From positions 1,024,001-1,088,000 of the forward strand of contig OZ253545.1 in assembly GCA_965262615.1 (NCBI GenBank): a stretch of 64,000 nt of DNA. The letters are read 5' to 3'. The notes beneath the pieces were generated by a model. That model made no database searches. It was not told where the DNA came from and saw only the letters and a program-made list of their open reading frames with translations. How positions within the stretch are numbered: the stretch's first letter is position 1; each line of letters begins with the position of its first letter. This document shows, in pieces, positions 1 through 64,000 of this stretch. Made by a program: the position numbers and the translations under genes. Origin of the DNA: Alphaproteobacteria bacterium (lineage in GTDB: Bacteria; Pseudomonadota; Alphaproteobacteria; GM7ARS4; G965262615).

Positions 1-2604
1 TCTGTGGAGGAGCTGGAACACGCCTTGAGTCGGGGTGTGTTGGATTTGCAGGCGAGCATTCAATTGCGGATGAATTATGTCACCGATGAGGGCAAGACGG
101 TGTATGGCAGAGTGCAGACCACGGCGGGGCGCGTGAAGATTGCCGAATTTTTGCCTCTTCATGAGAATGTTCCGTTTTCCTTGATTAATCGTGTTTTGAC
201 CAAGAAGGATATTAGTCATGCGATGGATGTGGTGTATCGTCACTGCGGACAAAAGGAGACGGTTCTTTTTGCGGATCGCTTGATGCGTCTTGGCTTTCGG
301 GAGGCGTGTCGTGCGGGGGTGTCCATCGGCAAGGATGATTTGATTATTCCGCGCAGCAAAAATAACTTGGTGCAAGAAGCCAATCAAAAAGCCAAGGATT
401 TCGAACAGCAGTACTTGGATGGCTTGATCACCCAAGGCGAGAAATACAATAAGGTGGTGGATTTATGGACCAATTGCACCGATGCGGTTGCCGATGAAAT
501 GATGGGCGAGATTACCCCTCAGGATGAGGGCAAACGGGGCTTTAATTCGGTGTATATGATGGCGCACTCGGGAGCTCGCAGTTCGCGCGATCAGCTCAAG
601 CAGTTGGCGGGGATGCGGGGTCCGATGGCTCGTCCTTCGGGCGAGATTATTGAGACACCGATTATTTCGAATTTCAAGGAGGGATTGTCGGTTTTGGAGT
701 ATTTCAATTCCACGCATGGAGCTCGCAAGGGCTTGGCGGATACGGCACTGAAGACGGCGAATTCGGGTTATTTGACGCGTCGCTTGGTGGATGTGGCACA
801 AGATTGCATCATCACGGAGGAAGACTGCGGCACACGCAAGGGCATTGCCATTGAGGCGGTGATTGAGGGCGGCGAGACCATCTCATCTCTTTATGATCGC
901 ATTTTGGGACGCTGTGCGGCGGAGGATATTGTTTCTGTGCGAGATGGCAAGGTTCTGGCATCGGCGGGGACACTGATTGATGAAAAAATCGCCCGCGCCA
1001 TTGAAGACGATGGCGTGACCCGTGTCTTATTGCGTTCGGTTTTGACCTGTGAAAGCCGCTCTGGCTGTTGTGCTCGGTGTTACGGGCGAGACTTGGCTCG
1101 GGGGGTTTTGGTGAACATCGGCGAGGCGGTGGGTGTGATTGCGGCTCAATCCATTGGCGAGCCGGGGACTCAATTGACCATGCGCACCTTTCACATTGGT
1201 GGGGCGGCACAGCGCGGGGCTGAGGAATCATCCTTGAAGGCGTTGTGTGACGGAACTCTGCGTTTGAACAAAGCCGATTGGGTTGAGAACGCCGATGGTC
1301 GCTTGGTGGCATTATCGCGCTATGTGGAGCTGGTGCTGGAGGAAAACGGCAAGGAGCGGGCGCGTCACCGTCTTCCTGTGGGGACGATTGTGCCATGCAA
1401 GAACAACGCTCAGGTGAAGGCGGGGGATTTGTTGGCGGAGTGGGATCCCTACAATGTCCCCATCATCGCCAAAGAGGATGGCACGGTGAGCTACGAGGAC
1501 ATCACACCGGGTTTGTCTATGCGCCAAGAAACCGATGAAACCACAGGCATCGTCAATAACATTATCACCGACTGGCGACAGCGCAAAGGCAGTGAGCTCA
1601 AACCAGCCGTGGTCGTCACCAATGAAAAGGGCACAGAGCATTACCACTTGATGGTGGATATGATTTTGTCGGTGGATGATAAGCAAAAGGTGAAAAAAGG
1701 CGATATTTTGGCTCGCTCGCCGCGTGAATTCTCCAAAACCCGAGACATCACGGGAGGCTTGCCTCGCGTTGCGGAATTGTTTGAGGCGCGCAAACCCAAA
1801 GATGTGGCGGTGCTGGCGGCAATTGAGGGCGTGGTGGAGATGGGAAAAGACTTCAAGGGCAAACGGCGCGTTGCCATCATTCCCGATGAGGGCGAGGAAG
1901 GCAGGCAGGAATATCTCATCGGCAAAGATAAGCATTTGCTGGTGCGCGAGGGCGATCGCGTCAGCCGCGGTGATTTGCTGGTGGAGGGCGACCCCTTGCT
2001 ACAGGATATTTTGGACATATCCGGCGTGGAAGCCATGGCGCATTTTTTGACCAAAGAAATCCAAGATGTCTATCGTCTGCAAGGCGTGAAGATTGATGAT
2101 AAACATGTGGAAGTCATCATGCGCCAGATGATGCGTAAAGTGGAAATTGTGGACGCAGGAGATTCTCACTATCTGGAAAGCGAACAGCTGGATGTGGAGA
2201 CCATGCGCGATCTGGAAGACCAACTGCGAACGGAAGGCAAAACGCCCCCCCGCTATAAGCGCATTTTGCTCGGCATCACCAAGGCGGCATTGAACACCCG
2301 CTCGTTCATATCGGCAGCATCGTTTCAAGAAACCACACGAGTTTTAACCGAAGCGGCAGTGTCCGGCAAGGAAGATGTCCTGGCAGGGCTCAAGGAAAAT
2401 GTCATCGTGGGACGACTCATTCCCGCCGGCACAGGATGCTACATGAATCAATTGCTCCATGAAGCACTGGAGCGAGATCGCAAATCATTGGCAGAACGAC
2501 AAAAAGAAGTGACGAGCAAAGGAACGGAATCTCTTCCCGCCACAGAAGGTGCTCAGGAGAGTGTTCAGCCTCCTCATCACGAAAAAGCCTTTGTGCAACA
2601 ATAA
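1..2604 (+). CDS. rpoC: DNA-directed RNA polymerase subunit beta', 5'-truncated by window edge
   Basis: [70 protein letters not shown] motifs. Confidence 0.99.
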
Positions 2605-2622
2605 ACATCCACGCCAAAACCT

Positions 2623-2651
2623 TTGAATTACCTTATTGTGTGTGATAAAAT
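2623..2651 (+). promoter_or_regulatory. Putative sigma70 promoter (leaderless) for the ankyrin-helicase gene
   Basis: TTGAAT(2623-28), 17 bp, TGa-TAAAAT(2646-51), then 6 nt to ATG 2658; no Shine-Dalgarno. Confidence 0.6.
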
Positions 2652-2657
2652 GCCACA

Positions 2658-4418
2658 ATGAGCGACAAAGAAAAACTAATTGCCGAATGGCGAAGCGAGA
2701 TTGAACAAGGTCGTTGGAATGAGAATTTTTGGAAAAATCTCACTCCTGCGCGGTTACAGGAATTCATTGACGCGGATGCAGAAATCAATGCTCCAGACAG
2801 TTGGGGGTTCAGTCCAATTCATCGGATTGCTGAAAACAACGAAAATCCTGCTGTTATCAAAAAACTGACTGGTGCAGGAGCAGATATTCACAGCAAAGCA
2901 TATGGCTCGCCCCCTCTTCTTTATGCCGCCCAAAGTAATAGAGAGCCTGCCATCATTAAGGCACTCGTAGAGGCGGGAGCTAAAATCCATGAAGCAACCG
3001 AAAAATGCGGGAAAAACCAATCTTTTGTTGGAAACACCGCACTGCATTGGGCGGCTAGTTCAAATAAAAATGTTGCCGTTATCAAAGAGCTCATTGATGC
3101 AGGAGCAAATATCTATGAAAAAAATGCGGGTGGCTATACGGCTCATGATTTACTACTATCAAGGAATAGCGCGCTCAAAGACAATACAGAGGCTCAAGAG
3201 TTGTTGCGCGGCAAAACCACTAACAAAACCAGTCGTGATGACAATGATGAATATGCAACATCCATTCGCAATGATGAGTATGAGATGCCTCCTCGCAATG
3301 GATTGGAGGATGACAAGGAATATGCAAAAAAGGTCATAGAAGACTGGCTCACAAAGCCCACCCCTCAGATAGCGCGCCTATGGGGTCACGCAGGAACAGG
3401 CAAGACAACCTTTCTCCGTTCATTGGATTTTGGCAACATCAAACCTAGTTACTGTGCTTTCACAGGCAAAGCGGCAAGCGTCATGCGAAAAAAAGGAATG
3501 AAAAAAGCATCAACAATCCATAAGCTGATTTACATGCCCTATTACGGAAACTTGAACAAACCTAAACTCCGTCACTTTACAAGTAAATTAAACCTTATCA
3601 TCGTTGATGAGTGTAGCATGGTAAGTGAAAAAATGGGATTGGACTTATTGTCTGTTACTAAAAAAATTCTCGTTCTTGGCGATAAATATCAGCTTCCGCC
3701 AATGGAAGGAAAAGGTTTTTTCAATGGTGATGAATGTAATGCCATTGACCTTGAATTGAAAAAAATACATCGCCAAAAAGAGGATTCGCCAATAATAAAA
3801 TTTGCCACCCTCGCCAGAAATGGACAGGAAATACCGTTATCTAACAACACGATTTGCACGGTAGAAGATACTTCTATGCCTAATACCACCGAATCATTGC
3901 ACGAAAAGGGTGACATAATTATCTGTGCGCGAAATGACACAAGACACAAAATCAACGAAGAAGCTCTAACAAGGCAAGGTTTGACAAAAGATTGGCTGAT
4001 GGAAGGGATGCAAATTGTGTGCTTAAAAAACAACTATCGTCTTGAATTGTTCAATGGAACAATATGGATAGTAAAAGAAATCAGGGAAATCAAAGAACAT
4101 ACTGATGGTAAAAAGCAAAAGAGCTATTTAACCGCGGAATGTGTCTTGATGGATGATGAAGGAAATAGGAAAGAAGCTCATGTCATCAACTCTTCTTTCG
4201 GTGAAGATAATTACGATGAGTCACACATCAATAAAAATACCCACGCTGCTTTTGACTATGGCTATGCCATCACTTGTCACAAAGCACAAGGCTCTCAATG
4301 GGAGCGGGTGTCAATCTATGTAGAAATGCCGCGCTCATATGATGATTATAATCAATGGCTCTATACGGCTGCTACACGGGCGCAAAAAAGTCTCTATGTT
4401 TTATTTGCCAACGACTAA
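2658..4418 (+). CDS. Ankyrin-repeat / RecD-Dda-like SF1B DNA helicase fusion protein
   Basis: N-term ankyrin motifs (GFSPIHRIA, GSPPLLYAA, GNTALHWAA, GYTAHDL; LxxAGAxI); C-term GHAGTGKTT, AFTGKAA, STIHKLI, IIVDECSMV, LGDKYQLPP, IHRQ, YGYAITCHKAQGSQW, WLYTAATRA; AT-richer than flanks. Confidence 0.9.
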   Translation: MSDKEKLIAEWRSEIEQGRWNENFWKNLTPARLQEFIDADAEINAPDSWGFSPIHRIAENNENPAVIKKLTGAGADIHSKAYGSPPLLYAAQSNREPAIIKALVEAGAKIHEATEKCGKNQSFVGNTALHWAASSNKNVAVIKELIDAGANIYEKNAGGYTAHDLLLSRNSALKDNTEAQELLRGKTTNKTSRDDNDEYATSIRNDEYEMPPRNGLEDDKEYAKKVIEDWLTKPTPQIARLWGHAGTGKTTFLRSLDFGNIKPSYCAFTGKAASVMRKKGMKKASTIHKLIYMPYYGNLNKPKLRHFTSKLNLIIVDECSMVSEKMGLDLLSVTKKILVLGDKYQLPPMEGKGFFNGDECNAIDLELKKIHRQKEDSPIIKFATLARNGQEIPLSNNTICTVEDTSMPNTTESLHEKGDIIICARNDTRHKINEEALTRQGLTKDWLMEGMQIVCLKNNYRLELFNGTIWIVKEIREIKEHTDGKKQKSYLTAECVLMDDEGNRKEAHVINSSFGEDNYDESHINKNTHAAFDYGYAITCHKAQGSQWERVSIYVEMPRSYDDYNQWLYTAATRAQKSLYVLFAND

Positions 4419-4445
4419 TTGAGCATCAACTTTCTCTTGTCTCTA

Positions 4446-4503
4446 TTGACGAAACACGGTGAATTGGTGTAGAAGGTTTCTGTGCTGCCTTATTGGCGGC
4501 ACA
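4446..4503 (+). promoter_or_regulatory. Putative str-operon promoter and 5' leader hairpin
   Basis: TTGACG(4446-51), 18 bp, TAGAAG(4470-75); hairpin TGTGCTGCC-TTATT-GGCGGCACA at 4481-4503. Confidence 0.55.
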
Positions 4504-4541
4504 TTACTTATGGAAACGATCTATGATGCAGATGAGGGACA

Positions 4542-4913
4542 ATGCCTACTGTCAATCAATTGGTGCGCCAGCCGCGCAAGTCGGTGGTCAAGCGCAAGAA
4601 GGTTCCCGCCTTGCAATCCTGTCCGCAGAGACGGGGTGTCTGCACACGCGTTTATACCACGACACCTAAGAAGCCCAATTCGGCGTTACGGAAGGTGGCT
4701 CGGGTGCGTCTTTCCAATGGCTTTGAGGTGACCAGTTACATTCCCGGCGAGGGACATAATTTGCAGGAGCACTCATCGGTGTTGATTCGTGGCGGGCGGG
4801 TGAAGGATTTGCCTGGCGTTCGCTATCATATCATCAGGGGTGCATTGGATACCGAGGGCGTGAAGGATCGCCGCCAGCGGCGGTCGCTCTATGGCGTGAA
4901 GCGTCCCAAGTAA
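4542..4913 (+). CDS. rpsL: 30S ribosomal protein S12
   Basis: [23 protein letters not shown]. Confidence 0.99.
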
Positions 4914-4929
4914 CTGTGGAGAATTTGTG

Positions 4930-5400
4930 ATGTCACGGCGTCATTCAGCCAACAAGCGAGAGGTTTTACCTGATGTTCGTTATGGGGATGTGTCTTTGGC
5001 GCGTTTTGTCAATCAGGTGATGGTGTCTGGCAAAAAATCGGTTGCGGAGCGCATTGTGTATGCGGCGTTGGACTATGTGGGGGAACAGACAAAACGCCCT
5101 CCCATTGAGGTTTTTCGTGCGGCGATGGACCATGTGCGCCCAGGGGTTGAGGTGCGTTCTCGCCGCGTGGGCGGTGCGACCTATCAGATTCCGATGGAGG
5201 TGCGTGCCAGTCGAGCCGAGACGCTGGCGATGCGCTGGCTGATTGGCTCGGCGCGCAAGCGCAACGAGAAACGCATGGCAGACCGCTTGGCGCGTGAATT
5301 GCTGGAAGCCGCCGATGGCAGAGGCAGTGCCGTCAAAAAGCGTGAAGACACCCACAAAATGGCGGAAGCCAACCGCACCTACGCTCACTATCGCTGGTAA
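4930..5400 (+). CDS. rpsG: 30S ribosomal protein S7
   Basis: [22 protein letters not shown]; position in str operon. Confidence 0.99.
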
Positions 5401-5415
5401 CAGGAGTGCAGAATT

Positions 5416-7494
5416 ATGGCTGAACGGCATCCTATTGAACGGTATCGCAACATTGGCATCATGGCGCACATTGATGCCGGCAAGACCACCACCACTGAGC
5501 GCGTTTTGTATTATACCGGACGCACTCACAAGATTGGTGAGGTGCATGAGGGCGCGGCGGTGATGGATTGGATGGAACAAGAACAAGAGCGCGGCATTAC
5601 CATCACATCGGCGGCGACCACATGTTTTTGGAAGGAGCACCGCATTAACATTATTGACACCCCCGGGCATGTGGATTTCACCATTGAGGTGGAGCGGTCG
5701 TTGCGCGTTTTGGATGGTGCGGTGTGTGTGTTTGACGGTGTGGCGGGCGTGGAGCCGCAATCGGAGACGGTGTGGCGGCAGGCGGATCGCTATCGGGTGC
5801 CGCGTTTGTGTTTTGTCAACAAGCTGGATCGCACGGGGGCGGATTTTGATCGGTGCGTCACCATGATTCAGAATCGCTTGGGTGCAGAGCCACTATTACT
5901 TCAACTGCCCTATGGACTGGAGAGCGACCTCAAGGGGCTGATTGATTTGGTCACCATGAAGGCGGTGGTGTGGAAGGACGAAACCCTTGGCAGTGAATAC
6001 GAAGAGGTTGATATTCCTGCCGCTATGCAATCAGAGGTGCAAAAGGCGCGTGAAGCTCTGGTGGAGCGGGCGGTGGAGATGGATGACAGCGTCATGGAAG
6101 CTTACCTTGAAGGCACAGAGCCCGATGTGGAGGCTTTGCGGGGCTGTATTCGTAAGGGATGTTTGGCGTTTTCGTTTGTGCCTGTGTTGTGTGGCTCGGC
6201 GTTTAAGAATAAGGGCGTTCAGCCGTTGTTGGATGCCATTATTCATTATTTGCCGTCACCGTTGGACATTGGCTCGGTGAAGGGCACGGATGTCTCTGGC
6301 GAGAACGAAATGACGCGCGAGGCAAAAGATTCAGAACCATGTGCGGCACTGGCATTTAAGGTTGCGACCGACCCGTTTGTGGGCTCATTGACTTTTTGCC
6401 GCGTGTATTCGGGCACTGTTGAGACGGGGATGTCCTTGCTCAATGTGGTGAAGGATAAAAAAGAGCGGGTGGGGCGCATGATGATGATGCATGCCAATCA
6501 CAGAGAGGATATCAAGAAGGCTCATGCGGGGGATATCATTGCCATTGCGGGACTCAAAAACACCGTGACGGGCGACACACTGAGTTTGTCGGACAAGCCG
6601 ATTTTGCTGGAGAGCATGGATTTTCCTGACCCCGTGATTGAGGTGGCGGTTGAGCCTGAAAGCAAGGCGGATCAAGAAAAAATGAGCTTGGCGTTGGGAC
6701 GCTTGGCGGCGGAAGACCCGTCATTTCGAGTGAGCAGTGATGAAGAGAGCGGACAGACGGTCATCAAGGGCATGGGCGAGCTGCATCTGGAGATTATTGT
6801 GGATCGTATGAAGCGAGAGTTCAATGTGAATGCGTCTGTGGGCGAGCCACAGGTGGCGTATCGGGAGACCATCACCAAGGGCAGTGATGTGGATTATACC
6901 CATAAGAAGCAAACGGGGGGTGCGGGTCAGTTTGCGCGTGTGATTATGTCGTTTGAGCCGTTGTCTGCGGGCGAGGGTTTTGTGTTTGAGTCTAAGGTTG
7001 TGGGGGGGCGCGTTCCCAAAGAGTATATTCCGGGTGTTGAGAAGGGTTTGCGTCAATCCATTGAGGCGGGCATTGTGGCGGGGTTTCCTGTGATTGATTT
7101 CAAGGCGGTCTTGAAAGATGGTGCGTTTCACGATGTGGATTCCAGCGTTCTTGCCTTTGAGGTGGCGGCACGAGCGGCGTTTCGTGAGGCTATTGGCAAG
7201 GCATCTCCTGTGTTGCTGGAGCCGGTGATGCGTGTGGAGGTGGTGACGCCTGAGGAATACATGGGGGATATTATTGGTGATTTGAATTCACGGCGGGGTC
7301 AGGTGTCCGGCATGGAGGCGCGCGGCAATGCGCAGGTGGTGGGGGCGATGGTGCCTTTGGCGTCCATGTTTGGCTATGTCAATGACTTGCGGTCAATGAG
7401 TCAGGGGCGCGCCAGCTATTCCATGCACTTTGATCACTATGAACCCGTGCCTTCCCATGTGGCGGAGAGCATCAAGGAGCGGTACGCCGCTTAA
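5416..7494 (+). CDS. fusA: Elongation factor G
   Basis: [30 protein letters not shown]. Confidence 0.99.
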
Positions 7495-7513
7495 ACCATG
7501 AGGAGATAAGACA

Positions 7514-8704
7514 ATGGCAAAGGCTACTTTTGAACGCACCAAGCCTCACTGCAATGTGGGAACAATCGGACATGTGGATCACGGCAAAACCACACTCACC
7601 GCCGCCATCACCAAAGTGCTGGCGGAGAAAGGCGGCGCAGAATTTCAAGCCTATGATTCAATTGATAAAGCTCCCGAGGAAAAAGAACGCGGCATCACCA
7701 TCGCCACATCCCATGTGGAGTATGAGACCGACAAACGCCACTATGCCCATGTTGACTGCCCCGGACACGCCGACTATGTGAAAAACATGATCACGGGGGC
7801 GGCGCAAATGGATGGCGCAATTCTCGTGGTGTCGGCATCGGACGGTGCCATGCCGCAGACAAGAGAGCACATTCTGCTCGCCCGTCAGGTGGGCGTTCCC
7901 GCCATTGTTGTGTATCTCAACAAGGTCGACCAAGTGGATGACCCCGAACTGCTGGAACTGGTGGAACTGGAACTGCGCGAACTGCTGAGCTCTTACGAAT
8001 TCCCCGGTGACGACATTCCCATCATCAAAGGCTCGGCTCTGGCGGCGGTGGAAGGCAAGGATAATGAGACGGGAGCAAAATCAATTGAGGGCTTGATGAC
8101 GGCGATTGATGACTACATTCCTCAGCCCGACCGTCCCAAAGACCAGCCGTTTTTGATGCCCATTGAGGATGTGTTTTCCATCTCGGGGCGCGGCACTGTG
8201 GTGACGGGGCGCGTGGAGCGGGGCATTGTGTCTGTGAATGACGAGATTGAGATTGTGGGCATCAAGGACACCGCCAAGACCGTCTGCACGGGGGTTGAGA
8301 TGTTTCGCAAGTTGCTGGATCAAGGCGAAGCTGGCGATAATGTGGGCGTTTTGCTTCGTGGCACAAAGCGTGAAGAGATTCAGCGCGGTCAGGTGCTGGC
8401 GGCACCAGGGAGCATCACGCCGCACAAAAAGTTCAAGGCAGAAGCGTATGTGCTGAAGAAAGAGGAAGGGGGTCGTCACACGCCGTTTCAGAGCAACTAT
8501 CGCCCGCAATTTTATTTTCGCACCACCGATGTGACGGGAACGATTGAGTTGCCGTCTGGTGTTGAGATGGTGATGCCGGGGGACAATGTGACGATGATTG
8601 TGAACTTGCTGACTCCCATTGCCATGGACAAGGGCTTGCGTTTTGCCATTCGCGAAGGCGGTCGCACTGTGGGCGCGGGCGTTGTTGCCGAGATTTTGGA
8701 GTAG
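7514..8704 (+). CDS. tuf: Elongation factor Tu
   Basis: [39 protein letters not shown]; AGGAG SD upstream. Confidence 0.99.
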
Positions 8705-8709
8705 TGTGA

Positions 8710-9018
8710 GTGGCAAAAGGACGGAACATTAGAATCAAATTGCGGGCGTTTGACCATCGGGTGTTGGATCGCTCGGTGGGCGAGATTGTGCGCACCGCTC
8801 AGCGCACGGGCGCGCGCACTTGCTGCGTTCCTCTGCCCACGCGCATTGAACGATTCACTTTGCTGCGTTCGCCTCATGTGGATAAGAATTCACGCGATCA
8901 GTTGGAAATTCGCACTCACAAACGCCTCATTGATATTGCCGACCCCACGCCACAAACAATGGATGACCTCATGAAGCTGGATTTGACTTCGGGTGTCAAT
9001 GTGGAGATTGACACATGA
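8710..9018 (+). CDS. rpsJ: 30S ribosomal protein S10
   Basis: [29 protein letters not shown]; GTG start. Confidence 0.97.
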
Positions 9019-9752
9019 CTGAGACACGGCGCAATGGTTTGTGGATGAAGAAAGTGGGCATGAGTCGTGCCTTCACCCCTGATGGTGCGCACATTCCTGT
9101 GACGCTGTTGCATCTTGAATCGTGTCATGTGGTGTCGCTGCTCTCTGAGGACAAGGCGGGCTATGAGGGGGTGCGTCTGGCTTTTGGTATGAAAAAAGAG
9201 AAAAATGTGAGCAAATCGGTGCGCGGCGTGTATCAAAAAGCCATGCAGCAGAACAAAGAGATGGCGATGCCGGCGTTCAGCAGAGAATTTCGCACATCAG
9301 GAATTGATGGGTTGCAGGTGGGTGATGCCATCACGGTGGGACATTTCATTGTGGGTCAGAAGGTGGATGTGCGGGCGCGCTCTAAGGGGCGCGGGTTCAG
9401 TGGGGTCATCAAGCGTCATAATTTTGGCGGACTGGCGGCATCTCACGGGGTTTCTATTTCTCATCGCTCCCATGGTTCAACGGGTCACTCGCAAGATCCG
9501 GGGCGCGTGTTTAAGGGCAAGAAAATGGCGGGACAATACGGCAATCGCTGGTGTCGTGTGCAGAATTTGGAGGTGATGGCGGTGGATGAGGACAATGGCA
9601 TTATTTGTCTGCGCGGCGGTGTGCCCGGGGCGATTGGAGGCTATGTGCAGGTGACCGATGCCATAAAACAGCCAACGCCACAAGTTGTTAAACAGTCAGA
9701 GTCTCATCAAGATAAGGCTCAAGAATTAGAAACACAAAAGGCTTCATCATGA
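9015..9752 (+). CDS. rplC: 50S ribosomal protein L3
   Basis: [39 protein letters not shown]. Confidence 0.98.
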
Positions 9753-10369
9753 AGTTACCTTTGTATCATCTTTTACAATCATCGGTGTCATCCATTGATG
9801 TGACCGATGCGTTGTTTGTCGCCAAGCCTCATCGTGATGTGTTGGAGCGTGTGGTGCGTTGGCAGTTGGCAAAGCGTCAGAGTGGACATCATTCGGTGCT
9901 GGGCATGGGGGAGGTGCGCGGCAGCACGGCTAAACCATGGCGGCAGAAAAAGACTGGACGCGCCCGACAAGGCTCGCGTCATGGTCCTCATTTTCGTGGT
10001 GGCGGTGTGGTGTTTGGTCCTGTGGTGCGCTCTCATGCGCATCAATTGCCCAAGCGTGTGCGTCAGTTGGCTCTTAAGAGTGCGTTGTCGGTCAAGCGCG
10101 ATGCGCAATCGCTGTTTGTTGTGGAATCCATGCATTTGCAAGAAGGCAAGACGAAAATCATGGCACAAGCTCTTGCCATGATGAATGTGCGCTCTGCCAT
10201 GTTGGTAACGGGTGAGACGCTGGATGAGCCTTTGCGCCGCGCCACTCGCAATCTGCCTCATGTGATGGCGGTGAGTCAGGCGGGCATCAATGCCTATGAT
10301 ATTTTGCGTCATGATCATTTGTTGGTGAGCAAAGATGCCCTGCCCTATTTGGAGGTGCGCCTCTCATGA
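9749..10369 (+). CDS. rplD: 50S ribosomal protein L4
   Basis: [24 protein letters not shown]. Confidence 0.98.
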
Positions 10370-10725
10370 GCAAAAAAATGACCAAAACGGCTAGAACAGC
10401 CAATAAAATGGAACGCAGCAGCGATGTGGTGGCGCACGACTGCTCGCTGTTGCTCTCGCCTGTGGTGACGGAAAAAGCCGTTGGCTGCAGTGAGCACAAT
10501 CAGGTGGTGTTCAAAGTGCGATTGGACGCTGACAAAAAATCTGTCGCCCGTGCGGTTCAGGAATTGTTCGGCGTGACGGTGCTGAAAGTCAATACAATTC
10601 GGCAAAAGGGCAAAGTGAAGCGATTCAGAGGCATCAAGGGCGTGCGCAGTGATTATAAAAAGGCAATTCTTACACTAAAAAAAGGACAGCAAATTGACCT
10701 GTCCGAAGGTGTCAAGGAGAATTAG
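10366..10725 (+). CDS. rplW: 50S ribosomal protein L23
   Basis: [19 protein letters not shown]; exact start uncertain. Confidence 0.95.
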
Positions 10726-10726
10726 A

Positions 10727-11566
10727 ATGGCTCTCAAGACGCACATGCCCACAACGCCCGGCAGACGCTTTTTGATCAGCATTGATCGGCGTGGTCTGTG
10801 GAAGGGCTCGCCCGTGCCTTCTTTGACGAAGGGACTCTCCAAAACGGGCGGACGCAACAACAAGGGACGCATCACCGCCTATCATCGCGGCGGCGGACAC
10901 AAACGGCGGTATCGCATCATTGATTTCAAACGCGCCAAACGAGATATGGAAGCCAGCGTGGTGCGGCTGGAATATGATCCCAATCGCAGTGGGTTCATCG
11001 CCTTGTTGGAATACAAGGACGAGACATTGTCTTACATTCTTGCCCCGCAGGATTTGAACACGGGCGACAAGGTGATGGCGAGCGAAGAATCCGATATCAA
11101 GGTGGGATGTGCGTTGCCTCTGTGGCGCATTCCTGTGGGGACGGTGGTTCACAATGTGGAGTTGAAACCGGGCAAAGGCGGACAGCTGGCACGGTCGGCG
11201 GGGACTTCGGTGCAGATTATCGGACGAGATGCCGGCTATGTGCAGTTGCGTCTGACATCGGGCGAGTTGCGCTCGGTATTGGGACAGTGCTGGGCGACCG
11301 TTGGCATGGTGTCTAATCCTGATCAAAAAAATCGCCGTTTGGGCAAGGCGGGACGCAATCGCTGGCTGGGACGGCGTCCTGTGGTGCGCGGCTCGGCGAT
11401 GAATCCTGTGGATCATCCGCACGGCGGCGGTGAGGGCAAATCTAAAGGCGGACGGCATCCTGTCACGCCGTGGGGCGTGGCAACCAAGGGCAAGCGCACC
11501 CGTCATAATCCTGCCACCGATCGCTTTATCATTCGCCGCAGACCGCAAAAACGCAAAAAACGGTAA
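10727..11566 (+). CDS. rplB: 50S ribosomal protein L2
   Basis: [29 protein letters not shown]. Confidence 0.99.
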
Positions 11567-11571
11567 TCATC

Positions 11572-11850
11572 ATGACGCGATCTGTATGGAAAGGACCCTT
11601 TGTGGATGCGGTGCTGCTCAAAAAAGCCGAGCAGGCTCACAGTTCTGGGCGGCGCGATGCCATCAAGACATGGTCGCGCCGCTCCACCATTTTGCCCAAT
11701 TTTGTGGGTTTGACATTTGCCGTTCACAATGGACGAAAACATATTCCCGTGTTTGTCACGGAGAACATGGTGGGGCATAAGCTGGGTGAGTTTGCTCCGA
11801 CGCGCACCTATCACGGTCATGGTGGCGATAAAAAGGCAAAACGAGGATAA
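11572..11850 (+). CDS. rpsS: 30S ribosomal protein S19
   Basis: [22 protein letters not shown]. Confidence 0.99.
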
Positions 11851-11852
11851 TT

Positions 11853-12239
11853 ATGACAGGCAAGAGAGTCAGAGAAGCAAAAACGGCTGAGGCGCGCCTC
11901 AAGGCTTTGCGGGTGAGTCCGCAGAAGCTGGGCTTGGTGGCACAGCTCATTCGCGGGCGGCGGGTGGATGAGGCATTGCGTGTTTTGGCTTTTTCTAAAA
12001 AGCGCATTTCGTCTGATGTGGGACGAGTCTTGGAATCGGCCGTGGCGAATGCTGAGAATAATCACTCGTTGGATATAGACAATTTGCATGTGAGTCGTGT
12101 AGAAGTGGGTAAATCCGTGACGATGAAGCGATGGCGACCGCGAGCGCGTGGGCGGCTCGGGCGTTATCGTAAGTTTTTCTCTAACCTCGTGATTGTGGTC
12201 AAAGAGGGCGCGCCGCCTCGTCACAAAAAGGAATCGTGA
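11853..12239 (+). CDS. rplV: 50S ribosomal protein L22
   Basis: [30 protein letters not shown]. Confidence 0.98.
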
Positions 12240-12242
12240 CCT

Positions 12243-12944
12243 ATGGGACAAAAGACCAATCCAATCGGTTTTCGGGTGGGATATCACCGCAATTGGGACT
12301 CTCGTTGGTTTGCCCTCAAGCGTGACTACGGAGAGATTTTGCGCGAGGACATCACCATTCGCCGTTTTTTGATGAAGCGTCTGGAGTCGGCGGGCATTGC
12401 GCGGGTGGTGATTGAGCGTCCTGCCGGCAAGGTGTATGTGACTCTGTATGCGGCGCGCCCTGGCGTGATTATCGGCAAGAAGGGCGGGGATATTGAAAAA
12501 TTGCGGCGCGCTCTCAATGATATGTCTCGCAATGAGGTGATGCTCAACATCATGGATATTCGCAAACCCGAGATTGAGGCGCGCTTGGTGGCTGATAACA
12601 TTGCCCGCCAGTTAGAAAAGCGGGTGTCGTTTCGGCGGGCTTTGAAGCGGGCGATTGCGTCTGCGACACGCTTAGGTGCGAGGGGAATTCGCGTCAATGT
12701 GGGCGGACGCTTAGGCGGAGCAGAGATTGCTCGCATGGAATGGCAGCGAGAAGGGCAAGTGCCTCTGCACAAATTGCGGGCGAACATTGATTATGGCACG
12801 GCAACGGCGTTTACCACTTATGGCACATGTGGTGTCAAGGTTTGGATTTACAAAGGGGATGTGCACAGCTCTGCTTTGGAGGATGAAAAGCCTGCCAAAG
12901 ACAAGGGCGATGAATCATCGGCTGCCACCGAGAAACAAGGATAA
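12243..12944 (+). CDS. rpsC: 30S ribosomal protein S3
   Basis: [31 protein letters not shown]. Confidence 0.99.
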
Positions 12945-12949
12945 CCACG

Positions 12950-13363
12950 ATGCTTTCTCCCAAACGCACCAAATTCAGAAAAGCTCACAAGGGACGCATT
13001 CACGGCACGGCGACTCGCGGCTCGTCGGTGGTTTTCGGCGCGTATGGCATGAAGGCTGTTGCGCCTGCTCGGGTGACGGCTCGTCAAATTGAGGCATCTC
13101 GGCGCGCCATGACGCGCTGCTTGCGCCGCGCTGGCAAAATTTGGATTCGCGTTTTTCCTGATGTTCCCGTCACGCAAAAAGCGGCTGAGTCTCGTCAGGG
13201 CAAGGGCAAGGGGACGGTGGAATATTGGGTGTGTCGCGTGCGTCCTGGTCGCATTTTATTTGAAATTGATGGCGTGCCGCAACACATGGCAAAACTCGCT
13301 TTTTCATTGGCGGCGGCGAAATTGCCGATGGATGTCCGCTTTGTGGAACGGAAATCATTGTGA
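12950..13363 (+). CDS. rplP: 50S ribosomal protein L16
   Basis: [24 protein letters not shown]. Confidence 0.98.
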
Positions 13364-13617
13364 TGAGCCTCAAACCTTCCGACATCAGAGCCATGACCGA
13401 TGATGAGATGGAGACATCTCTCAAGAAAATGGCGCGTGAGCGACTCAATGTGCGTTTTCGTCATGCGGCATCCGAAATGGAGGATACCTCTTCCATACGC
13501 AAGATGCGCCGCGATTATGCCCGTCTTTTGACCATTCGCTCTGAGCGGGCGCGCCAAGAAGCAAAATCAGAGACGCCAAAAACAGAGACGCCAAAACTAG
13601 AGAAGAATGATGCCTAA
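13363..13617 (+). CDS. rpmC: 50S ribosomal protein L29 with C-terminal extension
   Basis: [14 protein letters not shown]; position between rplP and rpsQ. Confidence 0.93.
13568..13596 (+). repeat. 15-bp tandem duplication in the rpmC tail (ETPK x2)
   Basis: CAGAGACGCCAAAA at 13568 and 13583. Confidence 0.8.
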
Positions 13618-13846
13618 ACGAATGATGGAAGGAATTGTGGTGAGTGACAAGGCGGATAAAACCGTCCTTGTGCTGGTGGAGCGGTTTATTTTGCATCCTC
13701 TTTACAAGAAGTATATTCGCCGCCGCAAGAAGTATGCCGCTCATGATGAGAGCAATCGCTACAAAATGGGCGATCGGGTTGTCATTGAAGAGAGTCCACC
13801 GTTCTCCAAGCGTAAGTCTTGGAGAGTCATCAGGAAGCAGTCATGA
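13610..13846 (+). CDS. rpsQ: 30S ribosomal protein S17
   Basis: [25 protein letters not shown]. Confidence 0.97.
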
Positions 13847-14211
13847 TTCAGATGGGAAGCCAGTTGCGGGTGGCGGATAATTCGGGCGCGCGCCTTGTGG
13901 AATGCATCAAGGTTCTGGGCGGTTCAAAACGCCGTTTTGCCTTTATTGGCGATGTGATTGTGGTGTCGGTCAAGGTTGCCATTCCGCGCTCGCGGGTGCA
14001 AAAGGGACAGGTTCATAAAGCGGTGATTGTGCGCACCGCTAAGGCTCTCAATCGGGTTGATGGCTCTGCAATTCGCTTTGATCAAAATGCCGCGGTGCTC
14101 ATCAATGAGACCGGTGAGCCTTTGGGAACGCGTATTTTTGGTCCTGTCACGCGAGAGCTGCGCGCCAAGCGGTATATGAAAATCATCTCGCTGGCACCTG
14201 AGGTCTTGTGA
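13843..14211 (+). CDS. rplN: 50S ribosomal protein L14
   Basis: [26 protein letters not shown]. Confidence 0.99.
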
Positions 14212-14555
14212 TGGCGCGCCCGCTGACACGGCATCATGGCATGAAGTGGAAGATTCGCCGCGGCGATCGCGTGCAGGTCATCTGTGGGCGCGACAAGGGC
14301 AAGCGAGGAGACATTTTGGCGGTGGATAAAAAACGCGAGCGGGTTCTTGTGCAGGGAGTGCAGATGGTGAAGCGTCATCAAAAGCAGTCGGTGCAATCTC
14401 AGGGGGGCATTGAGGAAAAGGAGTCTTACATCCATGTATCCAATGTGGCTTTGATTGACCCCAAAGAAGACAAGCCCACCCGCACAGGGGTGCGCTTTTT
14501 GCAAGACGGCGGCAAAAAACGCTTTGCTCGCAAATCAGGGGAGATTATTGACTGA
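14211..14555 (+). CDS. rplX: 50S ribosomal protein L24
   Basis: [24 protein letters not shown]; alternative start 14241. Confidence 0.97.
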
Positions 14556-14557
14556 CC

Positions 14558-15097
14558 ATGACGCGCCTGCAAGAGACATACAACAAAGAGATTCGCACCG
14601 CATTGCAGAAGGAATTGCAATTGCCTAATGTCATGCAGGTGCCGCGTCTTGAGAAGGTGGTGCTCAGCATGGGGGTGGGCATGGCGCGCGATGACAAAAA
14701 ACATCTCAGTGCCGCCATCAACGATTTGACCAAAATCTCTGGACAAAAACCCATGACCACCACAGCGCGCAAATCCATTGCCACCTTCAAATTACGCAAA
14801 GGCATGGCGATTGGATGCAAGGTGACGCTGCGGCATCATCGGATGTATGAGTTTATGGATCGCTTGGTGAACATTGCCTTGCCGCGGGTGCGAGATTTTC
14901 ACGGCTTGTCTCCTAAGGGATTTGATGGCAGAGGCAATTTTTCCTTTGGCATTAAGGAGCAGCTGGTGTTTCCTGAAATTGATTACGATTCCATCGATCG
15001 CGTGCGCGGCTTTAATGTGGTGATTGTCACCAGTGCCTCTGATAATGACAGTGCACAAGCGTTGTTGCGTTATTTTCATATACCCTTTATGAGTTAG
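14558..15097 (+). CDS. rplE: 50S ribosomal protein L5
   Basis: [31 protein letters not shown]. Confidence 0.99.
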
Positions 15098-15107
15098 GAG
15101 TTGGATT

Positions 15108-15413
15108 ATGGCGCGCAAGGGGATTATTGAACGAAATGAAAAACGTCGGCGTTTGTGTCGGCGTTATGAGGCGCGCCGCGCGTCTTTGAAAAAGCAGATT
15201 TACGATAAGAACTTGAGCGATGAGGAGCGATTTCGTCTGGCATTGCGTTTGTCATTATTGCCTCGTGATTCCTCTCGGGTGCGTTTGCGCCGCCGCTGTG
15301 CCATGACGGGACGCGGGCGTGGCACTTATCGCCGTTTTGGCTTATCTCGCCTTGTGTTGCGGGAGATGGCATCGTTCGGTCAAGTTCCCGGTGTGGTGCG
15401 CTCCAGTTGGTGA
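15108..15413 (+). CDS. rpsN: 30S ribosomal protein S14 (long, non-zinc type)
   Basis: LPRDSS, RCAMTGR, PGVVRSSW; 101 aa. Confidence 0.97.
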   Translation: MARKGIIERNEKRRRLCRRYEARRASLKKQIYDKNLSDEERFRLALRLSLLPRDSSRVRLRRRCAMTGRGRGTYRRFGLSRLVLREMASFGQVPGVVRSSW

Positions 15414-15417
15414 TGCC

Positions 15418-15816
15418 ATGACAATGACCGATCCACTCGCTGATATGCTGACGCGCATTCGCAATGGGCAAGATGCTCATAAGGAGACGGTGCGCTGTTC
15501 TTTTTCGCGTCTGCGCATGGAGGTGCTGCGGGTGCTCAAGGAAGAGGGATACATCACCGATTATCGCCAAGAAAAAGATGACAGAGGCATCGCGTTTTTA
15601 GAAATCACGCTGAAGTATTATGAAGGGGCGGGCGTGATTCAGGAGATTGCCCGAGTGTCTCGTCCGGGCAGGCGGGTTTATTGTGATGTTTCGTCTTTGC
15701 CGCATGTTTATTCGGGGTTGGGGACGGCGATTTTATCCACCTCCAGTGGCGTGATGTCGGATGCTCACGCCCGTGAGCAATCGGTGGGCGGCGAATTTTT
15801 GTGTCGGGTGTTTTGA
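15418..15816 (+). CDS. rpsH: 30S ribosomal protein S8
   Basis: DPLADMLTRIRN, SRPGRRVY, GGE. Confidence 0.98.
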   Translation: MTMTDPLADMLTRIRNGQDAHKETVRCSFSRLRMEVLRVLKEEGYITDYRQEKDDRGIAFLEITLKYYEGAGVIQEIARVSRPGRRVYCDVSSLPHVYSGLGTAILSTSSGVMSDAHAREQSVGGEFLCRVF

Positions 15817-15818
15817 TT

Positions 15819-16352
15819 ATGTCGCGTGTGGGAAAGACAATCATTGCCATTCCTCAAGGCACACAGGTGACCCTTGCAGGACAGCAAGTGACGGCTGCCG
15901 GCAAGCTGGGCTCACTCACCTATCGCTTGCCTCATGACATTGAATTGAATCGGGAGGGTGAATCATTGCAATTGGTGCCGCGTCATCTCAGTCGGCGCAG
16001 CCGCTCGCTGTGGGGGACGGCTCGCGCGAGGGTGGCAAACATTGTGGAAGGCGTGAGCAATGGCTTTCGGCTTTTCATTGTGGTGGAGGGCGTTGGCTAT
16101 CGCGCGCAAAAAAAGGGCAATGATTTGGTTATTCAGGCGGGCTACAGCCATGATGTGGTGATGACGCCTCCCGAAGGCGTGACGGTGGAGTGTCCCTCTG
16201 CCAATGAGATTGAGGTTTTTGGCAGTGACAAGCAGCTGGTGGGACAATTTGCCGCTCTCATCTGTAAGGTGCGTCCGCCTGAACCCTACAAAGGCAAGGG
16301 AATCCGATTGAAAGAGCGGGTGATTGTGCGTAAAGAAGGAAAGAAGAAGTAA
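15819..16352 (+). CDS. rplF: 50S ribosomal protein L6
   Basis: [23 protein letters not shown]. Confidence 0.98.
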
Positions 16353-16353
16353 C

Positions 16354-16719
16354 ATGGATGTGCGGGAACTTCAGAGACGACATCGCCGCCGCGCTCGGGT
16401 GCGCTACCGCTTGTTGCGTCATAACAACGGCTTGCCGCGTCTCAGTGTTCATCGCAGTCATCGTCACATGTATGCTCAGATTATTGATGATGCCAAAGGC
16501 GAGACTCTTGTTGCGGCATCAACGCTGGAGAAAGATGTGCGCGCGGCGTTTGCCCGTGGCAGCAACAAAGAGGCGGCATCACACATTGGCACATTGATTG
16601 CTCAGCGCGCTGTTGAGAAAAAAATCACAAAGGTGATTTTTGACAGAGGATTATACCGCTATCATGGACGAGTGCGCGCCGTGGCGGAAGCCTCTCGTGC
16701 CGCCGGATTACAGTGTTAG
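16354..16719 (+). CDS. rplR: 50S ribosomal protein L18
   Basis: [27 protein letters not shown]. Confidence 0.98.
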
Positions 16720-16725
16720 GATGAG

Positions 16726-17472
16726 ATGATGAACGAAACAGAGATGCCAACAAAAGAAAAGTCTGAACAAAAGACCGTTTCTCCCAATGCCGCGTCAGCT
16801 CCTCCCCCCAAAGGGAGGGATGATTCTGCTCGCGGCAAGCGTGGTCGTGGCGGACGCGGTCAATCTCGTGATGAGGATGATGGTTTGTTGGATCGGTTGG
16901 TTTCGGTCAATCGTGTGGCGAAGGTTGTCAAAGGCGGTCGGCGTTTTGGTTTTGCGGCACTGGTGGTGGTGGGAGACGGCAATGGCAAAGTGGGGCATGG
17001 CAATGGCAAGGCAAAGGAAATATCTGAAGCCATTCGCAAAGCCACCGAAAAGGCAAAACACATGATGATGCGTGTTCCTCTGCGACAGGGACGCACCTTG
17101 CACTATGACATGAAAGGACGCTATGGCGCGGGCAAGGTGGTGTTGCGTGCTGCGCCACCGGGCACGGGAATCATTGCGGGCGGTCCCATGCGGGCGATTT
17201 TTGAGGTGTTGGGGGTTGAGGATGTGGTCACCAAATCAATTGGCACATCCAATCCTCACAACATGATTCGTGCCACCTTTGCGGCGTTTCGTTCGGTGCG
17301 TGCACCCCGTGTGATTGCCGCCAAGCGCGGCATCACCATGAAAGAACTCGCCACACGGCGCGATGACTTGATGAAGCAGGTCAAAGCACCTGTCACCAAA
17401 GAAGAAAAGAAAAAAGCCAAACCCCCTGCCAAAAAAACGCCTCAAAGTGCTAAGCCAGCGAAGAAATCATGA
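16726..17472 (+). CDS. rpsE: 30S ribosomal protein S5 with N- and C-terminal extensions
   Basis: [23 protein letters not shown]. Confidence 0.98.
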
Positions 17473-17663
17473 CCAAGCCGTGGATTATCAAACAGGTGAA
17501 AAGCAGTCACGGACGCATGCGCCGCCAGCGTGCCAGCCTGGTGGGATTGGGATTGGGACGCATCGGCAAAGTCAGCACGCGCCAAGATTCCGCCGCCATT
17601 CGCGGCATGATTGCAAAAGTGCGTCATCTCATCGCCATTGAACAAGAGGGAGGTGAGTCATGA
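17469..17663 (+). CDS. rpmD: 50S ribosomal protein L30
   Basis: [21 protein letters not shown]; position between rpsE and rplO. Confidence 0.95.
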
Positions 17664-18151
17664 TCAAGCTCAATCAGCTGCGCGAACAAAACGGTGCCCG
17701 TCCCACCAGCAAACGACTGGGGCGAGGGCATGGCTCCGGCAAGGGCAAGACATCAGGGCGAGGACATAAAGGATACAAGTCGCGAGCGGGCTCTGCCGTC
17801 AAGGGATTTGAGGGCGGACAAATGCCACTTCACATGCGGTTGCCCAAAAGAGGATTTCGCAACATTTTCGCCAAACGACTCACTGAAGTCACCATGAGTC
17901 GTCTCAATCAGGCATTGGCAAAGGGAGTCATCAAAGCGGGGGAGGCACTGGACGAGGCGGCGTTATTGGAACGCACAATTGTGCGCCGCACGCGAGACGG
18001 CATTCGCCTCATTGGCAATGATGAAGTGACGGCTTCATTGCAATTGACGGTCTCTCAAGCATCATCGGGTGCGGTGGCGGCAATTGAAAAAGCGGGCGGC
18101 AGTGTCACGGTGACAGACCCAAAGACTGACAACACAGAGGAGAATTCCTAA
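17660..18151 (+). CDS. rplO: 50S ribosomal protein L15
   Basis: GRGHGSGKGKTSGRGHKG, GFEGGQMPL. Confidence 0.98.
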   Translation: MIKLNQLREQNGARPTSKRLGRGHGSGKGKTSGRGHKGYKSRAGSAVKGFEGGQMPLHMRLPKRGFRNIFAKRLTEVTMSRLNQALAKGVIKAGEALDEAALLERTIVRRTRDGIRLIGNDEVTASLQLTVSQASSGAVAAIEKAGGSVTVTDPKTDNTEENS

Positions 18152-19494
18152 TGGCGACTCTTGCCGAAAAAATGGCAGCCAATCTCAATCTGTCGGTGCT
18201 TGCTAAAGCGGAGACTTTGAAAAGGCGTCTGTGGTTCACTTTGGGGGCTTTGGTGATTTATCGCTTTGGCTCTTATGTGCCCATCCCCGGCATTGACCCA
18301 GCCGCCCTTGAGCAGATTTTTGAACAGAACGCCGGCGGTATTTTGGGCATGTTTGATATGTTCGCTGGCGGCGCACTGGGACGCATGACCATCTTTGCCC
18401 TTAATATCATTCCTTACATTTCTGCGTCTATTATCATGCAGCTGATGATGGCGGCATCGCCTCAGTTGGGTCAGTTGAAAAAAGAGGGGGAGAGCGGACG
18501 CAAAAAAATCAATCAATACACTCGTTACGGCACGGTGTTTTTGGCATCATTTCAGTCTTTGGGCATTGCCATTGGCTTGGAGAATCTGCCCGGTCCTTTG
18601 GGCTATGCGGTGATTGATCCGGGTGTGTTTTTTCGCATCTCCACAGTGATTACCCTTGTGGGAGGGACGATGTTTCTGGTGTGGCTGGGTGAGCAAATCA
18701 CGCAGCGTGGTGTTGGCAACGGCATTTCTTTGATTATTTTTGCGGGCATTGTCGCCAATCTGCCATCTGCCTTGTTGGGAACGCTGGAATTGGGACGCAC
18801 CGGAGCGTTCTCTATGGCTTTTTTGCTGGGATTTTTTCTGATGGCATTGCTGGTGATTGGCTTCATCATTTTTATGGAGCGAGGACAAAGACGCTTGCTG
18901 GTGCAGTATCCCAAGCGTCAGGTGGGCAATCGCATGATGGGAGGGGATAACACCCATTTGCCCCTCAAATTGAACAGCTCCGGTGTGATTCCGCCGATTT
19001 TTGCCAGTTCTTTGTTGCTATTGCCGGCATCGGTGGCGGGATTTCAAGCGGCGGGCGGTCCCGATTGGCTTTATGATTTTTCCACCATTTTGAGCCCGGG
19101 GCAGCCTGTGTATATGTCTCTTTATGTTGCCTTGATTATTTTCTTTGCCTTCTTTTACACGGCGATTGTGGTCAATCCTGAGGACACGGCAGAGAATTTG
19201 CGCAAGAATGGCGGCTATATTCCGGGCATTCGCCCTGGAGCGGGGACGGCGGATTATTTGGATCGCATTTTGACTCGTCTGACGGTGGTGGGGTCAATTT
19301 ATTTGGCATTGGTGTGTTTGTTGCCCGAGATGCTGATTGCTCGCTATTCTGTTCCATTTTATTTTGGCGGCACATCGTTGCTCATTATTGTGACGGTGAC
19401 CATGGACACGGTGGCTCAGGTTCAGTCTCATTTGATTGCTCATCAATATGAGGGCTTGCTGCGCAAATCACGCTTGCGAGGCGCGCGACGGTGA
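18151..19494 (+). CDS. secY: Preprotein translocase subunit SecY
   Basis: IPYISASIIMQL, WLGEQIT, GNGISL, IPGIRPG, GGTSLLI. Confidence 0.99.
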   Translation: MATLAEKMAANLNLSVLAKAETLKRRLWFTLGALVIYRFGSYVPIPGIDPAALEQIFEQNAGGILGMFDMFAGGALGRMTIFALNIIPYISASIIMQLMMAASPQLGQLKKEGESGRKKINQYTRYGTVFLASFQSLGIAIGLENLPGPLGYAVIDPGVFFRISTVITLVGGTMFLVWLGEQITQRGVGNGISLIIFAGIVANLPSALLGTLELGRTGAFSMAFLLGFFLMALLVIGFIIFMERGQRRLLVQYPKRQVGNRMMGGDNTHLPLKLNSSGVIPPIFASSLLLLPASVAGFQAAGGPDWLYDFSTILSPGQPVYMSLYVALIIFFAFFYTAIVVNPEDTAENLRKNGGYIPGIRPGAGTADYLDRILTRLTVVGSIYLALVCLLPEMLIARYSVPFYFGGTSLLIIVTVTMDTVAQVQSHLIAHQYEGLLRKSRLRGARR

Positions 19495-20045
19495 ATATTG
19501 TCTTGATGGGCGCGCCCGGTGCCGGCAAAGGAACGCAAGCCACGGCTTTGGTGAGCCGTTATCATTTGCAGTCACTGGCAACGGGTGATTTGTTGCGCTC
19601 TGCGGTGGATGAAGGAACGCCTTTGGGATTGCAAATCGCCGCCACTTTGGAAGCCGGAGATTTGGTGAATGATGACACCGTCATTCAATTGATTGCCTCT
19701 CGTGTGCAAGGGGGCAACGGCAATTTTTTGTTTGACGGGTTTCCCCGCACATTGGGGCAGGCTCAAGCATTGAATCAATTGCTTGAAGAACACGGTCTGG
19801 CTTTGCAGGCGGTGATTTTTTTGCAGGTGTCGGATTCTCTTGTGGTGGAGCGTTTGTTGGCCCGTGGACGCAATGATGATGAAGAGGAGGTGATTCGTCA
19901 TCGCCTCCACACCTATTATGAGAAAACCGCACCCTTGCGTGACTATTACGAAGCGAAAAATCTTGCTGTCACCATTGACGGTGAGGGCAGTGTGGAGGCT
20001 GTGGGCACGCGTCTTTATGAATTTGTTGATGGTTTGGGTGATTGA
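19491..20045 (+). CDS. adk: Adenylate kinase (short-LID type)
   Basis: GAPGAGKGTQ, TGDLLR, DGFPRT, RNDD; 184 aa. Confidence 0.97.
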   Translation: MNIVLMGAPGAGKGTQATALVSRYHLQSLATGDLLRSAVDEGTPLGLQIAATLEAGDLVNDDTVIQLIASRVQGGNGNFLFDGFPRTLGQAQALNQLLEEHGLALQAVIFLQVSDSLVVERLLARGRNDDEEEVIRHRLHTYYEKTAPLRDYYEAKNLAVTIDGEGSVEAVGTRLYEFVDGLGD

Positions 20046-20072
20046 CTTTGAGGAAAGTTTTTTGCATATCAT
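20042..20072 (+). promoter_or_regulatory. Putative alpha-operon promoter
   Basis: TTGACT at 20042 followed by CATATC/TATCAT in the AT-rich gap before rpsM; GGAGG SD. Confidence 0.45.
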
Positions 20073-20099
20073 ATCTATTCTTTGTTTTTATGGAGGTGC

Positions 20100-20474
20100 A
20101 TGGTGGCACGGATAGCGGGAATTAACATTCCAACGCAAAAGCGTTTGGTTGTGGCTTTGACCTATATTCATGGAATTGGGTCAAAGCGCAGTGCCGATGT
20201 GTGTGTGGCGGCGGGACTTGACGGCTCGACGCGCGTGAGCCAGCTGGGTGAAGAACAGGTGATAAAGCTGCGGGAGATTATTGAAAAAGATCAGATGGTG
20301 GAAGGAGATCTCCGCAGAGAGACCGCAATGAATTTGAAGCGCATGATGGATATTGGTTGCTATAGAGGTTTGCGTCATCGCAAGGGTTTGCCTGTGCGTG
20401 GACAGCGCACGCACACCAATGCCCGCACCCGCAGAGGACGAGCCGTGCCCATTGCCGGCAAGAAGAAGGCATAA
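20100..20474 (+). CDS. rpsM: 30S ribosomal protein S13
   Basis: [26 protein letters not shown]. Confidence 0.99.
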
Positions 20475-20477
20475 TCC

Positions 20478-20849
20478 ATGGCAGTCAAGAAGAAAATCAA
20501 TACGGGACCCGCTGCGATCGCTCATATTCGCGCGAGCTTCAATAACACCATTGTCACCATTACCGATTCCAAAGGACAGACCCTCACATGGGCATCCGCG
20601 GGCACGCAAGGATACAAGGGAGCTCGTAAATCCACTCCCTATGCCGCTCAGATGGCGGCTGAAGAGGCGGGGAGAAAAGCCATGGACATGGGGGTCAAAT
20701 ACCTTGATGTCATGATCAATGGCCCGGGCGCAGGCAGGGAATCGGCTTTGCGTGTTCTCAACGCTATTGGGCTCTCCATTAAAACCATTCGCGATGTGAC
20801 ACCCATTCCTCATAATGGGTGTCGTCCCCCCAAACGGCGGCGCGTCTGA
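20478..20849 (+). CDS. rpsK: 30S ribosomal protein S11
   Basis: [32 protein letters not shown]. Confidence 0.99.
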
Positions 20850-20870
20850 TTCATCACACGAAGGAACACC

Positions 20871-21920
20871 ATGGAGCAACATCACGATATTTTGCAAAAG
20901 AATTGGACTGAACTGATCAAGCCCAAAAAGATAGGGGTGAAGAATTTGCTTGGCAAAGAGGTCAGTCACGGAGCGCAATTGGTTATTCAACCGTTGGAGC
21001 GGGGATTTGGTCATACTTTGGGCAATGCGTTGCGTCGGGTTTTGTTGTCATCGTTACAGGGGGCGGCGATCACCAGCGTCAAGATTGACAAGGTGCAGCA
21101 CGAATTCTCAAACATTGAGGGTGTCCATGAGGATGTCACCGATATCATTCTCAATTTGAAAACACTGCCTTTGAAGATGAACAGTGACCAGGTCGTCAAG
21201 GTGATGCTCTCTGCCAAGAAAGCAGGAGCGGTCACCGCCGCCGCCATTGAGGAGAAATCCCAATTGCAAATTCTCAATAAGAAGCATCACATTTGCACGC
21301 TGGATCGCAATATTGATTTGTCTATGGAGCTCACGGTGGAGATGGGAAAGGGATATGTGTCGGCACAGAGCGTGCCACGCGATGAGAACATGCCCATTGG
21401 TGTTATTATGGTGGATGCGTTGTTTTCTCCTGTGCGTCGGGTGCGCTATCATGTGGAGAATGCCCGTGTGGGACAGATGACCGATTATGACAAGCTCATC
21501 ATGGAGGTGGATACCGATGGCACGGTGTCTCCTGAGGATGCCATTGGGCTCGCGGCTCGTATTTTGCAAGAACAGCTTCAATTGCTGGTGAATTTTGATG
21601 ATCCCGCCGTCAAAAGTGAAGAAGCCAGCGATCGCGGTTTGGGCTTTGATAAGTGGCTGTTGCGCACGGTGGATGACTTGGAGCTATCGGTGCGAGCCTA
21701 TAATTGTCTCAAACATGAGGGGATTTTCTACATTGGCGACTTGGTGCGAAAAACCGAGCTTGCCATGCTGCAAACGCCGAATTTTGGACGCAAATCTCTC
21801 AATGAAATCAAGGATAAACTCAAAGAGCGGGGCTTGTTTTTGGGCATGGAAGTGGAAGAATGGCCTCCTGAGAATTTAGAAGAGCTGGCTCGTAAGATTA
21901 AGATTGAGGAGACTTATTGA
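20871..21920 (+). CDS. rpoA: RNA polymerase subunit alpha
   Basis: [38 protein letters not shown]. Confidence 0.99.
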
Positions 21921-22456
21921 TGCGCCATCGTCTTCGGCAAGTAAAGTTGAATCGGACGAAGTCTCATCGGGATGCGATGTTTGCCAATATGGCGGTGTCT
22001 TTGATTATCCATGAGCAGATTAAAACCACTGTGGCGAAGGCGAAGGCTTTGCGCCCACAGGTGGAGCGTTTGGTGACGGCGGCAAAGAAGGGGCGTCTTC
22101 ACGATCGCAGGCGGGCAACGGCGTTTTTGCAAGATGATGCGTGTGTGCGCAAACTGATGGATGTGTTGGCGGAGCGTTATCGTCAGCGAGCGGGCGGCTA
22201 TCTTCGCATTATGCGCGCAGGGCATCGGTATGGTGATTATGCACCGATGGCTTATATTGAATTTGTCGACCGAGATGGAGAGGCGAAAGGCGCGGCGGAT
22301 TTGGCGAGAGTTCAAGAAAGCGGCAAGGAATCATCCGGCGGTGAGGAGCGCGCTTCTTCGGAAACAGAAAACAAATCAACGCCACAAAAGAAGAAGAGTG
22401 GATTATTCAATTTCATGCGTGGCTCAGACGATGACAAGAAGCCCTCATCGACATGA
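21920..22456 (+). CDS. rplQ: 50S ribosomal protein L17 with long C-terminal extension
   Basis: [26 protein letters not shown]. Confidence 0.98.
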
Positions 22457-23753
22457 TTCGCCATCGTTATCCGAAGAGGCTTTGTTCCCTGTCGCCTCGC
22501 CGCCACTGGCTGAATTGTTGCGTCCCAAAACTTTGGATGATGTGTTGGGTCAGGATCATGTGTTGGCGACAGGGGGATTTTTGCATGATAGTGTCAGTCA
22601 AGACTATTTGCCATCCTTGATTTTTTGGGGACCTTCGGGGTGTGGCAAGACCACATTGGCGAGTCTATTGGCTCAGCGGGTGAAGCGTCCGTTTGTGGCA
22701 CTGTCGGCGGTGATGACGGGGGTGACGGAGCTCAAAAAGATTTTTGCCCGCGCTGAACAAGAGCGCGCGAGTGGGCAGTCATTGGTGCTGTTTATTGACG
22801 AGATTCACCGATTTCACAAAGGACAGCAGGATGCTTTTTTGCCTCATTTGGAGAAGGGGACATTCACGCTGCTCGGCGCGACAACCGAGAATCCATCGTT
22901 TGAACTGAACAATGCGTTGCTGTCACGCTGTCAGGTGGTGACTTTACGCACACTGGATGATTCATCCTTGCATGAATTGTTGCGGCGCGCGGAGGCTCAT
23001 GAGGGTTCGCCTCTGCCGCTGACGGATGAGGCGCGAGATGCTTTGGTGTCTATGGCATCCGGTGACGGGCGTTATTTGCTCAACATGGCAGAGAGTGTAT
23101 GGCGGGGGTCTCCGACGGAGTTGTTGGATGAAGAATCTTTGAGTTCTTGGCTCAATCGCCGTGCGTCTTTGGGGGATCGGCGAGGGGATGGTCATTACAA
23201 TGTGGCGAGTGCGTTGCATAAATCACTGCGTGCCTCTGATGCTGATGGCGCATTGTATTGGTTGGCGCGCGCCATTGAGGCGGGGGAATCTCATGATTTT
23301 ATTGCGCGCCGTTTGGTTCGTTTTGCCTCTGAGGATGTGGGTTTGGCTGACCCACAGGCACTGCCTCAGGCTTTGGCGGCGTGGGAGGCGTGGCATCGTT
23401 TGGGTGTTCCTGAGGGTGAGTTGGCGTTGGCACAGGCGGTGCTTTATTTGAGCACGGCGGCGAAATCCAATGCGTGCTATCGGGCATGGCAGGGAGCACA
23501 AAAAAGCGCGGCGCAAACGCATCATTTGCCGCCGCCTCGTCATATTCTCAACGCTCCCACACAGCTCATGAAAAAAGAGGGATATGGCGATGGATATGTC
23601 TATGATCATGATACGGAACACGCCTTTGCGGGGCATAATTGCTTTCCTCATGATATGAAACGACAGGGCTTTTATCATCCCACGGCGCGCGGCTATGAGA
23701 GGGATGTGGCAAAGCGTCTGGCGTGGTGGGAGAAAAGACGACACGGCTCATGA
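22431..23753 (+). CDS. rarA: Replication-associated recombination protein A (RarA/MgsA AAA+ ATPase)
   Basis: [51 protein letters not shown]; start approximate. Confidence 0.96.
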
Positions 23754-24682
23754 CTGTTCACGAACGCTACATTGTTCGCCAAGATGAGGATGGCAGTCGC
23801 TTGGATCGCATGATTCGGCGGCGCAATGAACAGCTGCCTTGGCATCGCATTCAACACATGTTGCGGCGGCGCATTGTGTGGGTGGATGGCATGGGGAGCT
23901 CTGGCGATACGCGCGTGCATTCAGGACAGGTGGTGACCATTGGGGCGAAAATTCATACGCCCTCCGTTTCACAGCAAGAGCCTCTGATGGCAGCCGACAA
24001 AGCTCGTGAACTATTGCATGGCATGATTGTGCATGAGGATGACCGTATTCTGGTTCTCAATAAGCCGCAAGGGATGGCGGTGCAGGGCGGCAGTGGTGTG
24101 GGACGGCATCATCTGGCTCATTTATTGCAAGCTGCCTATGGCGATGAGGTTCGCTTGGTGCATCGTCTGGATCAAAAAGTGAGTGGGGTTTTGTTGGTGG
24201 CGCGTGATGCCATGATGGCGCGCAATCTCACATCACTGTTTCGCAATCGGTTGATGTTTAAGGTGTATTGGGGAATCACCACGGCTCCGCCGCCTCGTGA
24301 GCATGGACACATGAATCAGGCGGTGGGTAAGAAATTACTCAAAGCTCATACGGTGTATCGCTTGTTGGCAAATTTGGGAGATGACCGCTATGTGATTGCC
24401 TTTTGTCCTGTGACGGGACGCAAACATCAGATTCGCTTTCATGCGGCGGCGGAGGGCATGCCTCTGTTGGGAGATGGTTATTATGGCGGGCAGCGTCATG
24501 GCTCATTGCAACTGCATGGACGCATGGTTGCGTGGCGAGATGAAAACGACACGCGCCATCGCTTTGTTGCCCCATTGCCGCCCGTGATGACATCACTGCT
24601 GCACGGCGTTGCCATGGAGAGTCATGACATCACCCCGTGGGAGGAGCAGCATTATGAGCGGCTGCAAGCTCAAACTCGTTGA
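23750..24682 (+). CDS. RluA/RluC-family pseudouridine synthase
   Basis: N-term S4-like RLDR, NKPQG, VHRLD, TGRKHQIR, GDGYYG. Confidence 0.93.
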   Translation: MTVHERYIVRQDEDGSRLDRMIRRRNEQLPWHRIQHMLRRRIVWVDGMGSSGDTRVHSGQVVTIGAKIHTPSVSQQEPLMAADKARELLHGMIVHEDDRILVLNKPQGMAVQGGSGVGRHHLAHLLQAAYGDEVRLVHRLDQKVSGVLLVARDAMMARNLTSLFRNRLMFKVYWGITTAPPPREHGHMNQAVGKKLLKAHTVYRLLANLGDDRYVIAFCPVTGRKHQIRFHAAAEGMPLLGDGYYGGQRHGSLQLHGRMVAWRDENDTRHRFVAPLPPVMTSLLHGVAMESHDITPWEEQHYERLQAQTR

Positions 24683-25298
24683 TGCGGGCTACGCCATTGT
24701 GAATGACGCTGGAGAGTTGTGGCACACGCCTAACGACAATTCCATGATTGTGCCCACGCAATCGCTGGCACGGCGGATTTGTGATGAACACGGCGCGACC
24801 AACAAACCCATGACCGCCTTGACCATGAGCGCATGGGATTATTGTCATGACGAGAGGACGCGCGTCATGGATGAGATGGCATATTTTTTGCAGCATGATG
24901 ATGTGTGTTATGGCGAGCCCCAACGATTGTCTGACACCGCTTTCTGCCGCCAGTGGATTAAGGATGCTCATGATATTCATGTGGGGGTGTCCAATGGTGT
25001 GATGCCCATTGTTCAGGATGAGTCGGTTGTGGCTCGTGGGGTGGGGTCTTTGCAATCGCTCAATCATTTTTCACTGGCGGCGTTTTGTCATTTGTGTCGT
25101 TTGTCTCATTCTTTTGTGCTGGGACTGGCATCGGTGATGGGTGTGCTCTCGTGTGAGGAATTGTGTGCGTTGATTCTTGCCGATGACCGAGACCAATTGG
25201 CGCGCTGGGGTGACGATGAAGAATTGCGCGCCCGCTGTGAGCAGATCAGCCAAGAGGCGCGTCATGGCTTTGACTTTGTCGCTTTGCTATCATCTTGA
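24654..25298 (+). CDS. ATP12-family chaperone
   Basis: TPxxxxMIVPTQSLA, PMTAL, DDVCY, QLARWGDDEE; usual position after rluA in Alphaproteobacteria; GGAGGAG SD. Confidence 0.75.
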   Translation: MSGCKLKLVDAGYAIVNDAGELWHTPNDNSMIVPTQSLARRICDEHGATNKPMTALTMSAWDYCHDERTRVMDEMAYFLQHDDVCYGEPQRLSDTAFCRQWIKDAHDIHVGVSNGVMPIVQDESVVARGVGSLQSLNHFSLAAFCHLCRLSHSFVLGLASVMGVLSCEELCALILADDRDQLARWGDDEELRARCEQISQEARHGFDFVALLSS

Positions 25299-25323
25299 AG
25301 AAATGATGAACACCCGCTATGGT
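25295..25323 (+). promoter_or_regulatory. Putative sigma70 promoter of pccB
   Basis: TTGAAG(25295-300), 17 bp, gc-TATGGT(25318-23), 7 nt to ATG 25331. Confidence 0.5.
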
Positions 25324-25330
25324 GCGAGGG

Positions 25331-26863
25331 ATGGAGGAAATACTCGCACGCCTTGAGGAAAAAAGACGGCTGGCTCGTTTGGGCGGCGGTGAGCAACGCA
25401 TCGCTCGCCAACATAAAAAAGGAAAACTCACCGCACGAGAGCGCATTGATGTCTTGCTGGATGAGAACTCATTTGAAGAATGGGACATGTTTGTGGAGCA
25501 TCGCTGTCGCGAATTTGGCATGGATGAACAATCCATTCCGGGCGATGGGGTGGTCATCGGCTACGGCTTGATCAATGGACGATTGGTTTTTGTCTTTAGT
25601 CAGGATTTCACGGTGTTCGGCGGCTCGCTCTCGGAGTCCCATGCAGAGAAAATTGCCAAAGTGATGGATAAAGCCATTCAGGTGGGCGCACCGGTGATTG
25701 GCATCAATGATTCGGGCGGCGCGCGTATTCAAGAGGGCGTGGCGTCCTTGGCGGGCTATGCCGAAGTCTTTCAGCGCAATGTCATGGCATCGGGGGTCGT
25801 GCCGCAGATCTCTCTCATCATGGGGCCCTGTGCGGGCGGCGCGGTGTATTCGCCTGCCATGACCGATTTTATTTTTATGGTGCGAGACACATCCTACATG
25901 TTTGTCACGGGGCCCGATGTGGTGAAGACCGTGACGCACGAGGATGTCACTCATGAGGAGCTGGGCGGCGCATTGACGCACACCGCCACATCCGGTGTCG
26001 CCGATGCTGCCTTTGATAATGATGTGGAGGCATTGCTGGCGGTGCGGCGGTTTTGTGATTTTCTGCCGTCATGCAATCAAAAACAGCCGCCGCGGCGGCA
26101 TAATCATGATGAGGTGAATCGTCTGGATGCCTCACTGGATCGTCTCATTCCCGACAATCCCAACAAGCCCTACGACATGCAGGAATTGATTGATAAGGTC
26201 GTGGATTCCAATGATTTTTTTCCCCTTCAGCCGGACTATGCCGCCAACATCATCACGGGCTTTGCGCGCATGGATGGTGCGGTGGTGGGAATTGTTGCCA
26301 ATCAGCCGATGGTGCTGGCGGGATGTCTCAACATTGAGGCATCACGCAAAGCCGCTCGTTTTGTCCGCTTTTGTGATTGCTTTAACATTCCCATCGTCAC
26401 TTTTGTGGATGTCCCCGGTTTTTTGCCCGGCGTGGCGCAAGAGCACGGTGGCATCATCAAGCATGGGGCAAAACTGCTGTTTGCCTATTGTGAAGCCACC
26501 GTTCCCAAAGTGACGGTCATCACCCGCAAAGCTTATGGCGGTGCGTATGATGTGATGAGCTCCAAGCATTTGCGTGGTGATGTCAGTTTCGCATGGCCCA
26601 CGGCAGAAATCGCCGTGATGGGGCCCCAAGGCGCGGTGGAAATCATTTTCAGAGACGAGCTGCACGACAAGGAGAAAATCAAACAGCGAGCCGATTATTA
26701 CCGAGAACGATTTGCCAATCCATTTATTGCCGGCGGGCGAGGATTCATTGATGATGTCATTCGCCCCAGTCATACCCGTGTGCGTTTGTGTCGTGCTTTG
26801 GCGATGTTGCGTGATAAAAAACTGAGCAATCCGTGGAAAAAACACGCCAATATACCCTTGTGA
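25331..26863 (+). CDS. pccB: Propionyl-CoA carboxylase beta chain (carboxyltransferase)
   Basis: [47 protein letters not shown]. Confidence 0.95.
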
Positions 26864-26887
26864 GACTTTTGTGAGACTTTTGTGAGA
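26858..26887 (+). repeat. 11-bp tandem direct repeat (TTGTGAGACTT, about 2.7 copies)
   Basis: TTGTGAGA at 26858, 26869 and 26880, spanning the pccB stop and the pccB-pccA gap. Confidence 0.9.
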
Positions 26888-26900
26888 ACGCGGGTGCTTT

Positions 26901-28928
26901 ATGTTTAAGAAAATTCTCATTGCCAACAGAGGCGAGATTGCCTGTCGTGTGATTGCGTCAGCCAAGCAAATGGGCATCAAGACGGTGGCAGTTTATTCGG
27001 ATGCCGACCGTGATGCGCTCCATGTGCGTCTTGCCGATGAGTCCTATTCTCTGGGCGGCATGAGTGCCAGTGAAAGCTATTTGCGCGGCGATGCCATCAT
27101 TGCCGCCATGAAGGCGCATGATGCCGAAGCGGTGCATCCTGGATACGGCTTTTTATCGGAAAATGCCGATTTTGCCACTGCGGTGGCAAAGGCGGGATTC
27201 AGCTTTATTGGACCTCCTCCGCAAGCCATTGCGGTGATGGGCGATAAGATTGAATCCAAAATGCTGGCACAGAAGGCGGGTGTGAACATCATTGCGGGCA
27301 GTGAGGGTGCGATTGCCGATGTGAATGAGGCGCGCGCCTTTGCTCAAAAAATCGGCTATCCCATCATGGTGAAAGCATCGGCGGGCGGCGGCGGCAAGGG
27401 GATGCGAGTCGTGGAAAAAGAAAGTGAGATTGCCGATGCATTTCGGCTCGCCATGAGTGAAGCCAAAGCCAGTTTTGGGGATGAGCGTGTGTTTATTGAA
27501 AAGCTCATCACTTCGCCTCGTCATATTGAAATTCAGGTTTTGGCTGATTCTCACGGTCATGTCATTTATTTGGGTGAGCGTGATTGTTCGGTGCAGCGTC
27601 GTCATCAAAAAGTCATTGAGGAAGCTCCCAGTCCTTTTGTGGATGAGGATATGCGTCGGCGCATGGGAGAACAGGCGGTGGCGTTGGCAAAAAAAGTCGG
27701 CTATGTGTCGGCGGGAACGGTGGAATTTGTCGCTGGTGGCGATGGCAGTTTTTACTTTTTAGAAATGAACACCCGCTTGCAAGTGGAGCATCCTGTGACT
27801 GAATTGGTCACGGGATTGGATCTTGTGGAGTGGATGATTAAAATCGCTGCGGGAGAAAAACTCACCATTGAGCAAAGCGATGTCACCATTGACGGCTGGG
27901 CAATGGAGGCGCGCATTTATGCCGAAGACCCCGCGCGCGGGTTTCTGCCGTCAACGGGACGCTTGGTGCGCCATGCGCCACCGCCCGCAACCCAAGAGAG
28001 TGACCACATCATTCGCTTGGACACCGGCGTGGAAGAAGGCTCGGACATTTCCATCTATTATGACCCCATGATTGCCAAGTTGTGTGCGTGGTCACCTCAT
28101 CGCACCACCACCATTGAGGCATTGCGTCATGCACTGGATCAGTATGACATCAAAGGGGTGGCTCACAATGGATATTTTCTCAGCGACTTATTGCTCAATG
28201 AGGAATTTTGCAAAACGGGCGTGACCACTCAGTTCATTGGCAATTATTATCCCGAAGGCTATGGAGCATCGTTGCGTGTGGCGTTGTCTGAGACGATTTT
28301 TCCTTTGGCGGCGGCGTATATGCGTCAGATGATGCATCAGTTGGAGCGCACCATTGAAGACCAATTAGAGAGTGAGGGGCATGAGCAGACAGCCTTTCGT
28401 GAGAAAGTGTGGGTGGTGGTCATGGGACAAGAACAGATTCCCGTGACTCTCGCGTTTGAGGAAACACTGGGGCATGATTGCGTCATGGAGCTGGCGGAAC
28501 GCAAGCATGAGTTTCATGCGGCATGGCGTCCTCATGAGCGATTGCTGGCGTGTCGTGTGGATGGGGTCTGGCATTATGTCCAATTAGAGATGGGACACGG
28601 TTTTTATCAATTGACGCACGCGGGACAAATGGCATCTGTGCTGGTGCTGGAATCTCGGGTGGCGGATTATTACCGCTTGATGCCGGAGAAGAAAGTGGTG
28701 GATTTGTCGCGCTTTTTACTGTCTCCCATGCCCGGCTTGCTGGTGTCGGTGGCGGTGCACGAGGGCGATGCCGTGCGGCAGGGTCAGGAACTTGCCGTAA
28801 TTGAAGCCATGAAGATGGAAAACATTTTGCGAGCCGATAAGGATGCGGTGGTTCAATCCATTGATGCCACCCAAGGCGACAGTTTGGCGGTGGATCAGGT
28901 CATCATGACTTTTGCCGATTCATCATGA
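26901..28928 (+). CDS. pccA: Propionyl-CoA carboxylase alpha chain (biotin carboxylase + biotinyl domain)
   Basis: ANRGEIA, HPGYGFLSEN, GGGGKGMR, EMNTRLQVEHPVTE, EAMKMEN. Confidence 0.95.
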   Translation: MFKKILIANRGEIACRVIASAKQMGIKTVAVYSDADRDALHVRLADESYSLGGMSASESYLRGDAIIAAMKAHDAEAVHPGYGFLSENADFATAVAKAGFSFIGPPPQAIAVMGDKIESKMLAQKAGVNIIAGSEGAIADVNEARAFAQKIGYPIMVKASAGGGGKGMRVVEKESEIADAFRLAMSEAKASFGDERVFIEKLITSPRHIEIQVLADSHGHVIYLGERDCSVQRRHQKVIEEAPSPFVDEDMRRRMGEQAVALAKKVGYVSAGTVEFVAGGDGSFYFLEMNTRLQVEHPVTELVTGLDLVEWMIKIAAGEKLTIEQSDVTIDGWAMEARIYAEDPARGFLPSTGRLVRHAPPPATQESDHIIRLDTGVEEGSDISIYYDPMIAKLCAWSPHRTTTIEALRHALDQYDIKGVAHNGYFLSDLLLNEEFCKTGVTTQFIGNYYPEGYGASLRVALSETIFPLAAAYMRQMMHQLERTIEDQLESEGHEQTAFREKVWVVVMGQEQIPVTLAFEETLGHDCVMELAERKHEFHAAWRPHERLLACRVDGVWHYVQLEMGHGFYQLTHAGQMASVLVLESRVADYYRLMPEKKVVDLSRFLLSPMPGLLVSVAVHEGDAVRQGQELAVIEAMKMENILRADKDAVVQSIDATQGDSLAVDQVIMTFADSS

Positions 28929-29209
28929 TGACCGGCTATTATGTGATTGGCGGCAGAGTGCAGGGAGTCGGCTTTCGTGATTTTGTGGAACGCACCGTTG
29001 CGCCCCATGAATTGAATGGCTGGGTTCGCAATTGTCATGACGGCTCGGTGCAATTGTGTTTGCAGGCGGAGGCATCGTTGCACCAATCTTTATTGGCGCG
29101 CATCAAACAGGGCAACAGGTGGAGTCGTGTGGATTCTCTTGAGCCTCATGCTGACCCATCGTCATTGCCCGCTCCGTGTGAGCCCTTTTGTCGTTTGCCC
29201 AACAGTTAG
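28925..29209 (+). CDS. acyP: Acylphosphatase
   Basis: GRVQGVGFR, GWVRN. Confidence 0.92.
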   Translation: MMTGYYVIGGRVQGVGFRDFVERTVAPHELNGWVRNCHDGSVQLCLQAEASLHQSLLARIKQGNRWSRVDSLEPHADPSSLPAPCEPFCRLPNS

Positions 29210-29211
29210 AA

Positions 29212-29877
29212 TTAGATTATAATAACGAATGGCAGAAGTCCCCATAAAAATAAGAAGGGCGGCAGGGTGATGATAAAGGTGAGAATAAGACTGCTGATGG
29301 CTTTATCTTTGGAGAGATTTTGCACATGAGCAAGACACAAGGCGACCATATCAAATCCTTTGGCAGCCCAGGCAAGAGTCCAGAGCAGTAAGGTGAGAAG
29401 CAGAAAGCCAAACATCACATCATTAAAACCGTCACCATTGATATTGCCACTCACCCAGAAAACAAAAGTGATGATGAGGGCAAGCAGAAAAATCCATCCA
29501 TGAAAAACACCCAGTGACCACGCAAGGGCGATTTTGACATGGTGTTTGTCACTGGTGGCGGTGCTGGAGCCGCGAATAAAAGACAATTCACTCACCCATG
29601 CCGCCACCGCCGTGCTCACATGAATAAAAATCACCCCCAGCAGACTGCCCAGCAACAACAGGATGGGAAATTTAATGAGCGGCTGTCCCATGACATCTTT
29701 TTCAAGGTCAGGCAAAGAAATGCCAGCGGCATAGAGAACACTCACCACCACAATGCCAATCATGGAACACAGCAGCATAAAAATGACGGCGGACTGCTTT
29801 TGTTTGGTCACATTATCCATGACATCGTCAGGATGTGACCAAATATGAATCCAAGGATTAATCATTCGTACAAGCAT
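29212..29877 (-). CDS. Yip1-like multi-pass membrane protein
   Basis: NPWIHIWSHP start and about 5 hydrophobic segments; own promoter TTGCGT-17-TATACT (29915-29887, minus strand). Confidence 0.6.
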   Translation of the reverse strand: MLVRMINPWIHIWSHPDDVMDNVTKQKQSAVIFMLLCSMIGIVVVSVLYAAGISLPDLEKDVMGQPLIKFPILLLLGSLLGVIFIHVSTAVAAWVSELSFIRGSSTATSDKHHVKIALAWSLGVFHGWIFLLALIITFVFWVSGNINGDGFNDVMFGFLLLTLLLWTLAWAAKGFDMVALCLAHVQNLSKDKAISSLILTFIITLPPFLFLWGLLPFVIII

Positions 29878-29903
29878 GGGACTGTGAGTATAAGCTACAG
29901 TTT

Positions 29904-30680
29904 TCACGGACGCAAGCGATACCCTGAAAGTAACATGCGCCAAACAATCCATACCGAGCCCCAACCGCTGACGGTAATGACAATCATTCCTGCGGTCATG
30001 CCCCCTTCGCTGTGCGTCAATAGTCCATAGCGGAAGCCATCAATGATGTAATAAAAAGGATTAAAGGTGACCACATCCTGCCAGTGGGCTGGCAGACGCG
30101 ATACCGAATAAAAAGTGCCAGCGAGAAATGTGAGTGGCGTGACGACAAAATTGTTGATGGATGCCATGTGGTCAAATTTTTCTGCCCAGATGGCGGCAAT
30201 CAGTCCCAAAGAGGTCATGAACAGACAGCCATGAAATCCATAAAATAATGCCAGAGCTGTGTTATTGAGCGATATTGGCACAAACAATTGAAAGGCAAGC
30301 CAGAGGATGATGCCAATCATGAGTCCTCGTGTCACGCCGCCGCACAGGTAGGCAAGGGTCAGTTCCCAAGCCGACAGGGGGGGCATCAGGACATCACCGA
30401 TGTTGCCCAGCAATTTACTGTGCAGCAAGGATGACGAACTATTGGCAAAGGCGTTTTGCATCATGGTCATGATGGTGAGACCCGCAGCGAGAAAGGCTTG
30501 ATAAGACACATCCCCCACCACTCGGGTGCTGCCATCAAAGGCAAGGGTGAAGATGGAGAAAAACAAAAACGCACTCACAAGCGGCGCAAGAACCGTCTGC
30601 AAGCCAACATTCAAAAAGCGTTGCACTTCCTTGACATAAAAACTCCACAAGCCAATCCAGTTGATATGAATTTTATTCAT
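29904..30680 (-). CDS. ABC-2 type transporter permease (YadH-like)
   Basis: KEVQRF, QNAFANSSSS, PPLS, TPLTFLAGTFYS, NPFYYIIDGFRYG. Confidence 0.9.
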   Translation of the reverse strand: MNKIHINWIGLWSFYVKEVQRFLNVGLQTVLAPLVSAFLFFSIFTLAFDGSTRVVGDVSYQAFLAAGLTIMTMMQNAFANSSSSLLHSKLLGNIGDVLMPPLSAWELTLAYLCGGVTRGLMIGIILWLAFQLFVPISLNNTALALFYGFHGCLFMTSLGLIAAIWAEKFDHMASINNFVVTPLTFLAGTFYSVSRLPAHWQDVVTFNPFYYIIDGFRYGLLTHSEGGMTAGMIVITVSGWGSVWIVWRMLLSGYRLRP

Positions 30681-31153
30681 GATTTTTTTTTCGTCCATTG
30701 TGTGAGAAAGTGCTGCGTGGCGGTTTCAATCATGGTGAGGACGGTCTCAAAGCCGTCATGTGCGCCGTAGTAGGGATCGGGAACTTCATCCGTGCCATAG
30801 GAGGTGTCATAGGTCATGAGCAATTCAATGGGGACTTTGGCATCACATTGGTGGGCGATGTGTTGCAGGATTTTTTTATGCTCATGAGTCATGACAAGAA
30901 TATGATCTTGGTGGGTAAAATCACTTTCTTGAATTTGACGGGCTCGTAAGCTGGTCATGTCATAGCCTCTGTTGCTGGCGGTTTGGATGGCTCGGGCATC
31001 GGGCGGGTCACCCTGATGATAGTCGGAGATGGCGGCGGAATCCACTTCAATTGGATAATTGTTGCGTTTAATAATATGACGAGCCACCGCTTCGGCTGTG
31101 GGAGAGCGGCAAATATTTCCTGTACAAACAAAGAGAAGCTTTTGCAAAACCAA
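30677..31153 (-). CDS. Low molecular weight protein-tyrosine phosphatase
   Basis: VCTGNICRSPTAE, VPDPYYG; TTG start. Confidence 0.95.
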   Translation of the reverse strand: MVLQKLLFVCTGNICRSPTAEAVARHIIKRNNYPIEVDSAAISDYHQGDPPDARAIQTASNRGYDMTSLRARQIQESDFTHQDHILVMTHEHKKILQHIAHQCDAKVPIELLMTYDTSYGTDEVPDPYYGAHDGFETVLTMIETATQHFLTQWTKKKS

Positions 31154-31170
31154 AAAGGATTCTTTATAGT
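31142..31170 (+). promoter_or_regulatory. Putative sigma70 promoter for the ialB-like/rlmN unit
   Basis: TTGCAA(31142-47), 17 bp, TATAGT(31165-70); overlaps the 5' end of the divergent phosphatase gene. Confidence 0.55.
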
Positions 31171-31212
31171 GGCGGCGGGGGAATGCCGTTTGCGAATGAG
31201 CAGGAGAATATC

Positions 31213-31713
31213 ATGCGAAGAGTGGTTTTGTATAGTCTTTTGTGGATTTTGTCATTGTCTTCGGCGGTGGCGGAGCAGAAGCATCTGGGCAGCTTTGGCG
31301 ATTGGGATTCATGGCTGGATGTCACCAAGAGGGATCGTCTGTGTTATGTGGTGTCACAGCCCAGCAAGTCGGAAGGAAAATATAATAAGCGCGGTAAAAT
31401 TTACCTCATGGTGGCTCGCTGGGCTAAGACGGCGGAGCGCAATGAGGTCAGTTTTTTTGCCGGCTATGAGTTTAAGGAAAATGCCATCCCTACTTTGACG
31501 GTGGATGACAACAATGTGTTTTATCTGTTTGCTCAAGGAGAATGGTCGTGGGCGAAGGATCATGAAAAAGATGTTGAGTTGATTCGCCGCTTTATTAAGG
31601 GACGCCAAGCGGTGGTGCGGGGTGTTTCATGGCGCGGCACTGAAACGGTGGATTATTTTTCCTTGCGAGGCTTTACCTCTGCGTGGGCGGAAGTCAATAA
31701 AAATTGCCCCTGA
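31213..31713 (+). CDS. Invasion-associated locus B (IalB)-family exported protein
   Basis: Signal peptide, GSFGDW, CY, D.FSLRGFT, terminal C; usual neighbour of rlmN. Confidence 0.8.
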   Translation: MRRVVLYSLLWILSLSSAVAEQKHLGSFGDWDSWLDVTKRDRLCYVVSQPSKSEGKYNKRGKIYLMVARWAKTAERNEVSFFAGYEFKENAIPTLTVDDNNVFYLFAQGEWSWAKDHEKDVELIRRFIKGRQAVVRGVSWRGTETVDYFSLRGFTSAWAEVNKNCP

Positions 31714-32780
31714 TGACATCTCTCATCGGCATGAGCAAAGAAGAGCTGACGGCGAGTCTTGCTGTCTTTGGGTGTCCGCCGTGGCGGGCGCGTCAATTGT
31801 GGCGGTGGATGTATGTGAAAGGCGCGCGTCACTTTGATGCCATGACCGATATTGCCAAGCCATTGCGTCAACAACTGGCACAGCACTATGTGCTGGCGCG
31901 TCCGCGGGTGACGGAACAGCTCAAGTCCGAAGATGGCACTCGCAAATGGCTCATTGCTTTTGAGGACGGCAGTGAGGTGGAGACGGTCTTTATTCCAGAG
32001 AGTCGGCGTGGCACGCTGTGTGTATCATCGCAGGTGGGGTGCACGCTGAATTGTCCTTTTTGTCATACGGGGACGCAAAGCTGGGTGCGCAATCTGACGG
32101 CGGCGGAGATTGTGGCTCAGCTGGTGATTGCCCTTGATGACCTTGACGGCTGGAATCATATTGAGCCATTGGATCGGCGCGCCATCACCAACATTGTTTT
32201 CATGGGAATGGGTGAGCCCTTGTTCAATTATGATGGGGTGTCAGGAGCTCTTGCCATTTTGCTGGATTCGGATGGCTTTGCTTTTTCCAAAAGACGCGTG
32301 ACCGTCTCCACCGCAGGTGTCGTGCCATTCATCGGCACACTGGGAAAGGATTGGGGCGTGCGTTTGGCAATCTCGCTGCATGCCGTGGGTGATGAATTGC
32401 GCAATGAACTGGTGCCCATCAATCGCAAATATAATCTCGCGCAATTGCTGGATGCATGTCGCTCCTATGCCACCTTATCCAATGCGCGGCGAATTACTTT
32501 TGAATATGTCATGCTGAACGAGATTAATGATGGGGCGTCCGATGCTCATGAATTGGTTGCGTTGCTGCGTGATATTCCCGCCAAGATCAATTTGATTCCC
32601 TTCAATCCGTGGCGCGGCAGCGTGTATGCAAGTTCCCCCATGTCTCGGATTCGCTCGTTTGCGGACATTTTGAATGATGGGGGTTTGAGCGCGCCCATTC
32701 GCATGCCGCGTGGGCAGGACATCATGGCGGCGTGTGGGCAGTTGCGTTCGTCCTCGTTGAGACAGCGTCATGCCGCATAA
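31713..32780 (+). CDS. rlmN: 23S rRNA (A2503) / tRNA methyltransferase RlmN
   Basis: [30 protein letters not shown]. Confidence 0.98.
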
Positions 32781-33987
32781 GCACACTGTGCAAAAGGTGG
32801 TGCTTGCTTATTCGGGCGGATTGGACACCTCTGTCATTTTGCACTGGCTACGAGAGACTTATGGCTGTGAGGTGGTGACCGTCACCGCCGATATCGGACA
32901 GGGCGATGAATGTGACGAGGCTCTTGCCAAAGCCAAAAAACTGGGGGTGCGAGAGGCACACTTGTTGGATTTGAAGCTGGAGTTTGTGCGCGACTATGTC
33001 TTTCCCATGATGCGTGCCAATTGTCTGTATGAGGGCGTCTACTTGTTGGGGACATCCATTGCCCGCCCGCTCATTGCCAAGAGTCAGATTGATATCGCTC
33101 GCGAGACGAACTCGGACGCGGTGGCTCATGGGGCAACCGGCAAGGGCAATGACCAGCTGCGTTTTGAGCTCTCCTACTATGCCCTTGCGCCGGACATCAC
33201 GGTGATTGCGCCGTGGCGCGAGTGGGATTTATTGAGTCGCGACAAGCTCATTCGCTACGGCGAATCTCATCAGTTGGACATTCCCACAGGCAAGCGCGGC
33301 GAGCCGCCGTATTCTATGGATGCCAATATGCTGCATGTTTCTTATGAAGGACGGGTGCTGGAGGATCCGTGGCAGGATGCCGATGAATCCATGTATCGCA
33401 TGACGGTGTCGCCACAGGATGCTCCCGATAGGGCAGAGGACATTGTAATTTCTTTTCGTGAAGGTGATGGGGTGGCGGTGGATGGCGTTGCCTATGATGC
33501 CGCCGCCCTGTTGCAGCATCTCAATGAGCGGGCGGGCGCGCATGGCATCGGACGGGTGGACATGGTGGAAAATCGCTTTGTGGGCATGAAATCACGAGGT
33601 GTCTATGAGACTCCCGGTGGGACGCTTTTGCTGACGGCGCATCGCGCACTGGAGAGCATCACTTTGGACAGAGAAGAGGCTCATCTCAAGGATGACCTCA
33701 TGCCTCGCTACGCCGCTTGCATTTATAACGGATTTTGGTTCTCTCCCGAACGAGAGGCATTGCAGGCATTGATTGACCACACCCAAAGACATGTCAATGG
33801 CGATGTGCGCTTGCGCATGTATAAGGGAAGCGTGATGGTGATGGGCAGACGCTCCGATGATTCGCTGTATGATGAGGACATTGCCACCTTTGAGGAGGAC
33901 TCCGTCTATGACCATGAGGACGCACGAGGCTTTATTGCCCTGCAGGCGTTGCGTCTGCGCATGGTGGCGCGGCGAAGGAACTCATGA
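32770..33987 (+). CDS. argG: Argininosuccinate synthase
   Basis: [30 protein letters not shown]. Confidence 0.98.
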
Positions 33988-34787
33988 CTGAGTTTTTCGG
34001 CATGGTGGCTTTATTGGCACAAGGAGCTTTGTGTTATGGGGTGATGGCACACGCGCCTCACTGGACGGCATCTTCGTTTGCCCATCGGTTTTTCTTGTTG
34101 TCTTTTGTGCTGGCGGTGGCGGCGGCTTTTTTGAGCGGTTGGCTTTGGCAGAATCATTTGCGTTTGAGCGGGTCGTTGTCATCGCAATTGTGGTTGTTGT
34201 TGTTGCTGTTGTGGGGGATGCGTGAGGTGCTGCCGCGTGTGGGTGTCAGGGTGGATTTATTGACCGTCTTGTTTATGCCCTACAGTCTGGTTTTGGTTGG
34301 TTTGGCTTTATTGTCGTCATTTTCTGTGGTGCGTCATGATGAGACGGTCATGATGCAGGATGGCTGGATTACGGTGCATATGCTCAGTGCCATTGTGGGT
34401 TATGGGGTGTTGAGTTGGGCATCTCTGGCGGCATTGGCGTGTTTGTTGCGGGCTCGGGTGCTGGCGGGACGCAAACATCTGCAGTCGTTTCTTGCCGCTC
34501 TGCCCAGCATTCGTGAGGCTGAACGCATGGAGCATCAATTATTGATTGCCTCGGTCGTTTTGATGGTGATGGCGATGGTGTCTGGTTTTGTGGCGTTTTC
34601 TTCATATCAGACGGCGTGGATGAAAATTCTCTTATTTCTCTTGGCATTTGGGCTGGCGGTGATGCTATTGCTGATGCGTTTGTATGCGGGGGTGGCGGGG
34701 GTGCGAGCGGCGCGTGTGCTTTTGGTATCGTGGTTTTGTTTGAGCTTGGCGTGGATTGGCGTTACATTGGTCGGTGGGTCTGAATGA
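33984..34787 (+). CDS. Cytochrome c assembly family (CcsA/YpjD-like) membrane protein
   Basis: About 8 TM segments, WITVH, ALPS; divergent. Confidence 0.65.
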
Positions 34788-35743
34788 TGCTACAAATCGG
34801 AGATTTATCACTGCCCAGCAATATTTTGCTCGCCCCCATGTCTGGCGTGAGCGACAAGCCCTTTCGCGAGCAAGTGGTGAAGTTTGGCGCGGGGCTGGTG
34901 TTTTCGGAAATGATTGCCTGCGAATCGGTGTTGCGTGGGGTGCAGCGTTCTTTTTTGCGGGCTGAGGGAATCGGTGACCATCATGCCATTCAATTGGCGG
35001 GATGTGAGCCTCATCGCATGGGTGAGGCGGCGCGTATGGCGCATGATTTTGGTGCGTGCCTCATTGATATCAACATGGGATGTCCTGCCAAAAAAGTGGT
35101 GCGCGGTGAGGCGGGGTCGGCTCTTATGAAAGATGAACAATTGGCTGCCAGCATCATGAGTGCGGTGGTGCAAGCATCACACCTGCCCGTGAGCCTTAAG
35201 ATGCGCATGGGATGGGATGAGCATCATCTCAATGCACCGCAGCTGGCGCGTATTGCCGAGCAGTGCGGCATTGTCATGATTACCATTCACGGACGCACCC
35301 GAGCTCAAATGTATAGGGGCAGTGCCGATTGGAAATTTATTCGCCGTGTGAAACAAGCGGTGAGCATCCCCGTGATTGCCAATGGCGATGTGTGTGAACT
35401 CAGTGATGTGGAGCAAATTCTTGAACAATCTCATGCCGATGGCGTTATGATTGGGCGCGGCAGCTATGGTCGCCCTTGGTTTCCTCATGTGGCGCACGAG
35501 TGGATTCATCACGGACGCCACGCGGTCATTGATGGCAAAACCAAGAGGAAAACCATTGTCCATCATCTCCAATCCCTCTATGAGCACTACGGCTCGCGCA
35601 CGGGGATGCGCATCGCCCGCAAGCATCTGGGGTGGTACAGTCGCGGCATGACGCAAGCCTCTCGCATCAGAACGGAGATCAATCGCATTGATTGTCCCGT
35701 GGAATTGCAACGCTTTGTGCATCAAGCCTTTGCAACGCCTTAG
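34784..35743 (+). CDS. dusB: tRNA-dihydrouridine synthase B
   Basis: [31 protein letters not shown]. Confidence 0.97.
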
Positions 35744-35754
35744 GAAGCGGGGCG

Positions 35755-37131
35755 ATGCGTGTTATTATTTGCGGTGGTGGCGCAGTGGGAGCGGGAATTG
35801 CTCATCACCTCTCATCAGAGGACAATGATGTGGTGGTGATTGATTCCTCTCGGGATGTGATGGCTCAGCTCGCCAAAAATCTTGATATACAATCGCTGCA
35901 AGGCAATGCCGCCCGTCCTGATGTTTTGGAACAAGCCAGAATGCGGGATGCCGATATGCTCATTGCGGTCACGGGCTCTGATGAGGTCAATATGGTGATT
36001 TGTCAGGTGGCGTATACTTTGTTCAAGACTCCTGTGCGGATTGCTCGCATTCGCGATCAACACTATTTGGCTTCATCATGGAAGCATCTGTTTCAAGATT
36101 CCCATGTTCCTGTCAATGCGGTGATTTCTCCCGAACGAGAGGTGGCGCGCGCCATCACCACCCAATTGAGATGGCCTGGCGCGTTTGAGTGCATCATGTT
36201 GGAGCAATCTTCTTTGGCGGTTGTGAGGGTAGAGCCAGCACCGCAATCCGATTGGTACGAGTGCTCGGTGAGTGAGATGGAGAAAAAGGCATCGTTTCCC
36301 CTTTCGATTCTGGCGTATGTGCGAGATGGTGCGTTGCAGCAGTGGGATCGCCATCATGTGCTCGCTCACGGAGAGGCTGTTTATGTGGCGGTGTCTCAGA
36401 ATCAGGTCACGCCGTTGATGCGGTTCATGGGACATGGCGAGGCAGAGGCACGGAGGGTGCTCATTATAGGGGGCGGGAATATTGGATGGGCGTTGGCTGA
36501 AATGCTGGAAGAGCGAGTGGTGGATCTCAATCTTAAAGTCATTGAGAAAGATGAGCAAAGAGCCAAAAAAATCGCCGCCAATCTCAAAGAAGCAACCGTC
36601 ATTCATGGCGATGCTCTTGATCCCGTCATTTTGAGTGAGGCGGAAATCAACACCACAGAAACCATCATTTGTGTCACCCAAGAAGACGAAAATAACATTC
36701 TCATCTCTCTCTTGGCGAAGCATCACGGATGCCAAAAAGCCATCGCCTTGGTGAAGAATCCCATTTATCATCAGATGGTCTATCGCTTGGGGATGGATGT
36801 GGTGGTGCACCCGCGCAGCATCACGGTGTCAAGCATTTTGCGCCATGTGCGGGAGGGCAAAGTAATCTCGGTTCATTCGTTAGGAGGGGAGCGCGGCGAA
36901 TTGATGGAATTGGAAATTTTGCCCACCGCCGCTATTTTGGATCGCAGCCTTGCTCAATTGGACTTGCCTCCTGGGGTGCGTATTGGCGCGGTTGTGCGTG
37001 ATGGCACGGGAGTCTTGATGCCTCACGGAGAGATGGTGTTTCAAAAACACGACCGCGTTGTGTTGCTTGCACCCACCCGTGCCATCAAGGATGTGGAACG
37101 CCTCTTTACCGCAAAGCCGAGTTTTTTTTAA
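35755..37131 (+). CDS. trkA: Trk potassium uptake NAD-binding subunit
   Basis: Two GxG Rossmann motifs, AVTGSDEVN, VISPE, DENNIL. Confidence 0.96.
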   Translation: MRVIICGGGAVGAGIAHHLSSEDNDVVVIDSSRDVMAQLAKNLDIQSLQGNAARPDVLEQARMRDADMLIAVTGSDEVNMVICQVAYTLFKTPVRIARIRDQHYLASSWKHLFQDSHVPVNAVISPEREVARAITTQLRWPGAFECIMLEQSSLAVVRVEPAPQSDWYECSVSEMEKKASFPLSILAYVRDGALQQWDRHHVLAHGEAVYVAVSQNQVTPLMRFMGHGEAEARRVLIIGGGNIGWALAEMLEERVVDLNLKVIEKDEQRAKKIAANLKEATVIHGDALDPVILSEAEINTTETIICVTQEDENNILISLLAKHHGCQKAIALVKNPIYHQMVYRLGMDVVVHPRSITVSSILRHVREGKVISVHSLGGERGELMELEILPTAAILDRSLAQLDLPPGVRIGAVVRDGTGVLMPHGEMVFQKHDRVVLLAPTRAIKDVERLFTAKPSFF

Positions 37132-37982
37132 TGGTGGATGTGACACCCATCGCCTATGTCAATGGAGCGTATGTGCCGTTGCATGACGCGCGGATTGCCC
37201 TTTTGGATCGGGCGGCGTTGTTTGCCGATGCCGTCTATGAGGTGATGTGGGTTGAACAGGGGCGATTGATTGATTTTGACAATCATTGGCGGCGTTTTGT
37301 GACATCGGCTCAGGCGATTGCCATGAAGCCGCCTTACACGAAGGATGTGTGGCACATCATCATGAAGCAATTGATTGGGCGCAATGGCTGTCGCAACGGC
37401 GGACTTTACTGGCACATGAGTCGTGGCGTGATGATGCGCAACCATGTGCCCCACAACACCATGACGCCTCAGCTGGTTGCCTTTGTGAATCATGCCGAGC
37501 TGCAGGCGCGCTGCACGGATGCCGTCACCGTGATGACCGCCTCAGAATCGCGCTGGAAGCGGTGTGATATCAAAACGGTGGGATTGCTGCCCAATGTCAT
37601 GGCGCGTATGCGTGCCGCCGCCCAACAAAAAAATGAGACATGGTTCGTCAATGATGAGGGGTTCATCACGGAAGGCGCGGCGTGCAATGGGTTTATTGTG
37701 GATGAGCACAATGTGCTGCGAACCCATCCCGCCACCGAGGCGATTTTAGCGGGAATTGTGCGTGATTTTGTGGTGCACGCGGCGGCGCGCCTATCCATTG
37801 ATGTGCGTGAGGAGGCATTTTCTCTGGCGGAATTGAAAAAAGCCAAAGAAGCATTCTACACCGGCACGCTGCAAGGTGTCATGGGAGTATCATCAATTGA
37901 TGACATCGCCATTCCTCACGGAACGGATGCTCCCATCACGCGCGCTTTAATGGATGCCTACGAGCAGCATCTGACCCAATGA
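37131..37982 (+). CDS. Class IV aminotransferase (D-amino-acid transaminase-like)
   Basis: YVNG, DRAALFADAVYEV, RWKRCDIKTVGLL, ITEG, ILAGI. Confidence 0.9.
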   Translation: MVDVTPIAYVNGAYVPLHDARIALLDRAALFADAVYEVMWVEQGRLIDFDNHWRRFVTSAQAIAMKPPYTKDVWHIIMKQLIGRNGCRNGGLYWHMSRGVMMRNHVPHNTMTPQLVAFVNHAELQARCTDAVTVMTASESRWKRCDIKTVGLLPNVMARMRAAAQQKNETWFVNDEGFITEGAACNGFIVDEHNVLRTHPATEAILAGIVRDFVVHAAARLSIDVREEAFSLAELKKAKEAFYTGTLQGVMGVSSIDDIAIPHGTDAPITRALMDAYEQHLTQ

Positions 37983-39088
37983 AAACATTGGTGATTCATC
38001 CTCACGGTGCATGGCACGGCGACCGTCATCCGTTGGATGATTTGGCAGAAGCGGTGGCATTGGCTCACGCTTTGCATTTTGAGGTGAGCGGACACTGCGT
38101 CAATGTGCGTCAATTGCACGCCGCCTCGTTTTTTGGCAAGGGAAACTGCGATGCCATTCGCGAATGGGTGAGCGGCAGTGGGTATGAGCTGGTCATCATC
38201 AATCATCAGTTGTCGGCGGTGCAGCATCGGCAGTTGGAAAAAGCGTGGCAGGTGAAGGTGTGGGATCGTCACATGCTCATTTTAGAGATTTTTGGCGCGC
38301 GCGCGTCCACACGGGAAGGAACGATTCAGGTGGAACTCGCCGCATTGCGCTATCAACGCAGCCGTCTGGTGCGCTCTTGGACGCATCTTGAACGCCAAAG
38401 AGGCGGTAGCGGATTCATGGGAGGACCGGGCGAGCGACAAATTGAGAGCGATCGCCGCATCATTGATCGCAAAATTCATCAATTGCAAAAAAAACTCAAA
38501 ACAGTCACACGCACCCGCAGACTGCAACGCAAAGGACGCCGTCACTATCCCTCCATTTCACTGGTGGGATACACCAATGCCGGCAAAACCACGCTCTTCA
38601 ATCGCTTGACGCACAGTGACGGATGGGCTGCGAATCAATTGTTTGCCACCCTTGATCCGATGGCGCGGTCTTTGTATTTGCCCTGCGGACAAACGGTCAT
38701 TGTCTCGGACACGGTGGGATTTATCTCTGACCTGCCTCATCATCTCATTGCCGCCTTTCGTGCCACTTTGGAGGAGGTGATTGATGCCGATGTCATCATT
38801 CATCTCATTGATGGGTCATCGCCTCATCACACGGCACAGGCGCGTGATGTGAATGATGTGCTGGCACAACTGGGAGTGGAGGATGAGCGTCCCATCATTG
38901 AGGTTGTTAACAAAGCCGACTTGTTATCAGACGCATCTCGCGATGAGCGATTGTTGCTCTCGGCAGCAAATGGCTCAGGCGTGGATGATTTGTTGAATGA
39001 GCTCTCGCGGGTGGTGCATCAATTGCCTCGTTTTTGCAGGCGCGCGAGCAGTGCGGAGCTGTCCCATGCACCGCCGCCCATTTGCTGA
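37979..39088 (+). CDS. hflX: GTPase HflX (short form)
   Basis: LILEIFGARA, WTHLERQRGG, GPGERQIESDRR, GYTNAGKT, DTVGFI, NKAD. Confidence 0.97.
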   Translation: MKTLVIHPHGAWHGDRHPLDDLAEAVALAHALHFEVSGHCVNVRQLHAASFFGKGNCDAIREWVSGSGYELVIINHQLSAVQHRQLEKAWQVKVWDRHMLILEIFGARASTREGTIQVELAALRYQRSRLVRSWTHLERQRGGSGFMGGPGERQIESDRRIIDRKIHQLQKKLKTVTRTRRLQRKGRRHYPSISLVGYTNAGKTTLFNRLTHSDGWAANQLFATLDPMARSLYLPCGQTVIVSDTVGFISDLPHHLIAAFRATLEEVIDADVIIHLIDGSSPHHTAQARDVNDVLAQLGVEDERPIIEVVNKADLLSDASRDERLLLSAANGSGVDDLLNELSRVVHQLPRFCRRASSAELSHAPPPIC

Positions 39089-39882
39089 ACCTCTTCATAA
39101 AATTGAGCGATGAGGGCGGTGGTCTCCAGCGGCGTTGAGGAGGCTGCCATTGCCAGACGCAAGTCCTTGAGCATCCAATCCACCTTAAAGCCAAAGCCAT
39201 CAAATTGTCCATCCAGCATGGTGGCGGCGCGATTTTGCATCCACCATGAGGATGACGCGCCATTGGTGATGGCTTGCAGCAGGGCATCGGTGTCCAATCC
39301 CATCTCTTGAGCAAAATGCAACCCCTCCGCCAAAGACTGAATGACACCGCTAGCACAGATTTGATTGACCATTTTTGCCAACTGACCCGTTCCCACCTCA
39401 CCCATGTGGGTGATGGTGCGCCCGTAACAACGCAACAGAGGCTCAATGGCGGTCACATGGTCTTGCGCCCCTCCCACCATGATGGACAAAGTGCCTTGCT
39501 GCGCCCCTTCCATGCCGCCCGATATCGGAGCATCACAAAAAAAGCATCCTTTGTGTGCCGCCAGCTGAGCCATCTCACGGGCAATGGTCGCCGAACAGGT
39601 GCTGTGGTCAATGATAAAGCCGTTCGTCATCACCGTGAGAGCTTCGGTCACCACACTGCGGAGATCATCGTCATTGCCCACACAGGTGATGAGTCCGTCT
39701 TGTCCTTGCACCGCCTCACTGACGCTGCCCGCAACCGCGCCTTGATGCAACTTCTGCCACTGTTTCATTTTAGCGGGGCTACGATTATAAACCGTGACGC
39801 TATGACCGTGGCGAGCCAGATGCCCCGCCATGGGCGCACCCATCGCTCCCAGTCCCACAAATGCAATGCGATTCAAAGCCAT
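39019..39882 (-). CDS. 3-hydroxyisobutyrate dehydrogenase-family oxidoreductase
   Basis: GLGAMGAPMA, DAPISGG, AKMVNQ, KDL. Confidence 0.93.
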   Translation of the reverse strand: MALNRIAFVGLGAMGAPMAGHLARHGHSVTVYNRSPAKMKQWQKLHQGAVAGSVSEAVQGQDGLITCVGNDDDLRSVVTEALTVMTNGFIIDHSTCSATIAREMAQLAAHKGCFFCDAPISGGMEGAQQGTLSIMVGGAQDHVTAIEPLLRCYGRTITHMGEVGTGQLAKMVNQICASGVIQSLAEGLHFAQEMGLDTDALLQAITNGASSSWWMQNRAATMLDGQFDGFGFKVDWMLKDLRLAMAASSTPLETTALIAQFYEEVQQMGGGAWDSSALLARLQKRGN

Positions 39883-40895
39883 CCCGCCAGCTGCCTCATG
39901 ATTAGGTGTGTCAATGCGTCCATATGATAGGAACTCTCATTGAGGCAGGGGATGGTATCATACTGCTCTCCGCCTGCACTCATAAAAATCTCTTTGCCTT
40001 CAATGGCGATTTCCTCCAATGTTTCAATGCAATCGGCGACAAAGCCGGGCATCATAACCGCCAATCGCTTTACGCCTTTCTCCGCCAGTGCCTTGATGGT
40101 TTCATCGGTGTAGGGTTGCAGCCATTCGGCAGGACCAAAGCGCGATTGAAATGTCATCATGAATTGGTCTTCATTCAAGTTCAGGGATTCTCTGAGCAGT
40201 CGGTAAGTTTTGGCACAGTGGCAATGGTACGGGTCACCCTTCATAAAATACTCTTTGGGCAGTCCGTGAAAGGAGACCAGCGTCACCTCAGGCTGCCATG
40301 ACGAATTATTGCACCATTCACGATGAGAGCGCGCCAGTGCGTCAATATAGAGGGCATCATCATGATAGGGGGGCATGGTGCGAATGGCGGGTTGCCAGCG
40401 CATTTTTTGCAAAACATTGAATGCCTCATCATAGGCGGTTGCCATGGTTGCGGCTGAATACTGCGGATACAAGGCACACAGCAACACCCGCCGCGCCCCT
40501 TGTTCCACCATGTGAGACAAAACATCGTGAATGGATGGCGTTCCATAGCGCATTGCCCAGTCGGTGATGATGCCATCACTCGCCTTTGCCAGTTTTTGTG
40601 TGATGGCATCATTTTGAGCGCGCGTGATGGTGCGCAGAGGGGATTCGTCCTTTTCGTGATTCCAAATGCTTTGATACGCCGCACCGCTCTTTTGCGGGCG
40701 CGTGGTGAGAATGAAACAATTGAGAATAATCTTCCACACCCAAGGATTGGTCTCAATGACGCGGCGGTCACTCAAAAATTCCTTGAGATAACGGCGCATC
40801 GGACGATAGCCATAACCGTCGGGCGTGCCCAAATTGACGAGCAAGACGCCAATTTTGCCGTCAGCAATGAGAGGATGGTCGGCTGGTTTGTTCAT
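39873..40895 (-). CDS. hemH: Ferrochelatase
   Basis: NLGTP, EFLSDRRV, LYPQYS, SFHG, QSRFG, DCIETLEEI. Confidence 0.98.
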   Translation of the reverse strand: MNKPADHPLIADGKIGVLLVNLGTPDGYGYRPMRRYLKEFLSDRRVIETNPWVWKIILNCFILTTRPQKSGAAYQSIWNHEKDESPLRTITRAQNDAITQKLAKASDGIITDWAMRYGTPSIHDVLSHMVEQGARRVLLCALYPQYSAATMATAYDEAFNVLQKMRWQPAIRTMPPYHDDALYIDALARSHREWCNNSSWQPEVTLVSFHGLPKEYFMKGDPYHCHCAKTYRLLRESLNLNEDQFMMTFQSRFGPAEWLQPYTDETIKALAEKGVKRLAVMMPGFVADCIETLEEIAIEGKEIFMSAGGEQYDTIPCLNESSYHMDALTHLIMRQLAGWL

Positions 40896-40937
40896 GTCGT
40901 TTGTTTGCGAGCAACAATTATGCTACATAACAGCACG

Positions 40938-41687
40938 ATGGATGAAACACAAGGTCAGAGCTTTATTGTCAATCTGGACAGTTATGAGGGTCCGCTGGAT
41001 GTCTTGCTGAGTCTGGCGCGCAATCATGAGGTGGATTTGCGAGAAATATCGCTCGTTGTGTTGGCGGAGCAATACATGGCGTTTTTGCGGCAGCAGGATA
41101 TCAGGCATTTGACCAAAGCGACAGACTATCTCGTGATGGCGGCGTGGCTCACATGGCTCAAAGCGCGCTTGCTCACCCCACAGCATCATGAACAAGAAGA
41201 CGATGAGGAAGATCCCTTTGCCGAAGCCGAACAATTGCGAGAGCAGTTGATTCATCTCAATCTCATTCGCCAGTCGGTGAGTTGGCTCAGAGAACGCCCC
41301 CAATTGGGACAAGATTTTTTCGCTCGCCCCACCCAATATCATGAAACCAAAGAGCTGTCCCCGCCGCCAATCAAATTGTATCAATTGCTTGAAGCCTACA
41401 GCAACATGAATGAGCGTGATGAGGGTCAGCAGGAAGCATCACCTTCGTTTCGCCATCATCCGTTCATGTCTGTTGCGGTGGCATCCACGCAGGTGCAAAA
41501 ATGGGTGACCCAGCCCACCGATTTTATTGACCTTGTGCGTGAGGTGGCTCAGCGATTGAATCAGCCCATGACCTATATTCTGATTCCCATGTTTATGGCA
41601 TCCTTGCAATTGATGAAAAGTCGGCAAATAATGCTGTCGCAAAAGACGATAGATGATGCCCTCACGGTTGCATCCCTACAGGAATGA
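40938..41687 (+). CDS. scpA: Segregation and condensation protein A
   Basis: YEGPLDVLL, DYLVMAA; precedes scpB. Confidence 0.92.
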   Translation: MDETQGQSFIVNLDSYEGPLDVLLSLARNHEVDLREISLVVLAEQYMAFLRQQDIRHLTKATDYLVMAAWLTWLKARLLTPQHHEQEDDEEDPFAEAEQLREQLIHLNLIRQSVSWLRERPQLGQDFFARPTQYHETKELSPPPIKLYQLLEAYSNMNERDEGQQEASPSFRHHPFMSVAVASTQVQKWVTQPTDFIDLVREVAQRLNQPMTYILIPMFMASLQLMKSRQIMLSQKTIDDALTVASLQE

Positions 41688-41694
41688 TTGCATC

Positions 41695-42267
41695 ATGAAC
41701 GACTCCGCTCACACATTATTGTGCCAACTGGAAGCTATTTTATTTGCCCATGGCGATTTGATGGCAAAAGACGAACTCTTGCAATTGATGCCCTATCCTG
41801 ACCGACTAGACGAATTATTGCACAGTTTGGAGAATCATTATGCCAATCGGGGGATTCGTCTTGTGTGTGTCAATGATTGTTGGGGGTTTCGCACGGCATC
41901 TGATTATCGTGAACTTTTGGCGCGCTGGCAGCGCAAGCCATTGCGTTTATCGCAGGCGGCACTGGAGATTTTAATTATGTGTGCTTATCATCAGCCGTTG
42001 TCGCGCGCTGAAATGGAGGCGATTCGCGGCTCAACCGTCTCGTCTTCTGTCATCAATAAGTTGGTTGAACTGGGATGGATGAAACCTGCGGGACGAAAAT
42101 CATTGCCCGGCAAGCCTCTGTTGTGGGAAACCACTCAAGCGTTTTTGGAGCATTTTGACCTTAAATCCCTTGACCATCTGCCATCCCGTGACGAGATTCG
42201 CTCACTGGGATTGGGCAAGGGCGAGGAAGGCGGACTTTTTGCAGTCAAGGTGGAAGGTTCATCTTGA
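41695..42267 (+). CDS. scpB: Segregation and condensation protein B
   Basis: LEAILFA, LSQAALE, AYHQP, PGKP, FLEHF. Confidence 0.94.
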   Translation: MNDSAHTLLCQLEAILFAHGDLMAKDELLQLMPYPDRLDELLHSLENHYANRGIRLVCVNDCWGFRTASDYRELLARWQRKPLRLSQAALEILIMCAYHQPLSRAEMEAIRGSTVSSSVINKLVELGWMKPAGRKSLPGKPLLWETTQAFLEHFDLKSLDHLPSRDEIRSLGLGKGEEGGLFAVKVEGSS

Positions 42268-42301
42268 CTTGACCATCCACTGTGATTGAATAGGAGACAT
42301 C

Positions 42302-42490
42302 ATGGGATCAATCGGTATATGGCAAATCCTTCTTGTTTTGGTGATTGTGCTGATTTTTTTCGGCGCCGGACGCTTGCCGCAAGTCATGAAAGAATTGGCA
42401 CGGGGTATTCGCTCATTTTCCAGTGAGCTGCGCACGCCGTCACAAAAAAAATCTGCCACAAAGAAAAAACCAAAAACAAAAGATCAATAA
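42302..42490 (+). CDS. tatA: Tat translocase subunit TatA
   Basis: SIGIWQILLV, FGAGRLP, GIRSF; AGGAG SD. Confidence 0.93.
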   Translation: MGSIGIWQILLVLVIVLIFFGAGRLPQVMKELARGIRSFSSELRTPSQKKSATKKKPKTKDQ

Positions 42491-42498
42491 GGGCATTC

Positions 42499-42711
42499 AT
42501 GTTTTCCATTGGCTGGTTTGAACTGCTGCTGGTGGCGACTCTGGCATTGTTGATTTTTGGCGCAGACGACCTGCCCGTCATCGCTCGGCAGATTGCCCGA
42601 GTGGTGGGACAGGTGCAACGCATGTTCTCCGTGCTCCAGCGCGACTGGCAGTATATGACCCGCGACCAAAACGATGACACGCAAAAACCAAAAGACAAAA
42701 ATGAACAATGA
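42499..42711 (+). CDS. tatB: Tat translocase subunit TatB (short)
   Basis: MFSIGWFELL, GADDLP; between tatA and tatC. Confidence 0.88.
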   Translation: MFSIGWFELLLVATLALLIFGADDLPVIARQIARVVGQVQRMFSVLQRDWQYMTRDQNDDTQKPKDKNEQ

Positions 42712-43471
42712 CGCATCCAACACCATTCATCGCGATGATGCCATGCCTCTGGTGGAGCATTTGCGGGAATTGCGTCATCGTCTTTTGCGCTATGGTGGCG
42801 TGTTTGTTATTTGTTTTTTGCTGGCTTTAGGCTGGGCACAGGAAATTTATGACATCCTCGCCGCGCCATTGGCTCAATCATTGCAGCAGCAAGGACGCGC
42901 CGCCACCATGATCTACACCCAATTGCCTGAGGTGTTTTTTGCCTATGTGCGGGTGGCGTTTTTTGTGGCGTTGTGCGTCTCTTTTCCTTATGGCTGTTAT
43001 CAATTGTGGCAATTTATTGCGCCTGCTTTGTATCAAAAAGAACGCCGTTTGGTGCTGCCGTTGCTGTGGATGATGCCCGTCTTGTTCGCGGCGGGGGCGT
43101 TGTTTGCGTATCATGTGGTGTTGCCGTTGGCGTGGCATTTTTTCTCCAGTTTTGTGGGAGGCGAGGGCATGGCGATGCGTCTGGAAGCCAAAGTGAGTGA
43201 TTATCTCTCCTTGTCTATGGCTTTGATTTTCTCCTTTGGGGCATCTTTTTTGCTGCCGATTTTTCTTGTCTTGCTGGTGCGCGCCGAAATGGTGACTCTT
43301 GCCCAATTGATTGCATGGCGACGCTATGCCATTGTCACGGCTTTTTTGCTGGCTGCCATTTTGACTCCGCCCGATGTCATCAGTCAGATTTTATTGGCGG
43401 TGCCGCTCATTTTGTTGTATGAAGCCAGTGTGGTGATTATTCGGATTACTAGAGGCAAGCATCATGCATGA
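42701..43471 (+). CDS. tatC: Tat translocase subunit TatC
   Basis: MPLVEHLRELR, FIAPALY, LTPPD. Confidence 0.97.
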   Translation: MNNDASNTIHRDDAMPLVEHLRELRHRLLRYGGVFVICFLLALGWAQEIYDILAAPLAQSLQQQGRAATMIYTQLPEVFFAYVRVAFFVALCVSFPYGCYQLWQFIAPALYQKERRLVLPLLWMMPVLFAAGALFAYHVVLPLAWHFFSSFVGGEGMAMRLEAKVSDYLSLSMALIFSFGASFLLPIFLVLLVRAEMVTLAQLIAWRRYAIVTAFLLAAILTPPDVISQILLAVPLILLYEASVVIIRITRGKHHA

Positions 43472-44740
43472 TATGAGATTGATACTTGCTCAACCTCACG
43501 CTCTTGCCGAGTCGCTGATACAGCGCGGCTTGAAAAGTAGTGATGAAGCTTTTGCTTTGCTTGCCGATTTAAAGAAAAAAGATGAAGCATTGCGAATTAC
43601 GCTTACCCAATTGCAGAGATTGCAGGAACGGCGCAATGCTCTTTCTAAAGATATTGGCGGCAAAAAAAGCAGAGGCGAAGATTCCAGCACAGAGGAACAA
43701 GCCGTCAGTGCCATCAAAGAGGAGCGAGTGGCACTGGAGAAAAAAGCCGACCAGCAAAAACAAGAGATTCATAATATTTTGGCTAACCTTCCGAATCTTT
43801 TGGATGATTCTGTGCCAGATGGAGCAGATGAGAGCAACAACAAAGTGCTTGATTCATGGGGTGATGTCAAAAAAGGCGATGACTTTCTGGATCATGTGGC
43901 GTTGGGGGAGCGTCTAGGATTGATGGATTTTGGCGTGGCGGCACAGATGGCGGGGGCGCGTTTTGTGGTGTTGCGAGGGGCATTGGCGCGTTTGGAGCGG
44001 GCTTTGGCATCCTTCATGCTGCACACCCATTGCCAGCAGCACGGCTATGAAGAGGTCGCGCCGCCTCTGTTGGTGCGCGACCGTGCTCTTTACGGCACGG
44101 GACAATTGCCCAAATTCAGTGAGGATTTGTATCAGACGCGTGAGGGCTGGTGGCTCTCGCCCACGGCAGAGGTGCAACTCGCCAATGTGGTGGCACAACA
44201 GACACTGGATGAGGCATCGTTGCCGTTGCGTCTGACGGCTCACACGGCGTGTTTTCGCTCGGAAGCAGGCGCGGCGGGAAAGGACACCCGAGGCATGATT
44301 CGCCAGCATCAGTTCTACAAGGTGGAACTGGTGTCGGTGTGTCATCCCAGCCAATCGGCTGACGAGCATGAACGCATGACGCAATGCGCCGAAGCCATCC
44401 TGCGTGCGTTGCAATTGCCCTATCGCAAGGTGCTGCTCTGTTCTGGCGACACCGGATTCGCCGCACAAAAAACCTACGATTTGGAAGTGTGGATGGCAGG
44501 GCAACAGTGTTATCGCGAAATTTCCAGTTCATCCAATTGTGGCGATTTTCAGGCGCGCCGTCTGGGATGCATGGTGAAGGGCGCGAGCGGCAAGTGCTAT
44601 GCTCACACACTCAATGCCTCTGGCGTGGCGGTGGGACGCTGTCTAATTTCTGTGATGGAGAACTATCAGAAAGATGGCTCAATTGTCAAATTCCTGATGT
44701 GTTACAACCCTACCTCGGCGGAATGAAACGAATTGAGTGA
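43464..44740 (+). CDS. serS: Serine--tRNA ligase with apparent -1 frameshift near the 3' end (in-frame stop at 44726)
   Basis: GTGQLPKF, PTAEV, FRSEAG, IRQHQF, YREISS, HTLN; conserved tail IPDVLQPYLGG lies in the -1 frame. Confidence 0.95.
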
Positions 44741-44752
44741 TGGGTGAAAATG

Positions 44753-44780
44753 TTGCGAAAAAGGTGTGATGGGATATAAT
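44753..44780 (+). promoter_or_regulatory. Putative sigma70 promoter (leaderless) of the Sel1 island
   Basis: TTGCGA(44753-58), 16 bp, TATAAT(44775-80), 6 nt to ATG 44787. Confidence 0.6.
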
Positions 44781-44786
44781 AAAGGC

Positions 44787-45149
44787 ATGGCTAAAGACAA
44801 TACAAAAAATAATGCGGGTGCTGGCTTAGTTCCTCAAACTATGGCGGGAGAAATCTTGCACCATCTCAGCGATGCTTGGCGCAGGATTTTGTGGCTGACG
44901 GCGTTTCTTATTCCTTTTGTGTATGTCATGGCGTTGAGTATCAATGAATTGGTAGAGATTTTACCGATTTTGCAAGACTATTGGTCGGCATCGGAAGTGT
45001 ATGGTATGACCAGTGGCATTGAAATAGCGGCGGTATTTCTTATATCACTGGTTGTATTTATGGTGCTGACAATTTTCATCACCATTTTTGTGGTGATGCT
45101 GAAAATCATAAGACAATTGCTGTTGCTGGATAAGGAGCGTAAGCAATGA
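44787..45149 (+). CDS. Hypothetical 2-TM membrane protein
   Basis: Two long hydrophobic segments; ATGA overlap with the next gene. Confidence 0.7.
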   Translation: MAKDNTKNNAGAGLVPQTMAGEILHHLSDAWRRILWLTAFLIPFVYVMALSINELVEILPILQDYWSASEVYGMTSGIEIAAVFLISLVVFMVLTIFITIFVVMLKIIRQLLLLDKERKQ

Positions 45150-45886
45150 CTTTTTTGAAAGAAAAGAGCTTATTGGTGATGAGATACACGCCAACAATTC
45201 TCATCATGATGGCGGCGATGGTTTTTGCTTATGATTTTTTGATGGCGATGGGTCGCATCATCTTCAATCTGGATTTTCTCACATCACACACACTGATTTA
45301 TGTGATGATGTTTGTGATGTTTGTTTTTTTCTCTGGGGCGATGATTGCCATCATCATCAATCACATAGAGGATTTGCGTCATACGCCACAGGTGAAAGAC
45401 TACGATCAAGCGGTGGCACAATACAATCGCGGCGTCTCCTACTACTACGGCGAGGGGGTGGCGAAGGACGATCAAGAAGCTTTTCAATGGTTTGCAAAGG
45501 CTGCCGAACAGGGACTTGCTCAAGCTCAATATAATCTGGGTCTGATGTATGATCGCGGCGAAGGCATCAAAAAAGATAAAGCAGAGGCGGCGCGCTGGTG
45601 GCTCAAAGCCGCCGAGCAACGGCTTGTTCTGGCTCAATACAATCTTGGTGTCATGTATGCCGAAGGGCGAGGGGTGAAGCGGAATCAGGAAAAAGCAATG
45701 GAATGGTATCAAAAAGCCGCCAAGCAAGGTTATGCCTCAGCCCAATATAATCTTGGTATCATGTATGCCAATGGCGGCGGTATGACAAAGAATGAAAAGC
45801 AAGCCATGCACTGGTGGCGCAAAGCCGCCCAACAAGGCGATGCCCAAGCCCAAGAAGCTTTGAATAAACTCAATTCACCCCCATAA
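45146..45886 (+). CDS. Membrane-anchored Sel1-repeat protein (4 repeats)
   Basis: 2 N-term TM segments, then four 36-aa AQYNxGxxYxxGxG...WxxKAAxQ units. Confidence 0.92.
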   Translation: MTFLKEKSLLVMRYTPTILIMMAAMVFAYDFLMAMGRIIFNLDFLTSHTLIYVMMFVMFVFFSGAMIAIIINHIEDLRHTPQVKDYDQAVAQYNRGVSYYYGEGVAKDDQEAFQWFAKAAEQGLAQAQYNLGLMYDRGEGIKKDKAEAARWWLKAAEQRLVLAQYNLGVMYAEGRGVKRNQEKAMEWYQKAAKQGYASAQYNLGIMYANGGGMTKNEKQAMHWWRKAAQQGDAQAQEALNKLNSPP

Positions 45887-45950
45887 CTTCAATGAGGCGG
45901 CGTGTTGCAAAAAACATGGACGGGGAGTGCAATTGTGATATATTTAACAC

Positions 45951-47366
45951 ATGGCTGATTCTAATTTGAAAATCATATTAGAATTCATCAAAGAATACGC
46001 GCCTCGCAATTGGCTGAAAGCTCTTGCGATATTATTTTGCATCTATCTAGGGTTTTTCTTCTCTAATTTAATAGCGGATGAGCTAGAGAAATTATCAGAA
46101 GTAGGGGTAATTTTTGCGACTGCCTTCTTTTGCATTGCCGTATTTTCTAGCCAAATTATTAAACCACTGCAATTAGTGGTAAATAAAGTAGCTGCTGACA
46201 TTTCTGCTGGAATTAAAAATTTGGTTTTATTCATAGAAGGTTTGTTTTTTGGCTCGCCGCAAGGGTATTTCAACTACGGCTTAGAATGTCTTTCTAGCAA
46301 TAATTATAACGAAGCTACCAAATGGTTTGAAAAAGCTGCTCAAAGAGGTCTTGCCCAAGCTCAATTCAATCTAGGTGTAGCTTATTACAATGGCTATGGT
46401 GTGACACAGGATACAACCCAAGCAGTCAAGTGGTACACAAAAGCTGCTGGGCAAGGTCTTGCCGAAGCTCAATCCAATCTAGGTGTGATGTATCATAATG
46501 GCGAAGGTGTGAAACAAAATGATCGGAAGGCGGCACAATGGATTAAAAAAGCTGCCCAACAAAATCTTGCTCCAGCCCAATATAATCTAGGAGTGGCTTA
46601 TGCCAATGGCGATGGTGTTACGAAGGATACAACAAAAGCAGTCAAGTGGCATAAAAAAGCTGCCCAACAAGGTCTTGCCGAAGCCCAATACAATCTTGGC
46701 GTGGCTTATCATAAAGGCAGGGGTGTGATACAGAATCAAAAAAAAGCAGTCAAGTGTTTCACAAAAGCTGCCCAACAAGGTTATGCCTTAGCCCAAAATA
46801 ATCTAGGTGTGATGTATCTCAATGGCAATGGTGTGACGCAGGATGAGAAAGAAGCAGTCAAGTGGTTTGAAAAAGCTACTGGGCAAGGTCATGCCGAAGC
46901 CCAATATAATCTAGGTTTGGCTTATCACAAAGGCGAGGGCGTGATACAAAATACTGGAAAGGCGGTATATTGGGTTAAAAAAGCTGCCCAACAAGGTCAT
47001 GCTAAAGCCCAATATAATCTAGGTGTGGCTTATGCCAAAGGCGAGGGTGAGAGGCAGGATTATACAGAAGCAGTCAAGTGGTTCAAAGAAGCTGCACAAC
47101 AAGGTCTTGCCGAAGCCCAATCTAATCTAGGTGTGATGTATCTCAATGGCGATGGTGTGCCACAGGATACAACCCAAGCAGTCAAGTGTTTCACAAAAGC
47201 TGCCCAACAAGGTTTTGCTCTAGCCCAAAATAATTTAGGTGTGATGTATCTCAATGGCGATGGTGTGCCACAGGATACAACCCAAGCAGTCAAGTGGCTC
47301 ACAAAAGCTGCCCAACAAGGTTTTGCTCCAGCCCAAGAAGTTTTGGATAAAATCAAAAAATCATGA
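45951..47366 (+). CDS. Membrane-anchored Sel1-repeat protein (9 full + 1 degenerate repeat)
   Basis: N-term TM segments, then tandem 36-aa Sel1 units; AT-rich. Confidence 0.95.
   Translation: MADSNLKIILEFIKEYAPRNWLKALAILFCIYLGFFFSNLIADELEKLSEVGVIFATAFFCIAVFSSQIIKPLQLVVNKVAADISAGIKNLVLFIEGLFFGSPQGYFNYGLECLSSNNYNEATKWFEKAAQRGLAQAQFNLGVAYYNGYGVTQDTTQAVKWYTKAAGQGLAEAQSNLGVMYHNGEGVKQNDRKAAQWIKKAAQQNLAPAQYNLGVAYANGDGVTKDTTKAVKWHKKAAQQGLAEAQYNLGVAYHKGRGVIQNQKKAVKCFTKAAQQGYALAQNNLGVMYLNGNGVTQDEKEAVKWFEKATGQGHAEAQYNLGLAYHKGEGVIQNTGKAVYWVKKAAQQGHAKAQYNLGVAYAKGEGERQDYTEAVKWFKEAAQQGLAEAQSNLGVMYLNGDGVPQDTTQAVKCFTKAAQQGFALAQNNLGVMYLNGDGVPQDTTQAVKWLTKAAQQGFAPAQEVLDKIKKS
46330..47337 (+). repeat. 108-bp tandem coding repeat array
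   Basis: Recurrent AAAGCTGCCCAACAAGG / AATCTAGGTGTG; identical 61-bp block at 47128 and 47236. Confidence 0.92.
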
Positions 47367-48314
47367 GGAAAAAGTCTCGCAGTTCTTAAAGTATTTCCAT
47401 GTTTGTTTTAGTCCGTTATTGAGTTTGATGGTTGGTTGCCATCCGAGCCATTTGTGGGCGCGAGTGATATCGGGGCATCGTTGCATGGGGTCATCTTGCG
47501 GCAGTGGCTCGTGGGTGATGCCGCCATTGCTTTTGGTCATGGAGAGCACCATTTCAGCCAGTTGCATGATGGAGAACTCATCCTGATTGCCCAGATTCAC
47601 TGCGCCATCCAGGGGCGTGGCGTGATTCATGAGGGCAAGCAAGCCGTCAATCATGTCATCCACATAGCAAAAGCTGCGGGTTTGTGAGCCGTCTCCATAG
47701 ACGGTCAGGGGTTTGCCGCCGATGGCTTGGTTGAGAAAATTGCTGATGACTCTGCCGTCTTTTTGATCCATGAAGGGACCGTAGCTGTTGAAGATGCGGG
47801 CGACGCGCACATCCAGCTGATGGCGGCGTTTGAAATCAAAGCACAGGCTTTCTGCGACGCGTTTTCCCTCATCGTAACAGGCACGAATGCCACAGGGATT
47901 GACATGCCCTCGGTATTCCTCTTTTTGCGGATGCTCTTGCGGGTCGCCATAGACTTCACTGGTGGAGGCTTGCACCATCACCGCCTGATGCTCATGTGCC
48001 AGCCGAAGCATGTGCAGCGTTCCCACAAAGCAGGTCTCACTGGTGAAAATGGGATCTTTTTGATACAGAGGCGGCGAGGCAGGACACGCAAGATGATAGA
48101 TCTGATCAAGAGGCGTGGGCGGCAAAGACAACGGATGGCGAATGTCATGCTCAATCAGTGTGAAATGAGGGTGTGGTGTCAGGTCATGAACATGAGACGG
48201 GTCGCAGCTGTAGAAATTATCCACGCAAATGACATGATGACCATCGTTAAGCAATTGGCGGCATAAATTGATTCCCAAAAAGCCCGCACCGCCGGTCACC
48301 AAAATGTTAGACAT
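47361..48314 (-). CDS. UDP-glucuronate decarboxylase (UDP-xylose synthase)
   Basis: TGGAGFLG, YHLACPASP, ASTSEVYGDP, CYDEGKR, DGRVISNF, QTRSFCYVDD. Confidence 0.93.
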   Translation of the reverse strand: MSNILVTGGAGFLGINLCRQLLNDGHHVICVDNFYSCDPSHVHDLTPHPHFTLIEHDIRHPLSLPPTPLDQIYHLACPASPPLYQKDPIFTSETCFVGTLHMLRLAHEHQAVMVQASTSEVYGDPQEHPQKEEYRGHVNPCGIRACYDEGKRVAESLCFDFKRRHQLDVRVARIFNSYGPFMDQKDGRVISNFLNQAIGGKPLTVYGDGSQTRSFCYVDDMIDGLLALMNHATPLDGAVNLGNQDEFSIMQLAEMVLSMTKSNGGITHEPLPQDDPMQRCPDITRAHKWLGWQPTIKLNNGLKQTWKYFKNCETFSS

Positions 48315-49644
48315 GGCAAATCCCGTGTTGAATACATGTCCAGCCTTGTTGATGCAGCTGAGTGCCATCATAAATGTTGCGGCAATCCACAAGCACAGGG
48401 CGCGACAATTGGTTCTGGACGCGCTTCATATCAGCCTCACGATAGGCGGGCATATTGAGGGTGACCACCAGTGCATCGGCATCGGTGAGGGCATCGTATG
48501 GAGAGTCATGAATGATGGTGACAGAATCTCTGCCGGCAAAATAGCGAGCGAGATTTTCATGGGCGATGGCATCATGCAATGTGGCAAACGCGCCGTTCTC
48601 CAGCAGTGTGTCAATCAAGAAGAGGGCGGGGGATTTGCGAATGTCATCGGTCTGTTCTTTGAACGCGCCGCCCCAGAAGGCAAAGCGTTTGCCGGTGATG
48701 TGATTGTCAAAGTGCGTGAGAATTTTCTTGGCAATGATTTCTTTTTGTTGTTCGTTAATCATATCCACGGCGTTCAGCAGGCTGGTTTGATAATGAAGTT
48801 CTTTGTCACAGAAGGATTGCAATCCTTTGACATCTTTGGGAAAGCAGCTGCCGCCATAGCCGATGCCGGCACTGATGAAATGAGGTCCGATGCGCTCATC
48901 CATTGAGATGGCGGCTCGGATGTCTTGCACACGAGCTCCGGTGCGTTCCGCAATGGCTGCCATTTCATTGATGAAACTAATCTTGGTGGCCAGCATGGCG
49001 TTGGCGGCGTATTTGGAGAGCTCGGCACTTTCAAGATTCATATAGAGCAGTTTGTCGTCAGATAATGTGAGGAAATCATAGAGCTGTGCACACCGAGCAA
49101 AAGCCTCACGATTGCGCGCGCCAATGACAATGCGATCGGGCTTCATGAAATCCGATATGGAAGTTCCCTCGCACAAAAATTCGGGGTTAGACACAACATC
49201 AACATGAGCCGATACTTTGCGTTTTTTGAGACCCTTATCAATGATGTCTTCAATCTTTTTATTGGTGCCCACAGGAACGGTGGATTTGGTCACCACAAGA
49301 CAATCATGAGTCAGATTATTGGCAAGGGTTTGACTGACCGCCAACACAAAAGAGAGATCCTTTGAATTGGTCTCATCATTAAAGGGGGTGCCAACACAGA
49401 TGAAGATGGCATCGCTGTGAGGCAGGTGTTCTTTGAGTTGTGTGGTCAATTCCAACCGTCCGGATTTTAGTCCATCGCGCAAATAGTCGGCAAGAGACTC
49501 TTCATAGATGGTGGTGTGTCCTTGTTGTAATTGGTGGATTTTGTCTTTATCCACATCCACACATATGACATGATGCCTTTTGGCAAAACAGACGGCGGAG
49601 ATGAGTCCCACATAGCCAGCACCGATGATGACGAGTTTTTTCAT
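48307..49644 (-). CDS. ugd: UDP-glucose 6-dehydrogenase
   Basis: GAGYVG, ICVGTP, KSTVPVGT, NPEFL, KYAANA, GYGGSCFPKD. Confidence 0.95.
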   Translation of the reverse strand: MKKLVIIGAGYVGLISAVCFAKRHHVICVDVDKDKIHQLQQGHTTIYEESLADYLRDGLKSGRLELTTQLKEHLPHSDAIFICVGTPFNDETNSKDLSFVLAVSQTLANNLTHDCLVVTKSTVPVGTNKKIEDIIDKGLKKRKVSAHVDVVSNPEFLCEGTSISDFMKPDRIVIGARNREAFARCAQLYDFLTLSDDKLLYMNLESAELSKYAANAMLATKISFINEMAAIAERTGARVQDIRAAISMDERIGPHFISAGIGYGGSCFPKDVKGLQSFCDKELHYQTSLLNAVDMINEQQKEIIAKKILTHFDNHITGKRFAFWGGAFKEQTDDIRKSPALFLIDTLLENGAFATLHDAIAHENLARYFAGRDSVTIIHDSPYDALTDADALVVTLNMPAYREADMKRVQNQLSRPVLVDCRNIYDGTQLHQQGWTCIQHGICHV

Positions 49645-50368
49645 GTCTTCTTTTATCATTGCAGCCAATTGGAAAATGAATGTGAGTCGCGCCACAGCAC
49701 TGGCACTGACTGGCGATACTATCACACTGATGAACAAAATCAAGGCGGTGAGTTCCGTTTTGTTTTTTGCCCCTGCGCCGTTGGTGGAGGCGGTGAGTTC
49801 GGTGTGTGATTCTGATATGGTGGGAGCACAGGATTGTCATGAGGAGGCACGGGGAGCTTACACGGGCGGCGTGGCGGCATCGCACTTGTATGATGTGGGG
49901 GCGCGCATTGTTCTTGTTGGTCACAGCGAGTGTCGTCAGCGTGGTGACGATGACGAACGGATTGCTCAAAAAATACAAAGAGCTCACGAGGCGGGGCTGA
50001 AGACGATTTTATGCGTGGGGGAATCTCTCAGCCAAAGGGAAGAAGGCAGGCAATTGGAGGTGGTGGCGCGCCAAATGGCTCTTGGCATCGCACCGTATGC
50101 CATTGCGTATGAGCCGTTGTGGGCGATTGGCACGGGTCGTGTGCCTCATGGTGAGGAGATTGCGGCGATGCATCATCATATTGGCGGTTTGTTTGATGGG
50201 GCGATTTTGTATGGCGGGTCGGTCACGGGTGACAATGCGTCTGAGCTGTGTTGTGTGGCGGGGGTTGACGGATTGTTGGTGGGGGGCGCGAGTTTGAGCC
50301 TTGACACCTTTGCTGCAATCGTGCAAGGCGTGGAAACATCTCTTGCCAACAGGAACAAGCTGAAGTAG
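49643..50368 (+). CDS. tpiA: Triosephosphate isomerase
   Basis: ANWKMN, GAYTG, GHSE, AYEPLWAIGTG, LYGGSV, LVGGASL. Confidence 0.97.
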   Translation: MSSFIIAANWKMNVSRATALALTGDTITLMNKIKAVSSVLFFAPAPLVEAVSSVCDSDMVGAQDCHEEARGAYTGGVAASHLYDVGARIVLVGHSECRQRGDDDERIAQKIQRAHEAGLKTILCVGESLSQREEGRQLEVVARQMALGIAPYAIAYEPLWAIGTGRVPHGEEIAAMHHHIGGLFDGAILYGGSVTGDNASELCCVAGVDGLLVGGASLSLDTFAAIVQGVETSLANRNKLK

Positions 50369-50371
50369 AGT
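50343..50371 (+). promoter_or_regulatory. Putative sigma70 promoter (leaderless) of secG-pyrG
   Basis: TTGCCA(50343-48), 17 bp, TAGAGT(50366-71), 6 nt to ATG 50378. Confidence 0.6.
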
Positions 50372-50377
50372 GAGCCC

Positions 50378-50794
50378 ATGCCGTTGACATTACTGATTAT
50401 TCACATGCTCATTGCATTGGGTCTGGTGTTTTTGATTTTGATTCAACGCTCCGAGGGGGGCGGTTTGGGCATTGGCGGCGATCCCATGCAGATGATGGGG
50501 GGGCGCGGCACAGCCACCATCTTGACTCGTGCCACCGCATGGATGGCGGCATTGTTTATGGCATCCAGCTTGTTGCTCACGATGGTTGCCGATCGCGGTG
50601 ATGGCGTCTCGTCCATCATTGACTTGGAAGATGCGTCTCAATCGCCTGAATTGTTAGATGCGCCTCCCACCGTTCCCATTGATGATTTGCTCACCATTGA
50701 TCCCATAGAATCGCTTGATTCTGAGAATGATCCTCTTCGGCTTTTGCCCTCTGAGGGCGGTCGCAGTCTTTCTCCTTCTCCGCCCATAGAGTGA
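50378..50794 (+). CDS. secG: Preprotein translocase subunit SecG
   Basis: ILIQRSEGGGLG, LTRAT; tpiA-secG-pyrG order. Confidence 0.94.
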   Translation: MPLTLLIIHMLIALGLVFLILIQRSEGGGLGIGGDPMQMMGGRGTATILTRATAWMAALFMASSLLLTMVADRGDGVSSIIDLEDASQSPELLDAPPTVPIDDLLTIDPIESLDSENDPLRLLPSEGGRSLSPSPPIE

Positions 50795-50804
50795 TGCGCT
50801 GGCT

Positions 50805-52460
50805 GTGACTTCCTCATCGGCGGCAGGTGTCAAATACATTTTTGTCACCGGTGGCGTGACCTCGTCTCTTGGCAAGGGGGTTGCCACTGCTGCCATCGGC
50901 GCATTGTTGCAGGCAAGAGGACTCAAGACGCGTTTGCGCAAACTAGACCCCTATCTCAACATTGACCCAGGCACCATGAGTCCTTTTCAGCATGGCGAGG
51001 TTTTCATCACCGATGATGGTTGCGAGACCGATTTGGACTTGGGATACTATGAGCGTTTTACCAATCAATCGTCACACGGCAGTGACAGCATCACGGCGGG
51101 GCGCATCTATGCCGATTTGTTGGAGCGCGAACGGCGAGGCGATTTTCTTGGCGCAACGGTGCAGGTCATTCCCCATGTGACCGATGCCATCAAGAATTTC
51201 ATCACCAATGATTTGCAAGATGAGGATGTGGTGATTTGCGAAATCGGCGGCACGGCAGGAGATATTGAAAGCTTGCCTTTTTTGGAAGCCATTCGGCAAA
51301 TGCGTCATGAGCTTGGCTGGCGGGAGACTTTTTTTATCCATGCGACTTTGGTGCCGTGGCTGGCGGCGGCGGGGGAGCTCAAAACCAAGCCCACCCAACA
51401 TTCGGTGAAGGAATTGCTCAAGGCGGGAATTCAAACCGACATGTTGCTGTGTCGCACGGAACATGGGTTGGATGAATTGATTAAGAACAAGATTAGTCTG
51501 TTTTGCAATGTGCGCCCTGAGGCGGTCATTGAAGCCAAAGACACCGATACCATTTATCAAGTGCCTCTTGATTTTCACGCACAAAAGCTGGATACGCAGA
51601 TTTGTCAACACTTTGACTGGAAGACGGGCGAAGCCGATGTCGGCAAATGGCATGATCTCACGCATCGCATTCGCTCACCTCAGCGTGATGTTGCCGTTGC
51701 GGTGGTGGGAAAATACACCGAATTGACGGATTCTTATAAATCGTTGGTGGAGGCTTTGCTTCATGGCGGTCTTGTTCATGAAACGGCGGTTGAAATCAAG
51801 TGGTTGGACTCTGATATTTTCTTAAAAGAGGATTCATTACAGGATATTATGGAGAATGTTTCTGGTATTCTTGTGCCGGGTGGCTTTGGCAAGCGCGGCA
51901 GTGAGGGCAAGATGGCGGCGGCGCGTCTGGCTCGCACGCGCGCCATTCCGTATTTGGGCATTTGTCTGGGCATGCAGATGGCGGTGGTTGAAGCGGTGCG
52001 CGCCAAAACCGATTTGCAAGGTGTGGGCTCTACCGAATTTGATGATGGCTGTGCTCATCCCATTGTGGGCTTGATGGAGGAGTGGCAAAAGGATGGCTCT
52101 ACGGTCACGCGCGATGGCATCAAAGAGGGCATGGGAGGCACGATGCGGCTGGGTAGTTATGAGTGTGTGTTGACGAAGAAGAGTTTGTGTCATCGTATTT
52201 ATGGCAAGTCGCGCATTTGGGAGCGGCATCGCCATCGGTATGAGGTCAATATCGGTTATGAGGATGTGATGCGCCAAGCCGGCATGACAATCGCAGGACG
52301 CTCCCCAGACGGCAATTTGCCTGAAATTGTGGAGATGGAGAATCACCCGTGGTTTGTGGGAGTGCAATTTCATCCTGAAATCAAGTCTCGCCCACTGACA
52401 CCGCATCCGTTGTTTGCCGACTTCATTCGGGCAACGGTGGAATACGGTCATTTGATTTGA
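50805..52460 (+). CDS. pyrG: CTP synthase
   Basis: VTGGVTSSLGKG, DPGTMSPFQHGEV, GICLGMQ, QFHPE. Confidence 0.99.
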   Translation: MTSSSAAGVKYIFVTGGVTSSLGKGVATAAIGALLQARGLKTRLRKLDPYLNIDPGTMSPFQHGEVFITDDGCETDLDLGYYERFTNQSSHGSDSITAGRIYADLLERERRGDFLGATVQVIPHVTDAIKNFITNDLQDEDVVICEIGGTAGDIESLPFLEAIRQMRHELGWRETFFIHATLVPWLAAAGELKTKPTQHSVKELLKAGIQTDMLLCRTEHGLDELIKNKISLFCNVRPEAVIEAKDTDTIYQVPLDFHAQKLDTQICQHFDWKTGEADVGKWHDLTHRIRSPQRDVAVAVVGKYTELTDSYKSLVEALLHGGLVHETAVEIKWLDSDIFLKEDSLQDIMENVSGILVPGGFGKRGSEGKMAAARLARTRAIPYLGICLGMQMAVVEAVRAKTDLQGVGSTEFDDGCAHPIVGLMEEWQKDGSTVTRDGIKEGMGGTMRLGSYECVLTKKSLCHRIYGKSRIWERHRHRYEVNIGYEDVMRQAGMTIAGRSPDGNLPEIVEMENHPWFVGVQFHPEIKSRPLTPHPLFADFIRATVEYGHLI

Positions 52461-53305
52461 TGGCAATGAAAACGGTCACCATAGGCAATGATGAATGTGG
52501 CAATGAGCATCCACTGGTGCTGATGGCGGGACCCTGTGCATTGGAGAGTCTTGAGCATAGCTTGATGCTGGCACACTCCATTGGCGCGCTGGCACAGCGT
52601 CATGGTGTGCCGTTTGTTTTTAAGGGGTCGTTTGACAAAGCCAATCGGTCATCGTTGGATTCACCGCGCGGGGTGGGCATGGAGAAGGGACTGGAGATTT
52701 TGACTCAGGTGCGGGAAAAAATTGGCTGTTCCGTCATGACCGATGTGCACACCGAAAAACAGGCGACTCAAACGGGTGCGGTGGTGGATGTGATTCAAAT
52801 CCCTGCGTTTTTGTGTCGCCAGACGGATTTGCTGGTGGCGGCGGGCAAGAGCGGTGCGGTGGTCAATGTGAAAAAGGGACAATTCATGGCTCCGTGGGAT
52901 ATGGCACAGGTGGCGCATAAAATTGCATCAACGGGCAATGATGCCATTCTTTTGACCGAACGGGGGGTGTCTTTTGGCTATCAGCGGCTGGTGAGTGATT
53001 TGCGCGCCGTGCCCATCATGCAGCAGACGGGCTATCCTGTGATTTTTGATGCCACCCATTCGGTGCAGCAGCCGTCCTCATTGGGCAAGACATCGGGAGG
53101 CGAGCGTTCCTTCATTGCGTCTTTGGCGCGGGCGGCGGTGGCGGTGGGATGTGCAGGACTGTTCATTGAGGTGCATGAAGAGCCCAAACGCGCCCCCTCT
53201 GATGCCGCCACCATGCTGCCATTGCAGGAATTGGATGCTCTGCTCAAAGATGTTTCTTTTATAGACGCATACATCAAAAAGATGGTAAGAGAGCCTCATG
53301 AGTGA
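52460..53305 (+). CDS. kdsA: KDO-8-phosphate synthase
   Basis: AGPC, SFDKANRSS, PAFLCRQTDL, KKGQF, DATHSVQ. Confidence 0.98.
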   Translation: MAMKTVTIGNDECGNEHPLVLMAGPCALESLEHSLMLAHSIGALAQRHGVPFVFKGSFDKANRSSLDSPRGVGMEKGLEILTQVREKIGCSVMTDVHTEKQATQTGAVVDVIQIPAFLCRQTDLLVAAGKSGAVVNVKKGQFMAPWDMAQVAHKIASTGNDAILLTERGVSFGYQRLVSDLRAVPIMQQTGYPVIFDATHSVQQPSSLGKTSGGERSFIASLARAAVAVGCAGLFIEVHEEPKRAPSDAATMLPLQELDALLKDVSFIDAYIKKMVREPHE

Positions 53306-54572
53306 TTCCTACGCCATTGTTGCGATGGATGCGCGAGAGATTTTAGACAGCCGCGGCATTCCCACAGTTCATTGTGGGGTTCGTCTGGGCGGCGGCGCAG
53401 AGGGATGGGCATCCGTGCCGTCGGGAGCGTCAACGGGAAGTCATGAGGCTCACGAATTGCGTGATGGTGATGGCAAACGCTATGGCGGCAAGGGCGTGCA
53501 AAAAGCCATTGAATCGGTACGGCAAATTTTTGCCGCATTGCAGGGCATGGACGCGCGAGAACAGGGCATCATTGATGCCACCATGGTGCAATTGGATGGA
53601 ACAAAGCAAAAAAAGAAACTGGGAGCGAACGCCATCTTGGCGGTGAGTCTGGCGGTTGCCAAAGCGGCGGCGGCGGCGTGTCGACAGCCGCTCTATCGTT
53701 ACTGGGGAGGCGCAGCGGCTCGTGTTTTGCCCATTCCCATGATGAATGTCATCAATGGCGGATGCCATGCCGATAATGGTCTTGCCATTCAGGAACTCAT
53801 GATTGTGCCGCACGGCGCGCCGTCTTTTGCTGAGGCTTTACGCATGGGATCAGAAGTGTTTCATTATCTTAAAGCCTTACTGGCAGAGGGAAATTTTGTG
53901 ACCGCTGTCGGCGATGAGGGAGGCTTTGCTCCCAATCTGGACACCCATCGTGAGGCTCTGAATCTCATGATGCAAGCCATTGAGAAGGCGGGATACAAAA
54001 GCGGCGCGCACATCTCATTGGCGATGGATGCCGCCGCGTCCGAATTTTATCAAGACAATCGCTATCACATTGAAAATCAGGCATTGAGTGGCACGCAGCT
54101 GCGTGAGTGGTATGAGGCACTCATCAAGGATTATCCCATCGTTTCCATTGAAGACCCCTTTGCCGAGGATGATGATGCCGCCTGGCAGGACATGATGCAA
54201 CACTGTTCCTCAATTCAAATTGTGGGGGATGACTTATTCGTGACGCACCCTACATTAATTGAGCGAGGCTATGAGAAAAAAATGGCAAATGCGGTGCTGC
54301 TCAAGCCCAATCAGGTTGGCACATTGAGTGAGACTCAAGGAGCTTATGATTGCGCGGCTGGCTATGGCTGGGGCGGCATTATGTCGCACCGCTCGGGCGA
54401 GACCGAAGACACCACCATTGCCGATTTGGCGGTGGCGTTTGGTTGCGGACAAATCAAAACGGGCTCTTTGTCGCGCTCGGAGCGACTGGCGAAATACAAC
54501 CGCCTTCTTGCCATTGAGGAGGAACTGGGCGAGACGGCGCGCTATGGCATCCCTTTGCCTTTTCTGCGGTGA
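53298..54572 (+). CDS. eno: Enolase
   Basis: ILDSRG, VPSGASTG, GDEGGFAP, SHRSGET, QIKTG. Confidence 0.99.
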   Translation: MSDSYAIVAMDAREILDSRGIPTVHCGVRLGGGAEGWASVPSGASTGSHEAHELRDGDGKRYGGKGVQKAIESVRQIFAALQGMDAREQGIIDATMVQLDGTKQKKKLGANAILAVSLAVAKAAAAACRQPLYRYWGGAAARVLPIPMMNVINGGCHADNGLAIQELMIVPHGAPSFAEALRMGSEVFHYLKALLAEGNFVTAVGDEGGFAPNLDTHREALNLMMQAIEKAGYKSGAHISLAMDAAASEFYQDNRYHIENQALSGTQLREWYEALIKDYPIVSIEDPFAEDDDAAWQDMMQHCSSIQIVGDDLFVTHPTLIERGYEKKMANAVLLKPNQVGTLSETQGAYDCAAGYGWGGIMSHRSGETEDTTIADLAVAFGCGQIKTGSLSRSERLAKYNRLLAIEEELGETARYGIPLPFLR

Positions 54573-54578
54573 TTGACC

Positions 54579-55556
54579 ATGACTGACCGTATCCCTTCCA
54601 ATTTAGAAGATGAGATTGTGCGTCTCAAGAACGAGCGCAATGCCGTGATTTTGGCGCATTACTATCAGGATGAAGACATTCAAGACATTGCCGACCATGT
54701 GGGCGATTCCCTTGATTTATCACGCAAAGCGGCACAAACCCAATGCGAAGTCATTGTGTTTTGCGGGGTGCGTTTTATGGCAGAGACGGCAAAAATTCTA
54801 TCGCCCACACGCACCGTGTTATTGCCTGACATCAATGCGGGATGCTCTTTGGAGGAATCGTGTTCGGCAACTCATTTGGCGGCGTTTCGTCATCGCAATC
54901 CCCATCATATTGTGGTGAGCTATATCAATTGTTCGGCGGATGTCAAAGCGTTGTCGGATATTATTGTGACCTCCTCCAATGCGGAAACAATTATCCGCCA
55001 CTTGCCTGCCGACAAGCCGATTTTATTTGCCCCTGACCGCCATCTGGGGGCATGGCTGCAGAAACAAACGGGACGCGATATGACTCTGTGGCAGGGCGGC
55101 TGCATTGTCCATGAGACTTTTTCCCAGCGCGCCCTGCTGGATTTGAAAAGACAATATCCGCAAGCACAGGTGACCGCGCATCCAGAGTGTGAGGAATCAT
55201 TGTTGCGTCATGCCGACCACATCGGCTCTACCTCTGCCATGCTGCAATTTGTGACGCAAAGCTCGTATGATTGCTTCATTGTTGCCACCGAGAAGAATCT
55301 CATTCATACCATGCGCAAAGCCGCGCCTCATAAGAAGTTTATTGCGGCACCGGTGCAAGAGGGCAGTTGTGATCATTGTGCGTCATGTCCTTACATGGCA
55401 CTCAACACGATGGAGAAGTTGTATCTGTGCCTGCGCGATGGCACGCCTGCCATTGATATGGAATCAAGGCTGATGGATGCGGCACTGCGTCCTCTGCAAC
55501 GGATGCTTCACGCCTCTCGCAATGAGAATGAGGGGCGGATGATTACGCTGGGCTGA
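54579..55556 (+). CDS. nadA: Quinolinate synthase
   Basis: ILAHYYQ, GDSL, FCGVRFMAE, GCSL, CIVH, AHPEC, CPYM. Confidence 0.97.
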   Translation: MTDRIPSNLEDEIVRLKNERNAVILAHYYQDEDIQDIADHVGDSLDLSRKAAQTQCEVIVFCGVRFMAETAKILSPTRTVLLPDINAGCSLEESCSATHLAAFRHRNPHHIVVSYINCSADVKALSDIIVTSSNAETIIRHLPADKPILFAPDRHLGAWLQKQTGRDMTLWQGGCIVHETFSQRALLDLKRQYPQAQVTAHPECEESLLRHADHIGSTSAMLQFVTQSSYDCFIVATEKNLIHTMRKAAPHKKFIAAPVQEGSCDHCASCPYMALNTMEKLYLCLRDGTPAIDMESRLMDAALRPLQRMLHASRNENEGRMITLG

Positions 55557-56395
55557 TGGAGGATGCCCTTCACAAGGAAATCATCTTCCTGATGGAAACA
55601 TGCCTCGCGGAAGATGGCGCGCATGATGATGTCACCTCGCGCGCCCTTGTGGGTGATTCACAAGTGGCACAATTGATTCTTGTTGCCGATTGCGAATTGG
55701 TGATGGCGGGCGGCGCGCCATTGGTTGCCACACAGAACACATGGAGCAGGGGAACGCAATTGAAATCATTGGTGAATGATGGCACGATGGTGGCGGCGGG
55801 CGAGTCTCTGATGCAATGGCAAGGCGACTCGCGTCAATTGCTGGCACTGGAGAGGTCTGTGCTCAATGTTTTGCATATTGGGTGTGCCATTGCCACCACG
55901 GCGTATCGTTATTGTGAGCTGGTGCGGGATTCATCTATGGATGTGTGGGACACTCGCAAAACCGTTCCTGCGTTGCGTTATTTATCAAAATATGCGGTGC
56001 GCATGGGGGGAGCGCGCAATCATCGGGCGAATTTGCAAGAGGGGATACTCATCAAGGATAATCACATTGCGGCGTGTGGCGGCGTTGCCAATGCCATGCG
56101 CGCGATGCGTCAGCAAAAAAAGACGGAATTTATTATTGAGTGTGACTCATACGATGATGCCATCACCGCCATTGATATGGCAGCGTCATGGATTATTCTG
56201 GATAACATGGATGATGAGACGATGGCAAAGGTGGCGGCATATAATGAGGGGCGATGTCATTTGGAGGCTTCGGGCAACATGACGATGGAGCGGGTGGGTC
56301 ATTTGGCGCGACTGCCCTTAGATGGTGTATCCGTGGGGGCAATGACGCTCTTTCCCGACAGGGTGAGCATTGCCGCTCATTGGAACACAGCATGA
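55556..56395 (+). CDS. nadC: Quinolinate phosphoribosyltransferase (divergent)
   Basis: LAED, DVTS, ER, DTRKT, NHR, IKDNH, LDNM, LEASG. Confidence 0.93.
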   Translation: MEDALHKEIIFLMETCLAEDGAHDDVTSRALVGDSQVAQLILVADCELVMAGGAPLVATQNTWSRGTQLKSLVNDGTMVAAGESLMQWQGDSRQLLALERSVLNVLHIGCAIATTAYRYCELVRDSSMDVWDTRKTVPALRYLSKYAVRMGGARNHRANLQEGILIKDNHIAACGGVANAMRAMRQQKKTEFIIECDSYDDAITAIDMAASWIILDNMDDETMAKVAAYNEGRCHLEASGNMTMERVGHLARLPLDGVSVGAMTLFPDRVSIAAHWNTA

Positions 56396-57438
56396 GACAA
56401 ATTATGAGACGAGGTGTTGCATGGCTATGTCTGTGGTTGCCACTGATGGCACACGCGCAACCGTCTGAGTTGCCACAGGCGCGCCCTGCTGATTTTGCCG
56501 TCATTCAGGCACAAAGGCAGGCGGAGCAAAAAAATGTCGCCGTGTGGTTATCGCTTCTGAAGGAGGAAGCTATGGCACAGCAGGTATCTGCTGAATTGTT
56601 TGAGCAAGCCTTTGAGGGGTTTGTTCCCATCATGTCCATTGTGCGATTGCAAAACAGACAGTGGGAATTCACCATCACGGTGCAACAGTATCTGGCGCGC
56701 GTGTTGAATGATGAGCGCATCGCTCAAGCGCGAGCACTCACACAACACCACAGTGATTTATTGGCGCGCATTGAGTCTCACTATGGGGTTGAGGCGTCGT
56801 ATGTGGTGGCGTTATGGGGGTTGGAGAGTCAATTTGGCGAGCGACAGGGGAGTCATAATGTGTTTCATGCGCTGGCGACTCTGGCTTATAAGGGCAGGCG
56901 GCGCGCTTTTTTTCGCAAAGAACTGCTGCAGGCACTGGTGATTGCTCAGCGCAGTGGCGTGTCACCCCGCATCATGATGGGATCATGGGCGGGAGCGATG
57001 GGGCAGGTGCAATTCATGCCCAGCAGCTATCAAAATTATGCCCAAGATTTCAATGGTGACGGCATCAAGGATATTTGGAATAACACCGCCGATGCACTGG
57101 CATCAGCCGCCAACTATTTGAGACAGTTTAACTGGAAAAAAGGACGAGGATGGGGAGTCAAAGTGACGATGCCGTCTCAATTATCATTTGCAAAGGCAGG
57201 GCTGCAGACAAATAAAGCTCGCTCCATCAAAGAGTGGCGCACACTGGGGGTGCGTCCCATTGGGGCACAGAAAAAATCTCTGCGAGGGTCGCAAAAGGCG
57301 TGGCTCATTTCGCCCGACAAAAACAAGCAGGAGGCGTGGCTGGTTTTTCCCAATTTCAAGCGTATTTTGTTTTGGAATCGCTCCAGTTATTTTGCAATTT
57401 CGGTGGGCACTCTTGCCGATAGCATCGCGGATGGTTAA
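56392..57438 (+). CDS. Lytic murein transglycosylase (MltB/SLT_2 family)
   Basis: ALWGLES, GSWAGAMGQVQFMPS, DFNGDG, SAANYL. Confidence 0.94.
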   Translation: MRQIMRRGVAWLCLWLPLMAHAQPSELPQARPADFAVIQAQRQAEQKNVAVWLSLLKEEAMAQQVSAELFEQAFEGFVPIMSIVRLQNRQWEFTITVQQYLARVLNDERIAQARALTQHHSDLLARIESHYGVEASYVVALWGLESQFGERQGSHNVFHALATLAYKGRRRAFFRKELLQALVIAQRSGVSPRIMMGSWAGAMGQVQFMPSSYQNYAQDFNGDGIKDIWNNTADALASAANYLRQFNWKKGRGWGVKVTMPSQLSFAKAGLQTNKARSIKEWRTLGVRPIGAQKKSLRGSQKAWLISPDKNKQEAWLVFPNFKRILFWNRSSYFAISVGTLADSIADG

Positions 57439-57441
57439 ACT
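57413..57441 (+). promoter_or_regulatory. Putative sigma70 promoter (leaderless) of rlpA
   Basis: TTGCCG(57413-18), 17 bp, TAAACT(57436-41), 6 nt to ATG 57448. Confidence 0.55.
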
Positions 57442-57447
57442 GTGACT

Positions 57448-58218
57448 ATGTCTGTGCCGTTTGCTATTTTTTTGACAGTGCCACTGATGCTGGTCTCGTG
57501 TGGCACAACCCAATCGGTGGGACATTACAAAGTGGGCGAACCCTATACGGTGGATGGTAAAATCTATGTGCCGGGCGAGGATCCCGATTATGATGAAATC
57601 GGCATTGCCTCATGGTACGGCGAGCCATTTGATGGACAAGAAACCGCCAATGGTGAGATTTTCAAGGCAGACCAATTTTCCGCAGCCCACAAAACACTGC
57701 CATTGCCCAGCTATGTGAAGGTCACCAATTTGGACAACCAAAAAAGCATGATCATACGGGTCAATGATCGCGGTCCTTTTGTGCGGGGTCGCATATTGGA
57801 TGTCTCGGAGGCGGCGGCTCGTCAATTGGGTTTTCACAAAGAGGGCAAAGCGTTGGTGCGGGTGCAATTTTTGCCCAAACAGAGCTTACAGGCGGCGCGC
57901 CAAGCCATCATTTATGAAGAGTGGCGCAGGGGCGGCGATCCTTTAAAGACTGATTTCAAGCCCACCGTTTCGCGTCAGGGTGATATTTATGTGCAGGCGG
58001 GTGCATACAGACGCCAAAGGAGTATCAATAATTTGGTCAATGCATTGGAGGATGCCCAATTGCCCGTGGGCGAGCCCATCATTGATCGTGTGACCATTGG
58101 TGGTGATGATGTGTTTCGTCTGCGTTTTGGTCCTTTTGCAGGACAATCGGATGCGATTAATTTTCGCCAATGGCTCCAAGAGAAAGGCGTTCCCGATGCC
58201 TACATTGTGGTGCGCTGA
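57448..58218 (+). CDS. rlpA: Septal lytic transglycosylase lipoprotein RlpA with SPOR domain
   Basis: Lipobox LVSC, GIASWYG, TANGE, AAHKTLPLP, VNDRGPF, C-term VQAGAY. Confidence 0.95.
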   Translation: MSVPFAIFLTVPLMLVSCGTTQSVGHYKVGEPYTVDGKIYVPGEDPDYDEIGIASWYGEPFDGQETANGEIFKADQFSAAHKTLPLPSYVKVTNLDNQKSMIIRVNDRGPFVRGRILDVSEAAARQLGFHKEGKALVRVQFLPKQSLQAARQAIIYEEWRRGGDPLKTDFKPTVSRQGDIYVQAGAYRRQRSINNLVNALEDAQLPVGEPIIDRVTIGGDDVFRLRFGPFAGQSDAINFRQWLQEKGVPDAYIVVR

Positions 58219-59338
58219 TTTGCGCTGGGCGTTGCTTGGACTGATTTTTGCTGGCGAGGTGGCGCAGGCGACCATGCCTGGAGCATTGACGGCACAGCAG
58301 GTCATTGTGATGGATGCCCATACCCAAACCGTTCTTATGGAAAAAAATGCCGATGAGCCCATTGCCCCGGCATCTTTGACTAAAATCATGACGGCTGCCA
58401 TTGTTTTTGATGCCATTAGCAATGGGACGATTCGCTTGGATGATCGCTTCACAGTCAGTGTCAAGGCATGGAAGACGGGGGGGTCTCGTATGTTTTTAGA
58501 GCCAGAAACTGAGGTGACGGTGCTTGATTTGTTGCGAGGGATTATTGTGCAGTCGGGCAATGATGCCGCCATCACGCTGGCGGAGGGACTCTATGGAACA
58601 GAGGAAAATTTTGCCGCCGCCATGACAGAACAAGCCAAACGATGGGGCTTGAAGGGAACACAGTTCAAAAACAGCACAGGATTGCCACAAAAGGGGCATT
58701 ACAGCACGGCACGAGATTTGGCGTTCCTATCATTGCACACCATTCGCGATTTTCCTCACATGTATGATTTATACAAGGAGAAGGTGTTCACTCATAATGA
58801 TATAACCCAATACAATCGCAATGCGTTGCTGAGTTCGTATGAGGGAACGGATGGTTTGAAGACGGGGCATGTTGAGGCATCAGGATACAGTTTGGCGGCA
58901 TCGGCAAAAAGGGGACGGCGGCGATTGATTATGGTGGTGAGCGGTTTGTCTAGCAATGAGCAGCGCAAACAAGAGAGTCAGGATATACTGAATTGGGGTT
59001 TTCGTCATTTTACCAATTACCGCATTGGCAATGAGCGGGCATTGACGGCACTGCCTCTGTGGTGGGGGAAAAAAGATGTGGTGCGGGTGCGGCTGGCACA
59101 GCCTCTTGTGCTGACGATGCGCCGTTTGCACTTCAAGGACACATCCATTCGTTTGCGTTATGTCTCGCCCGCCATTGCCCCCATTGAGCGAGGCGATGTG
59201 ATGGGGGAGGTGATGGTTATTCACAAAGATGGCACTGAAGTGATTCAGTCTGTTGTGGCGGCGGAGTCGGTGGCGGCGCGCGCTTCGTGGCTGCAACCCT
59301 TTGTTTTTGTGGCACGGTGGCTGCGGCAGACATTATGA
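58196..59338 (+). CDS. dacA: D-alanyl-D-alanine carboxypeptidase (PBP5/6 family)
   Basis: PASLTK, SGND, KTG; start approximate. Confidence 0.93.
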   Translation: MPTLWCADLRWALLGLIFAGEVAQATMPGALTAQQVIVMDAHTQTVLMEKNADEPIAPASLTKIMTAAIVFDAISNGTIRLDDRFTVSVKAWKTGGSRMFLEPETEVTVLDLLRGIIVQSGNDAAITLAEGLYGTEENFAAAMTEQAKRWGLKGTQFKNSTGLPQKGHYSTARDLAFLSLHTIRDFPHMYDLYKEKVFTHNDITQYNRNALLSSYEGTDGLKTGHVEASGYSLAASAKRGRRRLIMVVSGLSSNEQRKQESQDILNWGFRHFTNYRIGNERALTALPLWWGKKDVVRVRLAQPLVLTMRRLHFKDTSIRLRYVSPAIAPIERGDVMGEVMVIHKDGTEVIQSVVAAESVAARASWLQPFVFVARWLRQTL

Positions 59339-59916
59339 CCAAGCCTCTTTTTATCACGCTGGAGGGGGTGGATGGCATTGGCAAATCCACACAGCTGCGA
59401 TGCATTGCTCAGTGGCTGGAGCAACAGGGCATTAAGGTTTATTGCACCCAAGAGCCTGCGGGAGGCACACTGGGCAAGCAATTGACTCAATTGCTCAAGC
59501 ATGATGTTGCCATGTCACCCTTTAGTGAGGCTCTGCTGTTTTCGGCGGCACGCATTGAGCATCTAACAAAGCTTATTGTGCCCACTCTCAAAAATGGTCA
59601 ATGGGTTTTGTGTGATCGCTATATTCATTCCACCCGTGCCTATCAAGTGTATGAGCTTTCTATGGAAGAACGAGCTCTCTATGAACAGGTGGAATCCTAT
59701 TGTTTGGCACAGGCACAGCCAGACATGACTTTCATTTTGGATGGTGAGCCACATCGCTCCATGGCACTGGGGGATATTTTTGAAGAACGGGGGAGCGATT
59801 ACATGAAGACAATCAGAGAGCGATATCAGAAAATGACCGATTGCATCATGATTGATGCCAATCAGGCGACAGAAAAAGTGACGCAAGACATCATTGCTCA
59901 TCTGGAGAGACAATGA
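59335..59916 (+). CDS. tmk: Thymidylate kinase
   Basis: EGVDGIGKST, EP, CDRY. Confidence 0.95.
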   Translation: MTKPLFITLEGVDGIGKSTQLRCIAQWLEQQGIKVYCTQEPAGGTLGKQLTQLLKHDVAMSPFSEALLFSAARIEHLTKLIVPTLKNGQWVLCDRYIHSTRAYQVYELSMEERALYEQVESYCLAQAQPDMTFILDGEPHRSMALGDIFEERGSDYMKTIRERYQKMTDCIMIDANQATEKVTQDIIAHLERQ

Positions 59917-60902
59917 TGGTCAAGGAAATGGGAGACCATCGTGAGATTGAGGCAACACTGGGTTTGTATCACTCGGTGTTGCGCGGTCATGAGGCACAGC
60001 GTCAGCAGGTGATGGATGGCAGGGATGATTGTCACGCATGGTTGATTGGCGGCATGCGAGGCATCGGCAAAGGGACTTTTGCATTGCATGCGGCGCGCGC
60101 GTTGCTCAAGGGGGATGGGTGGACGGATATTGATGACAATGATCCTTATTGGCGGCGCATGGTTCTGGGGGGGCATTTGGATTTTTTTCTGCTGCGTCCC
60201 TCATCACAGGCAAAAACAAAAACGCGTCGGATTACCATTGAGCAGTTGCGAGAGCGGTTGCAGCATTTGTCGCTGTCTCATCATGAGAGCGGCAAAAAAG
60301 TGCTGGTGATTGATGCGTTGGAGGACATGACTTTTGCGGCACAACAAACACTGCTCAAGACGCTGGAAGAGCCGCCGCCTCGCTGTGTGATTTTGATCGT
60401 GTCTCATGCTCCCGCACGAGTTTTGGCGACCATTCGCTCTCGCTGTCGCTTGCTGATGCTGCGTCCTTTGGATGAGGTGAATTTTGAGGCGGTGGTGCGC
60501 CGTGAGCATCCACAACTGACGGCGGACATCAAGACGCTGTATCAATGGAGTGGCGGCGCAGCAGGAGTCGCTTGCCAAATGATTGCCATGAAGCACGAAG
60601 AACTCATGCAACAGACATGGCAATGGCTGCATGAGGCGGATGCATCACAGGGCGAGGCGCGCCGCATCAGTGAGCAATGGACAAAAGAACCACAGGCGTG
60701 GCATATCCTCATGAGAATGGTGGACGGATTTTTTTACCATCACACACATACCAACCATGCTCACAAGGGGGCGTTGTTTGATTTATGGGATACCTATCAA
60801 AAAATGACGCGCCGCGCTGGGTCACTTCATTTGCCAAAGGCACACATTGTTTTTTTGCTGTTGCAACGGATGAATCGGTGGCAGAGAATGGCTCATGGAT
60901 AA
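59913..60902 (+). CDS. holB: DNA polymerase III subunit delta'
   Basis: HAWLIGGMRGIGK, LLKTLEEPP, TIRSRC; tmk-holB-metG order. Confidence 0.92.
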   Translation: MMVKEMGDHREIEATLGLYHSVLRGHEAQRQQVMDGRDDCHAWLIGGMRGIGKGTFALHAARALLKGDGWTDIDDNDPYWRRMVLGGHLDFFLLRPSSQAKTKTRRITIEQLRERLQHLSLSHHESGKKVLVIDALEDMTFAAQQTLLKTLEEPPPRCVILIVSHAPARVLATIRSRCRLLMLRPLDEVNFEAVVRREHPQLTADIKTLYQWSGGAAGVACQMIAMKHEELMQQTWQWLHEADASQGEARRISEQWTKEPQAWHILMRMVDGFFYHHTHTNHAHKGALFDLWDTYQKMTRRAGSLHLPKAHIVFLLLQRMNRWQRMAHG

Positions 60903-62427
60903 TCGCTTCTACATCACGACTCCCATTTATTATGTGAATGATGCGCCCCACATTGGTCATGCCTACACCTCAGTGGCGTGTGATGTGCTGGCGCGTTTTT
61001 GGCGCAGTCGCGGCAAAAAGGTGTTTTTTCTCACAGGCACTGATGAACACGGACGCAAGGTCGCCGACAGTGCCGCGCAAAAAGGCATGAAGCCCCAACA
61101 ATTCGCCGACATTATGTCACAGCGGTTTCAAAAACTGAACGAGCAATTGCTCATCAGCAATGATGATTTTATTCGCACCACCCAAGAGCGTCATCAAGAA
61201 GCGGCGTGTCACTTTTGGAATGAACTAAACGCGCGCGGCTTTATCAAAAAAGATGTCTATCGTGGATTTTATTCGGTGCGAGATGAGACCTATGTGAGCG
61301 ATGATGCGGTGGTTCATCATAAGGACGGCAGTGTCACCGATGAGGCGGGCAATCCTTTGGAGCATTTGCAAGAAGAGAGTTTTTTCTTTGTGTTGAGTCG
61401 GTTCACCGATGCCTTGCTGGATTATTACAAGACACATACCGATGCCATTGTGCCGCACCATCGCCGCAATGAGGTGCAGCGATTTATTGAGGGGGGGCTG
61501 AAGGATTTATCCATTTCCCGTCAAAATTTGCAGTGGGGCATCCCCGTGCCACAGGAGAGCGATCATGTGATGTATGTGTGGATTGATGCTTTGGTGAATT
61601 ATTTGAGTGCCATTGGGTATCCGAACCACCATGAAGAGTGGTGGCCCGCTCAAATGCATGTGATTGGCAAGGACATTGTCCGTTTTCACGGCATTTATTG
61701 GCCGGCGATGTTGATGGCACTGGACTTGCCTCTGCCGCGTCAGTTGGTGGCGCATGGCTGGTGGACTCATGAGGGGGAGAAGATTTCAAAATCACGCGGC
61801 AATGTGATTGATCCCTTTGAACTGCTGGAGCGATGGGGTGTGAATGGGGTGCGTTATTTTTTGTTGCGAGAGATTCCCTTTGGCAATGATGGTGATTTTT
61901 CGGCAGATGCCATGCGTCGGCGCATCAATGGCGACCTTGCCAATGGTTTGGGCAATGTGAGTCAACGGGTGCTGCGTTTTATTGAGCGGCAGGCGGGGGG
62001 AGTGATGCCGCCTCGTCATTCATTGAATGATGAAGACCAAGCTCTTGTGGCTCAAGCCACGGCTCTGCCTGCGCTGATGGAGGATGCTTTGACGCGCGTG
62101 GCATTTCATCAAGGGTTGGAACATGTGTGGTCATTGATTGCGGCGAGTGATCGCTTTGTGGCGCACCATGCGCCGTGGCAATTGAAAAAGACCGATGAGC
62201 AGCGCATGGAGTCGGTGCTCTGGGTGCTGATGCAATCGCTGGCGGCGGTGATGAGCGCGCTTCATCCGTTTATGCCATCGGCGATGGAGCAGTTGCGCCA
62301 TCAGCTGGGCATGGCGGAAACATGGAACTCATTGCGTCCAACCGATGCTCTGCCGCCTGCGGGAACACCGCTGCCGCCGCCACAGCCGCTCTTTCCTCGT
62401 TGGGAGGACAGCGATGTTTGTGGATAG
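60895..62427 (+). CDS. metG: Methionine--tRNA ligase (short form)
   Basis: YITTPIYYVN, HIGH, GTDEHG, GKDI, KISKS. Confidence 0.98.
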   Translation: MDNRFYITTPIYYVNDAPHIGHAYTSVACDVLARFWRSRGKKVFFLTGTDEHGRKVADSAAQKGMKPQQFADIMSQRFQKLNEQLLISNDDFIRTTQERHQEAACHFWNELNARGFIKKDVYRGFYSVRDETYVSDDAVVHHKDGSVTDEAGNPLEHLQEESFFFVLSRFTDALLDYYKTHTDAIVPHHRRNEVQRFIEGGLKDLSISRQNLQWGIPVPQESDHVMYVWIDALVNYLSAIGYPNHHEEWWPAQMHVIGKDIVRFHGIYWPAMLMALDLPLPRQLVAHGWWTHEGEKISKSRGNVIDPFELLERWGVNGVRYFLLREIPFGNDGDFSADAMRRRINGDLANGLGNVSQRVLRFIERQAGGVMPPRHSLNDEDQALVAQATALPALMEDALTRVAFHQGLEHVWSLIAASDRFVAHHAPWQLKKTDEQRMESVLWVLMQSLAAVMSALHPFMPSAMEQLRHQLGMAETWNSLRPTDALPPAGTPLPPPQPLFPRWEDSDVCG

Positions 62428-63202
62428 CCACTGTCATCTTGATTGGCACTCACTGCGAGACGAGACCGATGACATCGTGCAGCGCGCCGCGCACAATAAA
62501 ATCGGGCGTTTGTTGACCATTGCCATTGATGAAGAATCCATCAAGCGCAGCATCGCTTTGGCGGCGCGTTATGATGGAATTTTTTGCTCGGTGGGGGTTC
62601 ATCCGTTGTCTGTGGCGCACCACGCGCCTTTTGATGAGAAGTTTTTATTGCAATGGGCGGGCGAGCCCAAAGTCATTGCTCTGGGTGAGACCGGACTGGA
62701 CTACCTCAAAGGCGGTGACAATAAGTCACAACAACGCAAAGCCTTTAGGGCACATATTGAGGCATCGCGGCAGTCGGGGTTGCCCATCATCATTCATATG
62801 CGGGATGCCGAAGAAGATCTCATCGCACTGTTGCGTGATGAATACAAACAAGACGAAAACGGGCGCAGTGGCATTCTCCATTGTTTTGATGGCGGGGCTG
62901 ACCTTCTTGACTGTGCCTTGCGGCGAGGATTTTATGTGTCACTGTCCGGCTTGGTGACCTTTGCAAAGAGAGATGATTTGCGCGCGCTCATCAAAGAACA
63001 CATACCACTCAATCGCCTGTTGCTGGAGACGGATTCACCGTTTCTTGCTCCCCAGCCTCACAGAGGCAAACGCAACGAGCCTGCTTTTTTGTTGCACACG
63101 GCGCGCACGGTGGCAGCTATTAAAGATGTGGAACTGGATGAATTGGCGCGCGTGACCTCATCTAATTTTGACCATTTATTTGCTTTATCCCATGCCTCAT
63201 GA
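62414..63202 (+). CDS. TatD-family nuclease
   Basis: DSHCH, GVHP, GETGLDY, HCF, ETDSPFLAP. Confidence 0.95.
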   Translation: MFVDSHCHLDWHSLRDETDDIVQRAAHNKIGRLLTIAIDEESIKRSIALAARYDGIFCSVGVHPLSVAHHAPFDEKFLLQWAGEPKVIALGETGLDYLKGGDNKSQQRKAFRAHIEASRQSGLPIIIHMRDAEEDLIALLRDEYKQDENGRSGILHCFDGGADLLDCALRRGFYVSLSGLVTFAKRDDLRALIKEHIPLNRLLLETDSPFLAPQPHRGKRNEPAFLLHTARTVAAIKDVELDELARVTSSNFDHLFALSHAS

Positions 63203-63986
63203 GACCCCCCATGAGACCACTGTCACTTTTTTAGGGTGTGGCACATCCAGTGGGGTGCCGTTGCTGGGCAATCGCTGGGGAGCGTGTGACCCCGAAAATC
63301 CCAAAAACCGCCGCACACGCTCTTCGGTCATGATTGAACGGGGCGGCACTCGTCTGCTCATTGATGCCACGCCCGATGTGCGCGCTCAGCTGCTTGCCCA
63401 TGATATTAATCACATTGATGCCTTGCTTATCACTCATTGCCATGCCGATCACATCGGCGGACTGGATGATTTGCGCGGCTTGAATAGTCTCATGCAAAAG
63501 CCCATTGATCTCTACAGTGAGGCATCGTGTCTTGATATCATTCAAAGGCGTATTCCTTACGCTTTTGCCGATGAGCCTCCCACTTGTTATGTGAAGCCGT
63601 CTTTTATCCCCCATGCTTTGGACACGGAGGGGACACTGTCTTTGGGAGCGTTTTCCATTGTCTATTTTGAGCAGCATCATGGTTCGGGATATTCCACAGG
63701 CTTTCGCTTTGGCACTGTTGCCTATTGCACCGATGTGTCGGATTTATCGCCGCGCGCGCTTCATCATCTGCAAGAGGTGGATGTGTGGATTGTGGATTGT
63801 TTGCGGGCGCGCCGTCCTCATCCGTCTCATGCCATTTTGCCGCAAGTCCTGCAGTGGCGAGAGGTCATCGGATGCCGTCAGGTGATTTTGACACATTTGG
63901 GAGCAGAAAGTGACTATGAAAGCATGGAGGCAATGACACCGCCCGATGTTTCATTGGCGTGGGATGGGCGGGTTGTGTCTGTATAG
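63192..63986 (+). CDS. PhnP-like metallo-beta-lactamase-fold hydrolase
   Basis: LGCGTSSGVP, THCHADHIGG, YCTD, LTH. Confidence 0.93.
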   Translation: MPHETPHETTVTFLGCGTSSGVPLLGNRWGACDPENPKNRRTRSSVMIERGGTRLLIDATPDVRAQLLAHDINHIDALLITHCHADHIGGLDDLRGLNSLMQKPIDLYSEASCLDIIQRRIPYAFADEPPTCYVKPSFIPHALDTEGTLSLGAFSIVYFEQHHGSGYSTGFRFGTVAYCTDVSDLSPRALHHLQEVDVWIVDCLRARRPHPSHAILPQVLQWREVIGCRQVILTHLGAESDYESMEAMTPPDVSLAWDGRVVSV

Positions 63987-64000
63987 ACAATAAAACAGGC

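Follow-up and report, generated by a model that had tools for sequence, protein, structure and literature searches.

What is the protein encoded between rpoC and rpsL in this sponge-associated alphaproteobacterium, how did its ankyrin repeats come to be joined to a helicase, and what might such a combination serve? We examined the window, i.e. the whole stretch of 64,000 nucleotides that was analysed, to which the coordinates below refer. The product of the fusion gene is denoted P0001. The following features, all on the + strand, are relevant here:

1..2604, + strand: 3' part of rpoC (RNA polymerase beta'), ORF open at its 5' end, 867 aa
2623..2651, + strand: sigma-70-like promoter TTGAAT-17-TAAAAT with upstream TG; 6 nt separate the -10 box from the ATG (leaderless type)
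2658..4418, + strand: ankyrin / Dda-type helicase fusion gene (P0001), 586 aa, ATG start, no internal stop
2658..3212, + strand: ankyrin module, aa 1-185, with N-cap, 3 repeats and C-cap (Ank_2 76.2 bits; pLDDT ~90)
3213..3308, + strand: disordered acidic linker, aa 186-217 (pLDDT <50 at aa 187-204)
3231..3251, + strand: linker motif S-x-D-D-N-D-E, aa 192-198, then Y or H, in 8/8 fusion proteins
3309..4415, + strand: SF1B Dda/RecD-type helicase core, aa 218-586 (phrog_325 match; Foldseek)
3384..3410, + strand: Walker A / motif I GHAGTGKTT, aa 243-251; G243, A245, G246, G248 and K249 invariant in 114 sequences
3606..3617, + strand: Walker B / motif II DECS, aa 317-320; D317 and E318 invariant in 114 sequences
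4481..4503, + strand: hairpin with weak T tail, in the 123-nt spacer ahead of rpsL
4542..4913, + strand: rpsL (ribosomal protein S12), 79-86% identical in 11 relatives

Genomic context and composition of the fusion gene

The rpoC reading frame aligns with the C-termini of relatives' rpoC at 49-59% identity. The distance from rpoC to rpsL is 1937 nt here, as against ~150-720 nt in 8 of the 11 relatives, where the gap is geneless. Relative to its kin, the fusion gene is therefore an insertion in the rpoC-rpsL spacer, as a preliminary description of the locus had proposed. The same description held that the gene is AT-richer than both flanks, carries its own promoter-like element and is accompanied by neither an integrase nor flanking repeats, and our results agree on each point. 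Sliding G+C drops from 0.52-0.59 in the flanks to 0.37-0.46 within the gene. With an overall G+C of 0.416 and a GC3 of 0.392, the gene stands at about the 5th percentile of the 1125 long ORFs of the genome. Its ankyrin and helicase halves have a GC3 of 0.38 and 0.40, respectively (genome mean 0.558), and values of 0.35-0.44 were obtained for 10 of 12 ankyrin paralogues measured. Approximately 13 kb upstream, beside tuf, an HNH-HIT gene and two uncharacterised low-G+C genes are located. By composition, the fusion gene falls within the flexible, low-G+C part of the gene repertoire of this uncultivated bacterium, whose sponge-associated habitat is given by the run label.

No direct repeats flank the gene, the sole repeat being internal to its ankyrin part; no tRNA was found in window positions 1-10000 and no integrase-sized ORF between rpoC and rpsL. 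The promoter-like site at 2623-2651 is the only one in 2300-4800; since shuffled sequence contains a mean of 4.0 such sites, this number by itself carries no statistical weight. The + strand showed no terminator-like site from the rpoC stop (2604) to the start codon of the fusion gene.

The helicase half is motif-complete and Dda-like

The layout first proposed, ankyrin repeats followed by an acidic linker and an SF1B helicase within a single uninterrupted 586-aa frame, was confirmed by Pfam and by an AlphaFold2 model. Pfam recognizes Ank_2 at aa 55-155 (76.2 bits, cutoff 27.3), AAA_30 at aa 237-391 (69.4 bits, cutoff 27) and UvrD_C_2 at aa 534-581 (56.7 bits, cutoff 27.4), with SH3_13 staying below its cut-off (24.5 vs 41 bits). 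All helicase motifs quoted earlier are found in the translation (AGTGKTT, DECS, GDKYQLPP, HRQ, TCHKAQGSQW, TAATRA). P0001 contains motifs I, Ia, II, III, IV, V and VI of the Dda/RecD type with the catalytic Lys, Asp-Glu, Gln and Arg, and keeps 30/30 invariant columns of the 114-sequence helicase family alignment, G341/D342/Q345, R372, H541/K542/Q544/G545 and R574 among them.

The AlphaFold2 model, computed from an input of 114 sequences, has a mean pLDDT of 87.8 and a helicase body that is predicted to fold well; with the 8 fusion sequences alone, pLDDT was only 58.4 and the helicase half unusable. The model and Foldseek comparisons point to two RecA-like domains, an SH3-like 2B domain and a beta-hairpin tower. 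Foldseek matches (E 1e-20 to 1e-13) comprise DSH9 (8jx6), T4 Dda (3upu; TM on target 0.64), Leptospirillum ferriphilum Dda (9kwf; TM 0.71), the Dda entry 8s9i and RecD2 (3gpl/3e1s). The PHROG profile phrog_325, 'Dda-like helicase', matches aa 165-581 with E 1e-82 and 279.9 bits. P0001 does not reach the NCBIfam equivalog cut-offs of either RecD2 (TIGR01448, 118.5 vs 500 bits) or RecD (TIGR01447, 67.8 vs 310.15 bits), and the RecD2 N-terminal domain is missing from it. From its motifs, P0001 is predicted to be an active SF1B motor of putative 5'-3' polarity.

Whole P0001 gave a single weak match in the ESM Atlas (0.75, RecB cluster), and its aa 30-400 gave no usable match there. Four giant-virus RecD-like proteins (704-938 aa) align with P0001 over 672-722 columns at an rmsd of 18-20 A; similarly long, loose alignments are obtained with the N-terminal helices of RecD2 (3gpl).

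The ankyrin module and the linker

The N-terminal part consists of tandem 33-residue helix-loop-helix units, scoring 76.2 bits with Ank_2 and 52.8 bits with Ank. AlphaFold2 predicts three canonical helix pairs between an N-cap helix and a C-cap; helix pairs lie at aa 53-72, 86-105, 128-147 and 162-184 (pLDDT ~90). Eukaryote-like repeat proteins abound in the genome, where ankyrin repeats occur in 15 open frames. From residue 1 onwards, the ankyrin half of P0001 is 41-44% identical to two paralogues (genome positions 1005911-1006594 and 786120-787823), and both caps, N-cap W..W..FW..LT..LQ.FI and C-cap DLL..N..LKDN.EA..LL, are common to P0001 and the ankyrin family of the genome. By these alignments, aa 1-185 make up an entire member of that ankyrin subfamily of the genome which has no signal peptide.

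Judged by eye, the N-terminus of P0001, MSDKEKLIAEWRSEIEQGRW, is hydrophilic and no signal peptide is present, in contrast to seven paralogues in the same genome, which start with an MKxWIFIALALTI-like or comparable hydrophobic leader (also judged by eye). On the basis of this difference, P0001 is probably a cytoplasmic protein.

The linker is predicted to be disordered; nevertheless, S192, D194, D195, N196, D197 and E198 are invariant in 8/8 fusion proteins, as are R213, G215 and L216. When the ankyrin and linker part was docked on the helicase in silico by complex prediction, the score was 0.00, which lends no support to an intramolecular contact but does not speak against one either.

The fusion is genuine, rare and of single origin

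Seven metagenomic proteins from ENA and Logan assemblies, 54-69% identical to P0001, share the ankyrin-helicase join. They cover 97-100% of the junction (aa 120-330), while the other 113 matches listed cover at most 57%. In one study, the junction is tiled by exact contigs from three runs; in a second study, a diverged allele occupies the same rpoC-rpsL place. A chimeric assembly had been named as a possibility from the outset; since seven independent proteins share the join and contigs tile across it, the join is not an assembly artefact. No contig joining rpoC straight to rpsL occurs in the four runs examined, so presence/absence variation was not apparent.

Searches of large protein, phage and plasmid collections brought up no further junction-spanning proteins, and genome contigs, JGI metagenome contigs and IMG/VR yielded helicase-only relatives alone. 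In the parts of the literature reached by full-text searches, no description of an ankyrin fusion to a Dda-type helicase was found. The combination is rare; in line with the preliminary description, we found no described family for it.

In a quick helicase tree of 49 rows, the fusion proteins (7 full-length) form one clade with an SH-aLRT of 100. The fusion arose once and is confined to one lineage. Phage and bacterial helicases are intermixed in this tree, and the fusion clade attaches at the midpoint root by a long stem of 1.61 changes per column, away from all sampled phage and bacterial copies. The distribution of the helicase family is patchy: in an even sample of 200 genomes of the class, 7 matched at E<=1e-20 and 193 did not, and none of 3 same-order relatives has a close copy.

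Within the fusion clade, identities among the helicase halves are 59-89% and their catalytic columns are fixed, whereas the ankyrin half varies between 38 and 84% identity and repeats have been gained and lost. The two halves, whose separate analysis had been suggested earlier, disagree in their pairwise identities (P0001 and P0002, ankyrin 84% but helicase 63%; P0005 and P0007, 49% and 89%), yet the ankyrin alignment is compatible with the helicase topology (AU p 0.35). Exchange of modules at the linker between alleles was considered on this account and dropped; lineage-specific rate shifts account for the discordant identities equally well.

Possible functions of the fusion protein

We tentatively prefer the explanation that P0001 is a phage-conflict (defence-type) sensor-motor in which the ankyrin array is a handle on a DNA motor, although we hold it with less than even confidence. 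A complete small ankyrin protein without a signal peptide, the symbiont lineage's own, would have been fused once to a phage-type Dda-like helicase, and the resulting gene would have entered the rpoC-rpsL spacer with its own leaderless-type promoter. The ankyrin array would bind a protein partner, most likely a phage protein or phage replication intermediate, and the helicase would thereby be recruited or released. Moving 5'-3' on single-stranded DNA, it would unwind duplexes or strip bound proteins. The invariant acidic linker motif may restrain the motor until the partner binds. The adaptor role, the conflict role and the autoinhibition are all what we infer.

Several observations speak for a conflict role: the patchiness of the helicase family, the variable ankyrin half set against fixed catalytic columns, fusions of a SLOG domain to the same helicase clade, and the presence, among PADLOC defence candidates, of several RecD-like helicases with varied N-terminal domains. 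Counting against it, PADLOC matches of P0001 are generic rather than specific, since stand-alone homologues score as high or higher (PDC-M16A: P0001 134.6 bits; P0037 176.8, P0136 171.7 and P0030 141; homologues named Rhizobium/Xaviernesmea reach 176.8 bits and Beijerinckiaceae 141). Moreover, Pfam detects no nuclease or other killing domain in P0001, its direct neighbours rpoC and rpsL include no defence gene, and no empty slot was seen in the four runs examined, while the diverged allele of the second study holds the same place. The conserved setting of stand-alone helicases and the phage replication modules described below count in the same direction.

A stricter version would make P0001 a complete one-protein anti-phage sensor-motor. 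Here the ankyrin part would sense a phage protein, the linker S-x-DDNDE-Y/H would mimic single-stranded DNA or the tail of a single-strand-binding protein (SSB) and so lock the motor, and the released motor would strip or unwind phage replication intermediates, giving helicase-only immunity without a nuclease. We regard this version as unlikely. The one-gene anti-phage system of the preliminary description was not supported as stated, PADLOC matches being generic and restricted to the helicase, with neither a killing domain nor a defence neighbour. As an architectural label, its 'sensor-plus-motor' is reasonable in the form 'sensor or adaptor plus motor', while both functional proposals attached to it are still conjecture.

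Alternatively, P0001 might be an accessory helicase of DNA metabolism. The ankyrin module would tether a Dda-type motor to the resident SSB, a replisome component or RNA polymerase, and the motor would remove protein roadblocks or assist recombination, the reduced genome having no other RecD/Dda-type helicase. In keeping with this, an AAA_30 scan of the complete 1.54-Mb genome found P0001 as the sole strong match (72 bits; the next two 30 and 28, cut-off 27), and its helicase half has no second match there; UvrD-type and AddA-type helicases are, however, already encoded. The gene comes directly after rpoC and shares its strand, no terminator-like site having been detected in the interval, and the same slot holds a diverged allele in the second study and was not seen empty in the four runs. 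In soil alphaproteobacterial contigs, the surroundings of the stand-alone helicase are conserved and not island-like: most of the 16 loci inspected have a divergent 456-aa gene and a 735-aa gene next to it. Phage helicase genes are located in replication modules, and 4 of the 6 records inspected have them adjoining ribonucleotide reductase, which indicates a replication-helper rather than an anti-replication role. T4 Dda lets the replication fork get past bound RNA polymerase. In addition, the titles of PDB entries 8s9i and 8gme report Dda bound to the acidic tail of a phage single-strand-binding protein. Against a housekeeping role stand the failure to find the family in 193 of the 200 genomes sampled from the class (E<=1e-20), the lack of a close copy in the three same-order relatives, the low G+C and insertion relative to kin, and an ankyrin half far more variable than would be expected for a conserved housekeeping partner. 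All in all, we consider an accessory role rather unlikely.

A host-directed effector, also put forward in the preliminary description, is the weakest functional reading and, in our estimate, highly improbable. The protein would be exported, its ankyrin part would bind a sponge protein and its helicase would act on host nucleic acids. A secreted Dda-type helicase would, to our knowledge, be without precedent. The 15 ankyrin frames and the sponge-associated habitat would suit such a role, as would the curbing of phagocytosis by ankyrin proteins that phages of sponge symbionts encode, as reported in a preprint (bioRxiv 10.1101/608950). Nevertheless, P0001 has no signal peptide, in contrast to the seven paralogues and to the secreted Ankyphage proteins. 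Neither a VirB4-family ATPase (PF03135) nor a T6SS sheath protein (PF05943) was found in the 98%-complete single-contig genome, its sole FHIPEP protein being a single FlhA-like copy, and models of the Dot/Icm effectors AnkY, AnkH, AnkG and AnkX score 13.9-23.2 bits on P0001 against cut-offs of 500-1400. As stated, the proposal was not supported.

An artefact or a decaying relic, i.e. a chimeric assembly or a phage-derived gene without present function, is largely refuted and extremely improbable: P0008, a homologue of 362 aa from a contig of 127,691 nt, stops after motif III and may be a truncated copy, but the six other full-length homologues have all catalytic columns intact and no frameshift, and the join recurs in seven independent proteins with contigs tiling it.

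If the ankyrin module aims the motor at a phage or host protein, this would represent a new way of targeting Dda-type helicases, which serve as motors in nanopore sequencing. In that case, it would also be a first instance in which a sponge symbiont turns its ankyrin repertoire to use within its own cell rather than on the animal. Should P0001 turn out to be a housekeeping helper, it would still be a clean natural case of domain accretion in a reduced symbiont genome. Being small, single-chain and motif-complete, the protein is easy to express and test.

Comparison with known systems

As the preliminary description held, homologue searches confirm that this helicase type occurs stand-alone in Alphaproteobacteria and phages. 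Phage Dda-like helicases (phrog_325, T4 Dda 3upu) share the compact size of ~370 aa, the motif set and the fold with the helicase of P0001. Helicases 33-37% identical to its helicase half are carried by 843 phage records, none of which covers 80% of P0001, so that none has the ankyrin half. The phage genes reside in replication modules, whereas the P0001 gene is chromosomal and alone between rpoC and rpsL. Stand-alone alphaproteobacterial helicases of 360-430 aa, RecD-like or 'exodeoxyribonuclease V alpha-like', are 33-42% identical over aa 218-586 and have every motif, the N-terminal helix and the spacing of Walker A in common with P0001; unlike it, they have no ankyrin module and no linker. 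Neither they nor P0001 pass the NCBIfam RecD2/RecD cut-offs.

Two of 10 long matches checked, P0193 and P0228, carry a cpYpsA SLOG domain fused to a helicase of the same family (40% identity over aa 212-582). In these fusions, the putative N-terminal sensor is a nucleotide-binding SLOG fold, while that of P0001 is a protein-binding repeat. They form their own clade amid stand-alone helicases and show no specific kinship with the ankyrin fusion clade.

PADLOC's RecD-like defence candidates (PDC-M16A, PDC-S68, PDC-S53, RecD_like, typeIV_RecD) share the helicase core (E 1e-39 to 1e-19) and, like P0001, place a variable N-terminal domain ahead of a RecD/Dda-type motor. The PADLOC library includes no ankyrin-helicase model, and the matches, which fall on the helicase of P0001, span only part of far longer profiles (691-1273 positions).

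Finally, ankyrin proteins with or without a signal peptide, ANKp of Ankyphages among them, are typical of sponge symbionts. These proteins of symbionts and their phages consist of ankyrin repeats alone, and those that have been characterised are secreted, whereas P0001 is without a signal peptide and carries an enzyme.

An ankyrin module joined to a Dda-type helicase

The uninterrupted 586-aa reading frame reported in the preliminary description is intact, opening with ATG and free of stops, and every helicase motif named there was found in its translation. The own promoter-like element claimed for the gene is likewise in place. Features of the gene and of its product, P0001, are as follows.

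Ending 6 nt before the ATG: promoter TTGAAT-17-TAAAAT with a TG extension, leaderless arrangement
2658-4418, plus strand: ankyrin-helicase ORF, 586 codons, ATG start, no internal stops
aa 1-185: ankyrin module, running from a long N-cap helix through three canonical helix pairs to a C-cap, pLDDT about 90 (AlphaFold2)
aa 55-155: ankyrin repeats (Pfam Ank_2, 76.2 bits)
aa 186-217: linker, pLDDT below 50 at aa 187-204 (AlphaFold2)
aa 218-586: compact helicase (AlphaFold2 model)
aa 237-391: AAA_30 (Pfam)
aa 534-581: UvrD_C_2 (Pfam)

The AlphaFold2 model was built from 114 aligned sequences and has a mean pLDDT of 87.8. P0001 keeps 30 of the 30 invariant columns in an alignment of 114 helicase-family members, and at least six further full-length homologues have all catalytic residues. 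Within the linker, S192, D194, D195, N196, D197 and E198 (S-x-DDNDE, then Y or H) are invariant in all eight fusion proteins, as are R213, G215 and L216. Such invariance despite disorder suggests a functional short linear motif.

As first noticed, the ORF is AT-richer than both flanks, with a sliding-window G+C of 0.37-0.46 inside versus 0.52-0.59 outside. Its overall G+C (0.416) and GC3 (0.392) correspond to about the 5th percentile among 1125 long ORFs of the genome. Neither an integrase nor flanking repeats, both said to be missing, were found around the ORF, and no tRNA was found there either.

Insertion between rpoC and rpsL

The host genome is a single contig of 1.54 Mb, 98% complete, and the window spans its positions 1,024,001-1,088,000. 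The fusion gene starts 53 nt past the stop codon of rpoC, and 123 nt separate its end from rpsL; no terminator-like site was found between rpoC and the fusion gene. In 8 of 11 relatives examined, including all three from the same order, the end of rpoC lies about 150-720 nt from rpsL with no gene between them. The fusion gene is therefore an insertion in the source lineage, as had been proposed. Two further relatives carry other genes upstream of rpsL, and one contig is too short to judge. G010 and G007, two relatives from the same class, have genes other than rpoC ahead of rpsL. The product in G010 is a 272-aa hydrophobic protein (L106, 353-1171); those in G007 (L109, 2-1236) are a TonB-like, proline-rich protein of about 250 aa that runs off the edge of the locus and a membrane protein of 137 aa. 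The upstream side of rpsL is therefore open to insertions or rearrangements elsewhere too.

The junction between the two domains is borne out by sequencing runs. In four runs of one study, which may include the genome's own source sample, 87-95% of sampled words were found. Exact contigs tile the domain junction in X4 (3063-3313 and 3284-3873) and in X1 (3071-3247 and 3226-4295); in practical terms, a chimeric assembly is ruled out. Over window positions 3071-3247, runs X1 and X2 also contain variant contigs next to the exact allele. These show 20 differences and in-frame 3-nt indels (3151/3153, 3199), and thus co-resident strains differ in the ankyrin C-cap. A run of another study, X6, labelled sponge metagenome, contains a diverged allele, and its 1630-nt contig (34 differences over 429 nt) links the 3' end of the gene to rpsL. 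A relative thus has this slot filled as well. No contig joining rpoC straight to rpsL was found among the run contigs aligned.

Homologues and single origin of the fusion

Seven metagenomic proteins (P0002-P0008), all singletons from ENA and Logan only, share the full architecture and are 54-69% identical to P0001. When only the junction (aa 120-330) was searched, they covered 97-100% of it, and the other 113 matches listed covered at most 57%. Among the best 150 of 1.84 billion cluster representatives, the only fusions were P0002 and the fragment P0008, the remainder being ankyrin-only or helicase-only. P0008 (362 aa) ends just past motif III (...GFFNK) despite its long contig of 127,691 nt, and may be a truncated or frameshifted copy. 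The fusion was not found in 50,697 phage records, 72,556 plasmid records, GTDB representative genomes, JGI metagenome contigs or IMG/VR, and it is absent from all 40 nearest relatives searched. Among the collections searched, the combination of ankyrin repeats with a Dda-type helicase was found only in the source lineage, and full-text literature searches found no description of it. Unrelated ankyrin-SF1B fusions may exist elsewhere; RecD-like proteins of giant viruses (704-938 aa) are possible candidates.

Taken by itself, the helicase half has over 1000 relatives of 360-430 aa (33-42% identity), the named ones mostly alphaproteobacterial, and helicases of 843 phage records are 33-37% identical to it. 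Across the class the family has a patchy distribution: of 200 genomes drawn evenly, 7 gave a match (E<=1e-20). On soil metagenome contigs (L009-L081), the neighbours of the stand-alone helicase in most loci are a divergent 456-aa gene (opening MARDQIDMTPIE...) and a 735-aa gene (opening MANFK.DVDGDGIA...); such conserved synteny is typical of genes resident on a chromosome. A quick maximum-likelihood tree was built from 49 helicase cores. Phage and bacterial copies are intermixed in it, and the seven full-length fusions group as one clade with a long stem (SH-aLRT 100); the fusion therefore arose once. In two metagenomic proteins, P0193 (730 aa) and P0228 (707 aa), the compact Dda-like helicase follows a cpYpsA SLOG domain (PF12694; E 3e-37 and 6e-44, respectively), a second N-terminal fusion unrelated to the ankyrin one.

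Identity among the fusion proteins is 38-84% in the ankyrin half, where repeats are gained and lost, and 59-89% in the helicase half. P0001 and P0002 share 84% in the ankyrin half and 63% in the helicase half; for P0005 and P0007 the values are 49% and 89%. Module exchange between fusion alleles is possible on these figures. A common topology for both halves was not rejected by the AU test (p 0.35).

Ankyrin paralogues in the same genome

The genome contains 15 ankyrin-repeat open frames. Eleven of the 13 paralogues found by BLAST lie in one island (994.5-1009.3 kb), about 17 kb upstream of the fusion gene. This island (G000:C1:994542-1009320) lies 15-30 kb before the start of the window and has 11 ankyrin ORFs on the minus strand; interspersed among them are genes for two small coiled-coil-like products and for a membrane protein of 579 aa. 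Seven paralogues have hydrophobic signal peptides; four lack them and have an MxxKEKLLAEWQ...-like start, a fifth of this kind bearing the same cap behind an N-terminal extension. N-cap and C-cap motifs are common to both classes, and P0001 carries both. Its residues 1-185 align from residue 1 with the class devoid of signal peptides (41-44% identity). The ankyrin half thus belongs to the ankyrin family of this genome and, because both family caps are present, is a whole small ankyrin protein set ahead of the helicase. GC3 is similarly low in the two halves of the fusion gene (ankyrin 0.38, helicase 0.40; genome mean 0.558) and in 10 of 12 paralogues measured (0.35-0.44).

Close to tuf, on its upstream side, the minus strand carries three genes of low G+C (L172, G000:C1:1009301-1013500) that look like another islet at a core-gene junction. 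One encodes a 328-aa fusion of HNH endonuclease (52 bits) and HIT (61.6 bits); the other two products (446 and 280 aa) have no Pfam matches.

Discussion

The gene joins an intact Dda-type motor to an intact protein-binding array, is inserted at a junction of core genes and has the composition of the flexible pool. The fusion is real, clean and easily tested; its role is wholly what we infer. Our favoured reading, held tentatively, is that P0001 would be a cytoplasmic adaptor-motor acting in phage conflict. The patchy helicase family, the low G+C of the gene, the HNH-HIT gene adjoining tuf and the strong variability of the ankyrin half point this way. So does the SLOG fusion within the same helicase clade, cpYpsA SLOG-type domains being associated with conflict systems. 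Against it, P0001 has no nuclease domain, its neighbours are not defence genes and PADLOC matches are generic. Moreover, stand-alone homologues sit in conserved, non-island settings, phage copies lie within replication modules, and the run contigs give no sign of presence/absence variation.

In the main rival reading, which we consider less likely, P0001 would be anchored to a resident protein and help in replication or recombination. P0001 is the sole RecD/Dda-type helicase of the genome, and no terminator-like site separates its gene from rpoC. Weakest of all is the reading as a host-directed effector, which is highly improbable: P0001 has no signal peptide, neither a VirB4-family ATPase nor a T6SS sheath protein was found in the genome, and the secreted ankyrin proteins described for sponge-symbiont phages (10.1101/608950) do carry signal peptides.

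By motifs, fold and profile, the helicase half of this putative adaptor-motor belongs to the Dda-like SF1B family and is neither RecD2 nor RecD. The strongest family match of P0001 is PHROG phrog_325 'Dda-like helicase' (E 1e-82). RecD2 was rejected at 118.5 bits against an NCBIfam cut-off of 500, and RecD also fell under its NCBIfam cut-off. Foldseek searches with the model retrieved Deep-Sea Helicase 9 (8jx6), RecD2 (3gpl, 3e1s), RecD in RecBCD and Pif1 helicases from PDB, and phage Dda/RecD-like helicases from viral models. In the same comparison, the fold of the helicase resembles those of T4 Dda (3upu, TM on target 0.64) and of L. ferriphilum Dda (9kwf, TM on target 0.71).
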